Shown here one piece after another: positions 1-64,000 of a stretch of 64,000 nt of DNA. The stretch is from Octopus vulgaris (Eukaryota), in assembly GCA_951406725.2 (NCBI GenBank), contig OX597815.1, forward strand, positions 94,612,001-94,676,000, in the 5' to 3' direction. Each line of letters opens with the position of its first letter. Position 1 is the first letter of the stretch. The notes beneath the pieces were generated by a model, which was not told where the DNA came from, made no database searches, and was given only the letters and a program-made list of their open reading frames with translations. The position numbers and the translations under genes are program-made.

Positions 1-1085
1 ATAGATTCAGGCCTACCAAATCCCTGAGAGTAAAACAAGAAAGATTGCAACTATGCGGAATACTATTAGAAGGCCTAATACGAGGCTATCATAACAGACA
101 CCTGTATTGGGTGGCGTGCTGTAATATAAAGCTCGGAACCAGATTATTATGAAGAGTATCTCGCAACCACACAGTGTTGATTATGTCGTAAGAAACATTA
201 GATGGCCCAGCTTTTTTGTAGAAAACTTATGTCATTTAGCATCAGCATCTGAACTTAAGCTTATTTTGCAGAGTTCACTCTGTATACAAATGCATTCACT
301 AGACTGATGATTTATAAACTCTTGCGTTGGATTTTCTTCTTATCATCCGGCTTACTCATCTCAGAATCTCAGTTAAAGGTGTTTCCCTTACGTTCGTTGA
401 CTATGTAATACATGAAAAATATATTTTGAACTGAAAGAACATCTTAGTATTTCCAGCTGGCAAAAATTATTAGAATAGTGACGAAAAACCTTTTGCAGTG
501 TGGAGTTACGCTTCTCAACTTTGTGATTTCAAATCCCACCTTGTCAATTTTTACCTTTTCACCCTGTGCAGTGGAGATAATGTACCAGTCAATAAATGTA
601 GTAGTATGTAATCAACAATACCCTCTCCAACTAACTATATTAGAAAAATTAGTGCTGCACATCTCTTTCCATGGGAATTTGGTGAATCCTAATTTGATGT
701 AAGAAAGCAATTATTATTGCATGAAAACCGGCTTGACAGATCCAGCTAATTATATTTGACTTATGTCGATACATACAAAATGCAGTCAATAATTCAAAAT
801 ACAGTCGATACGTAAAGAATGTTGTTTAGCAGATGTTGCCTGGAAAATTTCTGGTACATACACTATATGGTCTCTCAACCATGTATTAAACATAGTAGTC
901 AATCTTCCCTCTATCCACAAGATTCTGTTTAAAAAAGAGAGAAAAATATTACAGGTGGATAAAAAGACAACTATATTCTGTGGATTCTGGGCTAACGTGG
1001 TGATGAACAAAAAAGTAAAATATGAATAAGATACACTTAGAAAATCTCCTGCGCATCCCAAATATTACACCCCTTCAGAAAAATT
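1..1085 (-). mobile_element. Heavily decayed Helitron Rep/helicase coding remnant
   Basis: Manual minus-strand reading across frameshifts gives ordered fragments resembling Helitron Rep motifs: GVIFG, IHIL (cf. GLPHAHIL), LIHG..CTRNFP (cf. MIHGPCG..CxKxFP), EMCS (cf. NVExC), GPSN (cf. GPTSF). Many stops. Confidence 0.4.
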
Positions 1086-1118
1086 CTCAGATTTCTATTT
1101 GTTTATATTGTCTGTTAG

Positions 1119-1123
<5 letters not shown>

Positions 1124-1175
<52 letters not shown>

Positions 1176-1177
1176 TA
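1124..1177. repeat. (TA)n microsatellite
   Basis: Directly visible. Confidence 0.95.
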
Positions 1178-1411
1178 AAGTTTGAAAACACTATATAAAA
1201 TAAATTTTAATTTTCTTCAAGATTTTACATCTTTTGGTTCTTCTTGAAAAAACGAACCTTATCAAAAATATTTTTAAAAGTTAAGTGTAATAAAAAAAGT
1301 TCATAATTGTTTCTTACTAGTCTCAGCAGAGTCCACGTGGTAGTATTTTGTGATGGGGGGGGGAGCATAATGGCTGTCTTGTGTGATGACTAGAATCGTT
1401 GGCTGTAATTG

Positions 1412-1413
<2 letters not shown>

Positions 1414-1461
<48 letters not shown>
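1414..1461. repeat. (TA)n microsatellite abutting the LINE 5' end
   Basis: Directly visible. Confidence 0.95.
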
Positions 1462-1463
<2 letters not shown>

Positions 1464-4384
1464 CAGGACAAAGATCCCGTTCCTGAGAGACTTTGTTGCA
1501 TGCAATCAAGCCTTATGCATAGCACTTACAGAAACGCACCTGAAACCGGACATAGCAGATGCGGAGTTACACATACCACAGTATGCTGTACTACGGACCG
1601 ACAGGAAAGAAAGGAGTCATGGAGGTGTTGCTATGTACATCCGTGAGGACCTCACACCCCAGGTCCTCTTGTCATACTCAAACTCGGTGTGTGACACACT
1701 AATTGTACATATTAGGCAACTTGATGTAGTTGTGTGTGCTACATATCGCCCTCCAGATGCCCCAAGCCATGTGGGTAAGTTCGAAGACTGCCTTATAAAA
1801 ATAGAAGAAATTCTAACCACATTAGAATAACACATAGGTGTACTTCTTATGGGAGACTTCAATCTGCCCAATGTCAGATGGCCCGAGGGCCTTTCTCTCC
1901 CAGGAATGACAAGATGTGAACGAGGACAGGCGAGGTCCCTCCTGAACCTCATCAACACCCTGTACATGGAGCAGGTAATACTCCAACCAACCAGGGCAGG
2001 TAACACACTGGATCTCTGCTTCACAAATGACATGGATCTCATCCATAATGTGAAAGTGACACCGACACTACTCTCGGATCACAACATGATAGAGCTGACC
2101 ATGTACGGGCCAAAAGAGAGCACGGACATGCAGCCTACAAGAAACCCTCAAAATCTTTCCAGCTTGAACTACCATAAGGCAAACTGGAAACAAATTGAGA
2201 AAGAGATCCTCAAACAAAACTGGCCTGAATGTCTCTCCTCGCCAGACATCGACGTGAAACTTCAACAATTCATGTCTGTAATGCAAGCCATATGCTACAA
2301 ATGTGTCCCAGAGAGAAAGGCCACTGTACACAAGAACAAAATCCCCAGAGAGAGGAAAAATTTTAATGAGACGGCGTACGAAATTTTCAAATCGCCTAAA
2401 CAAACAGATTGAAAGCAGTGAAAAGTCCCGCCTAAAAATAAAACTGTTGGAAATCGAAAAATGTCTGCAACTCTCCCATGAAAAAGAAAGAGCAGACAAA
2501 GAAGCCTGGGCTATAGAAAACATAAAATCTAACCCCAGAGCTTTCTACAGGTATGCCAAAGAAACAGCTACAGTGCACTGTAGAATAGGGCCACTCCTTG
2601 AAAAGGATGGCACACTTACAGGAAAACCAATGAGGGTAAGTGAAATACTGAATGAGCAATTCAAGAGTGTTTTCACTCCACCCCTTGGACATCTCCAAAT
2701 CACCAATCCAACTGACTTTTTTACCACTGCAGATATAAAATCAGAGGTGGCGACGATAGATTACATCGATATAAAGGAAGACGATGTAACCAAGGCTATA
2801 GATGAAATGAAAAAAGACTCAGCTACTGGCCCCGATGGATTCCCGGCAATCCTCCTAAAAGCATGTAAGAGAGTCCTAGCAAGACCACTGCAGTTCCTCT
2901 TTCAGAGCTTCCTTGCAGCTGGCAAACTTCCAGGAAAACTGAAGGAAGGTAAAATATGCCCCATTCATAAAGGAGGTAGCAGAGCGGAAGCCAAGAACTA
3001 TAGACCTATCTCTCTGACCTCACACATCAGCAAGGTCATGGAACGAATAGTCAGAAGGAAGCTGATCACCTTCCTTGAAGAGAATGACTTGCTGCCCGAC
3101 ACCCAACATGGTTTCCGACCAGGGAGAAGCTGTTTAACTCAGCTCCTACAACACTATGACTGGGTGCTGAAACGGCTGCTCAACCACTCAAATGTGGAAG
3201 TGATATATCTCGACTTTGCAAAGGCCTTTGATAAAGTCGATCATGGAATGATATGTCACAAACTGCGTGATCTCAACATAGTTGGAAAACTGGGAGAATG
3301 GCTTCATGACTTTCTGAAGGATAGAAGTCAGGTGGTAGTAGCCAATGGGGCCACCTCCATTAACACACAAATAGTGAGTGGTGTTCCGCAGGGCACTGTA
3401 TTGGGACCACTACTGTTCATAATCGCCCTCTCAGACATGCCCTCAGCCACGCAGAGAGCCACGATCACAAGTTATGCAGATGATACAAAAGTCTCACAGG
3501 CAATACAGAACCCTGAGGACACTAAACACCTGCAATGTGAGCTGGACGAAATATACAAGTGGGCTGAAAAGAATAGCATGCAGTTCAATGCTGGAAAGTT
3601 TCAAGCTTTATACTATCAGCATGCAAAACTGAATGCAATACCCAATGAATACACTGGACCCGGAGGGATTGCAATCCCAGAGGCACAATCAGTGCGTGAC
3701 CTTGGTATTCACATGAGTGATAACGCGACCTTTCATGTACATGTTGCTAAACTGACAATGAAATGTAGACGGCTGGCTGGATGGATTCTTAGAACCTTTA
3801 GAACAAGAGAACAAGAAACCATGATGGTCCTCTGGAAGACACTTGTCCTAAGCCACTTTGACTATTGCTCTCAGCTATGGTCACCATCCAGTGTCAAGTT
3901 GATCACAGAACTTGAGGCGATCCAACGAAGCTACACAAAGAAGATAGCCTCTATGCAGAATGTAAGCTACTGGGAAAGACTCAAGAGATTAAAATTATAT
4001 TCCCTGGAGCGTAGGCGGGAAAGATATGCCATAATATACATCTGGAAGATCCTGGAGGGAAGTGTCCTGAACTTTGGCATCGAGAGTTACGCAAATGCCA
4101 GAACTGGGCGCCACTGCGTGGTGCCTAGGACTCCAAACCTGCCATCAAGATGTAGGACAAGATTCTGTGATAGCCTGGGCTTCCGAGGCCCACAGCTCTT
4201 CAATATCCTCCCGAAGAACCTGAGAGACCTGCATGGGGTGGATACAGATGTCTTTAAAATGAAGCTGGATCTCTTCCTGTCAGGTGTCCCAGATGAACCA
4301 ACTTCACGGCAGGAGGGGCAGATGAGGGCAGCTGCATCGAACTCTCTCATGCACCAAATAGCAGTTGCTAGAAAGCCTCCATGA
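1462..4384 (+). pseudogene. LINE ORF2 (APE-RT) with one nonsense codon (1828-1830) and one frameshift (~2355-2360)
   Basis: ORFs 1399..1830, 1849..2412 and 2303..4384 join into one protein. Copy 2 has Gln at the stop position (KLEQH vs TLE*H) and an unbroken RERKILIRRRT across the frameshift. Confidence 0.9.
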
Positions 4385-4476
4385 AGTGAAACCAAGTAGC
4401 AACACCAAATGGCGGTGCCCCAGCATGGCCACAGCTCATAAGCTGAAACTAGAATCAATCAATCAATCAATCAATC
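1462..4476 (+). mobile_element. 5'-truncated CR1/L2-group LINE (APE endonuclease + RT), copy 1, with (AATC)n tail
   Basis: APE motifs (LTETHL, GGVAMY, YRPP, GDFN, LDL, SDH) and RT motifs (NYRPISL, QHGFR, LDFAKAFD, GVPQG, YADD, YCSQLWSP). 3' UTR stem-loop at 4411-4449; AATC tail at 4453-4476. Confidence 0.95.
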
Positions 4477-4481
4477 ATATA

Positions 4482-5714
4482 TCAGGTCCGAATTTTTAAT
4501 AAAGAAAAAAAGTGATGAAATGTTATATTTAATTGAAATTTAATCATCAATGTACTTTCCCTGATTATCCTTGACTTTCTTCCATCTAATTACAAGCTTT
4601 TTAATCCCATCAATATAAAACTCTTTTGGTTTCAAAGTGAAGAACACTCAAATGTCAGTTTCGACCTCCTCCTGGCTTGGGAAAGTTATGTCCCCCAAAT
4701 GATTGTGTAAACTACGAAACAAATAGTAGTCTGAGGGAGCAACGTCGGGAGAATAAGGTGGATGAGGAATATTTTTTCCCAACCAAGCTCTTCGATCTAT
4801 TGTGATGTGATATTTGCAGTGTGGGGTCGCGCATTGTCCTGATGAAACATCACTTCTTTTCGATTCACTAAAGCGGGTCGTTTTTTCTTCAAAGTTTGGT
4901 TCAAACGCTCTAGTTGCTTGTAGTAGACTTGAGCATTGATTGTTGCATTAGGTGGTAACAATTCAAAATGAATTACTCCTTCGCAATCCCACCAGATAGA
5001 GAGAAGAACCTTTTTGAAGCTCCCTTCTCGGTTGTGGTCGAGCTTATTCTTTTTTTACCAAGCCACTGCTTACGACATTTAACATTTCGATAGAAGATCC
5101 ATTTTTTGTCACTAGTCACAAGTCTATACAAAAAGGGTGAAATGAGTTCGCAAGAATGGAGAGAAGAGAAGATGTTAACTCGGGATTTGCAGTTGCTTTC
5201 GGACAATTCATGAGGCACCCATTTTCCAAGTTTAGGAACCTTTCCAAGTTGTTGAAGATGACGATGAACAGTTGTATGGCCAATTCTTCAACTGATAATG
5301 CATGATTTTCTTCAAGTAATGCCTCAAGGAACTTATCAAACTCATCTGGACGTCCTGTTCTATCTTCATCTTCAAAGCTGAAATCTCCAGTTCTGAATTT
5401 TGCAAACCATCTTCTGCAAGTTCTTTCATTCAAGCATTCTTTCCTATAAGCGAGTTGCTTCGGCTGCAGAGTTTCCTTCTTTCTACTCATAAAGCATTAT
5501 GTGCCTCAAATGCTCTTTGGATACTTTCATGTTAGAAAGGGTTTTAATCAAAGAAATTTTAATTCTATTAATCTGTAAAATAATATTTAATTAGTTTAAA
5601 TGTACACAAATGCATAAAAATAATTATTAATTCCATTAGACATTCTAAAATACTATTAAATTTCATTCAATTTTAAAAAAGGTAAAGTCGGACAGAACTC
5701 ATGGGATGACCTGA
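4482..5714 (-). mobile_element. mariner-family DNA transposon with decayed transposase, TA at both flanks
   Basis: Minus-strand motifs WVPHEL, TSDKKW, HQDNARPH, PHPPYSPDVAPSDY. Ends TA|TCAGGTC...GACCTGA|TA. Confidence 0.92.
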
Positions 5715-5849
5715 TATAAAGTAATTTACCCTCGAAACAATAACATAGTAAGGTAAATGTTAGCCTTGCGAAAATTATTCTGACAACGCATTATTATTTT
5801 CTTTTACTTGTGCTTTGAGGAGGGATTATTAGTCATGGTCATTGCAGGC

Positions 5850-7250
5850 TGTCAAGGACTGGTGCCATTAATGTTTCGTTTAAAATGATGCAAATCAACA
5901 GCTGCTGCAAAGACATAAGCAAAAAGATTTCAGAGGGACGGCACTGGGGAGGAAGGACTGGAGAATATTTGGTGTGGAGCCGAGGGTGTTTGAATTGCAC
6001 AAAAATGATGATAAGTGGAGAGACGAGTGGGTGGTAGGTACCTGAGTGGGAGAGCCAAGTCTGAAACCAGCCAAGTCCGAGGGACAGAAGTTTTTATAGA
6101 CGTTAAAGTGTCGATTGAAATGAAGAGAAGACAACACGTCTGCCTGGAGCTTGTCTATAAATATTCATAAAAGGCTGAATCACTTATTCAAGTGGCTCAT
6201 CTCTGATTTCTGTCTACATATTAGCAGCATTCTCTCGATGTAGGTCCTGCACTATATTGTAGGGCTCACTTGAGCGTTGAGGAGTATCAGTTAATGGAAT
6301 GGAGGGTGATATTTTTCTGGTCGTAAAGCAAGGGGGCGAACGCTGGGATGCGGTTCTAGAAATACTATAGATGTGCAATACCAGGTGAGATACTTAGTGA
6401 TATTGAGGATCATCATTTGGTGCGACTGTGAGCGCCATTGATGCTTAGTGGTGGTGTGTAGTGCGATGGTACTTTCTTAAGGGTAGTACTTGACATTTTT
6501 GCTGTTACAAGTAATACGGTCGACATAGCATCATTGGAGGACTGGTGTTCAAGCTGCATGTGGATGATGCATGGTTGGGGAAATTAGGGAAGAATGAAGG
6601 ATTGAATCTTTAGCATTGTTGCACATAGCAATGTAGGTATTTGATGTATAGAATAAATAGGGTCAGGTAAAGCGCTACTGATCTACAGAGTTGATTGAAA
6701 ATGAAATTGAAAGAGTTTCTTCAACACATGTCGTGGTGCTATTTAATAGAAGGCTACATATCCAAAACTTGGGAAATGAATGAAAGTCATAGACGGAAAG
6801 TTTTATTAGGTGATTCGCATGTCAGGTATAGTTGAAAGCCTTGGTAATGTCCAGGGCAACAATATATTTTTTCACCGAACTTGCCTAATACGAAAGTCCA
6901 TTGGTGAGTGACATTAACATGTCGAACGCCAATAATCTCTTTCTGTGGAAGCCGTTCAAGTCAATGTGGTGAGTGAGATTCAAACTGTTGGGAGTCTGTC
7001 ATTGTTAATGACTATCTCCATTATCTTAGAGATATTACAGATGAAGGTAACATGATGAGAGTTAGCTGTATCAGAAGAGTTGCCGTTCTTTGCAAAAGGA
7101 CACACTTAAACATGACCTAAACATTAGGTTATACCCTTTAAGAGAGTTAGATTAAAGATTTTAGTGACTTTAGGAGGAAGTTCTGAGGCATGAGTGTAAA
7201 GAAAGGACTTCAGTGTAAGGGAAAGTCTCAGGTATAATTAGGATGCTGCT
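5850..7250 (-). mobile_element. Old degenerate LINE RT remnant (Jockey/L2/CR1 group)
   Basis: Minus-strand VCPFAKNGNSSDTANSHHVTFICNISKIME, VALDITKAF, NAQVSPT, QSFLP. Confidence 0.75.
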
Positions 7251-7254
7251 CCTA

Positions 7255-7660
7255 TAATGAGGATGATAAACTTATGATGACGATAACGATGATGACTGTG
7301 GTGATGTTAATTATGACGGTGGTGGTGCTTTGATAAAGTTAGTAGTCATAATAGTCATGATGATGATAATGATGGTGGTAGTGATAAGGATTATAATATT
7401 GAAGGTGGTGATGATGATGATTGGGAGGATGGGGTGAGGAGATGTTGGTGAAGATGATGAGTTTGGCGCTACTGCTGAAGCTAATTATGCTGATGGTGGC
7501 GATAATGATGATTAAAATGATGATGATGATGATGATGATAATAACTATGATGAAGGAAGGTGGCTTTTGAAGTAGTGGTGTTGATGGCGTTCATGCTGCT
7601 GAGGATGAGTTTAATGATAGTAGTGGTGGTGGCGGTGTTCTGCTGCTGACGTTGATGCCT
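7255..7660. repeat. Degenerate (GAT/GGT)n low-complexity tract
   Basis: Directly visible. Confidence 0.85.
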
Positions 7661-8454
7661 ATATTTCGTCTACAGAACATATTTGATAGTATTTCATTTT
7701 ATTACTGCAGTCTGTTGCCCGATAGCTCACACTTAACACATGATTAGTCAGTGTTATTGATTAAACACTTTCCTATGTGTTGACTCAATCAAATTAGTGT
7801 CCAGTACAATAACAGCAATCAACTCCTAATTACAATATTTCTCATCAACTGTTTTCCATTTCATTTCCAATGCTGTTCACTTTTACCGACTTAATAATTG
7901 TTTCGACAACCTGTGCATCATCGACAACATTCTGTTTTCTTTCCCTCTCATGGTTATATCGACGCTGTAATAATCGTATCGACAAGATGTTCACTTTACA
8001 ATCACGTGGGTCTCAGCTTGATTTTACTGCGCACCACATAAGCCAAGTATTTTCTACTATAACCTAGATTCAATCCACGTCTTGTGGGTGAAATTTGGTG
8101 AATGAAAACAGTTGGGATGCATCATTTCTATCAAACAGGCTTGATTCATCGCCAGATATTATGTTACAACCTGATTATAAGAGATATTTTAGCTGGGTCT
8201 ATTATGTTTAAATCATTCGGGTCAGGATATCGTTTCTTGTCTCACGAATCCATGAACACATATTGTTTCAAGTCACTTGCTAGACTTCTATAACTCTACA
8301 ATCTTTCTATTCTATCGGAAACTGGTTAGTTCGAGGATAACTTGTACTTTCTCATAAAGCTAAGTTATCAGTTTCACCAAAGGTTTCAAATGGAAATTTG
8401 TAGTATATGTTGCAGTCTAACTCTAAGTCAGCTCTGGGTCAATAAGCTTACAAT

Positions 8455-8601
8455 TCAATTCAATTCAATTTTTATTGACTCAAAAAGCAAAAGCAAGACC
8501 ATGTAGGGGGACAAGGAGTTATGTACAGAGAGGGTGGTCATACAAAGAGTTCAGGCCATTTCTGTTCAAGAGAGACTTTGAACCGAGCTGTCGTCGGTTC
8601 A
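8455..8601 (-). mobile_element. ~150-bp retroposed 3'-end fragment with AATAAA, (TTGAA)n tail and 11-bp TSD
   Basis: AAGCTTACAAT at 8444-8454 and 8602-8612; minus strand ends ...TCAATAAAATTGAATTGAA. Confidence 0.75.
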
Positions 8602-8624
8602 AAGCTTACAATCAAAAACGTCTC

Positions 8625-8700
8625 TGATATGTTTGGTAGGTCCTTGATATGTTTGGTAGGTCCTTGATATTTTTGATAGGTCCTTGATATGTTTGGCAGG
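8625..8700. repeat. 20-bp minisatellite TGATATGTTTGGTAGGTCCT, ~4 copies
   Basis: Head-to-tail units visible, no spacers. Confidence 0.9.
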
Positions 8701-9339
8701 TTCGTTTGATTAAAGTGAAGTGAAATAGTTACAAAAGATTATCAAAACAAGTTATTATACTCGATCATTTCAGAATGTCCTGAAAATGATTAAAAATAGA
8801 CATTTAGACATGAGTTATGTTACAACATAAATTTATGTTATGTTACAACATAAGTGAAACAGAAGTTGTCAGTGGCTACTCTCAGTTATTTCTCTCAGCT
8901 CATTTTTGTTTAACTTAATCGGAATACCTGGGCCATAAATATGTTCAATTTGTTCATAAATATATTCTTTTTGTATAAGTCCCTTGGCTACTGCAGATCA
9001 GTTAAGACGATTGTTAAGCTGATGATGCCTATTAAGACAAATACATGCGTTCATGATTGTCCTCTCTATCTCCCGACAACAAACCTTACGTATTTTTAAT
9101 GGCATGTCAACTCTCCAGAATTCATAATATTATCTCCCTTTCTCATATGGAGCTTGTCTTAATTACCATTTATTAATTATAACACATCCTCTAGAAGTGG
9201 AGATTATATTAATAGATCAAAAGTTTTGTGTGGCATTTTATATACCTGCATTTGTACATGTTGTTCAAAGATATTCCACTGACCACTCCCAGAAGTTAGG
9301 TTGTTGCACAGGATCAGTTCCGTTACCGTTGTGTTTTGA

Positions 9340-9525
9340 GCCAAAGTCTTAATTTTATGGTGGTTAAGTCCATTCAGGTGTAAATGAGACCCAACAATAA
9401 CTGGAAAGATAAAACTACGACAGACGGACGAAGGAAAAGTATCATAATCGCAGGGACTTATACACCATGGAAATCTGGTTAAGCTCCGGCCTTATGAGTC
9501 CTAGGGCTCGCGACAGACCTAACAC
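9340..9525 (+). mobile_element. Decayed SINE 3' half with L2-like tail
   Basis: CAGGTGTAAATG core and AAGCTCCGGCCTTATGAGTCC..GGCTCG..CAGAC tail resemble invertebrate SINE ends (recalled, not searched). Confidence 0.4.
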
Positions 9526-9559
9526 GGTTTATATATAATATATAATATATATAAATATA

Positions 9560-9608
<49 letters not shown>

Positions 9609-9831
9609 TTAAAATGAGCGTGAGAAATAGGATATTAATTTAATTAACATCAATTTAATTAACATCAATTTTACACCTGTGAAATACACACACACACACA
9701 CACATATATATACACATATATGTACAATTAAATAATGAGGGTAGAAATTGATATTAATCAATTAAAACCAGTGGCTTAGCAAATTTTAAAAAATCCGAAT
9801 GTTAAAAATTATTTTAATCTTCGAATTTAAA

Positions 9832-9908
<77 letters not shown>

Positions 9909-10599
9909 TGTATACATACACACATACATACACGCATAAACGCATTCATAATACACACACACTCATAAAACACACTCACATGTATACGTATGTATATATA
10001 ATCACAAATTCCTCAAAAACGGAATTAATATTGTTCGGACTGATGAAATCAATTAAATGTATCTAGAAGTTTAAGCTGCCATCATTTTGGAACTTAATTT
10101 TATATTATCTATTAATAGAAAATCCTTGCTATCAGAATTTAGTATTGCAGTACACTTATGGAGTTTCAGAATGATAATCAAGCGTCTCTTTTGGAACCAA
10201 TTAATCACCCGTATTTCTTTTGTAACCAATTAATCACCCGTATTTCTCCGGTTGTCTCGGTTATTGCAAGTTGAAAGACTGTTAACGTCTATAATTTTCA
10301 TGCAACACTAGCTAAAAAAGATAATTACCAATCAAATTCTTATATTTATTATCGAATATTCTTTAACATTCTTCGACAACGAAGGAGCAAACACGGTACT
10401 CTCGACAACATTTGATATTGCAATATTTGATATTGAAAATAGTGTCAACAATAATGGCGTCCCTTTTGAAGTTTTGCTCAAATTCCAGGATAACATTGGT
10501 TATTTTGTCAAGTATTCTACGGTCAGTTATCGCTAAGATGGGCGGTTAAGGAAGACGGGATGCGTTAGAACTCCTTTGGTGATATTTGGTGTTGATATT

Positions 10600-10920
10600 G
10601 GTCTTTAAATGACTATTTGGAGGTGTCAAGATAAACCCTAATACCTTCTAACGACAATGTGTGGAGTATTGAAATGTGCGGTTCGTTTAGAACTGCTCTG
10701 ATTCTCAGAACAACTACACTTCTGAAATAAATTGGGCTCAGTGTATTGTCCAAGGAAGAAAAAGTTATACCATGGTAAATGCTTCTGAAAGAAGAAAACA
10801 GGAATTGTTGCAAATGCCGCCTCACTGAAGTTATCAGTTCTTTACTTCTGATGAGGCAACGTTACCGAGATGGAAGAGTTTCACTCATGAAGCCCGTTCT
10901 TCACGTCTCGTTATAGTAGA
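10600..10920 (+). mobile_element. Very decayed PLE GIY-YIG C-terminal remnant
   Basis: SFRT..TTLLK*IG and NRNCCKCRLTE parallel the SF..TxLS.. and CxLCxxE motifs at 21.1-21.4 kb and 36.2-36.4 kb. Confidence 0.35.
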
Positions 10921-11330
10921 ACATCGAATATATGAGGGAGTGATATATGGCTGGACGATAATCTGCGAAGAGATTAATTCGCTACGGAACGAAGACCCAC
11001 CAAAACATCGGGCAAGTGTGGACTGCAGCCATATGGTATCAGAAAAGTAACGTTAATATGACATGACAAATAGAAGTAGATTTCACTGCCAAAATTTGCA
11101 ATAGATCCACTGTGAAGGAAAGTTTGATTAAATCTGAAACTGATGCATATTATAAATTGTTGGATAACATTTTAGCAACCGGGGCCGTGTTTCCGATGAA
11201 CTTTGTTTCTGATGATGGGAATAGATGTGGGTGCGGATCAAGAAAGTTATTCAAGAAAATACTACATTTAAAAATCAGGTACAGAAAGTGAAGGGAGATC
11301 CTCTTCTTTGGAATGAAAATAAACAAAATC

Positions 11331-11651
11331 TATAACTATATTCCAACAGTAAGTCAAACAGCGTAGCATTTAATTAGGTGACTGTTTCAGAAAATATTAA
11401 AAAAATGTGAGTAATGAATGTATTTGTTCCGTTTAGTTTTTTGACTTTAAAGAAGCGATAAGTAAACATTTCGGTTAATATTTCAAAGGATTCGTAGTAC
11501 TTTTGCAATAAGAAATTGCAAACGGGATTCACACTTCAGATTTCTCAGCACAGATTTTGCATTGGAGTGATATGATTTATATCTTCAATGGAATGAAAAT
11601 CCAGTCACAAGACAAACTCTCAGCTTCAGATTCAATAAAAAGGCTATATAT

Positions 11652-11704
<53 letters not shown>

Positions 11705-11788
11705 CAGATATATACGTTTGTGTGTACATACATATACATACACATATAGACATACATATATTTATATACATACACATATAGATATATG

Positions 11789-11851
<63 letters not shown>

Positions 11852-12108
11852 GTATATGTATAACAGAAATATTGAACTCATTGTAGCTATCTCATTATTA
11901 AACAATTTGTATGGCTTCCATATAAATGATTCTTATAAATATATTGCAGCAGCAGTAAGTCAAACAGCGTAGCATTTAATTAGATTACTGTTTCAAAAAT
12001 AATAAAAAAATGTGAGTAATGAATGTATTTGTTCCGTTTAGTTTTTGACTTTAAAGAAGCGATAAGTAAACATTTCGGTTAATATTTCAAAGGATTCGTA
12101 CTAGTTTT
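11331..12108 (+). repeat. ~170-bp direct repeat pair (11331-11504 and 11934-12108)
   Basis: CAGTAAGTCAAACAGCGTAGC...CAAAGGATTCGTA nearly identical in both copies. Confidence 0.9.
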
Positions 12109-13115
12109 GTTTTTGTTCTGTAATTTCTCTAAAATTACATATCAGTAATTATGAATTTTAAATATTGTTTTTATCAAAGAGTAATGTTTCACAAGATCAG
12201 GTCTTTCGAAGCGTTTAGCAGCAGATCAGAGACAAACGTTTCTAGAATATTATTGAAGTATACTAGCCTCATTTGAATCTATGATTAAAAGATTTGCAGC
12301 CGTGAAGCTGGGCTGCTTAATGTGTCTTCCCTTGCTTGAAACGGTGGCGGTTTATTTGCAATTTCTGTCAAGTTGTGGGTCTACATAGACGCTGCCATGT
12401 TAACGCCTATGCAACCAACCTTATTCAAAAGCAATCAATATGTATTCTGTTTCAATGATATTATTGCCACTATCACCAAAAAATGTGGTTCGGGACTCAC
12501 ATATATTCTCACGAAGAACATCTGTAAGTTCTCAATCAAAGATTATACTAATTGTTATCTCTCATTGTTGTTTATAAATGGTGGTCAATCTTCATCAAGT
12601 AGATTCTAGCCATGACCATCATGTCGTCTTGTATGTCTACAAATAAAGTTCAAATGCGTCTTTCAATTTTCAGCTAGTAGAACATGATTTAAGATCGATG
12701 GTCCTGCTGCTTCTAACTAAGGCAAAGTGAGCTACATCATAGTGGCTCACTTATTGAATTGCTTTTTAATTGCATCTGGGTAAAGTTTAGCTAACTATAC
12801 ATTTTAACTAATGTAAGGTTTGATTATCTGAAAACAAACGTCAGAGTGGAAGTGAAAGGTTTTAACTGGCTTAAGCAAAAAACGCAGACGCAAGTACAGA
12901 GCAAATAATATGCTTAGAGAAGTCACACTTCCAAGTAACGTTTTTGAAATGGCTTAATACTTGTTACCTTAACTGTCATATCACCAATCACTACGACTTT
13001 GGATTCACTTGCACCACATCATTCAATATCTGAGTTCTGTCCATTAAAAGTCATCCACACTATTTTTAATGTCTATCTATTATGACTTCGGATAGTAAAA
13101 AATATCAGCATCATT

Positions 13116-13793
<678 letters not shown>

Positions 13794-14950
13794 AAATACA
13801 CATTTCTATATAGTGTGATGTGTATATGTGTTTATGTCTGTACATGAATGTGTATGTGTGAATGTGAGCATGGTGTGTGTATGGCTATATTTTATACAAA
13901 ATCATACAAATGTAATCATATAGTAATAGAAAAAATCACACGCAATATTTGAGAAGTTGCGATTAACCTTTTCTTTGTAAATACACACATACTCACACAT
14001 GTGTGTATATGTGCGTGTGCGAGCATGCGTGCGTGCGTGTGTGTGTACGTGCGAAGAAATGATTGTGTTGGATTGTTATCATGAATATATTATTTCTTTA
14101 TGTTATGTTTGAAAGATGAATGCCCCGTAAACCCACCCACATTTTCCGAATAAAATAATGAATGATGACAGTGCTGCATTGCATTGTGCACTTGGTACTA
14201 ATGGATCTATGTTTATGACGTAAGTGTTAAAATACTTGCGAATTTACAAAGACACACATATACACAGAAGCACGCAAACACTCACACACACACAGACACA
14301 CACATTTCTGTTTAGCTACCGCAGGCACGTTGTTCCTTTGTTTGGCTAACAGTGTATTGCAAATGCATAGTTTTAACTTTATATTGCATTATATAAGTCT
14401 TAGCAGTTCACATTACTCACATGCCTGCACACACACACACACGCACACACACACACACACACGCACACACACACACACACACACACGAACGCACACACAC
14501 ACACACACACACATGTTGACTCGATTGATGATTGGGAGAGAAATGTGTGACACGCACAGGAATAGTGATTAGGAAACTACGTTAATCTTCTAACAGAAGG
14601 ATGATTTGTCGGTGTTTAGATGGAGAAATACATACATATATGAATACTCTAAGAACGATCATGAATCTAACGGGAAAGATATAAATCAGTAGACAAATAT
14701 CTGAAGCTAGTGGCCCTTTCTCTTTTAAGTACATAATAGAAATGACCTTATTTAATGTACCCTACTAAATTATTGATGTTTTTTTCTCGACAGGTCTTTG
14801 ATTGAGAGCCGATAACCTACATGAATTAAAAACTACATACATACAGATATGGGTTTCGTAATGTACCCACACACATATGTATGTGTGCATGCATATGCAT
14901 GTATATACACACAGATACATATACGTTTATATATATGTAAATAAATATAC

Positions 14951-15016
<66 letters not shown>

Positions 15017-15272
15017 CTATACTCAAATTTATAATGAGCAATTTGTTTCATATATTTATGAGTATTTGTGTGCGTGTATGTATATAATAGTTGATTATAT
15101 TTTATCTCTTCAATGCTAATTTATCATTATTAATGTGACATTGGAGCAACTTCTATTTTCTAATATTTAAATAGTTCATGTCTTCCTGGCTCTTTTCGTT
15201 AGACAAGAAGCCGCATACGTACATACGTAGCATACTCTCACCATATACACATACATAAATCGCACATACATA

Positions 15273-15317
<45 letters not shown>

Positions 15318-18227
15318 GTCCATCCATCCATCCATATATACATACATACATACATTCATGCACATGCATATTCACACATACATACGTACATACATTATGT
15401 ATACATACAGAATTATTGAAAAAACACCCGTAAAATTATAAGAGAAAGAAAAAGAAACCATTTCGTTTTCATTAAAATGGAAATACAAAGAACAAAAAAA
15501 ACGAAAAATAGAAAAACCCAAAACAAATAAGATAAATTAAACACGTTTTTTTTCCACAAATGTCGAGTTAGCAGAATACAGCGTATTGAATCTAGTTAAT
15601 AACAAACTGCGCAAACCTAACCTAATATAAATAAATCTGTAAAACGAAATTACTCTTATTTCCTTTACCAAACCATTGAAAGTAAACAAGCGATAATTGC
15701 TTTGGTGAGCGATAACAAAGACGAATGAGATAAGATACCACATTAGGTTTCCAGGAATAGACTTCAACTACGATAGAAATATAATAGAAATAAAGCAAAA
15801 TGATAAATTGAGTCATTTCCAGCTGAAATTATAAAATTATAGTATTTTTGATATAGGTCTTAAAATGAATGATACATTTTGATAATCTTATTAAAACTAA
15901 CCATACAATTAGTAACCATAGGAAGAAATGAAATAATTTTCTGTTATATTTTGCTGTTTGTATTTTAGAGATGCAAATTGTTTCTTTAAATGTTGCCTTT
16001 AGATTAGAAGATCAATTTCGGTTCCAAACATATAGTATTCAATCATATGCTAATCGATGATTCCTGCTATTGAACATTGTCCTCATGTATATTAAAATGA
16101 TTAGAGCGATAGATCTCATTACACTTTTGAAAGATGTAATTTTGCTTTCATGTTTTGCTTATTTCCGCCTGTATTCTATCTTCCAAGATAATAATCAAGA
16201 GAACTCTCAGTACTGCTTGTTATGTATGTCGTTCCATAGATATAGGCTAATGAACAAAATTAATACGAATTTCAAGCAAGAAAGAAACTAATAGATGAAT
16301 GAACAGACGACAAAGAAACTCAATACCTCAAAGAAAAAATACACCATCATAAAATGTAATGTAGTCCCCGCCAATAAAGAAAAACAACTCTTTTATGTGA
16401 TTACTAAATCTAATTAAACATTACTTTCGTTATATAATATTTCTTATAAAATTTAATAATAACAAAGACATAAAATGATGAAAACTTTATTGAAGAATTT
16501 AGTGGACAACTCAGTCTGAAAGACTAAGCTGAAATTCTTAGTCGTAAATATAAACATCGACATTATAAGATAACCCATCTACAAAAGGTGGTAGGGTGGC
16601 AGAAATCGTTCTGTCCCGTTACAATCTTAGTTTAAATTACACCGGCGTAAAATATTCATTACATCATTCCGAGAGCGATAAGAAAGCATCAATCATATCA
16701 AATACCGGACTCAATGGAATCGACTATAATTTTTCTCTAAAAAGTGGTGTGGAATTGTGTCTGATAAAAATCAATATTAAATAGCATGAAATGTTGATAG
16801 ATCTGTAGAATCGGTAGCGCGTTTGAATTTGTGGTAATTAGTCATATTCCATTATCTTCTGACTTTAAATCATTCCTGAGCGCAAGCTGCATTACATCTA
16901 CGGGGTGAGTACCAGTAAAGTGCGAGGGGGGATTTAATCAGCTATACACTTCATCCACTAGTTCTGTTGCCTGTTGCTTATGTTAGAAACCATTCTTCAT
17001 TCTAATATGAAAATAAAATATTCAAAGCATATCTTCACTATCTCTGTCAATCATATTAACTTGTAATTCTTTTTTGAGATTAAATGACGTTGTTCTTGTT
17101 GTTTAGCCTCACGTCAGTTAAAATCAAATCGAGTAGACCAATGATTGTAGTCGGTGCAGTCGCAACTATTCCTATATTTTTCGTGATAGATAGCGTAGCT
17201 ATAACTACATTATAGAATGTATTCTTCCATTTGCTAAATCTCGGTTAAATGAGAATCTAATGCCTTAACAAAGACACATTTGATAGCCTTCACTGATGCA
17301 CAATGCTTGCGAAAAAAATTAATCCGAGATCACAACATGAAAATACAGTTAATCATTGGTATGCTTGATCGGGACTGATATAGGTATGAAACAACTGCAG
17401 CAAGAACAAGACAACGAATAAGATACGTTTAAATATGTATATGCTTGTAACGAGTTACTATGAATGCTTTTATAATTTTTCGGACTATTAATCGTATCTT
17501 TCGAGAAGATAAGATTGTTTTAATATTAGCATTTACACAAACTCCAAACGTTGTTTATATCGTTACTCAAGAAAAAACAGTTACGAGTAACATCTAATTA
17601 AAAGTTAATTTTTTGGCTAAAAAGGTAACTTGTCGCATTTTCACTTACGACTATTAATTTCAAGATTTATTCATAACTGACACATGCTATAGTTAACGAT
17701 GTTACATCAAACTTATAGGTATAAGTGAACTTCAGGACGTCATGTTTTCTTTCAGAAGAAAAAATCAGAGTGAATGCTCAAATAAGGGAATAACTTATGT
17801 AAAACGATAATCAAAAGAAAACATTACGAAACAAGTCGTGAGACATGCGTCCCTGATTTGATTAATTGATGCTAAACCTAAAATCACTCTTGTTTGTGAG
17901 ATCTATGATAAAATAGTTCTATGATGTCAGTTTTCATTTCAAGAATAGTGTAGTTAGGAGTACATTATCCATTGTTGTAAATTGCCGTTTTGACCGTAGA
18001 GTGCGATTTAGGGAGATTCTTGCGCTAGAGTGAACAAGTAGTAGAAAGAAATACGAATAACAGAAGTACATACATTTATGCACACATTTACATACGTAGA
18101 CGCACACACACACACACACACGCGCGCGCACAAACACACAGACATATGCATATATATATATAAAAATTAACAGAATGAGATAAAAATCCAAGGCTGTGAA
18201 AGATTTCAGAACATTTATAAATAGAAG

Positions 18228-18275
18228 GTCTTACAGCTGTTTCCGGGATATTTTATATATCCCTTCATCGGAGAC
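18228..18275 (-). ncRNA. Minimal type I hammerhead ribozyme motif
   Basis: gtct-CCGATGA-a-gggatat[ataaa]atatccc-g-GAAAC-agct-GTA-agac; U4->C change in the core. Confidence 0.75.
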
Positions 18276-18510
18276 GTTGTGAGAAGATGGTTAAGCAAGA
18301 GTTATTTTAGATAAGATATGAAATAGAGAGTGAAGTGGAGGAACAAAAATAGACGTGAGATATGCAGGGATATTGTATCTTCAGTTTCATTATTTAGGGA
18401 CAGTGGTATACATGTAAGATTCCTGTACTTTGTGATTAAGTTCCAATATGTATATATATTATATATGTGTACATATATGTTTATGTATGTATGTATGTGA
18501 AAGTATAGAA

Positions 18511-18624
18511 GGGCTTGGGTCAAAGCAAAGGCTCAGATGGAATGGCCATCTGGTCAGGATGAAGGATTCAAGGATGCCAAAACAACTCTTTTATGGAGAG
18601 TTAACTAAAGGAGAACGACCCCTC

Positions 18625-18625
<1 letters not shown>
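18511..18625 (+). mobile_element. RTE/BovB-type LINE C-terminal fragment
   Basis: RLRWNGHLVRMKDSRMPKQLFYGELTKGERP. Confidence 0.8.
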
Positions 18626-18684
<59 letters not shown>

Positions 18685-18685
<1 letters not shown>

Positions 18686-19008
18686 GTAATATAATATGTG
18701 ACAATTATTCGGTTGCCATTATAAATCTCCGAGTTTCGGATGTCGGGGTGGAAAATTGCTCCAGCATCTGGTTAGTTATCAAGGCAATAAAAAATGCTAT
18801 GAAAATGACCGTTAAACAAAGGGAAATTACTACGTAGTTGACCGTTATTAAGACAAAAGAGCTACTAGAATGACCGTTAAACAAGGAGAAAAAATCGAAG
18901 GGGTTATAGTAGCTCTTTTGTCTTAATAACATAGTAATTTTCCTTCAGAAACGGTCACTTTCATAGCATTTTTGATTGCCTTGATAACGAACGAGTGACC
19001 GAGTGACA
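18685..19008. mobile_element. Unclassified ~320-bp element with an internal ~85-bp inverted repeat
   Basis: Arms 18775-18867 and 18907-18988; begins TGT and ends ACA between (TA)n and (CA)n tracts. Confidence 0.55.
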
Positions 19009-19011
19009 CAC

Positions 19012-19063
<52 letters not shown>

Positions 19064-19104
19064 GAGTAACACACACACACACGAGTGACACACACACACA
19101 GTTC

Positions 19105-19230
19105 GAATTTATAGAAAACAAAAGACGAAGCCAGGTGAGGGAACAACAAGCAGGTGTATTAGTGTTACGCTCAGGAAGAATGGAAAAGTTTATGACGTTT
19201 CGAGCCTATGGTCTTAGAGAGAAAGGATTG
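19105..19230 (-). repeat. Short PLE-terminus-like repeat with decayed hammerhead; relative of 28060-28262
   Basis: Shared GTATTA..GACGCTCAGGAA and ACGTTTCGAGC motifs. Confidence 0.5.
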
Positions 19231-19815
19231 TGGTATATGTGCAATAATATATGCATGTATGCAAGTGTATCAATATGTGTGTATGTTAGTGTGAACATGT
19301 ATGGACATATGCATCTATTTGTATGTGTGTATATATAAGGATGTTATTATGAATATATATACGTGTATGTATGTGTATGTATATATGTATGTGTATGTGT
19401 GTGACATATTTAATAAAAAATAAGGTATCAATTGTTCATATATAAAAGATAAGGTAAATATTTTACTAAGATAAAGAATCTTTAGAATTGATTATGTGTT
19501 ATTTTTTAGATAAAATTTCCGTTATATTATGTTGTAACTTTAGCTGCTTGGAATAGAAGAATGAGAACACCGAAATGACATTGTTGTTCTATTTCGATTT
19601 CTATTCGTTCTATGAAATTAATTTTTTCTTGCCATTATACATAATATATTCTTGTTTTATTTTTAATATGTTTTAACGTTCATAATAGTAATAACGATTT
19701 TAATGATTTAGTTTATAACTATTTTTAAATGATGTAACTAAGAATTTCGCTAATGACGATTATTGAATTGACTAATGATAATAGATTTACTCTTAGTAAT
19801 TAAGCAGAAACATAT

Positions 19816-20648
19816 ATCGGAAAATTAGGTTGGACAAAATAATGGAAACACCTAGCATCATAGCATCATAATTTTAAAATATCTATAAAACCATCAAAAG
19901 CTTGTTTGCTTTTATGCTTTTTTGATTTATTATTAGCGTTGCTTAATATGTTTTGCTAAAAGTTCTGTTTCTTTTCAGATATCATCAGAAAAAGGTAATT
20001 AAAATTCATTAAAATGAGAGATCTATCGGACTTTCAAAGAAGTCAAATTGCTTTCAAAAAGGTCAAATGGCAGGCGCTAGCGTAACGAAAACAGCCGTTT
20101 GGTGTATCAAGAAGTACTGTCTCGAAAGTAATGACAGCCTTTGAGAAAGAGGGGAAAAACATCTTCGTCGAAACAAAACTCCGGAAGAAAACCAAAATTT
20201 TCTGATAGGGACCGTCGGACTCTTACGCGAATTGTTAGAAAGTATCACAAAAGTACAGATCCCCAAATTACTGCAGAGCTTAATGACCATCTCGAGAACC
20301 CAGTATCCCCAAAAGCTCTTCGCCGGGAGCTGCACAAACCCGGATTTCACGGGAGGGCTGCAATCAGAAAACCACTACTTTCAAAAACAAACGTTGCAAA
20401 GCGTTTAGAGTTGAGTAAAAACCTACAGAATTGGTCCCTAGAGCAGTGGAAGAATGTTATTTTCTCGGACGAGTCATCCTTTATCTTATTTCCGACTAGC
20501 GGCCGAGTATATGTGTGGAGACAGACAAAAGAAGCATTTGTCCCAGACTGTCTTCTTCCAACTGTTAAACATAGAAGAGGATCTGTGATGATCTGGGGAT
20601 GGGGATGGGGGGTTATATCTTGGAAATCTGCCGGTGCAATGGTTTCCC
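19816..20648 (+). mobile_element. Tc1-like transposon 5' portion, truncated by a PLE
   Basis: TIR-like GGTTGGACAAAATAATGGAAACACC; ATG at 20014 MRDLSDFQRSQI; SGRKPK, RKPLL, WKNVIFSDES, PTVKH, SVMIWG. Confidence 0.9.
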
Positions 20649-20784
20649 TAATTTAATTCCTCTTAATTCTACCTCAGTTCATCTAATTGTATGGTGTCTA
20701 TACAACAAACAGATGTAATAGTTTAACGCTCGGGAAGTGAGATACATGTATATTAATTAGATGAAGTTAAATACATGTCCGGTC

Positions 20785-20850
20785 TTAGAATGACCAATGG
20801 TTTCGCAGCCATAAAGCGCTGAGCTTTAGAGACGACTCGTCAAATTCTAA
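20785..20850 (-). ncRNA. Hammerhead motif in the left pseudo-LTR
   Basis: ttagaat-TTGACGA-g..taaagc[tcagc]gcttta..c-GAAAC-cattg-GTC-attctaa. Confidence 0.7.
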
Positions 20851-21721
20851 TGGCTGAGGGCATGTAATCTCTCTTCTAACTGAAGGTAGAAAAACCCTTA
20901 AGGTCAGTTAATTTGTAAACAAAATAATGATATACAGTTTGAGCCTTAAACGGGACGAGTTATCTCTCTTAGTTCGGACCTAAAGGGCGTACAAAGAATC
21001 TCTGTCCTTAGGCTAGTTCCGGTCTGCAAGTACGAACGGAGAATTCCACGCCTGCAGCGGGTTGTGTTAGTAGGGGCAGGGATAATGCATCACGTGCCTT
21101 GAGTTGAAGAGAGATCACGGTCCAGCAAGTCTTTAAGGATCCTTGCCTGCTCTGCTATACAAGCTTGCATCGTCTGCTCCCATTTATATAGAACCTTGTC
21201 TGCTCTATGATCCTCCATTTAATTTCGTATGGAGTTCCTACATCCTTAAGGCGGCACACGTAGCAGGCCAGAAGCGTGACTTAACGTCTTTCCAGAACCC
21301 TAAATGAGGAACTGTGGTTGTACAGGCGCCGCTTAAAGGCAGTTCTGCCCGACCAGATATCACTCCGAACTTGAGCGCTGGTTGTGTTCACGCTTCTTGT
21401 GTATCTTTTGTTGGGTTGGGGCATGGAGTTGTTGCGCTGCTGTTGTTGGAGCTGTCATCAGTGCTGTTATTACAGCGCATGGGTCTGGCGTAGTGTTGTT
21501 GCTGCTATGCCGATGCTGGTGCTGGCGTGGTCGTCATTTTCAGCCGTATCGCTGATACCGGTGCCGCAGTCGTTGCTGGTGGTTCTGCCGCTGCTGCCTC
21601 CTCCATCAAACTTGCCCCGTTTAGAGCTCAAGCAGTGTATATTGTTGTTTCGTTTACAAATTAACTGACTGTAACGGTTTTCTAGCTCCAGTTTGAAGGG
21701 AGATTATATATCCTCACGAAT

Positions 21722-21785
21722 TAAAGTCCGATGAGTCGTCTATAAAGTTTAGCGCTTCATGGAAGCGAAACCATTGATCACTTTA
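21722..21785 (+). ncRNA. Hammerhead motif in the right (inverted) pseudo-LTR
   Basis: taaagt-CCGATGA-g...c-GAAAC-cattg-ATC-acttta. Confidence 0.7.
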
Positions 21786-21869
21786 CGACCAGACATATTT
21801 AATTCCTTGTAAATACATTACTGCTCTAACTTTTAGAGTGTGTTTTTTTCAGATATTTGATCCACCGAC

Positions 21870-21870
<1 letters not shown>

Positions 21871-21906
<36 letters not shown>

Positions 21907-21915
21907 ACAGACACA

Positions 21916-21994
<79 letters not shown>

Positions 21995-22262
21995 TTCTCC
22001 GTATAGAGATGGGAATAAAAGCGATAAAAAGTATATCTGCAGTAATCGATAGCTGATTTGATAACAGGTTGATAAACTACAATGCATTATTATATTCCAG
22101 TAAATCCAAGTGGGGACATACATACACACATACATACATACATTCATACATACATACATACATACATACAAACATACATATATACATACATAAATGCATA
22201 CATACATACATACATACATACATACATACATACATACATACATACATACATACATACATACA

Positions 22263-22290
<28 letters not shown>
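21871..22290. repeat. (CA)n and (TACA)n microsatellites
   Basis: Directly visible. Confidence 0.9.
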
Positions 22291-22293
<3 letters not shown>

Positions 22294-22519
22294 GTATACG
22301 CACGCACACATACACATATATGTATGTATAAATGATCGGCTAAAGAGATTGTTAAGAGTAATATATTTAGAGTGAAAACAGAAAAGCATAATTGTGATAC
22401 ATAATTAATCTGATACATAATTAATCTAAATTAATTAATTTCTAAAGCTGTGTTTACCCAAATCACAAGGAAACTGGTACGTGCAAAAATACGCACATAC
22501 ATATAAATACATTTATATA

Positions 22520-24153
22520 TCATCATCATCCTCATCATCATCATCATCATCATTTAATGTCTGTTGTCCATGCTAGTATGGATTGGACGGTTTGGTCAGG
22601 GCTGGCAAACTGGAAGGCTGCACCAGATTCCAGTCTGATTTGGTATGGTTTCTACTGCTGGATGCCCTTGCTAACGCCAGCACCCGAGAGTGTAATGGGT
22701 GATTTTATGTGCCACAGACACAGGTACCATTTGTATGACACTGGTGTCTGCCACGACTGCGATTTTGCTTGGCTTGATGGGTCTTCTTCTCAAGCTCAGC
22801 ATAATGCCAGAGGTCTCAGTCATTCCCTCCGTGCGGCCCAACACTCGAAAGGAACTCAGCTACTTTGTCTCTGTAAGGCCCAACGCTGGAAAGACGCCAC
22901 CGGTACGGGTGCCAGTTACATGATACCTCATCAGCTATGACTACGATTTCACTTGGCTTGGCGGGTCTTCTCAAGCATATATCGTCAAAGGTTTCGGTCA
23001 CTAGTCATTTTCTATGTGAGGTTTAAAATTCGAAGATCATGCTTCACCACTTCATCCCATGTCTTCCTGGGTCTACCTCTAACACCAGTTCCCTCCATAG
23101 ATCGGCACTTCTTTACACATGTCTTTATACATGCTTACACTTTGTCGAACATGCATACTTACATTGCTCATCCGGCGAAGTATACTGGCTTCATTTCTTT
23201 CATGCCTACGCATGTCCTTGGCTGTCACAGCTTGTGTTTCACTGCCATGTAGCATGGCTGTACGCACACAGGCATCATACAATCTGCCTTTCACTCTGAG
23301 AGATAGGCCGTTTGTTGCCAGCAAAGGTAGGAGCTCTCTGAAATTTGCCCAGGCTAATATTATTCTCACAGCTACACTCTCGGACATCCACCTCCGCTAC
23401 TAACTTGGTCAGCTAGATAACGGAAGTTATCTACTACCTCTAAATTGCCTCCCTGGCAGTTGATGAAGTCTATTTTCTACACATTTTCAACGTTATTTTG
23501 CCTGTACATCTTCCACATGCAGAAGCTATTTTCCCTGTTAGCCATCCACTGATATTGCTGCACATTTTATGGGTCCAAAGCTTACACCGGATGCATTTAT
23601 AGAGTTTCTACCTACGTATTTTCTACATATCGTGTAGGGCCATCTACCTGAAAGGATTTGTGATTTATCTGTCTGGAACTTCTTCTCTAGTTCTGATTGT
23701 CATTCAGTTATAAGAGCAAAGTCGTCAGCATAGAGGGGCTCCCAGGGGCAGCCTGTCTTGAATTCCTCTGTTATTGCCTGGAGGACTATGATGAACAAGA
23801 GGGTGCTGTGAACTGATCCTTGATGAATCCCTACGTCGACCCTGAATTATTCGCCGTACTCATTGCCCACCCTCGCCTTACTGGTAGTGTCTCTGTACAA
23901 GGCTTATACACCTCTCACCAACCACTCGTCTATTCCTAGTTCCGCATTGACCACCAGATAAGGGAACGAGGTGCCCTGTCAAATGCTTTCTCCAATTCAG
24001 CAAAAGCCAAGTACAGAGATGTATCTTTGGCTAGGTATATTTCCTGCAGTTGCCTTACCAGAAATATAGCACCAGTGGTGCTTCTACCTGGTACGAAACC
24101 AAACTACATCTCATCTAGACAAACTCTTTCCCTAATTAGTTGAGCTAACTGGG

Positions 24154-24155
<2 letters not shown>
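22520..24155 (-). mobile_element. 5'-truncated RTE-clade LINE with (GAT)n tail
   Basis: Minus strand GIHQGS, LFIIVLQAITEEFKTGCPWEPLYADD, LRVKGRLYDACVRTAMLHGSET; 3' UTR with a repeated ~45-bp unit; tail at 22520-22552. Confidence 0.9.
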
Positions 24156-24214
<59 letters not shown>

Positions 24215-24571
24215 ATATGTATGTATGAATGTATGTATGTATTTATGTATGTATATATATGTATGAATGTATATATGTATATCTATATATATACATATGT
24301 GCGTGTGCGTGCGTGTGTGTGTATATGTGTATGTGTATCTATGTATATCGTTACACTCACCCATAAACACAAATACATATAAGAAGATTCAAGACATTAA
24401 ATATCATAATATATAGGACAGGGTTAGTTAACAGTTTCAATTAATTAAACCTGTATAACAACTATGTAATTATACATTTAATGATATCTTAATGAAAGTA
24501 TTTTGAATGCAATTACAGTATCAGATATCGGTGAAATTTATGCTTCTCGATTTTATAGGATACATACAGAG

Positions 24572-24624
<53 letters not shown>

Positions 24625-24778
24625 TATATATATATAAATATATATATATATAAATATATATATATATGCATATATATATATATATAAATATATATACATA
24701 TATATATATGTATATGTGTGTGTATATATATATATATATATACATATATACATACATACATACATACATATATATATA

Positions 24779-24840
<62 letters not shown>

Positions 24841-25129
24841 CATATATATATATACACATAAAGATACTATTATCATAAATATTAATATAAGCGGCTAGAT
24901 AGCATTAAAGCTAAAATGGTACATTCATAAATTCATAATTAATTATTAATTCTAATTGAGGGTGCACGAAGCACCAGTATTGCTAGAAATAAGAGTCGAA
25001 AAATACTGAAAATTCAACAGGCTGACGAGAATCGAGGAACGAGTAAAAATTTAACTTACCATTGCGGCTGAAACTCGCAAATATACAGATATACTTGTAT
25101 CACGTGATTCGAACATTTTTGTTATTATT

Positions 25130-25206
<77 letters not shown>

Positions 25207-25293
25207 TAATAATGATGATGATGATGATGATGATGTACATTATTTACATTGTTTACATTTGACGCATATTTATCCTCATCTTGTTTGTTGTTA

Positions 25294-25337
25294 ACACAAC
25301 GTTTCTGCTGATATACCCTCCAGCCTTCATCAGGTGT
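25294..25337 (-). ncRNA. Minimal hammerhead motif in a ~150-bp repeat (25234-25386)
   Basis: acac-CTGATGA-ag-gctg[gagggtatat]cagc-a-GAAAC-GTT-gtgt. Confidence 0.75.
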
Positions 25338-25419
25338 CTTGGGGAAATTTCGAACCTGGGTTCTCAACCCTAAGGTATTTTTCGATGTTGTTGTTGTTGC
25401 TGCTGTTATTGTTATTATT

Positions 25420-25967
25420 GAATGACTGAGCAGTGCATGCCATCGAAGTGAAACTGGGGTAAAATATACAAAGCCCAGTATACCCATCCTGACTACCCAT
25501 CTGATAAGGGTACACTAGGAACATGCATCCCAACCATATATATGCGATATGGGGATCTTATATCAAGATAAACAGCACATGACCTTGCAGGTGGGGCCCA
25601 GTTAGAATTTGCAGGTGGGGCCCATCCCGCTCAAAATGTCCCTGAATAAGGGATGTTTAAGGATGTTGAACGAAACACCCATGTTTCCAGAGGTGAATTA
25701 TTCAAACCCCAAAGAATCCCTTTCAACACATGATTATGATGCTCCCCCACTCCTTCTGCTTGGGATCAGAGATGCACATATCGTCAGCTAGTAAGGGGCA
25801 TACTCAACTGGTTATGATCAAACAACTGACAAGCAAATCTGTGGTATTGAGCAGAATATTTGCTGTAGCCCATCTTTTATATCAAGACAAAACAATGTAC
25901 ATGATAACACGTCCAATCAGTTAAGATCAGTGGCCACGAGAGCCACTGCCTGGTACTGCATCAGGGC

Positions 25968-25970
<3 letters not shown>
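25420..25970. mobile_element. ~550-bp non-coding element embedded in (TTA)n tracts
   Basis: Sharp boundaries with TTA repeats on both sides, higher GC than flanks, internal duplication TGCAGGTGGGGCCCA. Confidence 0.55.
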
Positions 25971-26058
<88 letters not shown>

Positions 26059-26140
26059 GTTATTATTATTATAATTATTATTATTATAATTATTATTATT
26101 GTTATCATCATCATCATCGTCATTATTATTATTATTATTA

Positions 26141-26190
<50 letters not shown>

Positions 26191-26235
26191 GTTGTTGTTG
26201 TTGCTGTTGTTGTTGTTGTTGTTGTTGTTGTTCTT

Positions 26236-26266
<31 letters not shown>

Positions 26267-26283
26267 TTATTATTATTATTATT
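25971..26283. repeat. Compound trinucleotide microsatellite (TTA/ATC/GTT/CTT)
   Basis: Directly visible. Confidence 0.95.
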
Positions 26284-26352
26284 CAGGTCACTGCCTGGAA
26301 TCGAATTCGTTTAGTAGCCCGCGTTCTTAATCACTACGGCATATGTCCGTGC
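26283..26352 (-). mobile_element. Short tRNA-derived SINE head
   Basis: Minus strand GCCGTAGTGATTAAGAACGCGGGCT...TTCGATTCC resembles A/B boxes, followed by (AAT)n. Confidence 0.45.
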
Positions 26353-26831
26353 GTATATGGTATAATGGTTAAGTGATAATGACGAAAATAATAAATTATT
26401 TATTTATTTATTCACTTATTTATAGTTACACACTGGCAACCTTTGAATTTGGCGCTGGTCTTTCAATGATTTTGACAGGCGTGACGAAACGAGTATAAAT
26501 CTAACTTTTGGCAATAGCAGGACCCACTGATGATCACTAAGAGAAACACTAGGTTCGAAATCACATGATATAGGTATATCTGCGATCTTAATTTGTGACT
26601 TTCAGCCGCATTGGTAGGCAACATTTTTATTCGTTCCTCGATTTTCGTCAGCCTGTTGACTTTCAGTGAACTGGTGGTTTATTTGAGTATTTTTCGACTC
26701 TTATTTCTAGCAACGGGGGTACTTCGTGTATCCTCAATTATAATTGATAATTAGTTATAAATTTATATATATACAGTTATATGTATACCCATATATATAT
26801 ATTTATATACATACATACACACACGCATATA

Positions 26832-26972
26832 TAGACGCAGGAGTGGCTGCTTACCAACCACATGGTTCAGTCCCACTGCATGGCAACTTGGGTTAGTGTC
26901 TTCTACTATAGCTTCGGGCCGACCAAAGCCTTTTGAGTGGATTCGGTAGACGGAAATTGAAAGAAGCCCGTC

Positions 26973-27014
<42 letters not shown>

Positions 27015-27256
27015 GTGTATGTGTGTGTGAGTGTGTGTGTGCTTGTGTGTGTCTATGTTTGCCCCCCCCCCAACATCGCTTAACAACTGATGCTGGTGTG
27101 TTTACCTCCCCGTAACATAGCGGTTCGGCAGAAATAGAGTGATAGAATAAGTACTAGGCTTACAAAGAATAAGTCCTGGGGTCGATTTGCTCGACCAAAG
27201 GCGGTGCTCCAGCATGGCCGAAGTCAAATGACTGAAACAAGTAAAAGAGTAAAAGA

Positions 27257-27257
<1 letters not shown>
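26832..27257 (+). mobile_element. tRNA-derived SINE with internal microsatellite and CR1-LINE-like 3' end
   Basis: Head GCAGGAGTGGCTG..GGTTCAGTCCC, internal (TA)/(TG)n, 3' GGCGGTGCTCCAGCATGGCC..GACTGAAAC, tail (GTAAAAGA)2; other copies in window. Confidence 0.85.
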
Positions 27258-27305
<48 letters not shown>

Positions 27306-27761
27306 AAATCATCTTATAAAATCAAGGAACACCTTAAATCAAAACTGGTTTATAAAAAAGGACAGAGTCTAAATACCCAGGGTAAATAATTATTTGTAAA
27401 ATATTAATCAATTAATACATAAAAATTATATCTGTTTAAAAAAAATTGATGTTGGATTACACATACATTTAGCAGTGTATGCAAATACCAAACCATTCTA
27501 TAATATATATACATACACTAAAACATACAGACGTATGTACACAGCTGCATACATATACAGACATATATAGGCAAGACATAATTATATATACGAATTCATA
27601 TATATGTATTCTCATACAGAGAAACTCACCCCATTAAAAAAGAAACATAAAGCGATTATCTCCCTTATGCCGGAAAAAATCGCTTATTACCTCCCCCTAC
27701 CTGGAACTCTTCTTTGCACTGCAAAACGAAGACTTAAGACGATGTAGGTAAAGACATTTGA

Positions 27762-27796
27762 GAAATTTGAAAAGTTAACACGAAACCGGTAATTCC
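27762..27796 (+). ncRNA. Partly decayed U3-A8 hammerhead motif
   Basis: aat-TTGAAAA-gt[taac]ac-GAAAC-cg-GTA-att. Confidence 0.5.
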
Positions 27797-27983
27797 TTCA
27801 AAAACTATGTTACTCTATGAAAAATTTTATAACATTCTTCTAACATAACGACTTAAATATATTCTTTAACCTTATAAAACAAGCCTTCTGCAGATTTTTC
27901 ACTCTTTTCTATATTCTATATATCCAACCACGTGCTTTCACACACCAACTTTCTCACCTATATATATATGTATATATATAAAT

Positions 27984-28058
<75 letters not shown>

Positions 28059-28160
28059 GGTTAATCCAAACATGAAAACACAAAGAAAAAACACAACAAC
28101 GCGAAGACGTGGAACAAGTATAGTATTATTGGACGCTCAGGAAAGAAGGAAAGAATGAGG

Positions 28161-28195
28161 GTTTAACGTTTCGAGCGGAGCTCTTCGTCAGAAAC
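28161..28195 (-). ncRNA. Minimal hammerhead motif in a ~200-bp repeat (28060-28262)
   Basis: gttt-CTGACGA-a-gagc[tcc]gctc-GAAAC-GTT-aaac. Confidence 0.8.
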
Positions 28196-28266
28196 ATAGG
28201 AAAAGGAAAGATCTAAGGAAGGGAAGACGGAGGAAAAAAATCTCCAACGGTACACACGCGGTCATG

Positions 28267-28482
28267 CGAGGGGTTGCTGCAAATTCCTGCCGTTAAGTGT
28301 ATCACGAAAGACATGGTTGGAGAGCTCAACTTTCCGAGTTCTTCTACAGAGATTAGAACACTGAAGAACCGCCGCAATGTTTGTGTCAATCTCAGATAGG
28401 AAGATATTGAATAAAATCATAATTAACTGATACTCCTGCATTTTCTATTACCCAAAGCGAGGAACTATTCAGCACCTGCTCC
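28267..28482 (+). mobile_element. Internally deleted mariner derivative (MITE)
   Basis: Imperfect TIRs CGAGGGGTTGCTGCAAATTCCT / AGGAACTATTCAGCACCTGCTCC; internal IRTLKNRRNVCVNL..DIE* resembles the mariner C-terminus. Confidence 0.6.
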
Positions 28483-28739
28483 TATGTATGAATATATATT
28501 TATGCTATTTATGTGTGTGCATATATATGTGTATAAATGTGTATATGATGCCACTACTAGTACATACACTCATGCTGTATGCTTATACATCATACATAGG
28601 CTCATATATGCAAAATACATATATACACATTATATTTTATATTATATATGTGCGCATTATATTAACCCATGCCTTCTTTTTATATGTCTAGAAAGCACAC
28701 AGACGAATACACATGTATATTGATACATTAACACATATA

Positions 28740-28943
<204 letters not shown>

Positions 28944-29638
28944 AAACTTATATACAAAGGCAGGCATGCTATATTTTGTATCACATGCATATATATTTAT
29001 ATGAGTATACATATTGTATGTATGTGTCAGAGACATATTTATATCTAGCTTGCTGTATGAGTAAAAATATATTAGAGAGAAAGAGAGATAGACAGAGAGA
29101 GAGAGAGAGAGAGAGGGGAAGAGAGTGGAGAGAAATTTATATTAGATAGGTGCATATATATAATTGGAAAAAATCAAATTCTGTTTGTATTTGCAATCAT
29201 TGTTTTTGGAATAAACAATGCATTGTTGAATCAAAACTTTTCAACTTAAGTACTCTTAGACGTAAACCCTTATACCCGAAGAAAAACCTCAATGAATCTG
29301 GAATAAAGAAACTTCAGAAGAAAAGACTTTTTTCATTGTTACACTAACATCACAGAAATTATTTCACCATTTCTGACATATACAACTCTCAAAGACAAAG
29401 GCAAGCCATTCTTAGTGATTCATAGTAAAAACACATCCACGTACATGAACACATATACAATTACAAAGATATGCAACACACACACAAGCATATAGACAAA
29501 TGGGGACGCATTTGTCTAACATGCTGTTTAGAAAAATCAACGTTATTGTATTAAGCAGATGTCAAAATTATGAATGTAATTCTTTGATACCCATAACTCA
29601 CTTTCCAGCATCTCCTAACCTCTGTTTTGCCACTATTT

Positions 29639-29735
<97 letters not shown>

Positions 29736-29915
29736 AATATGCGTATAGAGTACAGACATAAGGAAAGTATGTATGCTTGTATGATCACGTATGTGTACAT
29801 ATATATACATATATTACAAGTATATACATACATATATATATTTATGTATATACGCATATAATGTATTCTTTATGTTTGCTATGTATGTATGTGTGTATGT
29901 ATGTATGTATGTATG

Positions 29916-29959
<44 letters not shown>

Positions 29960-30108
29960 TACATACATACATATATATATATATATTTATATAAAATCTT
30001 TAAATCTTTAAAAATGTGTTTCAGGCCGAAAGCTGCGGCCATGCTGGGGCACCACCGTTGGATGAGCTACTCTAGTATGTGAAACCACCTCTGATACTTG
30101 GCACTTGG

Positions 30109-32380
30109 TCAACAAGGGAGTGTGACGCCGCTGCCCGCATCTGTGTTTCTGCCGAGAGGTATGTTCATTTTCCAGTAGTGTAGGGCTTGGAACTTCCCTG
30201 CATTAAACTTCATGTTGTTGTCCTCAGCCCACCAGTATATTATATCCAACTCCCGTTGCAGATGTACAATATTTCCAAGGTTTTGTAGTGTCTGAGAGAC
30301 TTTTGTGTCATCTGCATAGCTAACAAGGGTGGCCATCTTAGCAACTGAGGGCATGTCTGAAAGGGCCACTATGAACAGCAGTGGCCCCAATACAGTGCCC
30401 TGTGGAACACCACTTGTTATTTGTGTTTCCTTGGAGGTGGCTCCATTGGTCACCACTGCCTGCCTTCTATCTTTTAGGAAGTTGTGCAGCCACTCTCCAA
30501 GTTTTCCGCCAATGCCGAGATCACGCTGTTTGTGACAGATCATACCATGGTCGACTTTATCAAAGGCTTTTGCAAAGTCGAGATATATCACATCTACACT
30601 TGAGCCATTTAGTAGCTGTTTTCACACCCAGTCAGAGTGTTGCAGGAGTTGTGTTCGACAGCTTCTACCTGGTCGAAATCCATGCTGGTGGGTTAGTCAG
30701 CAAGTCATTTTCTTCAAGGAACTTGATTAGTTTCTTGCGGACTATTCGTTCCATGACTTTGGTGATGTTTGAGGTCAGAGAGATATGCCTATAATTTTTA
30801 GCATCTGCTCTACTTCCTCCCTTATGGATAGGGCATATTATCCCTTCGTTCAATTTGCCTGGGTGCTTACCACTTGTAAGAAAGCTCTGAAAAAGAAGCT
30901 GTAGCGTTTTTTCAAGGGCTCGTTTGCACGATTTGAGAAGGATCGCTGGAAATCCATCAGGTCCAGCAGCTGAGTTTGTGTCAATCTCGTCTATGGCCAG
31001 TGTGATATCATCATCTTCAATGATGATGTACTCAAATTTTGCCTATTTGGCTACAGGTAAAGTGGCAAAGAATTCTTCTTGTTTGTTTACTTGCCTGTGT
31101 CCTAGAGGTGTAGTGAATACACTTTGGAACTGTTCGTTCAGTATTTCACTTATCCTCATGAGTTTTCCTGTGGGGGAACCAACTTTTTGGAAGAGAGGTC
31201 CTATCCTCTGGCGCACTGTGGCCGTCTCTTTGGCAAACTTAAAGAAGGCTTTATAGTTTGACTTGATATTTTCTATAACCCAAGCTTCTTTATCTGCTCT
31301 CTCCTTTTCATGAGACTGATGCAGACCTTTCTAAATTTCCATTAGCATTCTCTCGAGGCGAGAATTCTCACCACTTTTGGTGTACTTGCTCAGGCGGTTC
31401 GCAATCCTTGTCCGTCGTCTAATAAGAATCTTCCTTTCCCTAGGGAAACTGTTTTTGTGTGTGCTGGTCCTGCACACTGGGACATATTTGTCACATATGG
31501 CTTGTATTATGGACATGAAACGTTTGTGTTTCATGTCAATGTCTGGTGTGAAAAGACATTTAGGCCAATCCTGTTTGAGTATCTCTTTCTCAATCAACTT
31601 CCAACTTGCTTTATGAAAGTTTAGTTTTGGAGAGATTGTGGATGCTTCGTATAGGCTGTACGTCTGCGGGGGCGTTTGGTCCATACATAGACAGCTCTAT
31701 TAGGTTGTAATCCGAGACCAATGTCGGCATCACTTTAACATTATGGATAATGTCCATATTGTTTGTGAAGCAGAGATCCAGTATATTATTTGCTCTGGCT
31801 GGTTGCAGCACAATTTTCTCCATGAAAGAGGTATTTGTAAGGTGAAGCAGGGGCTCTACCCGTCCTTGCTGATTGTATGTCATCCATGGGAGCATCTGCC
31901 GTCCAGGCCATTCCACATTGGGGAAGTTAAAGTCACCCATGAAGAATACACTGTTGTGTTGTTCCAGTTTGGCGAGAACTTCTATTTTTGTTAGGCAGTC
32001 TTCAAACATGCCTGTGCGATTTGGGGCATCTGGTGGACGATATGTAGTACATATGACGATATTCAGTTATCTTATTCGTACAATTTGAGTGTCACACACT
32101 GAGTTTGAATATGACAACAGGACCTGGGGCGTGAGGTCATCTCGGATGTACACTGCAACTCCACCATGTCTCCTCTCTTTTTTATCTGAGCGTATGACAA
32201 TATATTGCGGTATGTTTATTTCTGCATGCCCTATATCAGGTCCAATATGCGTTTCTATGAGTACCATGCATAGAGATTGATTGCATGCCGCAATGTCATT
32301 CAAGAATGATATTTTCCTTTTACAGTTGCTGCGCAACAGTCCTCCTACGTTCAGTAGAAATATTTTTGTGACGAGTGAGT
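30109..32380 (-). pseudogene. LINE ORF2 (APE-RT), multiply disrupted
   Basis: TKIFLLNVGGL, LIETH, GGVAVY, GDFN, NYRHISL, LDFAKAFD, GVPQG, YADD. Confidence 0.92.
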
Positions 32381-32466
32381 TGGTGTTTGTGGTGGCTATC
32401 CTGCACCTGTTGGTGGTGGCCTTATGTTTTGGTAGGTATAGTTCCAGCTTTGTCTTTGTAGCCAAG

Positions 32467-33324
32467 TCAGCTGCTGGACAATTTTTTGCACAATGCAAAA
32501 AAAGATTGCTGTTCAGCTGCTGCTCTTCTCCCATCTGGGTGAAGCTGGCATTTGTTGGGCCATGCAGTATCCTTTTTGGACCGCGCACTACATCTGCATA
32601 TTGTCTTTCGGGAGTAGTCAGTGCGCCATTTTCCTTCTTTGGTATTTTTCATTTTCTTTTTCTTTTTGGCCTCCTCCTGGGATTGTTGTATTGGGGCCAT
32701 GTGGTTTTGGCAGGTCTCCTGGTGTGCAAAAAGACAGTTTGCACCATCGTCGCCATGCCAGCGGTTTCCTTGCTAGTAAAATTTGCAGATGCTCCTGCTT
32801 TTGCCCTTGAAACTCCTGTAACTCTTGCTCTTCTGTTTTTTCTGAACAGTTTTTGTTGTGTTCTTTTCCTTTTTTTCTTTTACCTCTTGCTTTTCATTGC
32901 CTTCAGCAGCTTTTGTTCTCTTGGTTTTAAGGTGCTTTCCTTTTTCGGCCATCACACTTCTTTGGTCTTCAGGCGTGTTGGGGGCTGGACAAGAGCCATT
33001 GTTTCCCCTGGTTGCAGGTCTCTCTGTTGTGTCTTTGGTTTTGCTCTTCTGAGGGACTGTTGCGTCCTGGATGTTTTCTCCATCCTTTTTGTCATCCCTG
33101 GTGCAGTCACCTCCCAAGATGATGTCAAGTATGTCGATATGTTGTCTAATTAGAGCATATGAACGGAGAAATTCGCGTTTCTTCCGCTCTATCTTGGCGG
33201 TGGTTCTGGAGAAATCATTACTTTTAAGTGCCGCTGCAATGATGTTGTTTGGGGAGTCACCTTCAACAATCTTCCAAGCGCGGACAAACAATTGCAATTC
33301 TTTTGCGGACCAGTTCCGTGACAT
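32467..33324 (-). pseudogene. LINE ORF1 with trihelix Myb/SANT-like N-terminus and CCCH-type zinc finger (one in-frame stop at 32773-32775)
   Basis: MSRNWSAKELQLFVRAW..IAAALKSNDFSRTTAKIERKKREFLRSY; ICKFY*QGNRWHGDDGANCLFAH; ORFs 32773..33438 and 32467..32700 are in the same frame. Confidence 0.7.
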
Positions 33325-33344
33325 CTTAGCTTGGGATACAGTGA

Positions 33345-34000
33345 AATAGAGGAACAGAGAGAGGAGGAAAGATAAGGAGATTGACCTGAGAGGGAGAGGA
33401 GAGAAGAGAAATGCTGAAGGGGAGAAAGGGGGTGGCAAATCAGCTGGGGAGAGAGAGAGATAAGGGGAACAACCTGAGAAGAGAGAGGAGAGATAAAGAG
33501 TGGCAGATCAGCAGAGGGAGAGAGGGAGAGAGAGGGATAGAGGTGTGGTAAAGAGAAAGAAGTAAAGGGAGAGAGAGAGGAAAAGAGAGATAAGGGAATT
33601 GAATTGAGAGGGAGCGGAGATAAGAGAGGCAGAGAGAGAAGAGAAGCAGAGAGAGGGAGAGAGAAAAAAGAGAGAGGGCGATATAGAGGTACAAGAGAGA
33701 AAGAATGAAGTAGAGAGACAGAGAGAGGGTGAGATGCGAGGAAATTGACCTGAAAGAAAGCAGGGTGGGGGAGAGACGCAGAGAAAGAAAGCAAGTAGAA
33801 GTTCAGCAGAGGGTGGCAGAGAGAGAGAATGAGAGAGAGATGAAAGAGCAAAATAGAGGGTCTGAGGGACAGAGAAAGAGATAAGGAGGGTGTCAGAAGG
33901 GGAGAATGGTAAGACAGAGAGAGAAAGAGTAAGGCAGATCAGCGGGGTGAGAGAGAACAGAGGGGAAGAGAGAATAGAAGGGGAAAAGTGAGACAGAGAC
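33345..34000. repeat. Purine-rich (GA) low-complexity tract, probable LINE 5' leader on the minus strand
   Basis: Strong purine skew immediately upstream of the ORF1 ATG. Confidence 0.6.
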
Positions 34001-34818
34001 AAGAGTGGGCTGTATAGTTAGGGACGTGCAGATATTTTATATATATATATGTACACCAGCATAAACTATACAGAGAAAGGTAAACATATAGACAGGATTG
34101 AGAGAAGGAGAAAGACTGTATCAGGGACGAGCAACTTGTATATTTATATACAAACAAACACGCACATATGAAATAGTGTACGCACGCGTGAATATATCTA
34201 TGGATATATTGGTGTTACAGTTGAAACTGTCTATGAGTATATATGAATATACAATAAATTATTAATAAATAATTTTTTCTTACCTTCTGGTTGAGAGAAC
34301 ACTTACCTTCATTTTGTTTTAGAAGGAAGAAAGATATAAAAAGACAGACCTTCGATGTTCCTGTTTTCAATATCTTGAACAAGTTCCTGCTTGCGTTTTG
34401 TAAACAAAACAGAGCTCCGTTGTCTGTAGTTACAATATTTTATGCTTTGAACAACTTGCAACTTTAATATTTTGAACAAGTTGTAGATGTCAGGACGTAG
34501 CTTCTAAAAGAAATGCTAGCAGGGTAAACGAAGCGGCAACTTTTTGCTTTCTTTGTATATCCCTTTGCAACACGTGGCTTCAACAACACGTGTTCAATTC
34601 CTGAAATCTTCGTGTTGGATAGGTTATCCTTGTAGCTGCATATACTACCATCAAAAGCAAAATATCCTTCTCAAATATAGTGTACTTGTTACACTTTTCA
34701 ACTATATTTGCGGTACAGGTCACTTCACTTCTGATCACATAGATCTCTTGGAGGTTCTACAAAACTTTCAGATAAGTATAATTACACATCTTACTAGTTC
34801 GGCGCCATCTTGGATATC

Positions 34819-34881
<63 letters not shown>

Positions 34882-35869
34882 ACACACACACACATGTATA
34901 TGCTTTAGCTGTAGGTCTTTCTACGCTGTTCAGTGCATTGATGACATAGGTATAAAATATATTAGTGTGTAATATATATATATATATATTATATTATATA
35001 AGTTTTTCGGGATTCTAGAGAATCAGGTACATAAATAGAACACCAAGGTCAGGTCGTTTATAGTGCTATAGTGTACAAACAATATTTAAGGACAAATACG
35101 TACTTACTAATGTAAACACGGATTTGTACTCCGGTTGTGCGTACAATCACAAAGGGCAGTCTTAATACACACCGAGTCCTCCAGGTCACATATGGGAGAC
35201 TCACTGCACCTATTGCACTGCAGTCAATAGACTCTAGATCTAAACCAATTGCAGGTTCCGAGGTCGGTGAATGATAAACAGATAACAACACAATATGTAT
35301 GTATATATGTATGTATGTATTTATTATATATGTATATATGCATGCATGTAGCTACGTATGTAAATATGTATGAATATATCTATGTATGTATGTAGTTATC
35401 TGCTTCACCCTTCCTTTCTATTCTTATTGCATTTTATTGCATTTGCGTCTAACACTCTCTCAAATAACTCGGAATATCCTAATATTTACAACTCTTTACG
35501 AGATCAAACGAGATCATACACTTTCCCTTCTCTCTCTTCTCTTCTGTATTTCTCCCCCGCGCTTACTTCTTGTTTTCCCCTACCAACTCCACTCCCTGAC
35601 CCAGGACCCTTACTGAGTTCCTCTTTATAAACTTGATGCTAGCTTAGAGTCTTCACTCTCTGACCGTATTTGGGTCGGTAGCATCAACTGGCACGTTGTA
35701 CACTTGTTCAAAATATTTAATTTTTACTTGTATTCACCTGATACCAATAAAAAACACATCTGAAACAGCTGTGAACCAATCTATCTGTATTATTTTTTAC
35801 GCACACATACACACATACACTCATATCACCAACACCCACACAACCACATACAGACAGACAGACACACAC

Positions 35870-36540
35870 ACACACACATTTCATTTCTAGATTAACAATG
35901 ATATCAAAAATCTCACGCGAAAAAATTCGTAATTTTACACCTAAGAATCTTGGTAATCCACCTCCCCGACTTTTCCCGTTTACATAAATATCACAAGATC
36001 TTTAATAAAAGCGCGCTTAAATTTAGCTATTGTTGCCCTTCCAAGATATCCTCGATAGTCTTCAATCCCTGCAAGAACAATAGCATTAGGAACATCCTGT
36101 TACTATATATTTCCGGTAAATGGTTTACAAGTCTAATATCACTAGCATAGAAGGGACGTTAAAATCTTACATCGGCATGATTGGAAAAGCCTTCGAAAAA
36201 GATACATGCAACAATTGACTTCGTTTAGAGATAAAATAAAAGACAAGCAACCTGTTTGTCTAATATCGTAAATAACCCTAAATGCAGGGCAGGAGTGTAA
36301 ACAGGCCCAAAATAAACCGAATCATCATGACCAAATTTAGCAAAAGTAAGAGAGGGGACAGCAGATGTAATCTCTATATGGTAGAAAAAATAGATATAAC
36401 CGCAAAAGAAAATATTTTGAACATAAGGGAAAATACATTCTCACTTTACTTACACAATCAACAGGTTAAATTGCGCAGTTTCAAGCATGAACACCCACTT
36501 CAACTTCAACACCTATCCAGCAAGAATTATTTTAATATAT
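35870..36540 (+). mobile_element. PLE C-terminal remnant (RT thumb to GIY-YIG)
   Basis: HKYHKIFNKSALKFSYCC, SYIGMIGKAF, GDSRCNLYMVEK, ILNIRENTFSLYLH. Confidence 0.75.
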
Positions 36541-36623
36541 ATTAGATATAGTGTCAATATATATATATAAGAAGAAAATGCACTGGGATTCGTTTAGAAT
36601 TTTTTATTTTTGATATTTTAAAG

Positions 36624-36662
36624 ACTTAACCGGTTTCACAGATTTCTCTGGTTTTCAAAAGC
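36624..36662 (-). ncRNA. U3-A8 hammerhead motif in a minus-strand PLE terminus (~36570-36990)
   Basis: gctt-TTGAAAA-c-caga[gaaa]tctg-t-GAAAC-cg-GTT-aagt. Confidence 0.7.
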
Positions 36663-36994
36663 TGAGTGAGGAAGGCGTGGAGCTATGGCGCAACTGCCTT
36701 GCTTTTGACTGGAATTCAAAAATTGTCTTGATTTTATAGAGAGAACATGACTCAAATTAGTATCTGTTTCAAATATGTTTTGGTTAGTCGAGGATGATCA
36801 CGTGATTAGATTTTATAAATGTTTGTAATTCTCTGTTATGTCCGTTCTGTAATGTCATGTAGCAATATCTTTGGCGTTGTTAGTTAATACTGTCAGAGTT
36901 GAGTGAACATGTCTAATGGCCATATCTAGAAGTCAGGGCTGTCTGAATTTTATCTGTCAAATATTGTAGAGGAGGATTTCGTGATTAGTAGTAA

Positions 36995-37539
36995 TCTCTC
37001 TCTATATAAAACTGAGAATGTGTGTGTGTGTGTGTGTCTGTCTGTGTTTCCCTAAAACTTGATAACTACACAACCAATTTCAATTTCATTCAAATTTTAC
37101 ACATGCCTTACTTAGGGTCCATGTAGTTTCATGGGCAAAAAGAATGTTTAACTTCTTGTCAAGAGCGAGTCCATAGCAATATCATATCTTCTCCACTATT
37201 TCAGTATTACGTGTTAAGAGTGAAACAAAAACATTTCTCTATTTTATGTCAGATACTTTCACTTTAACAATAAAAATTAGAGATAATAATAACAAATGAA
37301 TTATATGTAGTAAGTAATAATTAAAATCAAACTAAAGTATAATGTAATCGTAACATAACAAAATTAGAAATAGCATATGGTTTTAAATTGCATGAATGTC
37401 TTGAACTTGAATAAGTGGCTTCACATGAATGGGAATAAATTAAAAATAAAATTAACGTCCAGAAATTGAATAGTCCAGATGGAGCTGTGTACATACCGTT
37501 TACAAGGCTTTTACATTAGAGCATCTGCTAATTAGCTAG
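36995..37539 (+). mobile_element. Probable non-autonomous Helitron
   Basis: 5' TC..TATATAAAA followed by (GT)/(CTGT) repeats; candidate 3' CTAG at 37536-37539. Confidence 0.45.
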
Positions 37540-37926
37540 CATTAAGTATCTATATGAAGTTTGACTGTATGTAATGTCTGTTTTCTCCAACAGCCACTTC
37601 TACTGAGTACTGCTGTTGGTTTATTTCTTATACATAAAGGACTATAGCTTCAACTGCGTACTGCTTTTTGATTCACCGTAAGGTTTGTTGTTATTATTAT
37701 TACTGTTTAACTATTATTATCACGTTTGTTGGTTCCTCGTAAGGAAACGTTGTTGTGTTGTATTTGTTAAATAATTGTAAACTGTAACCCTCCCCCTTTG
37801 GGAGAAGGAGCTTTGGTTATTGTTTAAAATTCGAATTGTGTCCCTGTTTAGGGAAATTGACTATATTTTCACCGTTTACACGGAAGCATTTTTGTTAGAA
37901 TGCCTTCGATAGAAGAAAGTCCAAAA

Positions 37927-38430
37927 ATGAATTTCGCTGCAGCCGTCGTCGGGCGCGAACTCATTAAAATTAAAATGGAAGAAATACAAACCTATTTCAG
38001 ATTGATCACCGACAAAGACGGTGAATTTAGGATAACACCACCAAACGAAATAAAAAATTAAATTAAAGAAAAGACTATTGTCTATAAAGTATACAATGTA
38101 GAGAAAAAAAAAAGATTTGAACACCTGGAGGAAAGCACCATCGAAAAGTGTCTTGGTGCGACTATGAAAGATATCTAACCATAGGCGATAAATTCGCCAC
38201 AATAGAAGCAAGGTTCGAGTCAACGCAGCGTGCAAGGGAGTACTTGACTCGAACCTTGCAAAGTGGAAATATTTTATTTTTACCTTTATATCTGGGACGT
38301 AGGACGTCCCGGATAAAAATTAAAAATGTATCCTCAGAAGTAGAGGTAGGCTGGATTGTAGCTACACTTCTATACAAGAGGGAAGACAAGATACGATACA
38401 ATTGATCGAAATTGCAAAAGACGGGCCTAC
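37927..38430 (+). pseudogene. LINE ORF1-like (RRM-type) fragment
   Basis: MNFAAAVVG... with stop and frameshift, then IEARFES..PLYLGRRTSRIKIKNVSSEV; no ORF2 follows. Confidence 0.5.
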
Positions 38431-38574
38431 AATTCCAGTCTGTTATATATTTTGAGTATTGTTATCACTAGCGATATCAAGTTATAACCTTGTATTTTGC
38501 ATTTTATGTGTAGATATATATATATATAGATATACATGCAATATGTACTCATATATATACACATATATACATGC

Positions 38575-38615
38575 ACTAGCACTATAACCTGGCAACGACG
38601 GGTCATAATGCTAGT
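38575..38615. repeat. Imperfect palindrome with CTAG ends, Helitron-terminus-like
   Basis: ACTAGCACTATAACC-TGGCAACGACG-GGTCATAATGCTAGT. Confidence 0.45.
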
Positions 38616-38770
38616 CTTAGAAATTTTTGTAGGTTCCACACTACGGCTGTGCGTTAATATGCGACAATATATTTTGCGTCGAAAATCAAGGCTGGCACAG
38701 TTGAATGTCCGAATATGAATATACTTGAATATTATATATATATATATATATTTAGTCCGAATATGTATGT

Positions 38771-38809
<39 letters not shown>

Positions 38810-39385
38810 CGAATATGTATGCATATATATATATATATAATATTCAAAATCTACAATAAAATATAGATTCTTTAGCGGGAATTCTTATTTGAATTCAAAC
38901 CCATGTATATATTTAGATATAACACACCTATAAAAATCATGCGAGTTGTAAAACGTGCTTTAGTGAACTTATTAACGCTTAAAATCGTTGCAAATCTCCC
39001 AAAATGATCAGTATACACATGCACATACATCAACAAGAGGCTACTGTGTATGTGTTAGGATACTGCAAATAAACTGTATTGGAAGCAAAACCCACATATA
39101 TTTGACCTATTTTTACCAACACCTACAATGTACCCAAGGCCAATGCAAGAGAAATAACAATTAAAGACATCCTTATATCAGTTACTTCCCCTTATCTGTG
39201 TTTCACGTATCTCATCCCATACCACCAAGCAAAGTATGAAGTCTCGTATACTCGCATGGAGACAGATTACCAACATTCTTAAGTGGAAAACTTGAAAATT
39301 GCGTAAAGAATATATTTATCCACCATATGTGATGTTGAGGCCCCGTTCCCGCTACTCATCACTATCTTGTATATATATATGTATA

Positions 39386-41608
39386 TAAGAAAAAGAGACA
39401 AAGTAGAAAATGCTAAAAGCATTTTATCATGAAGTACCTTTTTGTACCGGTTCCGTCGTTTAGACTTTTACAAGTAAAATAAGAAAAACAATAAAATTGG
39501 AGAAAAAAAATAAGTGTAATGTTTTGTAAATATTCCATAGTCTTCAAATAAGTAAATATTGCCAAGTCTTCAAGTAGTCTCTCTCTCTCTCTTTTTCTGA
39601 ACGCTTGGTAGGTAGGTAGTAGTAAATTTGAAGGGATAGTTTATGAGTACAGAGAAATGGTGGTTTAAGCAGAAGCAGTTTATAGAGGCAATCCAATTTT
39701 GGCTAGATAATTACTCGAATAAAGTCCTACACCGCATGAAAAAAGAATTCGTAATAGAAGGACTAAGATTCATCTTGTAAAATAACTTCTTCATATTCAA
39801 TGACAACTTCTATCGACAGGTATCGGGGACTGCAATTGCGAATTCCAATGGCTACCTCCTTTGCTAACCTAGTCATAGGGTACCTAGAAATCTGTCTTTA
39901 ATGCAGGGTACTAGAGAAATACGGAAACCAATACTCCCTGTTCATAGAAAATAACTAGAAAAGATATCTAGATGACTGTTTCATTCTTTGGAACGAAAGT
40001 ATAGAGAGACTTCAAGAATTTCAAGCACTTCTGAATGGATGTGATATAAATACTCAATTTATGATGGAATATAGCCACCAACAACTTCCATTCCTCAACA
40101 TCCTCATTAAGAAATCGAACAACAAAATAGAAACAGACATATATTACATGCCCACGGACTCCAAGCAATATCTGCCATTCAACTCATGCCATCCCATTAG
40201 AATGAATATCCCTTACAACCTGGCAAAAAGGATTTGTATTAACGCATCTGATACAAGCACAAGTATCTGATACATGACTGCATAAGCTAAAAGATACACT
40301 CATCAGCAGAAACTACCCACTACCACTAAATGATATAGGCTTTCAAAGTACCCTACAACTCAATATTCACGAACTCAGACACCCCAAACTAAAGAAGGAT
40401 TTACAACCAAAAGGCCTGCCATGCATATGCACGCACAACCACCTAAACAATGGCGCCTTTGACACCATCCTCCAGAACATCCTTTTACTAAAAAGAAACC
40501 ACAAAATGGATCAAATCCTCCAGACGCACACCAGCATAAAGAGCACAAGACAGCCCAAGTCAATGAAAGTCTGCTAACACAGGTCCAAGTATACTTGTCT
40601 ACAACATTGAAAACGATTGCAAAAAATGCGCAAGACCTAACTGTGGTATATGTGTCAACCTAATTCAGGGATCAGAATTCTCCTTCAGAGTGAAAGTTTT
40701 ACAGTGAAAAACAATTTCACATGTGCTTCGAAAAACTTAATATATGTATTAACTTGCCCAGGATGTCGAGAACAATATATTGGTCAAACTAAAAACAGTC
40801 TACACCAGAGAATGACGGTACATAGATCACAAATTAAAATACGAGAATACAGAAAAATAGAATTAAGCGAGCACATGGATATTTGCGCCACTACCGAACA
40901 ACCCAACTTTAGAATTTTTCCCCTCTATAAATTCAATGCATCCTATAAACAGCGCATTAGCAAGGAAGTATTTTTATCGCAAAATATAAACCTAATTTGA
41001 ATGCCTCCACGGATGAAACTACTACAAGAATTTAGAACAATTCCAACCACTACTGCTACGGCCACAAATGTCACTTTTAGGTCATTTGACGAATAAAGAA
41101 GATTCCACGAACGATCTTCTGCGTCACAGCACTTCTGTATTTTTATTTTTATTTTCTTTCTCCTTCTTCCTCTTTCCCAACTCCTACTTTTTCCTCCTCC
41201 TCCCCTCCACCTTCTCCTCCCCTCCCCCTCCTCCTTCTTCCCCCTCCTCCACTTCTTTTTCTTCTTCTTCTTCTTCTTCTTCTTCTTCTTCTTCTTCTTC
41301 TTCTCGTTGACTCCGGCTAAAACCATCAATTCTTACTCATAAACTTTCTCTTCAAACTTACTACTACCTACCATGCATTCACAAAAGAAGAGAGAGAGAG
41401 AGAGCCAGACTATCTGAAGACTATGGAAATATTTACCTTTATGAAGACTGGAAATATTTACAAAACATTTCACTTATTTTTGTTTCTCCAATTTAATTGT
41501 TTTCCTTACTTTACTTTTAGTTGAAAACGTCTAAACGACGGAAACCAGTACTAAAATGTACTTCATGATAAAACTATTTTAGCATTTTCTACCCTGTCTT
41601 TTTTCTTT
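39386..41608 (+). mobile_element. Penelope-like element (RT + GIY-YIG, Neptune-like), 5'-truncated, with ~290-bp inverted pseudo-LTRs
   Basis: SFANLVIG, RYLDDCF, LPFLNI, TDSKQYLPFNSCHP, FTCASKNLIYVLTCPGCREQYIGQT; 39386-39675 is the reverse complement of ~41312-41608. Confidence 0.9.
41515..41556 (+). ncRNA. U3-A8 hammerhead motif in the 3' pseudo-LTR (decayed inverted copy at 39440-39479)
   Basis: ttttag-TTGAAAA-cgtc[taaac]gacg-GAAAC-ca-GTA-ctaaaa. Confidence 0.8.
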
Positions 41609-41641
41609 ATAAACATCAACTCGTGTGTTACCTTTCTAACT

Positions 41642-41710
<69 letters not shown>

Positions 41711-41711
41711 C

Positions 41712-41752
<41 letters not shown>

Positions 41753-41754
<2 letters not shown>

Positions 41755-42082
41755 CAACTTATAAACAAGTGCAAAAGAAAAAACTTTCCAGTGCCAAAGA
41801 TGCCGAAAATAGACTTAAATCTTCAATAACTACATATAATTAATCACTATTAGCACGCGTACCGAAGTAAGCCGACTGAAATTTCTGAAAAAAATTCCGT
41901 TTATTACCCGACAGAAATTTCTAAAAAATTCCGTTATTACCGAATCGGTCCGATTTCTGTCGGCTTGCTTTGGGACGCGTGCTTATAATGATGAATTATA
42001 TGTGGTTATTGATGATTTAGGTCTATTTCCGGCATATTAGGCACTGGAATTTTTTTCTCTTTTGCCCTTGTTTATAAGTTGT
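41753..42082. mobile_element. Hairpin/foldback element with ~130-bp arms
   Basis: 41753-41883 vs 41952-42082 inverted; spacer holds a tandem ~35-bp duplication. Confidence 0.75.
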
Positions 42083-42187
42083 TTATAAATTTAACCTTAA
42101 AAAGTATTTTTTAATATGCTGGCCACTGATAAAATCTTTTCGAAAATTTTATCCTATATTTTATATATATATATATATATTATATAT

Positions 42188-42231
<44 letters not shown>

Positions 42232-42799
42232 CATACATAGATACATACATACATACATACATATAGATGTGTGTGTGTATATATACATATGTGTGTATAC
42301 GCACACATATAATCCAGTGTATGACTTTAAACTGCTTCCTGTTGTGGAACTCCTGGTTCGGGAGGTCAAGGGTTTTGAGGAGTATGGATTTACCTCCAAC
42401 CCAGTATTTTTCTCAGGATTTCTCAGATCCGGAGTAGTAGCACTTGTCCAGGTCCCAGTTATTGATTAACTAATATATGTGACGACAATCCATCGAAGTG
42501 CTGGGACGCAGTTATAGCTTTGGTTGCTGTTAGGCTGTACGGTAAAACCACCGAGAGTGAGTGACCCCCCAAGCTGTTGTAGTCTGCATCCTTCTAGGAG
42601 AGAGACACTGATGTAATATCTACCGTTCTACGTCATTACTGGTCATCTGGTTTCGGTCTATCACTAAATACAAACCACGGAGACTCAGAGAATGCTACTC
42701 GTGTTGTAAAGGCCTTTATCACTACAATCCAGTGACGTACAGATGTTTCTTTAAAATGACCTCATTTGTCATTCCATCTACTGAAAGCCCTTTGGTGGT

Positions 42800-42970
42800 G
42801 TGAGTGTGACTATAAGTGCATACTTGAGCAGCTGGAAGCGCACAGGATGTTATAACTTTCGTTGTCCACTTTGCTGCAAGTCATGCAGAAATGCAGTGGG
42901 ACCGAAATGTCACCTGAGAAGTCGTGGACGGAAAATCAGAAATGCCATTGACAACGAGGAAGCACAAGGA
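42800..42970 (+). mobile_element. RTE LINE 3'-terminal zinc-finger fragment
   Basis: FRCPLCCKSCRNAVGPKCHLRS resembles the RTE/BovB C-terminal CxxCxxxCxxxxGLxxHxR. Confidence 0.55.
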
Positions 42971-45777
42971 AACAACAGTTATTTGTGAAGATGGAGCACA
43001 CACACACACATACACATTTATATATAGATATTTGTATAGAATAAATAGTTAAGTACAATTTGTCGTATATTGGCATTATAGAATTCAAATATAGAAATAT
43101 TGTATTGTGTAAGGGGCAGGGGCAACAGTGTAGTAAGTGAAGACAGGTAACAAGTAACGGAATGGGTAAATGTTTGGTAAAGTGAATAACATATTGTACT
43201 AAACGGGATCGTTTAACGATAAAGATATTTAAGTATAAAAGACATGATGGAAAGAGAAAATTGTTTGAATCATCTAGGTCCCATTGTCTGGGTGAAAGTT
43301 GATGGAAGTTGCAAATTATATTTAAGAAATGAACTCGGAAAAGTGACAAATTACACAAAGATTACACGTAGCAGGAAATTTCTTTTCTTCCGTCTGGTCT
43401 GATATAAATGTTTCTTGTTATTGCCATTTGGCACCCGATCCAGAAATTCTATGATCAAAGACAGTTTAGCTGGTGGTTTTATTTAGACATCGAGTAACGA
43501 GACCATCATTATCGAACGCGTGTCATTTGGTGGAGATATTGTCTGTAATATTGTATGCATCGAGTGACCATATAGATGCCCTCTCATTAATTTGATCTAC
43601 TAAATTATCATGTGCTTTATCTATTTTCATTTTACTCGGCCTTGAAAAAAATTTAATTATTTTACTAAAAACAAAACAAAAAACAAACTCTAAACCTAAG
43701 CATTAATAATTTTGTACAATCATCTCCTATCTCAAAAAGTATGACTTTTTCAAGCACATTGGCGTTATTTATGCATCATATTTGATATAGTTTCTTCAGA
43801 ATTGTTCGCCTCCTACACATGTTGGCAATTTTACATCATTCTAGACTTTGAACGAAATCATTTCATTTGAGCATTTTATATATATTAGTTTTTCTTAAAT
43901 TTTTTTGTGATTATCGCTGCAGTTTCTTACTCTTTCTCACACTCAGTCATACTCTCTCTTCTTCTTCTTCTTCTTCTCTCTCTCTCTCTCTCTCTCTGTT
44001 GCTATTTATTGCCTTTTATTGACTTGTTGGCATCGATGTAATTATGGCTGCCCATAATAAGAAGCAGTAAAGTAGTAAAATAGCAAAGGCAAGATTACGA
44101 TTCCAAGTATTGGTACGTTTCGAAATACAAAGAGCTAATAACAGTAATGCACTATTAATATACTCTTATAGAAGTTTTAGATTAAAAAAAAGAATGAAAC
44201 AAAAAGGAAATATATGAAAGAAAAACTAAATATATTGACTAAAATACACTGTTTTGAAGGAGGGTGACGGAAGCGGGGCTGCGTAATCATAAGAAATGTG
44301 ATGTCTACGTGGTTTAAGATAAAATTTGCGCACACATATAAATACATACTCTGTTGTAATATGCTAGTGTGTTTTTGAGTTCTGTGTAGCTGGATATATA
44401 CACAAAGAGATGATTTTATAAGAATAAATACATAAAGAAAATATTCTTAGCTAAATACATCAAACGATATTTAATAACAATGAAGAAGTCAGCTTTCTTT
44501 ATTTCTCCAGAATATATGTATCTATAGAGCGTGTGCTTAACAATGGTTGGTTGAATCCTATAGAATATCTCAGTTAATGCTAGCTCTTAAAATCTAAGAC
44601 CACCACACAATTAGGCAGATGCTCAAGAAAACCCATTTTCTTTCCATGAATACATATCGGGATAAACACAAGATATATGTAAACTAAGTTATCTTTCAAC
44701 CAATTCTTTTTCTGTCATTCTTGGTTATGTATATGATAATATTTCCTTCCCACATTCCATTTATCTTTTATCTACATTCCCGTCATTATCATCACCATCA
44801 GCAATATCAAAGTGATCATCATAGCTATCGGTAGCCTTGACACCATCAAGATATCCGCTTGCATCCGCATGCTTTTCCTGTTTTCTTCAAACGCCAAAAT
44901 CGTTTCCTTGAATATCGCACCACCTTTTGTCACGTGGACTATTCGTATTTCTTTCAGCTCCTAATTATCCCTTTCTACTTTATTCCTTCCCATTTGTCAT
45001 TTATTCATCTCTAACTCCTATTCTCTTTCTAAGCTTACCTATTTTTCTCTCCGGCAACTGAGGTATTTAACTCTGAATATATTCATAGAACACCAGGTTG
45101 GTTAATAATAGCTATAGAGCGAAATGTTTAACGCATTACAATATTTGACATCATTCGCTTCGTTCAGGGCTCGAATCCAGCGTCAACCGTGTTTGCTATT
45201 TCTCTTCCCCTAAGTTAATGTCAGTTTTCACTAATATTATGGAATTTGCTCAAATGATTACATGAAAAAGGAAAAACCAAAACCAAAACTCAACTGTCGT
45301 ATGCATAATCCATATGACATACCTACAAATACACGCGCATACACTCATTTTTATATATTTATAGTTATAAAGTAAAAATTTATGGATATCAATAAAAGCA
45401 TACCAGATGTTTCACATTCTTTAAGCGCCCGCACTCATCTAATAAAATAAACACATGCACTTCCACACACACACACACACAGACAGACACACACACATAT
45501 ATATATATATATACTCACACACATTAATGCACATTACTGCACATATACTCTTATATGTGAGTGTATCTAGGTAAACAACCACCCCCGCGCACACACATAT
45601 ATCTACGTATGTATATATACATATATATACATTTATATATACATATATGTATATATATATATGTATATATATATGTATATATATATATATATATACAGAC
45701 ACACACATACGTATCTATCTGTATCTGCACCTTTCCCCCTTTTTAACGTCTTCGTTCTATCTATCTGTCTATCTATC

Positions 45778-45843
<66 letters not shown>

Positions 45844-46511
45844 CACAAATGTGTGGGTATAAACGTATACATACATATATGCATATATATACTTGTATGT
45901 ACTAACTTATTCCTATATGTTTCTATACATGCTTGTGCACATGAATGCAAATATAAACACACACATGCATTTATAAAGGTATATATACACCCGTACATAG
46001 TATGAAATGATTATGAAATTTAATATTAAGAAAATCAATGAAATTTTCAAAATCTGTAATATGTAATAAAAGAATATGCATATTCAGTGTTTAAAATATA
46101 TGAATTGAATATTGCATAATACATAATATTATGTACGTATGTATGTATGGATGGATGTGTGTATGTATGTGTGTATGTATGTATCTATGGATGCATGCAT
46201 GTATGTATTATATGTTTCTATATATTTATCTAACTACATATTAATAGAAATAACGGGCATAAAATCCTGATAGAAATACAAGAAATATAAAGAATATTAT
46301 CGATAAAAGGAATATATACATGCAAGTATATAACCTATATCTTTATAGATATTTATAAAATAAAATGTGTAAGCGAATTACAGCAAGAAACTAACAATAT
46401 ACAGAAGATTTAATAAACTATCTTATATAATCTCCATCATATATATTATAAAATAAGCAATTCAACCCATGAAATGCATACATAATACAAAGTACACTAT
46501 ATATTTGCTTT

Positions 46512-46583
<72 letters not shown>

Positions 46584-46639
46584 CGTGTGAGTATGTGTGT
46601 GTATGTGTATGTATGTGTGTGTGTGTGTGTGTGTAATGG

Positions 46640-46810
46640 ACTAAAAGTTTAGCCCATGGTCAGAAACGTTACAGGGGAGGGTGTGGTCAATTACATCTGC
46701 TCCAGTGCTCAACAGGTACGTATTACATCGATTCCTGAAAAGATGAACGGCAACTAAACCTCAGAGGCATTTGAACTCAGAACTTAAAGGCGGAAGAAAT
46801 TTGGTTCAAA
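46640..46810 (-). mobile_element. Decayed copy of the SINE family at 54866-55086
   Basis: TTTGAACTCAGAAC and GGTAC..ATT..ATCGA..GAAAAGATGAA match the reverse complement. Confidence 0.55.
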
Positions 46811-47789
46811 TGTTGGTGCCTATGTGAGTTTTTCGAGTGTTTGTGTGAGTATGTGCGTGTGTGTATGTGTATACCTGTTAGTATATGCGCTTATGTGTAT
46901 ATACGTATTTCATTTCAGTGAATTCCTACGCACATCATCCTTGTTATACATATTCTCTATGAATCAGGAATCAGTTACGTAAGGTGTTAGATGTTAGTGT
47001 AATTCTGAGTAAATTTTAATGTTTGATACTAATGTGCTCAAAGAAAAGGAAAAAAAACCGAATTCATAGTTAAATTGTATTCATTATATTCCTAAAGGAT
47101 ATCGAAAGCTAATCTCTTTTCTGTTGTCTCTGTCATCTCATAATATTGAAGCTTTAACATTAACATTTTAGCCAAGTTAATATTTCAAAGGTATACTGTA
47201 TTCTCTCTTCGAACGCAAATTGGTCCTATCGTCGAAAATATAAAGAAACACATTTTCTCCTATATGTTTCATAATTATCTTCACCCCATTAGTTTTCTGT
47301 TTCCTATATAGCGAGATTAGGTCTATGTCAATCGATTAATATGATTGTTAGATGTAAATCTATTATTAAAAATGGCTCAATAGATTTCTCAATTCTGAGA
47401 AACCAGTAAATAATATAAAAGTTTCTTTTTCTTATCAAAGTATTTTTATAATGTCGATAGCAGTGCCACAGCATAGCCATAATACAACGACTGAAAATCA
47501 GTAATAGTATTACAAAATATTCCAGACATTGACTGGCCTTTACTTGCTAACTACTTTAGGGGGAAAAAATAAGATTCAATATGAAATACCTTTGAGATGA
47601 GATAAATATCATCAACATAGGCGCAGGAGTAGCTGTGTGGTAAAAAACTTGCTTCCCATCTACATGATTGCGTTTTCAGTCCCACTGCATGACACTTTGG
47701 GCAAGTGTCTTCAACTATAGCCTCGGGCAGGCCAACAGAAGAGTGAGAGAAAGTTCAGGCGAAAGAGTATAGAGGGATTGCCACCACCC

Positions 47790-47867
47790 CCTGCCGGAGC
47801 CTGGGGATCGAAACCGCGATCCTACAACCGCGAGTCCGCTGCTCTATCCACTGAGCCATTGCGCCTC

Positions 47868-47868
<1 letters not shown>
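47790..47868 (-). mobile_element. tRNA-derived SINE head of a second family
   Basis: A box TGGCTCAGTGG and B box GTTTCGATCC on the minus strand. Confidence 0.7.
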
Positions 47869-47900
<32 letters not shown>

Positions 47901-47903
47901 CAA

Positions 47904-48140
47904 CAAGGTGGCCCAAAAGTAGGTTTACAGTTACCACGTAGGCATTTTAAATTTCTTTTAAAACATTTTATTACATTAAATTTCTATCTTACAAACTGAA
48001 GAGGGAGCTTGGCAAAAAATTAACTAACTTAGCATAGAATAATAGCTTCTTATGTTTTTTTTCATAATTAGGATCTAAACTGTTACTATATGAATGCGAA
48101 AGAGATAGTTGAATAACTGTAAACCTACTTTTGGGCCAGC

Positions 48141-48143
<3 letters not shown>
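47904..48143. mobile_element. Tc1/mariner-type MITE, 240 bp, 30-bp TIRs
   Basis: CAAGGTGGCCCAAAAGTAGGTTTACAGTTA ... TAACTGTAAACCTACTTTTGGGCCAGCCTG|TA. Confidence 0.9.
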
Positions 48144-48189
<46 letters not shown>

Positions 48190-48922
48190 TATATATATAT
48201 ACATACATACATACATATATACATACATACATACATATACATATGTGTGTATATGCATTTTATATGTGTCTTTGTTTCTCTTTTTCCCCCCATCCACCAT
48301 TGACAACCGATGTTGATGTATTTATGTTCCCGTAACTTAGCGGTTCGGCAAAAATTACTGATAGAATAAATACTAGGCTTAGAATGAATAAGCCCTGGGG
48401 TTCATTTGTCGACTAACGTCCTTTAAGGCGGTGCTCCATCATAGCCGCAGTCAAATGACTGAAACAAGTATAGGAATACCATAATTTATTGCTAGCATGA
48501 TGTTATAGTTAGTTAATTTCTGTCTAAATTGTGAAACCTCTATACTATAAAGAGGTTTGCTGAAGTCTTGAGCAATTTCAAATTTACCATCTGTTGTTTT
48601 TAAAGTTAATAGTCATATTTAAATATATGGTCGTTTAAACTTACACCAATTTCATCAGTAACCATAGTTGAAATGGCAGGAATGGGCTTGATCACGTCAA
48701 ACGAATTCAATTTTTACCTGAGGCATTTTTAATTGCAGAAGTGATGTAGGGTTAGAGTTAGGATCTTGTGGAACAATTTCTACTGGTTATGTTTGCGAGA
48801 AATTCTTGTATGTAAAACTCGGAAAAAATCCTGCACAGAATTGAAACTATAATGATGCTACCTACAACAGAATATCATAAATATATTATAAAAATCTTTC
48901 GTCCTATGAGAGAAATATCAAT

Positions 48923-49050
48923 AGGTGTCGCTGTGTGTTAAGAATTTTGCTTCCCAACCATATGTATCGAAGTTCAGTCCCACTGTGTGGCACTTTCGAC
49001 ACGAGTCTTCTACTATAGCTTCCTGACGATTAAAGCCTTGTGATTAAATT
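48923..49050 (+). mobile_element. Decayed SINE head (26832 family)
   Basis: GCTTCCCAACCA..GTTCAGTCCCACTG..GTCTTCTACTATAGC. Confidence 0.7.
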
Positions 49051-49074
49051 TATTGAATTCCTTCCTAGTTCTTC

Positions 49075-49780
49075 TGCCTAGCTTTGCTACTTCAGATTTT
49101 TGTCCGATCTACAAAAGCTGATGAGTATCTAAGTAATGGTACTGTCTAAATATTTACAGCTCTCTCTAGATTCGGACCATTTAGCTTTGGTTTCATTAGC
49201 TTCCTCACCTTCTAATATACTCCTCAAATGTCGTTTTCATTTCTACAGTTGGCACTCTGTCAGATTCTAATACTCCTAGATACTTATAACTATCTCCTCC
49301 TTTCAATAGCCATTTGGTAATTGGATGCCTTCACTTATCTATGCCAAATTCCATGCCTGTATCTTTGCTGAAGTGTCTTACCGTCTGTATTAAGAATTCT
49401 CTTTTTCATTCTTACTAAAAGAACTTCAGGTCATCCATGTAGAGCAAATGGTCAATTTTCCCCTTACTATTCTGAATTGATAGCCTGCCTATGTCTTCCT
49501 TAATACTAAACTGACAGGGATCAAACAGACAAATATTAAAGGGAACAACGAGCCCCCCCTGGAAAATTCCTCTTTCTATATTAACTTTCCCTAACAGTGT
49601 GTCACCTGAGTATAGATCTTGTTTCCATTTCTTCATTCTAAAGCAAATTAATTCTCTTGTGGTGTCTGCTATACTGAATATACTAAAACATTCATTTATC
49701 CATGAGGCCTTCCTTTAATCTATCCATGCTATTTTTCTTTCTAGCTTTTACTTCATTTGGAACTGCTTTGTCACTGTATA
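49075..49780 (-). mobile_element. R4/Dong-type RT fragment
   Basis: AWID..RKA, RGIFQG, HLLYMDDLK, YKYLGVLES. Confidence 0.8.
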
Positions 49781-50146
49781 TGTTTCTCTCGTAGTTATGA
49801 TTATTATTGATGTACCAGCGAGAGACCAAGAAGAAACAGCAATGTGCACATATATAAAGGTCTTGTATAAATGTGAATGTATATGTAATTAATATTTAAA
49901 ATTTTAAAATTAAAATTTTACTCACAGATTTGCAGTTTGCGTATAAAATATTGCTATCCAAATGTTTACATTTTTACGCACATGTTGCTGTGGCAGTGCA
50001 TCGGGGGAAGCTATTTTTTGTGTATATGTATCAGAAAAATCTTTCAGTTTGCTGAGATGGCTTATATTAAGACAACTTTCTTTCATTGTTTTTACTATTT
50101 AATTCCTGCTTCTCGGCACCTGGCTGTCACAGGTCCATGCGGTATT

Positions 50147-50147
50147 A

Positions 50148-50212
<65 letters not shown>

Positions 50213-50235
50213 TATCATCATTATTATCATCATCA

Positions 50236-50310
<75 letters not shown>

Positions 50311-50345
50311 TATCATCATTATTATTATCATCATTATTATTATCA

Positions 50346-50428
<83 letters not shown>

Positions 50429-50463
50429 GTTCTTCTTCTTATTGTTGTTGCTGTTGTGATCGT

Positions 50464-50505
<42 letters not shown>
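50147..50505. repeat. Compound (TTA)/(ATC)/(AAT)n microsatellite
   Basis: Directly visible. Confidence 0.95.
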
Positions 50506-52929
50506 TATAAGGCACTCACGAAGGCCCATAATTGGAAATCTCCCGGTAAAGATAGGGTGCCGAATTTCTGGCTCGCATCGCTCCCGTGCGCACACGGCAA
50601 GCTAGTTCAGCTGCTCAATGGAATTTTGAGAGACCCAAAGAAAACACCTGAATGGTTAGCAAGTGGCATTACTTACCTACTCCCAAAGAATAACGAAACC
50701 AACCTTCCAAAAAACTATCGGCCTATATAACCTGTCTATCCACCACGTATAAAATCCTAACATCTATCCTGGCGGAGAAAACATATGCATTCATGGAGAA
50801 GAACGATATTTTCGCCATTGAACAAAAAGGGTGCCGCCGAGGCTCTTACGGATGCAAAGATCAACTGCTAATCAATCGTATGATCCTTGAGAACTGTCAC
50901 AACAAGCGCAGAAATCTCAGCACCGCATGGATTGACTATAAAAAGGCCTTCGACAGTATACCGCATCCATGGATCTTGAGATCGCTGGACATCTTTAAAA
51001 TTTCCCCTGTGATTTCAAACTTCCTGAAGCACAATATGTCGTTGTGGAATACGAATCCCCAATTAAACCACTCTAATGGAGTACTTGCCTCAGAAAATAT
51101 AAACATCAACTGTGGAATTTTTCAAGGTGACTCACTTTCACCTTTAATATTCTGCATAGCCCTAATACCCCTTACAAGTGAATTAAACAGAACAGGGTAT
51201 GGGTATAAAATTGCCAATAAAAAAATAAGCCATCTATTTTATATGGATGACTTAAAACTTTATGGTAAAGACAATAATGAACTTGAAGGCCTATTGCGCA
51301 CCGTGAAAGCATTCAGCGATGACATCGGGATGGAGTTTGGACTTGAGAAGTGTGCCAAGGCCACTTTCCAGAAAGGGAAAGTGAAGACCACAAATTCAGT
51401 CGTGTTAGATGTTGACACAGTCATAAGAGAGCTTGAGCAAGAACAGACATACAAATATTTAGGGATAAATGAAGGCTCTGGTATTCAGCATGCAAGCATG
51501 AAAGAGAAAATCAGGAAGGAATGTTATAGGAGAGTTCGTGCAGTCCTGAAATCTGAACTAAATGCACGTAACAAGGTGTTAGCTATAAATTCCTTAGCAG
51601 TTCCAGTTGTTACTTATAGCTACAATGTGTTGAACTGGAATATGAGTGAAGTAATGAATATAGATAGAAAAATACGCAAGCTGCTGAGTTGTAATAGGAT
51701 GCACCACCCAAAGGCAGACGTAGATCGCCTTTACCTTCCCAGAGCCCAAGGAGGTCGAGGCCTGATCCAATTTGAACTAGCTTACAAAACAACCACAATT
51801 GGACTGGCCAAATATCTCGAAATATCGAATGACTGGATGCTAAAGCTCGTGGAAAATCACGAGAGACGAAAGAAGCTTCATTCTATCATCAAGGAAAGCA
51901 AAAAATTTGCTATTGATCTCGTGCAGGATACCCAAACTGAACAACCCGAGGGAAGTACGGCAACTATTGTTGCAAAGAAGGTGAAAATGATGGCAATGAA
52001 AAAAACGGCAAATATGTGACCCGCAGCAAACAAGCTGATGTTGACCAGAAGCAAACCCATCAGTGGCTGCGGAGCTCAGGGCTAAAAGCAGAGAGCGAAG
52101 GTTTCATCCTGGCTGCTCAAGACCAAAGCCTATTAACCCGGAACTACCAGGCCAATGTGATGAAAAATGGAGCAGACCCAAAATGCCGATTCTGCAACGA
52201 CATGATTGAAACAGTGGACCACCTAATCTCTGGATGTAAAGTCTTAGCACCAGTGGAGTATAAATTAAGACATGACAGAGTTGGCCAATATCTCCACTGG
52301 CTAATAAGTCGGCATTACAATATCAAAACTGCCGACAAGTGGTATAATCACCACCCTGAGGCTGTAACTGAAGGAGAAAATGTAACCATTCTGTGGGACT
52401 TTCCAGTACATACAGACCGAACCATCAAGGCCAATAAACCAGATATTGTTGTGAAAGACCAAAACAATAAAGTTTGCTTATTGATCGACATGAGCATCCC
52501 CTGTGATCATAATATCTCAGCGAAAGAGTTTGACAAGCTCAGAAAATATAAAGACCTACTCATTGAAATTGAGAAAATGTGGCATCTCAAGGCGGTTACA
52601 ATACCAGTGATCGTAGGAGCACTAGGAATGATCAAGAAGGGAACCGAAAATTATATGAGAATGATCCCTGGCTTACCATCCCTGCAAGAAGTGCAAAAGA
52701 TTGTCTTAACTGGTACATCACACGTATTGAGAAGAGCATTGTCGATGTGAGAACTGTTGCTTCTCATGTATTTTAATTTAACTTTAAAAAAACAAAAAAA
52801 AAAAAAAATGAACGAACTACTGAGTTTGGTTTAATGGCCTACCAATATACACTATGAGTTTCTTTGCCCTAGGAGTCGGGAAGACACTCGGCAAGAAATG
52901 GAAGAAAATTTGAAAGAAGAAAAAAAAAA

Positions 52930-52930
<1 letters not shown>
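50505..52930 (+). mobile_element. 5'-truncated R4/Dong-clade non-LTR retrotransposon (RT + CCHC + restriction-like endonuclease)
   Basis: KSPGKD, NYRPI, EQKG, DYKKAFD, GIFQGD, YMDD, CRFC..ETVDHLISGC, RHD, KPDIV, DMSIP, KLRKY; two frameshifts; (AAT)n on both sides. Confidence 0.95.
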
Positions 52931-52970
<40 letters not shown>

Positions 52971-53012
52971 TATTATTATTGTTATTATTATTGTTATTGT
53001 TATTATTATTAT

Positions 53013-55125
53013 TGCCTTTACACATCTTCTAACGCTGGAGATGTACTACGGTGTCAGCTGTTCACTACCGGTGAACTAAGGTTACACCTCTTATTTATCG
53101 AGCACCTTCCGGAGTATTCGAGCGGTTCCAAGCATTGCTGTTTTTTTGCAAGTGCCCCAACCTTATTGCAGTCTCTATTTGTTACCCGTACTTCTCGAGA
53201 TTTTTGCTCGCTGTTCCAAGGGTTCCGACGATTATTGGTACTACTACCATCTTTTTCATCGACCACATCTGCTTAACATCCCAAGCTAACCTGTCATATC
53301 TCTCAACTTTTCTTTCTTCCTTATCGCACACCATGTTGTCAGCTGGGCATGTTATATCTATGATTCAGCATAGTTTGGTCTCTTTCTCAATTAAGACTAT
53401 GTCTGGCTTCCTATTCTCTATCTTATGGTTGCACTGAATCATAAAATACCACAGGATCTTTGCATTATCATTTTCGATGATGGATTCGGGTTTGTGGTCG
53501 TGCCAATTTTTTGCTCTGTCAAGTCCATACCTATAGCAAAGGGTCCAATGCACAAGTCTTGCTATGTTGTCGTGGCGTCTCTTATATTCCTTCAGAGCTA
53601 GCGGCGTACATTGGCTGGTAATATGCCATACGGTTTCAGCATTTCGTCCACAGATTCTGCACTTATCCTTTCTGATGTGTTGTCTATTCTGTATTTTATG
53701 TAGTTTGTTCGTGTTTGCTCTTGGGCAGCGCGGATTAGAGCCTCCATTTCCAGTTTTAAATCACATTTAGTCATCCACAGCCATCTTTTTTCTCTGTCTT
53801 ATATTCAACATCCCGATGAAATTGTCCATGCATTCTTTTCTTTACCCACCTTTTTCAGTTTCATACATTTTTAATTGCTTGTACAGTGCTTTTACTTTGC
53901 AATCTTTCATCCTATACAGGCCTTTCCTTCTTACTTCTAATAATAGCGGTTCGATGGCATTTTTGTTACATGTTATGTTGTTTCTTTTTTGCTCTAATGC
54001 TATGTTAACATCCAATAAGTCCTCTTCCCCCTCTTTTTCTTGGAACATACAGTCTGTCTGTTTCCCTTTTTGGGTGGAGTGACCCATATCTAGTTAGCAA
54101 CTTCCTTGTCTTTCTGTCTAAGCTGTTTATTTCGTCTAATGCCCATGCGATTAACCCTGTTCCATATCTAAGAAGTGAAATCACCCAGGTGTTGATAGCT
54201 TCAATCTTATTCCGTCCATTTAATTTCGACTTCGGCTTCATCTTTACCATGAAGTTTGAGGCCATCCATGAATAAAAAATGGTTGACTTTTTGTTAGCGG
54301 CTTTTGCTTTCCTCAGAATCAGTGTTAGTAGTATCAAGTACAGTACAAAGATCAGTGGGGACAGGCAGTCCCCTTGGACGATGCCCCTCCTAATTTCTCC
54401 TATCCCTAAACTTCTTCCGTATGCTGTCAGGTCCGTCCTCCAATTTGCAATACATTTTTCAAGCAATCGCTCAACATTCGATGCAATACCAAGTGAGTTC
54501 TTACACTCCATAATCCAAGAATGTGGGATCATATCGAACGCTTTACGATAGTCGATCCATGACATGGCTACGTTACTTTTCTTCCTCTTGCAGTCTCCAA
54601 GTACAGTTTTATCTATTAGGAGTTGATCCTTGGTACCTCTGCACTTACGCTTGCAAACCTTCTGCTCATGTGGCAGGAGTCCATTTTTTTCCAGATGTTC
54701 GTACATTGATTTTGCGATTATTCCAGTCAATAACACCCACATAAGTGGCAAACAGGATATCGGCATGTAATTGTCTACCGTATTACCTTTTTCGATGCTT
54801 TTCAAGCACAGCACTGTCCTACCCAACGTCAACCACGCTGGTGTTACTTGGTCGGTATTTAACAAGGCGGCGAGCTGGCAGAAACGTTAGCACGCCGGAC
54901 GAAATGCGTAGCCGTATTTCGTCTGCCGTTACGTTCTGAGTTCAAATTCCGCCGAGGTCGACGTTGCCTTTCATCCTTTCGGGGTCGATAAATTAAGTAC
55001 CAGTTACGCACTTGGGTCGATGTAATCGAATTAATCTCATTGTCTGTCCTCTCTGTGTTTAGCCCCTTGTGGGTAGTAAAGAAATAGGTATTTAGCAAGG
55101 TGTTGAGTTGCGCAGTTTCATTACC
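53013..55125 (-). mobile_element. Second R4/Dong-clade element, decayed, tail-to-tail with the first
   Basis: [40 protein letters not shown]; 3' end runs into (AAT)n on the minus strand. Confidence 0.9.
54866..55086 (+). mobile_element. tRNA-derived SINE inserted in the Dong element, 14-bp TSD
   Basis: TGGCAGAAACG A box, GAGTTCAAATTCC B box, GCCTTTCATCCTTTCGGGGTCGATAAA core; GGTATTTARCAAGG at 54854-54867 and 55087-55100. Confidence 0.9.
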
Positions 55126-55218
55126 ACCGTTATTCACAATATTTTGTTTTTTTATTGTCACAATATTTTGTTTTTTTATTACACTCAGTGTATTACTAGA
55201 TGTATCATTAATCAGGAC

Positions 55219-55272
<54 letters not shown>

Positions 55273-55419
55273 ATTTATCCTAAATTATATCGATACAACT
55301 CGGTACTATCCAATAAAATTGCTGATGTAAGTCGGAATTACTAGGCAGTAGCCTGCACAATAGAATAGGAGCTATTGTGCGAGTACTCAAAAACGTTTCC
55401 GGTAAACAAACTTAAAGGC

Positions 55420-55456
<37 letters not shown>

Positions 55457-55927
55457 TCTAGCTTTATGTGGTCACGATGCATTCCCATCAATAATTCAGA
55501 AATAATATTTTCTGTTTCTTTCGTAATATTTCCGAAACTTTTTTCTAAATTCGTTTAATCATATCGAAGATCAAATATAAATTATGAAGCCGACTTATGG
55601 TAAAACTCATAATAACAGACAATATACCATTCTGTGAATTGACGTTTCCTCTTTCCATTTCATTACGCGATGCAATGTGTCATTTGTTCAATAAGTCTCC
55701 TCGATGCAAACCCCGACTCTTTAGATGCATTCTCGACCAAGTTCTAGGTTACCTTTCCCCAACATCTGCTTTTCTTTATACACACTTTTTCATCGATTGG
55801 CTTCTGAGTATACACACGTGTCAAATATGATGATTTATCACATATTCAACCCCCCCACACACTCACACGTGCACTCCCTCATATTCTTTTTTATTCATAT
55901 ATCAACGTTTATATGTAAGTGCATAAG

Positions 55928-55960
<33 letters not shown>

Positions 55961-56012
55961 CTGACTAAACTTATATTTATTTCTACGTACACATATAGAA
56001 ACATAAGCACAT

Positions 56013-56067
<55 letters not shown>

Positions 56068-56564
56068 GTGTGTTCTTATATAATTTTGATTAAATATTCT
56101 ATGATTTTGCTCATAAGCAGTATTCATCGAGATGAATCTTGTTGAAAAACTGATCATATTTTTTTCCATTGGGGTTTAGCGAATTGTGTTCAGTTCTTGG
56201 CAGTTGTACTCGAACGATAAATAGAACTATCATATTTCGAGAGTTATTGACGTTTTGATTGATAGTCTTTAATATTGTAGAATAATCATTGGAGTTAAGA
56301 ATGTGCATAATATCAGTGTTCATTCTACATTCTTTGCGTACATTCTTTCAATGTTCATTTTTACGTATACGTTTAGATGCTGAGTGCAAATAAGATGGTG
56401 TGGGTCTGTGTATGAATTATTATATTTTTTATTCTTAGAGGCGATTCTTCTCTGATTAATTGTTTACTTAATATTTGACTTTCTAAATATATTTATTAGA
56501 AAACTTTCTAATGTTACTCTCTGGCTGTGTTTCCTTTTCTCGATTATATTATCTTTCTCGCGTT

Positions 56565-56693
<129 letters not shown>

Positions 56694-57313
56694 AATATGC
56701 ATATATATATATATATATGTATGTGTGTATGTATGTATTTATGTATGTATGCGTGTGTATATACACAAACACATACATGTTGATATATATATATATATGT
56801 ATATATGTGTGTGTAAGTATGTATGCACGTTTTTGTCTTTTCCTTTATCCATCTATATATATGTATATGTGTGCGCATGTGCGTGTGTATGTGTGTATCA
56901 CACACACACACACACACACACTCTCTCTCTCTCTCTCTATTCCCGAGGTAATACAGTGCTTATATGGTTACTCAATGATTAAATATATGAAGAGACCTGT
57001 TCTGTTTATAGTTGGGAAAAATATTTTTGCCTGAACCTGAACTGCACTAGAATTTCTTGACTTTCAGCCAACATGTTTTATGCCTAAACTGTCGTCTTTT
57101 ATACAGTAGTTTCCACACATATACACCCATGCATGCATACATGCGCATCTATCTATCTATCTACACACAGACACACATACAGAGGTACACATAGACACAG
57201 ACACACTTGTTTGTGTGTTTGGTTTGCGTATGTGAGTGTGTATAGAACATATATTAAGAATTGATCTATATGTTTTATTTATTGTATTGTTTATATACTT
57301 TGGACATAAGTGT

Positions 57314-57391
<78 letters not shown>

Positions 57392-57936
57392 TGGAATATA
57401 AGCATAGCTTTTACTCGTATTCAGTATTTTCACTTGCATGAAGCAGTACCTTTTAAACATAATAAAGGAAAGGTTTTAGTTTATCACAACTCGGACTTAA
57501 AAACACTTGAAATATTTCGATAAATTATGATAGTAATTCGTATGAATATCATCGCTATATCCACAGTTGTATAATTCGTGGTCTCGACCTAAAAACCGCT
57601 TGTTCAAATGTCGTCGAACGCAGACACGGAAGACGTTTGAGATATATTCCACCACCAGTTCCCACTGTTCCTCATACGTGGTAATTCCAATTTCACACAC
57701 AAAATTTCTAGACTTTAAAAGATTTGACAGATAATCTTTATCTTATTTTGCAACACAAATCTAAAAGAGTTTTTAAGACAAACTAACTGGATTAATAAAA
57801 GATTTCTGAGCTAACATTTCCATATCTTAAACATGGCTAATTTTCTACACAATCTTCTATCAGCGTTCATATCGGCGATTACAATACGTTGATTTTGTAA
57901 ATACAAACACAAACACACAAACACATACACTAACAT

Positions 57937-57977
<41 letters not shown>

Positions 57978-58092
57978 AACACACACTCACACATACACAC
58001 AATTATACACAATTATACAAATATTCACACAAATAATGTATGTGTGTGTGCTGCACACATATATATACACATATAATATATGCATGTGTGCC

Positions 58093-58139
<47 letters not shown>

Positions 58140-58169
58140 GAATGTATATATTATATATATTTGTATATA

Positions 58170-58227
<58 letters not shown>

Positions 58228-58670
58228 TTGCTATTATGTCAAAATGTCGTATGTCCAAATTTGGCCAAATGCGTTTTTTCTAATGTTTATTTTTGCTTGC
58301 AATAATCTTTTGGTTAAATAATCGTATCTCCAGCTGTTTCAGATGCCAAGATATCAAAGATTGTCAAAGTGTAGTATAACGGTTTTGCTATGGAATAATG
58401 AAACTAATTTTTCGTTTTCTGAAAAACATTTTGGATTTACGACACTTTTGCATAATAGATACGATATATATATAAATATATATGATTCCCCTCCACCTTA
58501 TTCTCTAACCTTCTTCATGGCTATAAATCTTCGTTACCCCACCTACTCACACATGACATCACATCATTTTCTCCTATAATACTACCAAACTGATCAGCAA
58601 GGTTTATAGAATCAATATGGTGCTCATGCCCTTGACTTTCGGATATGTTTGAATGTTGTGGTTCATGTAC

Positions 58671-58751
58671 TCACCTGATGAAAACGGTCTTTTATAATCA
58701 TGTAACGTCTCAATTGATCAATTAAATATCCGTTGGAAACATCTGTAGTGA
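58671..58751 (+). ncRNA. Hammerhead motif with expanded loop II
   Basis: tcac-CTGATGA-a-aacgg[~42 nt]ccgtt-g-GAAAC-atct-GTA-gtga. Confidence 0.7.
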
Positions 58752-59028
58752 ATTGACAATTTATCCATCTGTTGTTATTTATTTATCATTCATCTATTTC
58801 GGAATCTTTTCCTTGCGTATATCCGAAATATATAACGAACCGTACATTTAGTGCAATGTGCGTTTCTTAATTAGCTTCAGAGCTATTGATATATTTAGTC
58901 GGGTGCCGTTGATCGCATACATAACCTGAATATATTCCTGCCTCTACTTCAGTACCCGAGTATCTATTCCTATATTTTTGTAGTGTACACATACATGTAA
59001 GTGCATAACTCACTTGAATTCTGATCTA

Positions 59029-59098
<70 letters not shown>

Positions 59099-59421
59099 TC
59101 ACACACACACGCACTCACACACATATATTTGAGCATTAAATGGGAACACTATGTGACCAACAACAGAGTCCTGGAAAGGTATCAAATCGCTAAACATGAA
59201 ACGCTGTCTTCAATGGTCAGGATATGTACCAGGAATAGAAGTGTCGATGTCCCTACACCAAGTCTTATTCAGTGAGCTCTGTTCAGGAAAAAAAGAAAAA
59301 CGCGGGATTATTCTCATCGAAGATACAAGGAACAACTGAAAGCAACACTGAAAGCTATATTGGGAGAACAAACACAGACACACAAAGATAGACACACACA
59401 CACACACACACACACACAAAT

Positions 59422-59453
<32 letters not shown>

Positions 59454-59714
59454 TGCTAAATAAGCAATAATAATAATACTTAGATAGCAGGAAAATTATC
59501 CTATTTAGGGTTAAAAGTTCTATTGCCACCACCATCACCACTAGCAACAATAATTAAGGTGCTGACAATGATGATAATGACAATTGAAATATAAAAATAT
59601 AAAAATCTCTGACAAAGGCTATTTACAACATTTCTAAAAATAGCCCAACAATTGCTGCCTTGGCCTGGGTTAAGATACAGGACTCTTGACATGTCCAACA
59701 AAGCATGACGCCTA

Positions 59715-59829
59715 AACCAATCAGCTCAACCAACCAATCAGCTTAAGTAATTGAGTGATACTACACACTGATTGGTCAGAATACAGTTTGCAAAACCTAG
59801 CAATCTGGAGCCTACACAGCTGTATTTAA
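59715..59829 (+). promoter_or_regulatory. Putative Pol II promoter in a PLE-like terminus: three CCAAT boxes and a TATA-like box
   Basis: AACCAATCAGC at 59715 and 59732, CTGATTGGT at 59768, TATTTAA at 59823. Confidence 0.45.
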
Positions 59830-59864
59830 GGCACAGATTCAATCATGTCTGTCACCACTACTAC

Positions 59865-59911
59865 ATGAACCTGAAGATTGCAGAATTTAATGCATGAAAG
59901 TACTAGTTCAT
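59865..59911 (+). ncRNA. Minimal hammerhead motif with intact core
   Basis: atgaac-CTGAAGA-t-tgca[gaatttaa]tgca-t-GAAAG-ta-CTA-gttcat; palindromic AGTACT in place of stem III. Confidence 0.8.
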
Positions 59912-60046
59912 TCAGAATGAACATTTAACATTCTATTATTTTATTTTATTATATTATATTATCTTATATCATTATAAGATTGTAAATAAAAGGTGAAAAT
60001 CAGACAAGGTTGGAATTCCTTTTATTGATATATATATACATGCATA

Positions 60047-60201
60047 CGACGAGCTTCTTTCAGTTTCTACCAAATCCACTCACAAGGCTTTGTTCGACCC
60101 GAGGCCATAGTAGAAGACACTTGCCCAATGTGCCACGCAGTGGGACTGAACCCGGAACCATGTGGTTCGTAAGCAAGCTACTTACCACAGCGCGACTCCT
60201 A
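60047..60201 (-). mobile_element. SINE head (26832 family)
   Basis: Reverse complement of GCTGTGGTAAGTAGCTTGCTTACGAACCACATGGTTCCGGGTTCAGTCCC...GAAAGAAGCTCGTCG. Confidence 0.85.
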
Positions 60202-60276
60202 TTATATATATATATATTATATGTAGAAAAATACAAACTGGGACAAGAACGTAAAACATTTAGAAGACGATACAAA

Positions 60277-60314
<38 letters not shown>

Positions 60315-61547
60315 GTATTTATATTATATATATATATATATATAATGGATATTCTGTGTATAGCCATTATCAAGAGCACAACTCGATATAAAATATAGAG
60401 TAGATACATATAGTTGATGCCCTAGAAGCTGTAGTTAACTTATAAATTCACCGTGCAGCTCCTTTCACAGCCACAGGAAACATCTTATAAGTATCTATTA
60501 CTCTATATGATATAAAATTATGTGAACACACATATTTACTAGTTAGTGTGTGTGTGTTAAATATACGTATACGATAGTATCGAACAGTAATGGTGCAGAG
60601 AATATAGTAAGTAAAAAGCAGAATACTAAAACGAGGTAGATAACGAGGTTAAAAATCAAACAGATAATATATGAAGATATGAATATAAAATAGGCGATGG
60701 AAAAATAGGATAGAGAGATGAAACGAATCTGCAACAGTAAAAAATGCATATCATAAAAATAAATAAGCCAAATGAAAATAATAAAAAACAGTAACTAATG
60801 CACTAGCTAAACCCTCTATGCAAGAAAAGTAAAGGAAATCAGAGAAAGAGAAGTAGAAATTGGGATGATGCCAAAATTACGACGTGTTTATATTGCAGTC
60901 TTGGTGTAAATAGGTAAATAGCTATCGGAATTGGTAGTCTTGAAGTGCCGGCAAATTCTGAATTATAGTGAAAGTGAGGGGTAGAGGGAGCAGTGGGAGA
61001 GAGAGTGAAAGAAAGAGTGTGGTAGCAAGCTAGAAAGTGAGCATCTGAGAATGAGAGAGTGTAAATGGACTGAAGCAGAATTAGGGTACGTAAGCTAAAT
61101 GCGTAAGGGAGCGTATAATTGACTGTGTGCACGTCTTGTATAGGGGTGTGTTTGTATTGTTTTCATCTATGTAACTCTTAAATAGTATATAATGTGTCGA
61201 AGTTTATATTGTTCGTGCACCTAGTATGCACCAGTCATTATTGTAATATACTATATCAAGCTCAGCGTGTAAATATATGTATGTACATGTGTAAACATTT
61301 AAACATACATACAGACACACTATTATTTATAATTGGTAGAAATTACAAAGTGATTCAACTGTTGAGAGTACATGTTCCATGAGTCAGTTTATAACTCGTG
61401 TCAATTTAAAATAGTAAAAAATATGTACTAATGTATATATATATAATGAATAAGTATACACTCATACATGCATATATATATGAATGTATATGTACGTAAA
61501 TACAAGCTTATATATATGTTCCAATCAAATATTCTCATTCTTTCATT

Positions 61548-61584
61548 TTCTTATGATGAAGTACTAGCGTCCGAAACGTCGACA
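61548..61584 (+). ncRNA. Decayed hammerhead motif
   Basis: ATGATGA-a-gtac[tagc]gtcc-GAAAC-GTC-gaca; C3 and stems mutated. Confidence 0.45.
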
Positions 61585-63449
61585 CTCTTTTTCGTTAAGT
61601 ATTAAACTGTTACATATGTTTAGACTTATCCCATCTTAGTTGTCTTCATTTTGTGTTCATTGCTTGGAATAAAATTTTTAGCGCATACCAGGACGTCTTA
61701 AACTCGGAACAGTTTCCTAAATTGCATTGGACTCATTTTGCTCTTTTTGCACTCCTTCTCTTCTCACCACTATTTTCCATTCTTTTAATTCACTGATAAA
61801 ACATTGGTTAAAAAAGATCCTTCATGCTGTTCAGTTTTTGTGCTCACTGCCTAATATATGATATATGATATATGATATATGATATATGATATATATATAT
61901 ATATATAGTTATATATATATATATATATATGTATATGCACACGCACGTATGTGCTTACTTGTGTAAGTGTTTGTAGCGGTTAATCCTCATCAACTGGAAA
62001 ATGGATTGAGGTCAAATTTGGAGAGGTAATACGTTCCCTAATGATACATCGTATGTCACAGCGATGTCCTTACAAGGCCATCAAGACATTAAGTTCCTAT
62101 GACATTGAACACATGGCAGACATACATTTATACAGACACATATGCACTCACATACTCGCATGTCATCTCTCACACGTACCAAATTCTATACACATATACG
62201 AGACTTCATCTGTTTGCTTATATCAAAGGTTAACGGTTGTAATTGTATATGCTTTGGTCAGTTCGTAGACCAGCATAATAAGCTGAATGTCCGCCTATGT
62301 GTGCTTCAGTTAAGGTATATATTTATCACTGTTGAACTATAAATCACTATGTTTATCGCCAATATCATATACGACTAATTGTCCAGGTAATTAACACATT
62401 GTCTTTTAGTAAGTTTCCTAAACTCTGCGTGTGTTTGTGTTTGTGTATGTTCGTATGTGTGTGTCTACGTGTACGTGTGTGCGTGCGTTTGTCTGTTTAT
62501 GAGATGTAGCGTTTCAGCAGATGCATGAGTGAATGGTATGAACACAGGTGAAATGTATGAATGTGTAGTTTGTGAATGTACAGATTGTGTTGTGGCCAGA
62601 GGAAGAGGATGAATGCAATAAAATACTGTGTCTATATGGTGGTGTGCATTAAGTGTAGGTGTTTGTATATGTGTGGTATAATACGTACATACATACATGC
62701 ATATATATATATGCATATATATATATATATATGTACGTGTGTGTGTGTATAGACCTTATATAATTAGGGTGTATATACCAGTATATATATTGTGAGCACA
62801 TATTTGAAGCTATTAGTTATGATTATGTGCATGCGTAACGTAATAAAAACTATACACACACAGACACACAAACACACAGACACACACACACACATATAAC
62901 ATAGTATGTGTGCGAGTGTATGTGTGTGTGTGTTGGTGTAAGCTGAGGTGGCGTATGAATCAATGTGTAATATATACATGTGGATGCCTAGTAGGTGTTC
63001 CATGATACAATCTGCTAACCTGCAGTCAGTTTCCCAGTGTGTCAGAGACAAAATAAATGGCATTCATGACAATAAATGCCATTTTTACTGTACAGGTGAA
63101 ATGGCTTCTGATTAGGAAAGAACGTTGGTTGAAGCTAAAGAAATAGTAGCGTTAAGTATGTAACAGCAGTGTTAGAAAATTCGAGAGCAGGGCAAAAACC
63201 CGATTTGGTGCAATTAGCGTAGAACAGCAGGGTCTGAAAGAGCCTGTCTAAAGAATGGGGCGGGACATTTATGGAATGGCTGGAGGCAGCAACTCTGAGG
63301 AAGGGAGGTTGAAAATCCGTTTAAAAGGCAAGGTGAAACATGAATAGGCAAAGCAAGCAGTTAACGGTGGGGCGCAACACTTTACGAAAGGGATTAGAGC
63401 AGAGTTACAGGCATGAAGGAAGATGCTATTGCCACACGCATCAACAAAT

Positions 63450-63562
63450 TTCACTCACCTACTCACTCACCCACTCACTCACTCACTCACTCACTCACTC
63501 ACTCACTCACTCACTCACTCACTCACTCATTCACTCACTCACTCATTCACTCACTCACTCAC

Positions 63563-63599
<37 letters not shown>
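63450..63599. repeat. (ACTC)n-(TC)n microsatellite
   Basis: Directly visible. Confidence 0.95.
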
Positions 63600-63602
<3 letters not shown>

Positions 63603-63619
63603 GCACACATAAAATTGTT

Positions 63620-64000
63620 TAGTAACTCTTTGATCTTCAGCAACAGGACTCATCTGCTAATCTTTCTTGAATGTAACTGAAGCTACCACAGAAGAATAGC
63701 GTTGTTATGAATTCGGCAAAATGCAACAAGCACTGCAACGCTTGCTGGCTGTGAAAATCTTCATCATGACAACGTCCGGTTATATTCCTCGCAAATGATA
63801 CTGCAGATATTGAGCCTACAGAAATGTATGTCCCTGAATTTAGTCATCAACCATTATTCCAATGGACTTACAATTTTCAAGTATCTGAGTAAATTTCTGT
63901 TAAGGAAGCTCTTCAACAAAAAAACGACTTGAAAGTTTAAAACGACTTCGAAGCATTCATTAATTCCAGGCCTTCAGAATTCCATTGTATGGGAATAATT
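63620..64000 (+). mobile_element. Decayed mariner transposase C-terminal remnant
   Basis: LHHDNVR and EAFINSRPSEFHCMGI. Confidence 0.65.

Follow-up and report, generated by a model that had tools for sequence, protein, structure and literature searches.

A putative trihelix-type Myb/SANT domain in ORF1 of CR1-type LINEs of Octopus vulgaris that insert preferentially at (TA)n microsatellites

The analyses reported here indicate that, in a group of CR1-type LINEs of Octopus vulgaris, a trihelix-type Myb/SANT domain with a predicted capacity for DNA binding opens ORF1 and is followed by CCCH zinc finger sequence, and that the elements which carry it insert preferentially at (TA)n microsatellites, a preference that is particular to this lineage among the elements tested. 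Both the ORF1 architecture and the TA preference we consider very probable. The starting copy lies in a window of 64,000 nucleotides (contig OX597815.1, positions 94,612,001 to 94,676,000 of the forward strand), and the other copies of its family were drawn from the same 2.8 Gb genome. The features of the window element, a full-length but dead copy, are as follows (evidence in brackets).

29643..29993, no strand: 3' flank and target, consisting of a (TA)n/(ATAT)n microsatellite (TRF, family pattern)
29993..30075, minus strand: 3' UTR, a GGTGGTGCCCCAGCATGGCC core and a short (GGATTTAA)-type repeat tail
29993..34821, minus strand: full-length decayed CR1-type LINE of an older subfamily of family A (81% identity to L078, 5' homology, 3' tail)
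30078..32513, minus strand: ORF2, AP endonuclease and reverse transcriptase (Pfam, tblastn)
32351..33324, minus strand: ORF1, 298 aa in intact copies (tblastn of intact ORF1, frames)
32440..32600, approximate, minus strand: conserved C-terminal helical region of ORF1 (identity between families A and B, predicted helix)
32719..32790, minus strand: single CCCH zinc finger, C-x7-C-x8-C-x3-H (Pfam, copy comparison, tblastn)
33109..33324, minus strand: putative Myb/SANT trihelix-type domain, residues 1-72 (Pfam PF13837, AlphaFold2, fold searches, dN/dS)
33325..34821, minus strand: 5' UTR of about 1.5 kb, start near AAGATGGCG, with a CT-rich repeated part (shared upstream homology)
34822..34894, no strand: 5' flank, an (AC)n microsatellite (TRF)

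The window copy is 81% identical to the young copy L078 across 3.6 kb, and on its 5' side the homology to other copies extends to 34811-34832. The start, at about 34808-34816 on the minus strand, carries AAGATGGCG, which we take to be a YY1-like motif; the same sequence begins the young full-length copies L075, L078, L079, L081 and L083, and families B-D did not show it at their starts. An initial annotation of this DNA had placed ORF1 at 32467..33324. Its start and its translation stand, the minus-strand frame from 33324 matching the latter as far as a TAG stop at 32775-32773, but its end is the stop of a shifted frame, and the ORF1 of the family runs to about 32351. Besides this TAG, the window ORF1 has a frameshift just past the CCCH finger, and ORF2 has lost about 217 codons near its 3' end to a deletion and is further interrupted by frameshifts and by several stops. 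Within the 5' UTR (33340-34310, minus strand) GTAAG donor-like motifs precede a long pyrimidine tract and several CAG/G acceptor-like sites; a matching spliced joint was absent from four contig sets that are only guessed to be RNA, and ORF1 coverage in such sets does not count as proof of transcription. Elsewhere in the window, at 1465-4477 (plus strand), a family B element that is truncated at its 5' side and has no ORF1 begins after (AT)n at 1414-1462 and ends in (AATC)n, its RT grouping with that of L089, and two decayed LINEs of another type, which from their motifs we presume to be R4/Dong-like, face each other at 50512-52930 (plus strand) and about 53050-55284 (minus strand), bordered by (TAA)n/(ATT)n runs.

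That the segment belongs to a repeat family, as had been proposed, is borne out by 42 DNA matches to the ORF1 region in the genome and by a protein search with the N-terminal 74 aa, in which all 150 candidates scored (of 1448) matched, many within open frames of about 300 aa. Young family A copies with intact frames encode an ORF1 of 298 aa and an ORF2 of 1039 aa: ORF1 was open alone in 11 of 12 young copies fetched and fused to ORF2 in one, at least two (L076 and L078) also carry the 1039-aa ORF2, and seven young copies are 99.1-99.3% identical to L078. Family A has spread recently as intact copies. Four single copies (L080, L092, L211 and L212) have ORF1 and ORF2 fused in one frame of 811-1468 aa, probably through private indels or deletions. 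The suggestion that a CGC codon in the window finger was originally TGC proved correct, the position being a Cys codon in 28 of the 29 other copies (one gap); each of the other two finger Cys residues is likewise kept in 28/29 and the His in 29/29, and the position of the window TAG is a Leu codon in 26/29. Both the stop and the Cys-to-Arg change are private to the window copy.

The family A ORF1 consists of Myb domain, linker, one CCCH finger, helix and P/Q tail. In the sister family B, ORF1 is 47% identical overall, with 57% identity in the Myb domain and 76% in the C-terminal helical region, against 17% in the linkers. A full-length ORF1 model, used for local helices only (pTM 0.33, low-confidence linkers), contains a helix at 237-272 and no beta-sheet domain, and the C-terminal helical region may possibly serve in oligomerization. 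RRM, CCHC, Tnp22, PHD and esterase domains were not found by Pfam at E<=10 in six intact ORF1s. Two intact ORF2s gave Exo_endo_phos, Exo_endo_phos_2 and RVT_1 as their only matches at E<=10, that is, an APE and an RT and no RNase H. At several places on a single contig (G000:C28, e.g. L387 and L320-L348), family B copies are also arranged head to tail, repeating about every 5.66 kb; in the two array units read, ORF1 is missing its first 50-60 codons, which make up most of the Myb domain.

From this domain content, and from RT motifs that we take to match CR1 (L2 being disfavoured by these motifs only), the element would be of CR1 type; the RT trees contain no named reference. LINEs of the CR1 clade end at their 3' side in short tandem repeats and not in poly(A). 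In an O. vulgaris repeat annotation, CR1 but no L2 appears among the recently active LINEs of Table 1 (PMC13282606).

The proposal of a trihelix Myb/SANT domain held up on both profile and fold evidence. Myb_DNA-bind_4 (PF13837, gathering cut-off 27 bits) matches seven of eight family A copies, the best being the intact L076 (E 2.6e-4, 21.7 bits, under the cut-off); the window domain has an E of 0.015, and it scored only when trimmed, Pfam on the long window fragment finding neither Myb nor CCCH. Family B (18.9 bits) and family C (25.1 on the whole ORF1) also fall under the cut-off, and family D exceeds it (29.9 bits on the whole ORF1, up to 42.9), as does the homologue P0026 (29.3 bits). AlphaFold2, run on L076 with a 26-row alignment, predicts helices at 7-19, 25-35 and 42-70 (pLDDT 88), a three-helix fold with a long third helix and, in family A, a short second one. 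Foldseek placed the RAD MYB domain first (probability 0.99, TM 0.65/0.75; no row at E<=0.001), with TEAD4, GT-1 and a SANT domain as the next high-probability rows. A wide fold search (VIA) was headed by RAD MYB (Z 7.3, rmsd 2.6, 58 aligned), followed by the DNAJC2 SANT (Z 7.1) and GT-1 (Z 7.0, rmsd 6.6, 72 aligned), the peak Z of 7.3 being middling and common for small folds.

One might suppose that the likeness is due to chance and that the N-terminus is a three-helix segment merely resembling the family, given these middling Z-scores, the sub-threshold Pfam scores of families A and B, and PDB sequence searches with both profiles that returned no Myb and only weak chance matches such as ribosomal S8 (E 0.014). 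We find this scarcely credible, since homologous domains in family D and P0026 lie over the cut-off, the A/B Myb profile gives families C and D 34-56 bits (host Myb proteins 6-13), a profile comparison of a host Myb/SANT protein with the LINE domain yields a probability of 87.6 (E 3.5e-6), and both fold searches rank MYB first.

The domain has 26 homologues among 1.84 billion protein representatives, and L33, R40, K48 and Y56 are nearly invariant across the 26 rows. W5, W17 and Y56 are kept; the helix-3 Trp of three host Myb proteins is a Lys in family A, and the host proteins L181 and L182 likewise lack this Trp. The domain is basic (pI 9.1-10.1), and its dN/dS of 0.07-0.08 indicates purifying selection. 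Three of the homologues (P0012, P0023 and P0027) share the whole ORF1 layout at 29-36% identity; since the best match of P0023 in this genome reaches only 28-33%, the layout of Myb plus CCCH probably exists in other species too.

The CCCH finger itself is recognized by Pfam zf-CCCH on isolated fingers (22.1 and 20.8 bits, cut-off 20.5), with a spacing of x7/x8/x3 that is wider than the canonical x8/x5/x3. It had been regarded as part of a captured module, a view that has to be given up because the marine relatives carry tandem CCCH fingers behind a PHD-like finger. We fetched 80 marine loci with related RTs; those close relatives for which ORF1 sequence is available have tandem CCCH fingers, preceded by a PHD-like finger in L095, L097 and L098, and in L100 the sequence stops short of that region. 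These four marine elements belong to the same RT clade as the octopus elements (100/100) and resemble the octopus ORF1 in C-terminal helix and P/Q tail, differing in that their N-terminus is PHD-like where the octopus families have Myb. Between the marine CCCH array and the family D array the identity is 42-49%. A search with the CCCH array returned 65 proteins, some labelled Mnemiopsis leidyi and two apparently the ORF1s of L097 and L098; a PHD-like pattern is present in 37 of the 46 that reach at least 380 aa, and Pfam PHD in 2 of 47 scanned. The LINE Myb profile matched none of the 65 (best E 1.2) and none of the 80 marine loci plus 120 ORF2 relatives (best E 0.46). On these comparisons the CCCH fingers are native to the lineage and the Myb domain alone is new. 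One CCCH-array ORF1-like protein, P0171, adds to the lineage a third kind of N-terminal module, a PWWP domain standing where the others have PHD or Myb.

The preference for (TA)n, also put forward at the outset, is confirmed in all four Myb families. Insertion ends were scored for a TA-rich alternating run within 40 nt. In 30 young family A 3' ends, for which the query stopped within the tail and all of which have the (GGATTTAA)n tail, such a run follows in 27, as compared with a background in the window of 121/1278 positions (9.5%); a stricter test gave 25/30, with two tails mis-cut. Among older family A copies the script scored 1/3 and left four more unparsed. Family B has (TA)n on its 3' side in 28 of 33 dispersed copies (39 dispersed places fetched and six without tail excluded, 29 of 30 loci retrieved earlier having been dropped as non-independent because they lie in tandem arrays on one contig), family C in 8/8 and family D in 4/5. 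The (TA)n run as a tail made by the element was considered and ruled out, for (TA)n is found at 5' junctions also: in 12 of 14 family A copies with visible 5' truncation, and directly before the start of five young full-length copies.

By contrast, an RTE-type LINE of the same genome scored 1/30 (Fisher p 2e-12 against family A); about 6 of these 30 copies have no genuine 3' end and in one the alignment took in the TA run, and with the control taken as 4/30 the p value is still 2e-9. A SINE whose 3' core recurs in families A and B was at (TA)n in 4/29, its tail unit differing from theirs. The two controls exceed the young families in age, and (TA)n is quick to decay. The SINE-like repeat is abundant (5665 candidates) and is represented in the window at about 27060-27257 (plus strand), with a GGCGGTGCTCCAGCATGGCC 3' core and a (AAAAGAGT)n tail; its copies are 92-95% identical to the window SINE copy, and its partner LINE was not found. 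In the PHD-type elements L097 and L098, the two with readable 3' flanks, no (TA)n run follows the tail, an outcome that depends on how much (TA)n their genomes contain. The endonucleases of families A and C are 37% identical, and the two families have the same (TA)n target.

We tentatively favour a mechanism in which the Myb domain would tether the retrotransposition particle to TA-repeat DNA and so bias insertion. Following transcription, which would start at the 5' end of the element, ORF1 would coat the element RNA by way of its CCCH finger and may oligomerize through its C-terminal helix, as general ORF1 biology suggests (excerpts of PMC2881922); the Myb domain would then hold the particle on TA-repeat DNA, the ORF2 endonuclease would place its nick at a T-A step, and the tail, ending in AT, would base-pair with the target DNA. 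Tethering is favoured because the SINE with the common 3' core shows no enrichment at (TA)n and because families whose endonucleases are 37% identical have a common target; R2Bm and TRAS supply a precedent for a Myb domain in target recognition. Against it count the position of the Myb domain in R2 and TRAS, which is on the enzyme chain and not in ORF1, the ability that tails ending in AT or TAT could have to pair with (TA)n unaided, and, for family A, the Pfam scores under the cut-off, the short helix 2 and the change of the helix-3 Trp to Lys.

It is also quite conceivable that the (TA)n target is determined solely by the endonuclease and by pairing of the 3' tail and that the Myb domain serves as a protein or chromatin dock (for nuclear import, ORF2 binding or nucleosome contact) in the slot of the PHD finger. 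The endonuclease part is favoured by the finding that swapping the endonuclease between SART1 and TRAS1 swaps the target, the endonuclease being the primary determinant of target in APE-type LINEs (accessible part of PMC7265360), and the junctions of the marine relatives are likewise at T-A steps. Docking would agree with the loss of the helix-3 Trp, with the SANT domains among the top fold matches, and with Harbinger Myb-like proteins, which bind and import the transposase besides binding DNA (accessible part of PMC9392472). The SINE result speaks against endonuclease and tail sufficing, as does the fact that the divergent endonucleases share their target together with the Myb domain, and the basic character of the domain speaks against a mere dock. 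Binding of the Myb domain to the element's own 5' UTR (the CT-rich repeats or a promoter), regulating transcription, we consider improbable: the family A 5' UTR is long and repeated, and a Myb-like protein of Harbinger is known to bind the ends of its own transposon (same excerpts of PMC9392472), but the upstream regions are dissimilar among the four families that share the Myb subtype.

With respect to origin, a genome search with PF13837 put 131 sequences over the cut-off among 150 scored (of 448 candidates); the top 30 comprise five host-gene-like sequences and 25 of LINE family D, in which ORF1 combines Myb with four CCCH fingers. A 467-codon frame recurs in many lower rows, and the eight such rows examined are family C, with Myb plus two fingers and, in four of the eight, an intact 1043-aa ORF2. 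The LINE Myb domains form one group (bootstrap 91), which the host sequences L181 and L182 adjoin (86), in a tree that rests on 70 residues and has modest support. In a 36-row RT tree, families C and D are sister to the PHD-CCCH elements (95/91), and A and B fall with an Argonauta sequence in a separate branch (99/96), a joint octopod RT clade being rejected (AU p 0.0004, LG+G4 without mixture). Four families of this genome, placed on two distinct RT branches, have one Myb subtype in common.

The simplest reading of these trees would be a single Myb capture followed by exchange of ORF1 between the branches, and an older Myb domain lost elsewhere could also account for them. With a single capture, the Myb domain would have taken the place of an ancestral PHD-type N-terminus, direct support for which comes from branch C/D only; in the A/B branch, the nearest marine relatives were seen without a complete ORF1. 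As to a donor, 12 Harbinger-type transposase matches were found, none near the five host Myb loci L179-L183.

Shuffling and exchange of ORF1 domains between CR1/L2 lineages are described in the accessible text of Metcalfe and Casane (2014; PMC4120745), whose ORF1 types I-V share with the octopus elements the two-ORF plan, APE plus RT and a modular ORF1. The table of that paper gives PHD, RRM, CCHC, Tnp22, esterase and zf/lz where the octopus elements have Myb plus CCCH, and the terms Myb, SANT and CCCH have no occurrence in its main text. A search by titles and the starts of abstracts, with Repbase, Dfam and most subscription papers outside it, returned no earlier description of Myb/SANT or CCCH in a CR1/L2 ORF1; the supplements and repeat library of PMC13282606, likewise outside the comparison, may hold these families. 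R2 and TRAS are likewise non-LTR retrotransposons that are sequence-specific and have a Myb domain, which, according to excerpts of PMC10499050 and PMC5537684, helps to recognize the target (R2Bm) or is proposed to do so (TRAS). There it is part of the RT-bearing protein, whereas the octopus Myb is in ORF1, is of the trihelix subtype and belongs to a CR1-type element with a dinucleotide target. Target-specific non-LTR families are assigned to the early-branched, Tx1 and R1 groups in the accessible part of PMC4640811. The trihelix Myb/SANT class is shared also with Harbinger Myb-like proteins and the MSANTD/NAIF1 family, which, in the accessible part of PMC9392472, are DNA-transposon or host genes, the octopus domain residing in a LINE.

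Finally, the field has yet to settle how LINEs choose their targets and which functions the various domains of ORF1 have, and here CR1-type families on two RT branches, which strongly prefer (TA)n, carry a new ORF1 domain with predicted DNA-binding function. Domain capture into a LINE ORF1 is an already known, recurring theme. Even without a targeting role for Myb, the layouts Myb plus CCCH and PHD plus CCCH are absent from the published classification as given in the accessible text of PMC4120745. Near-identical intact copies are available, so that a targeting role of ORF1 is directly testable. The fuller history, in which octopus CR1-type LINEs gained microsatellite targeting when a trihelix Myb replaced PHD in ORF1 and the module then moved between branches, we regard as rather doubtful. 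If it is true, these would be LINEs in which reading of the target DNA sequence falls to the packaging protein instead of the enzyme, and the Myb domain would constitute a portable means of directing insertions to (TA)n sites.
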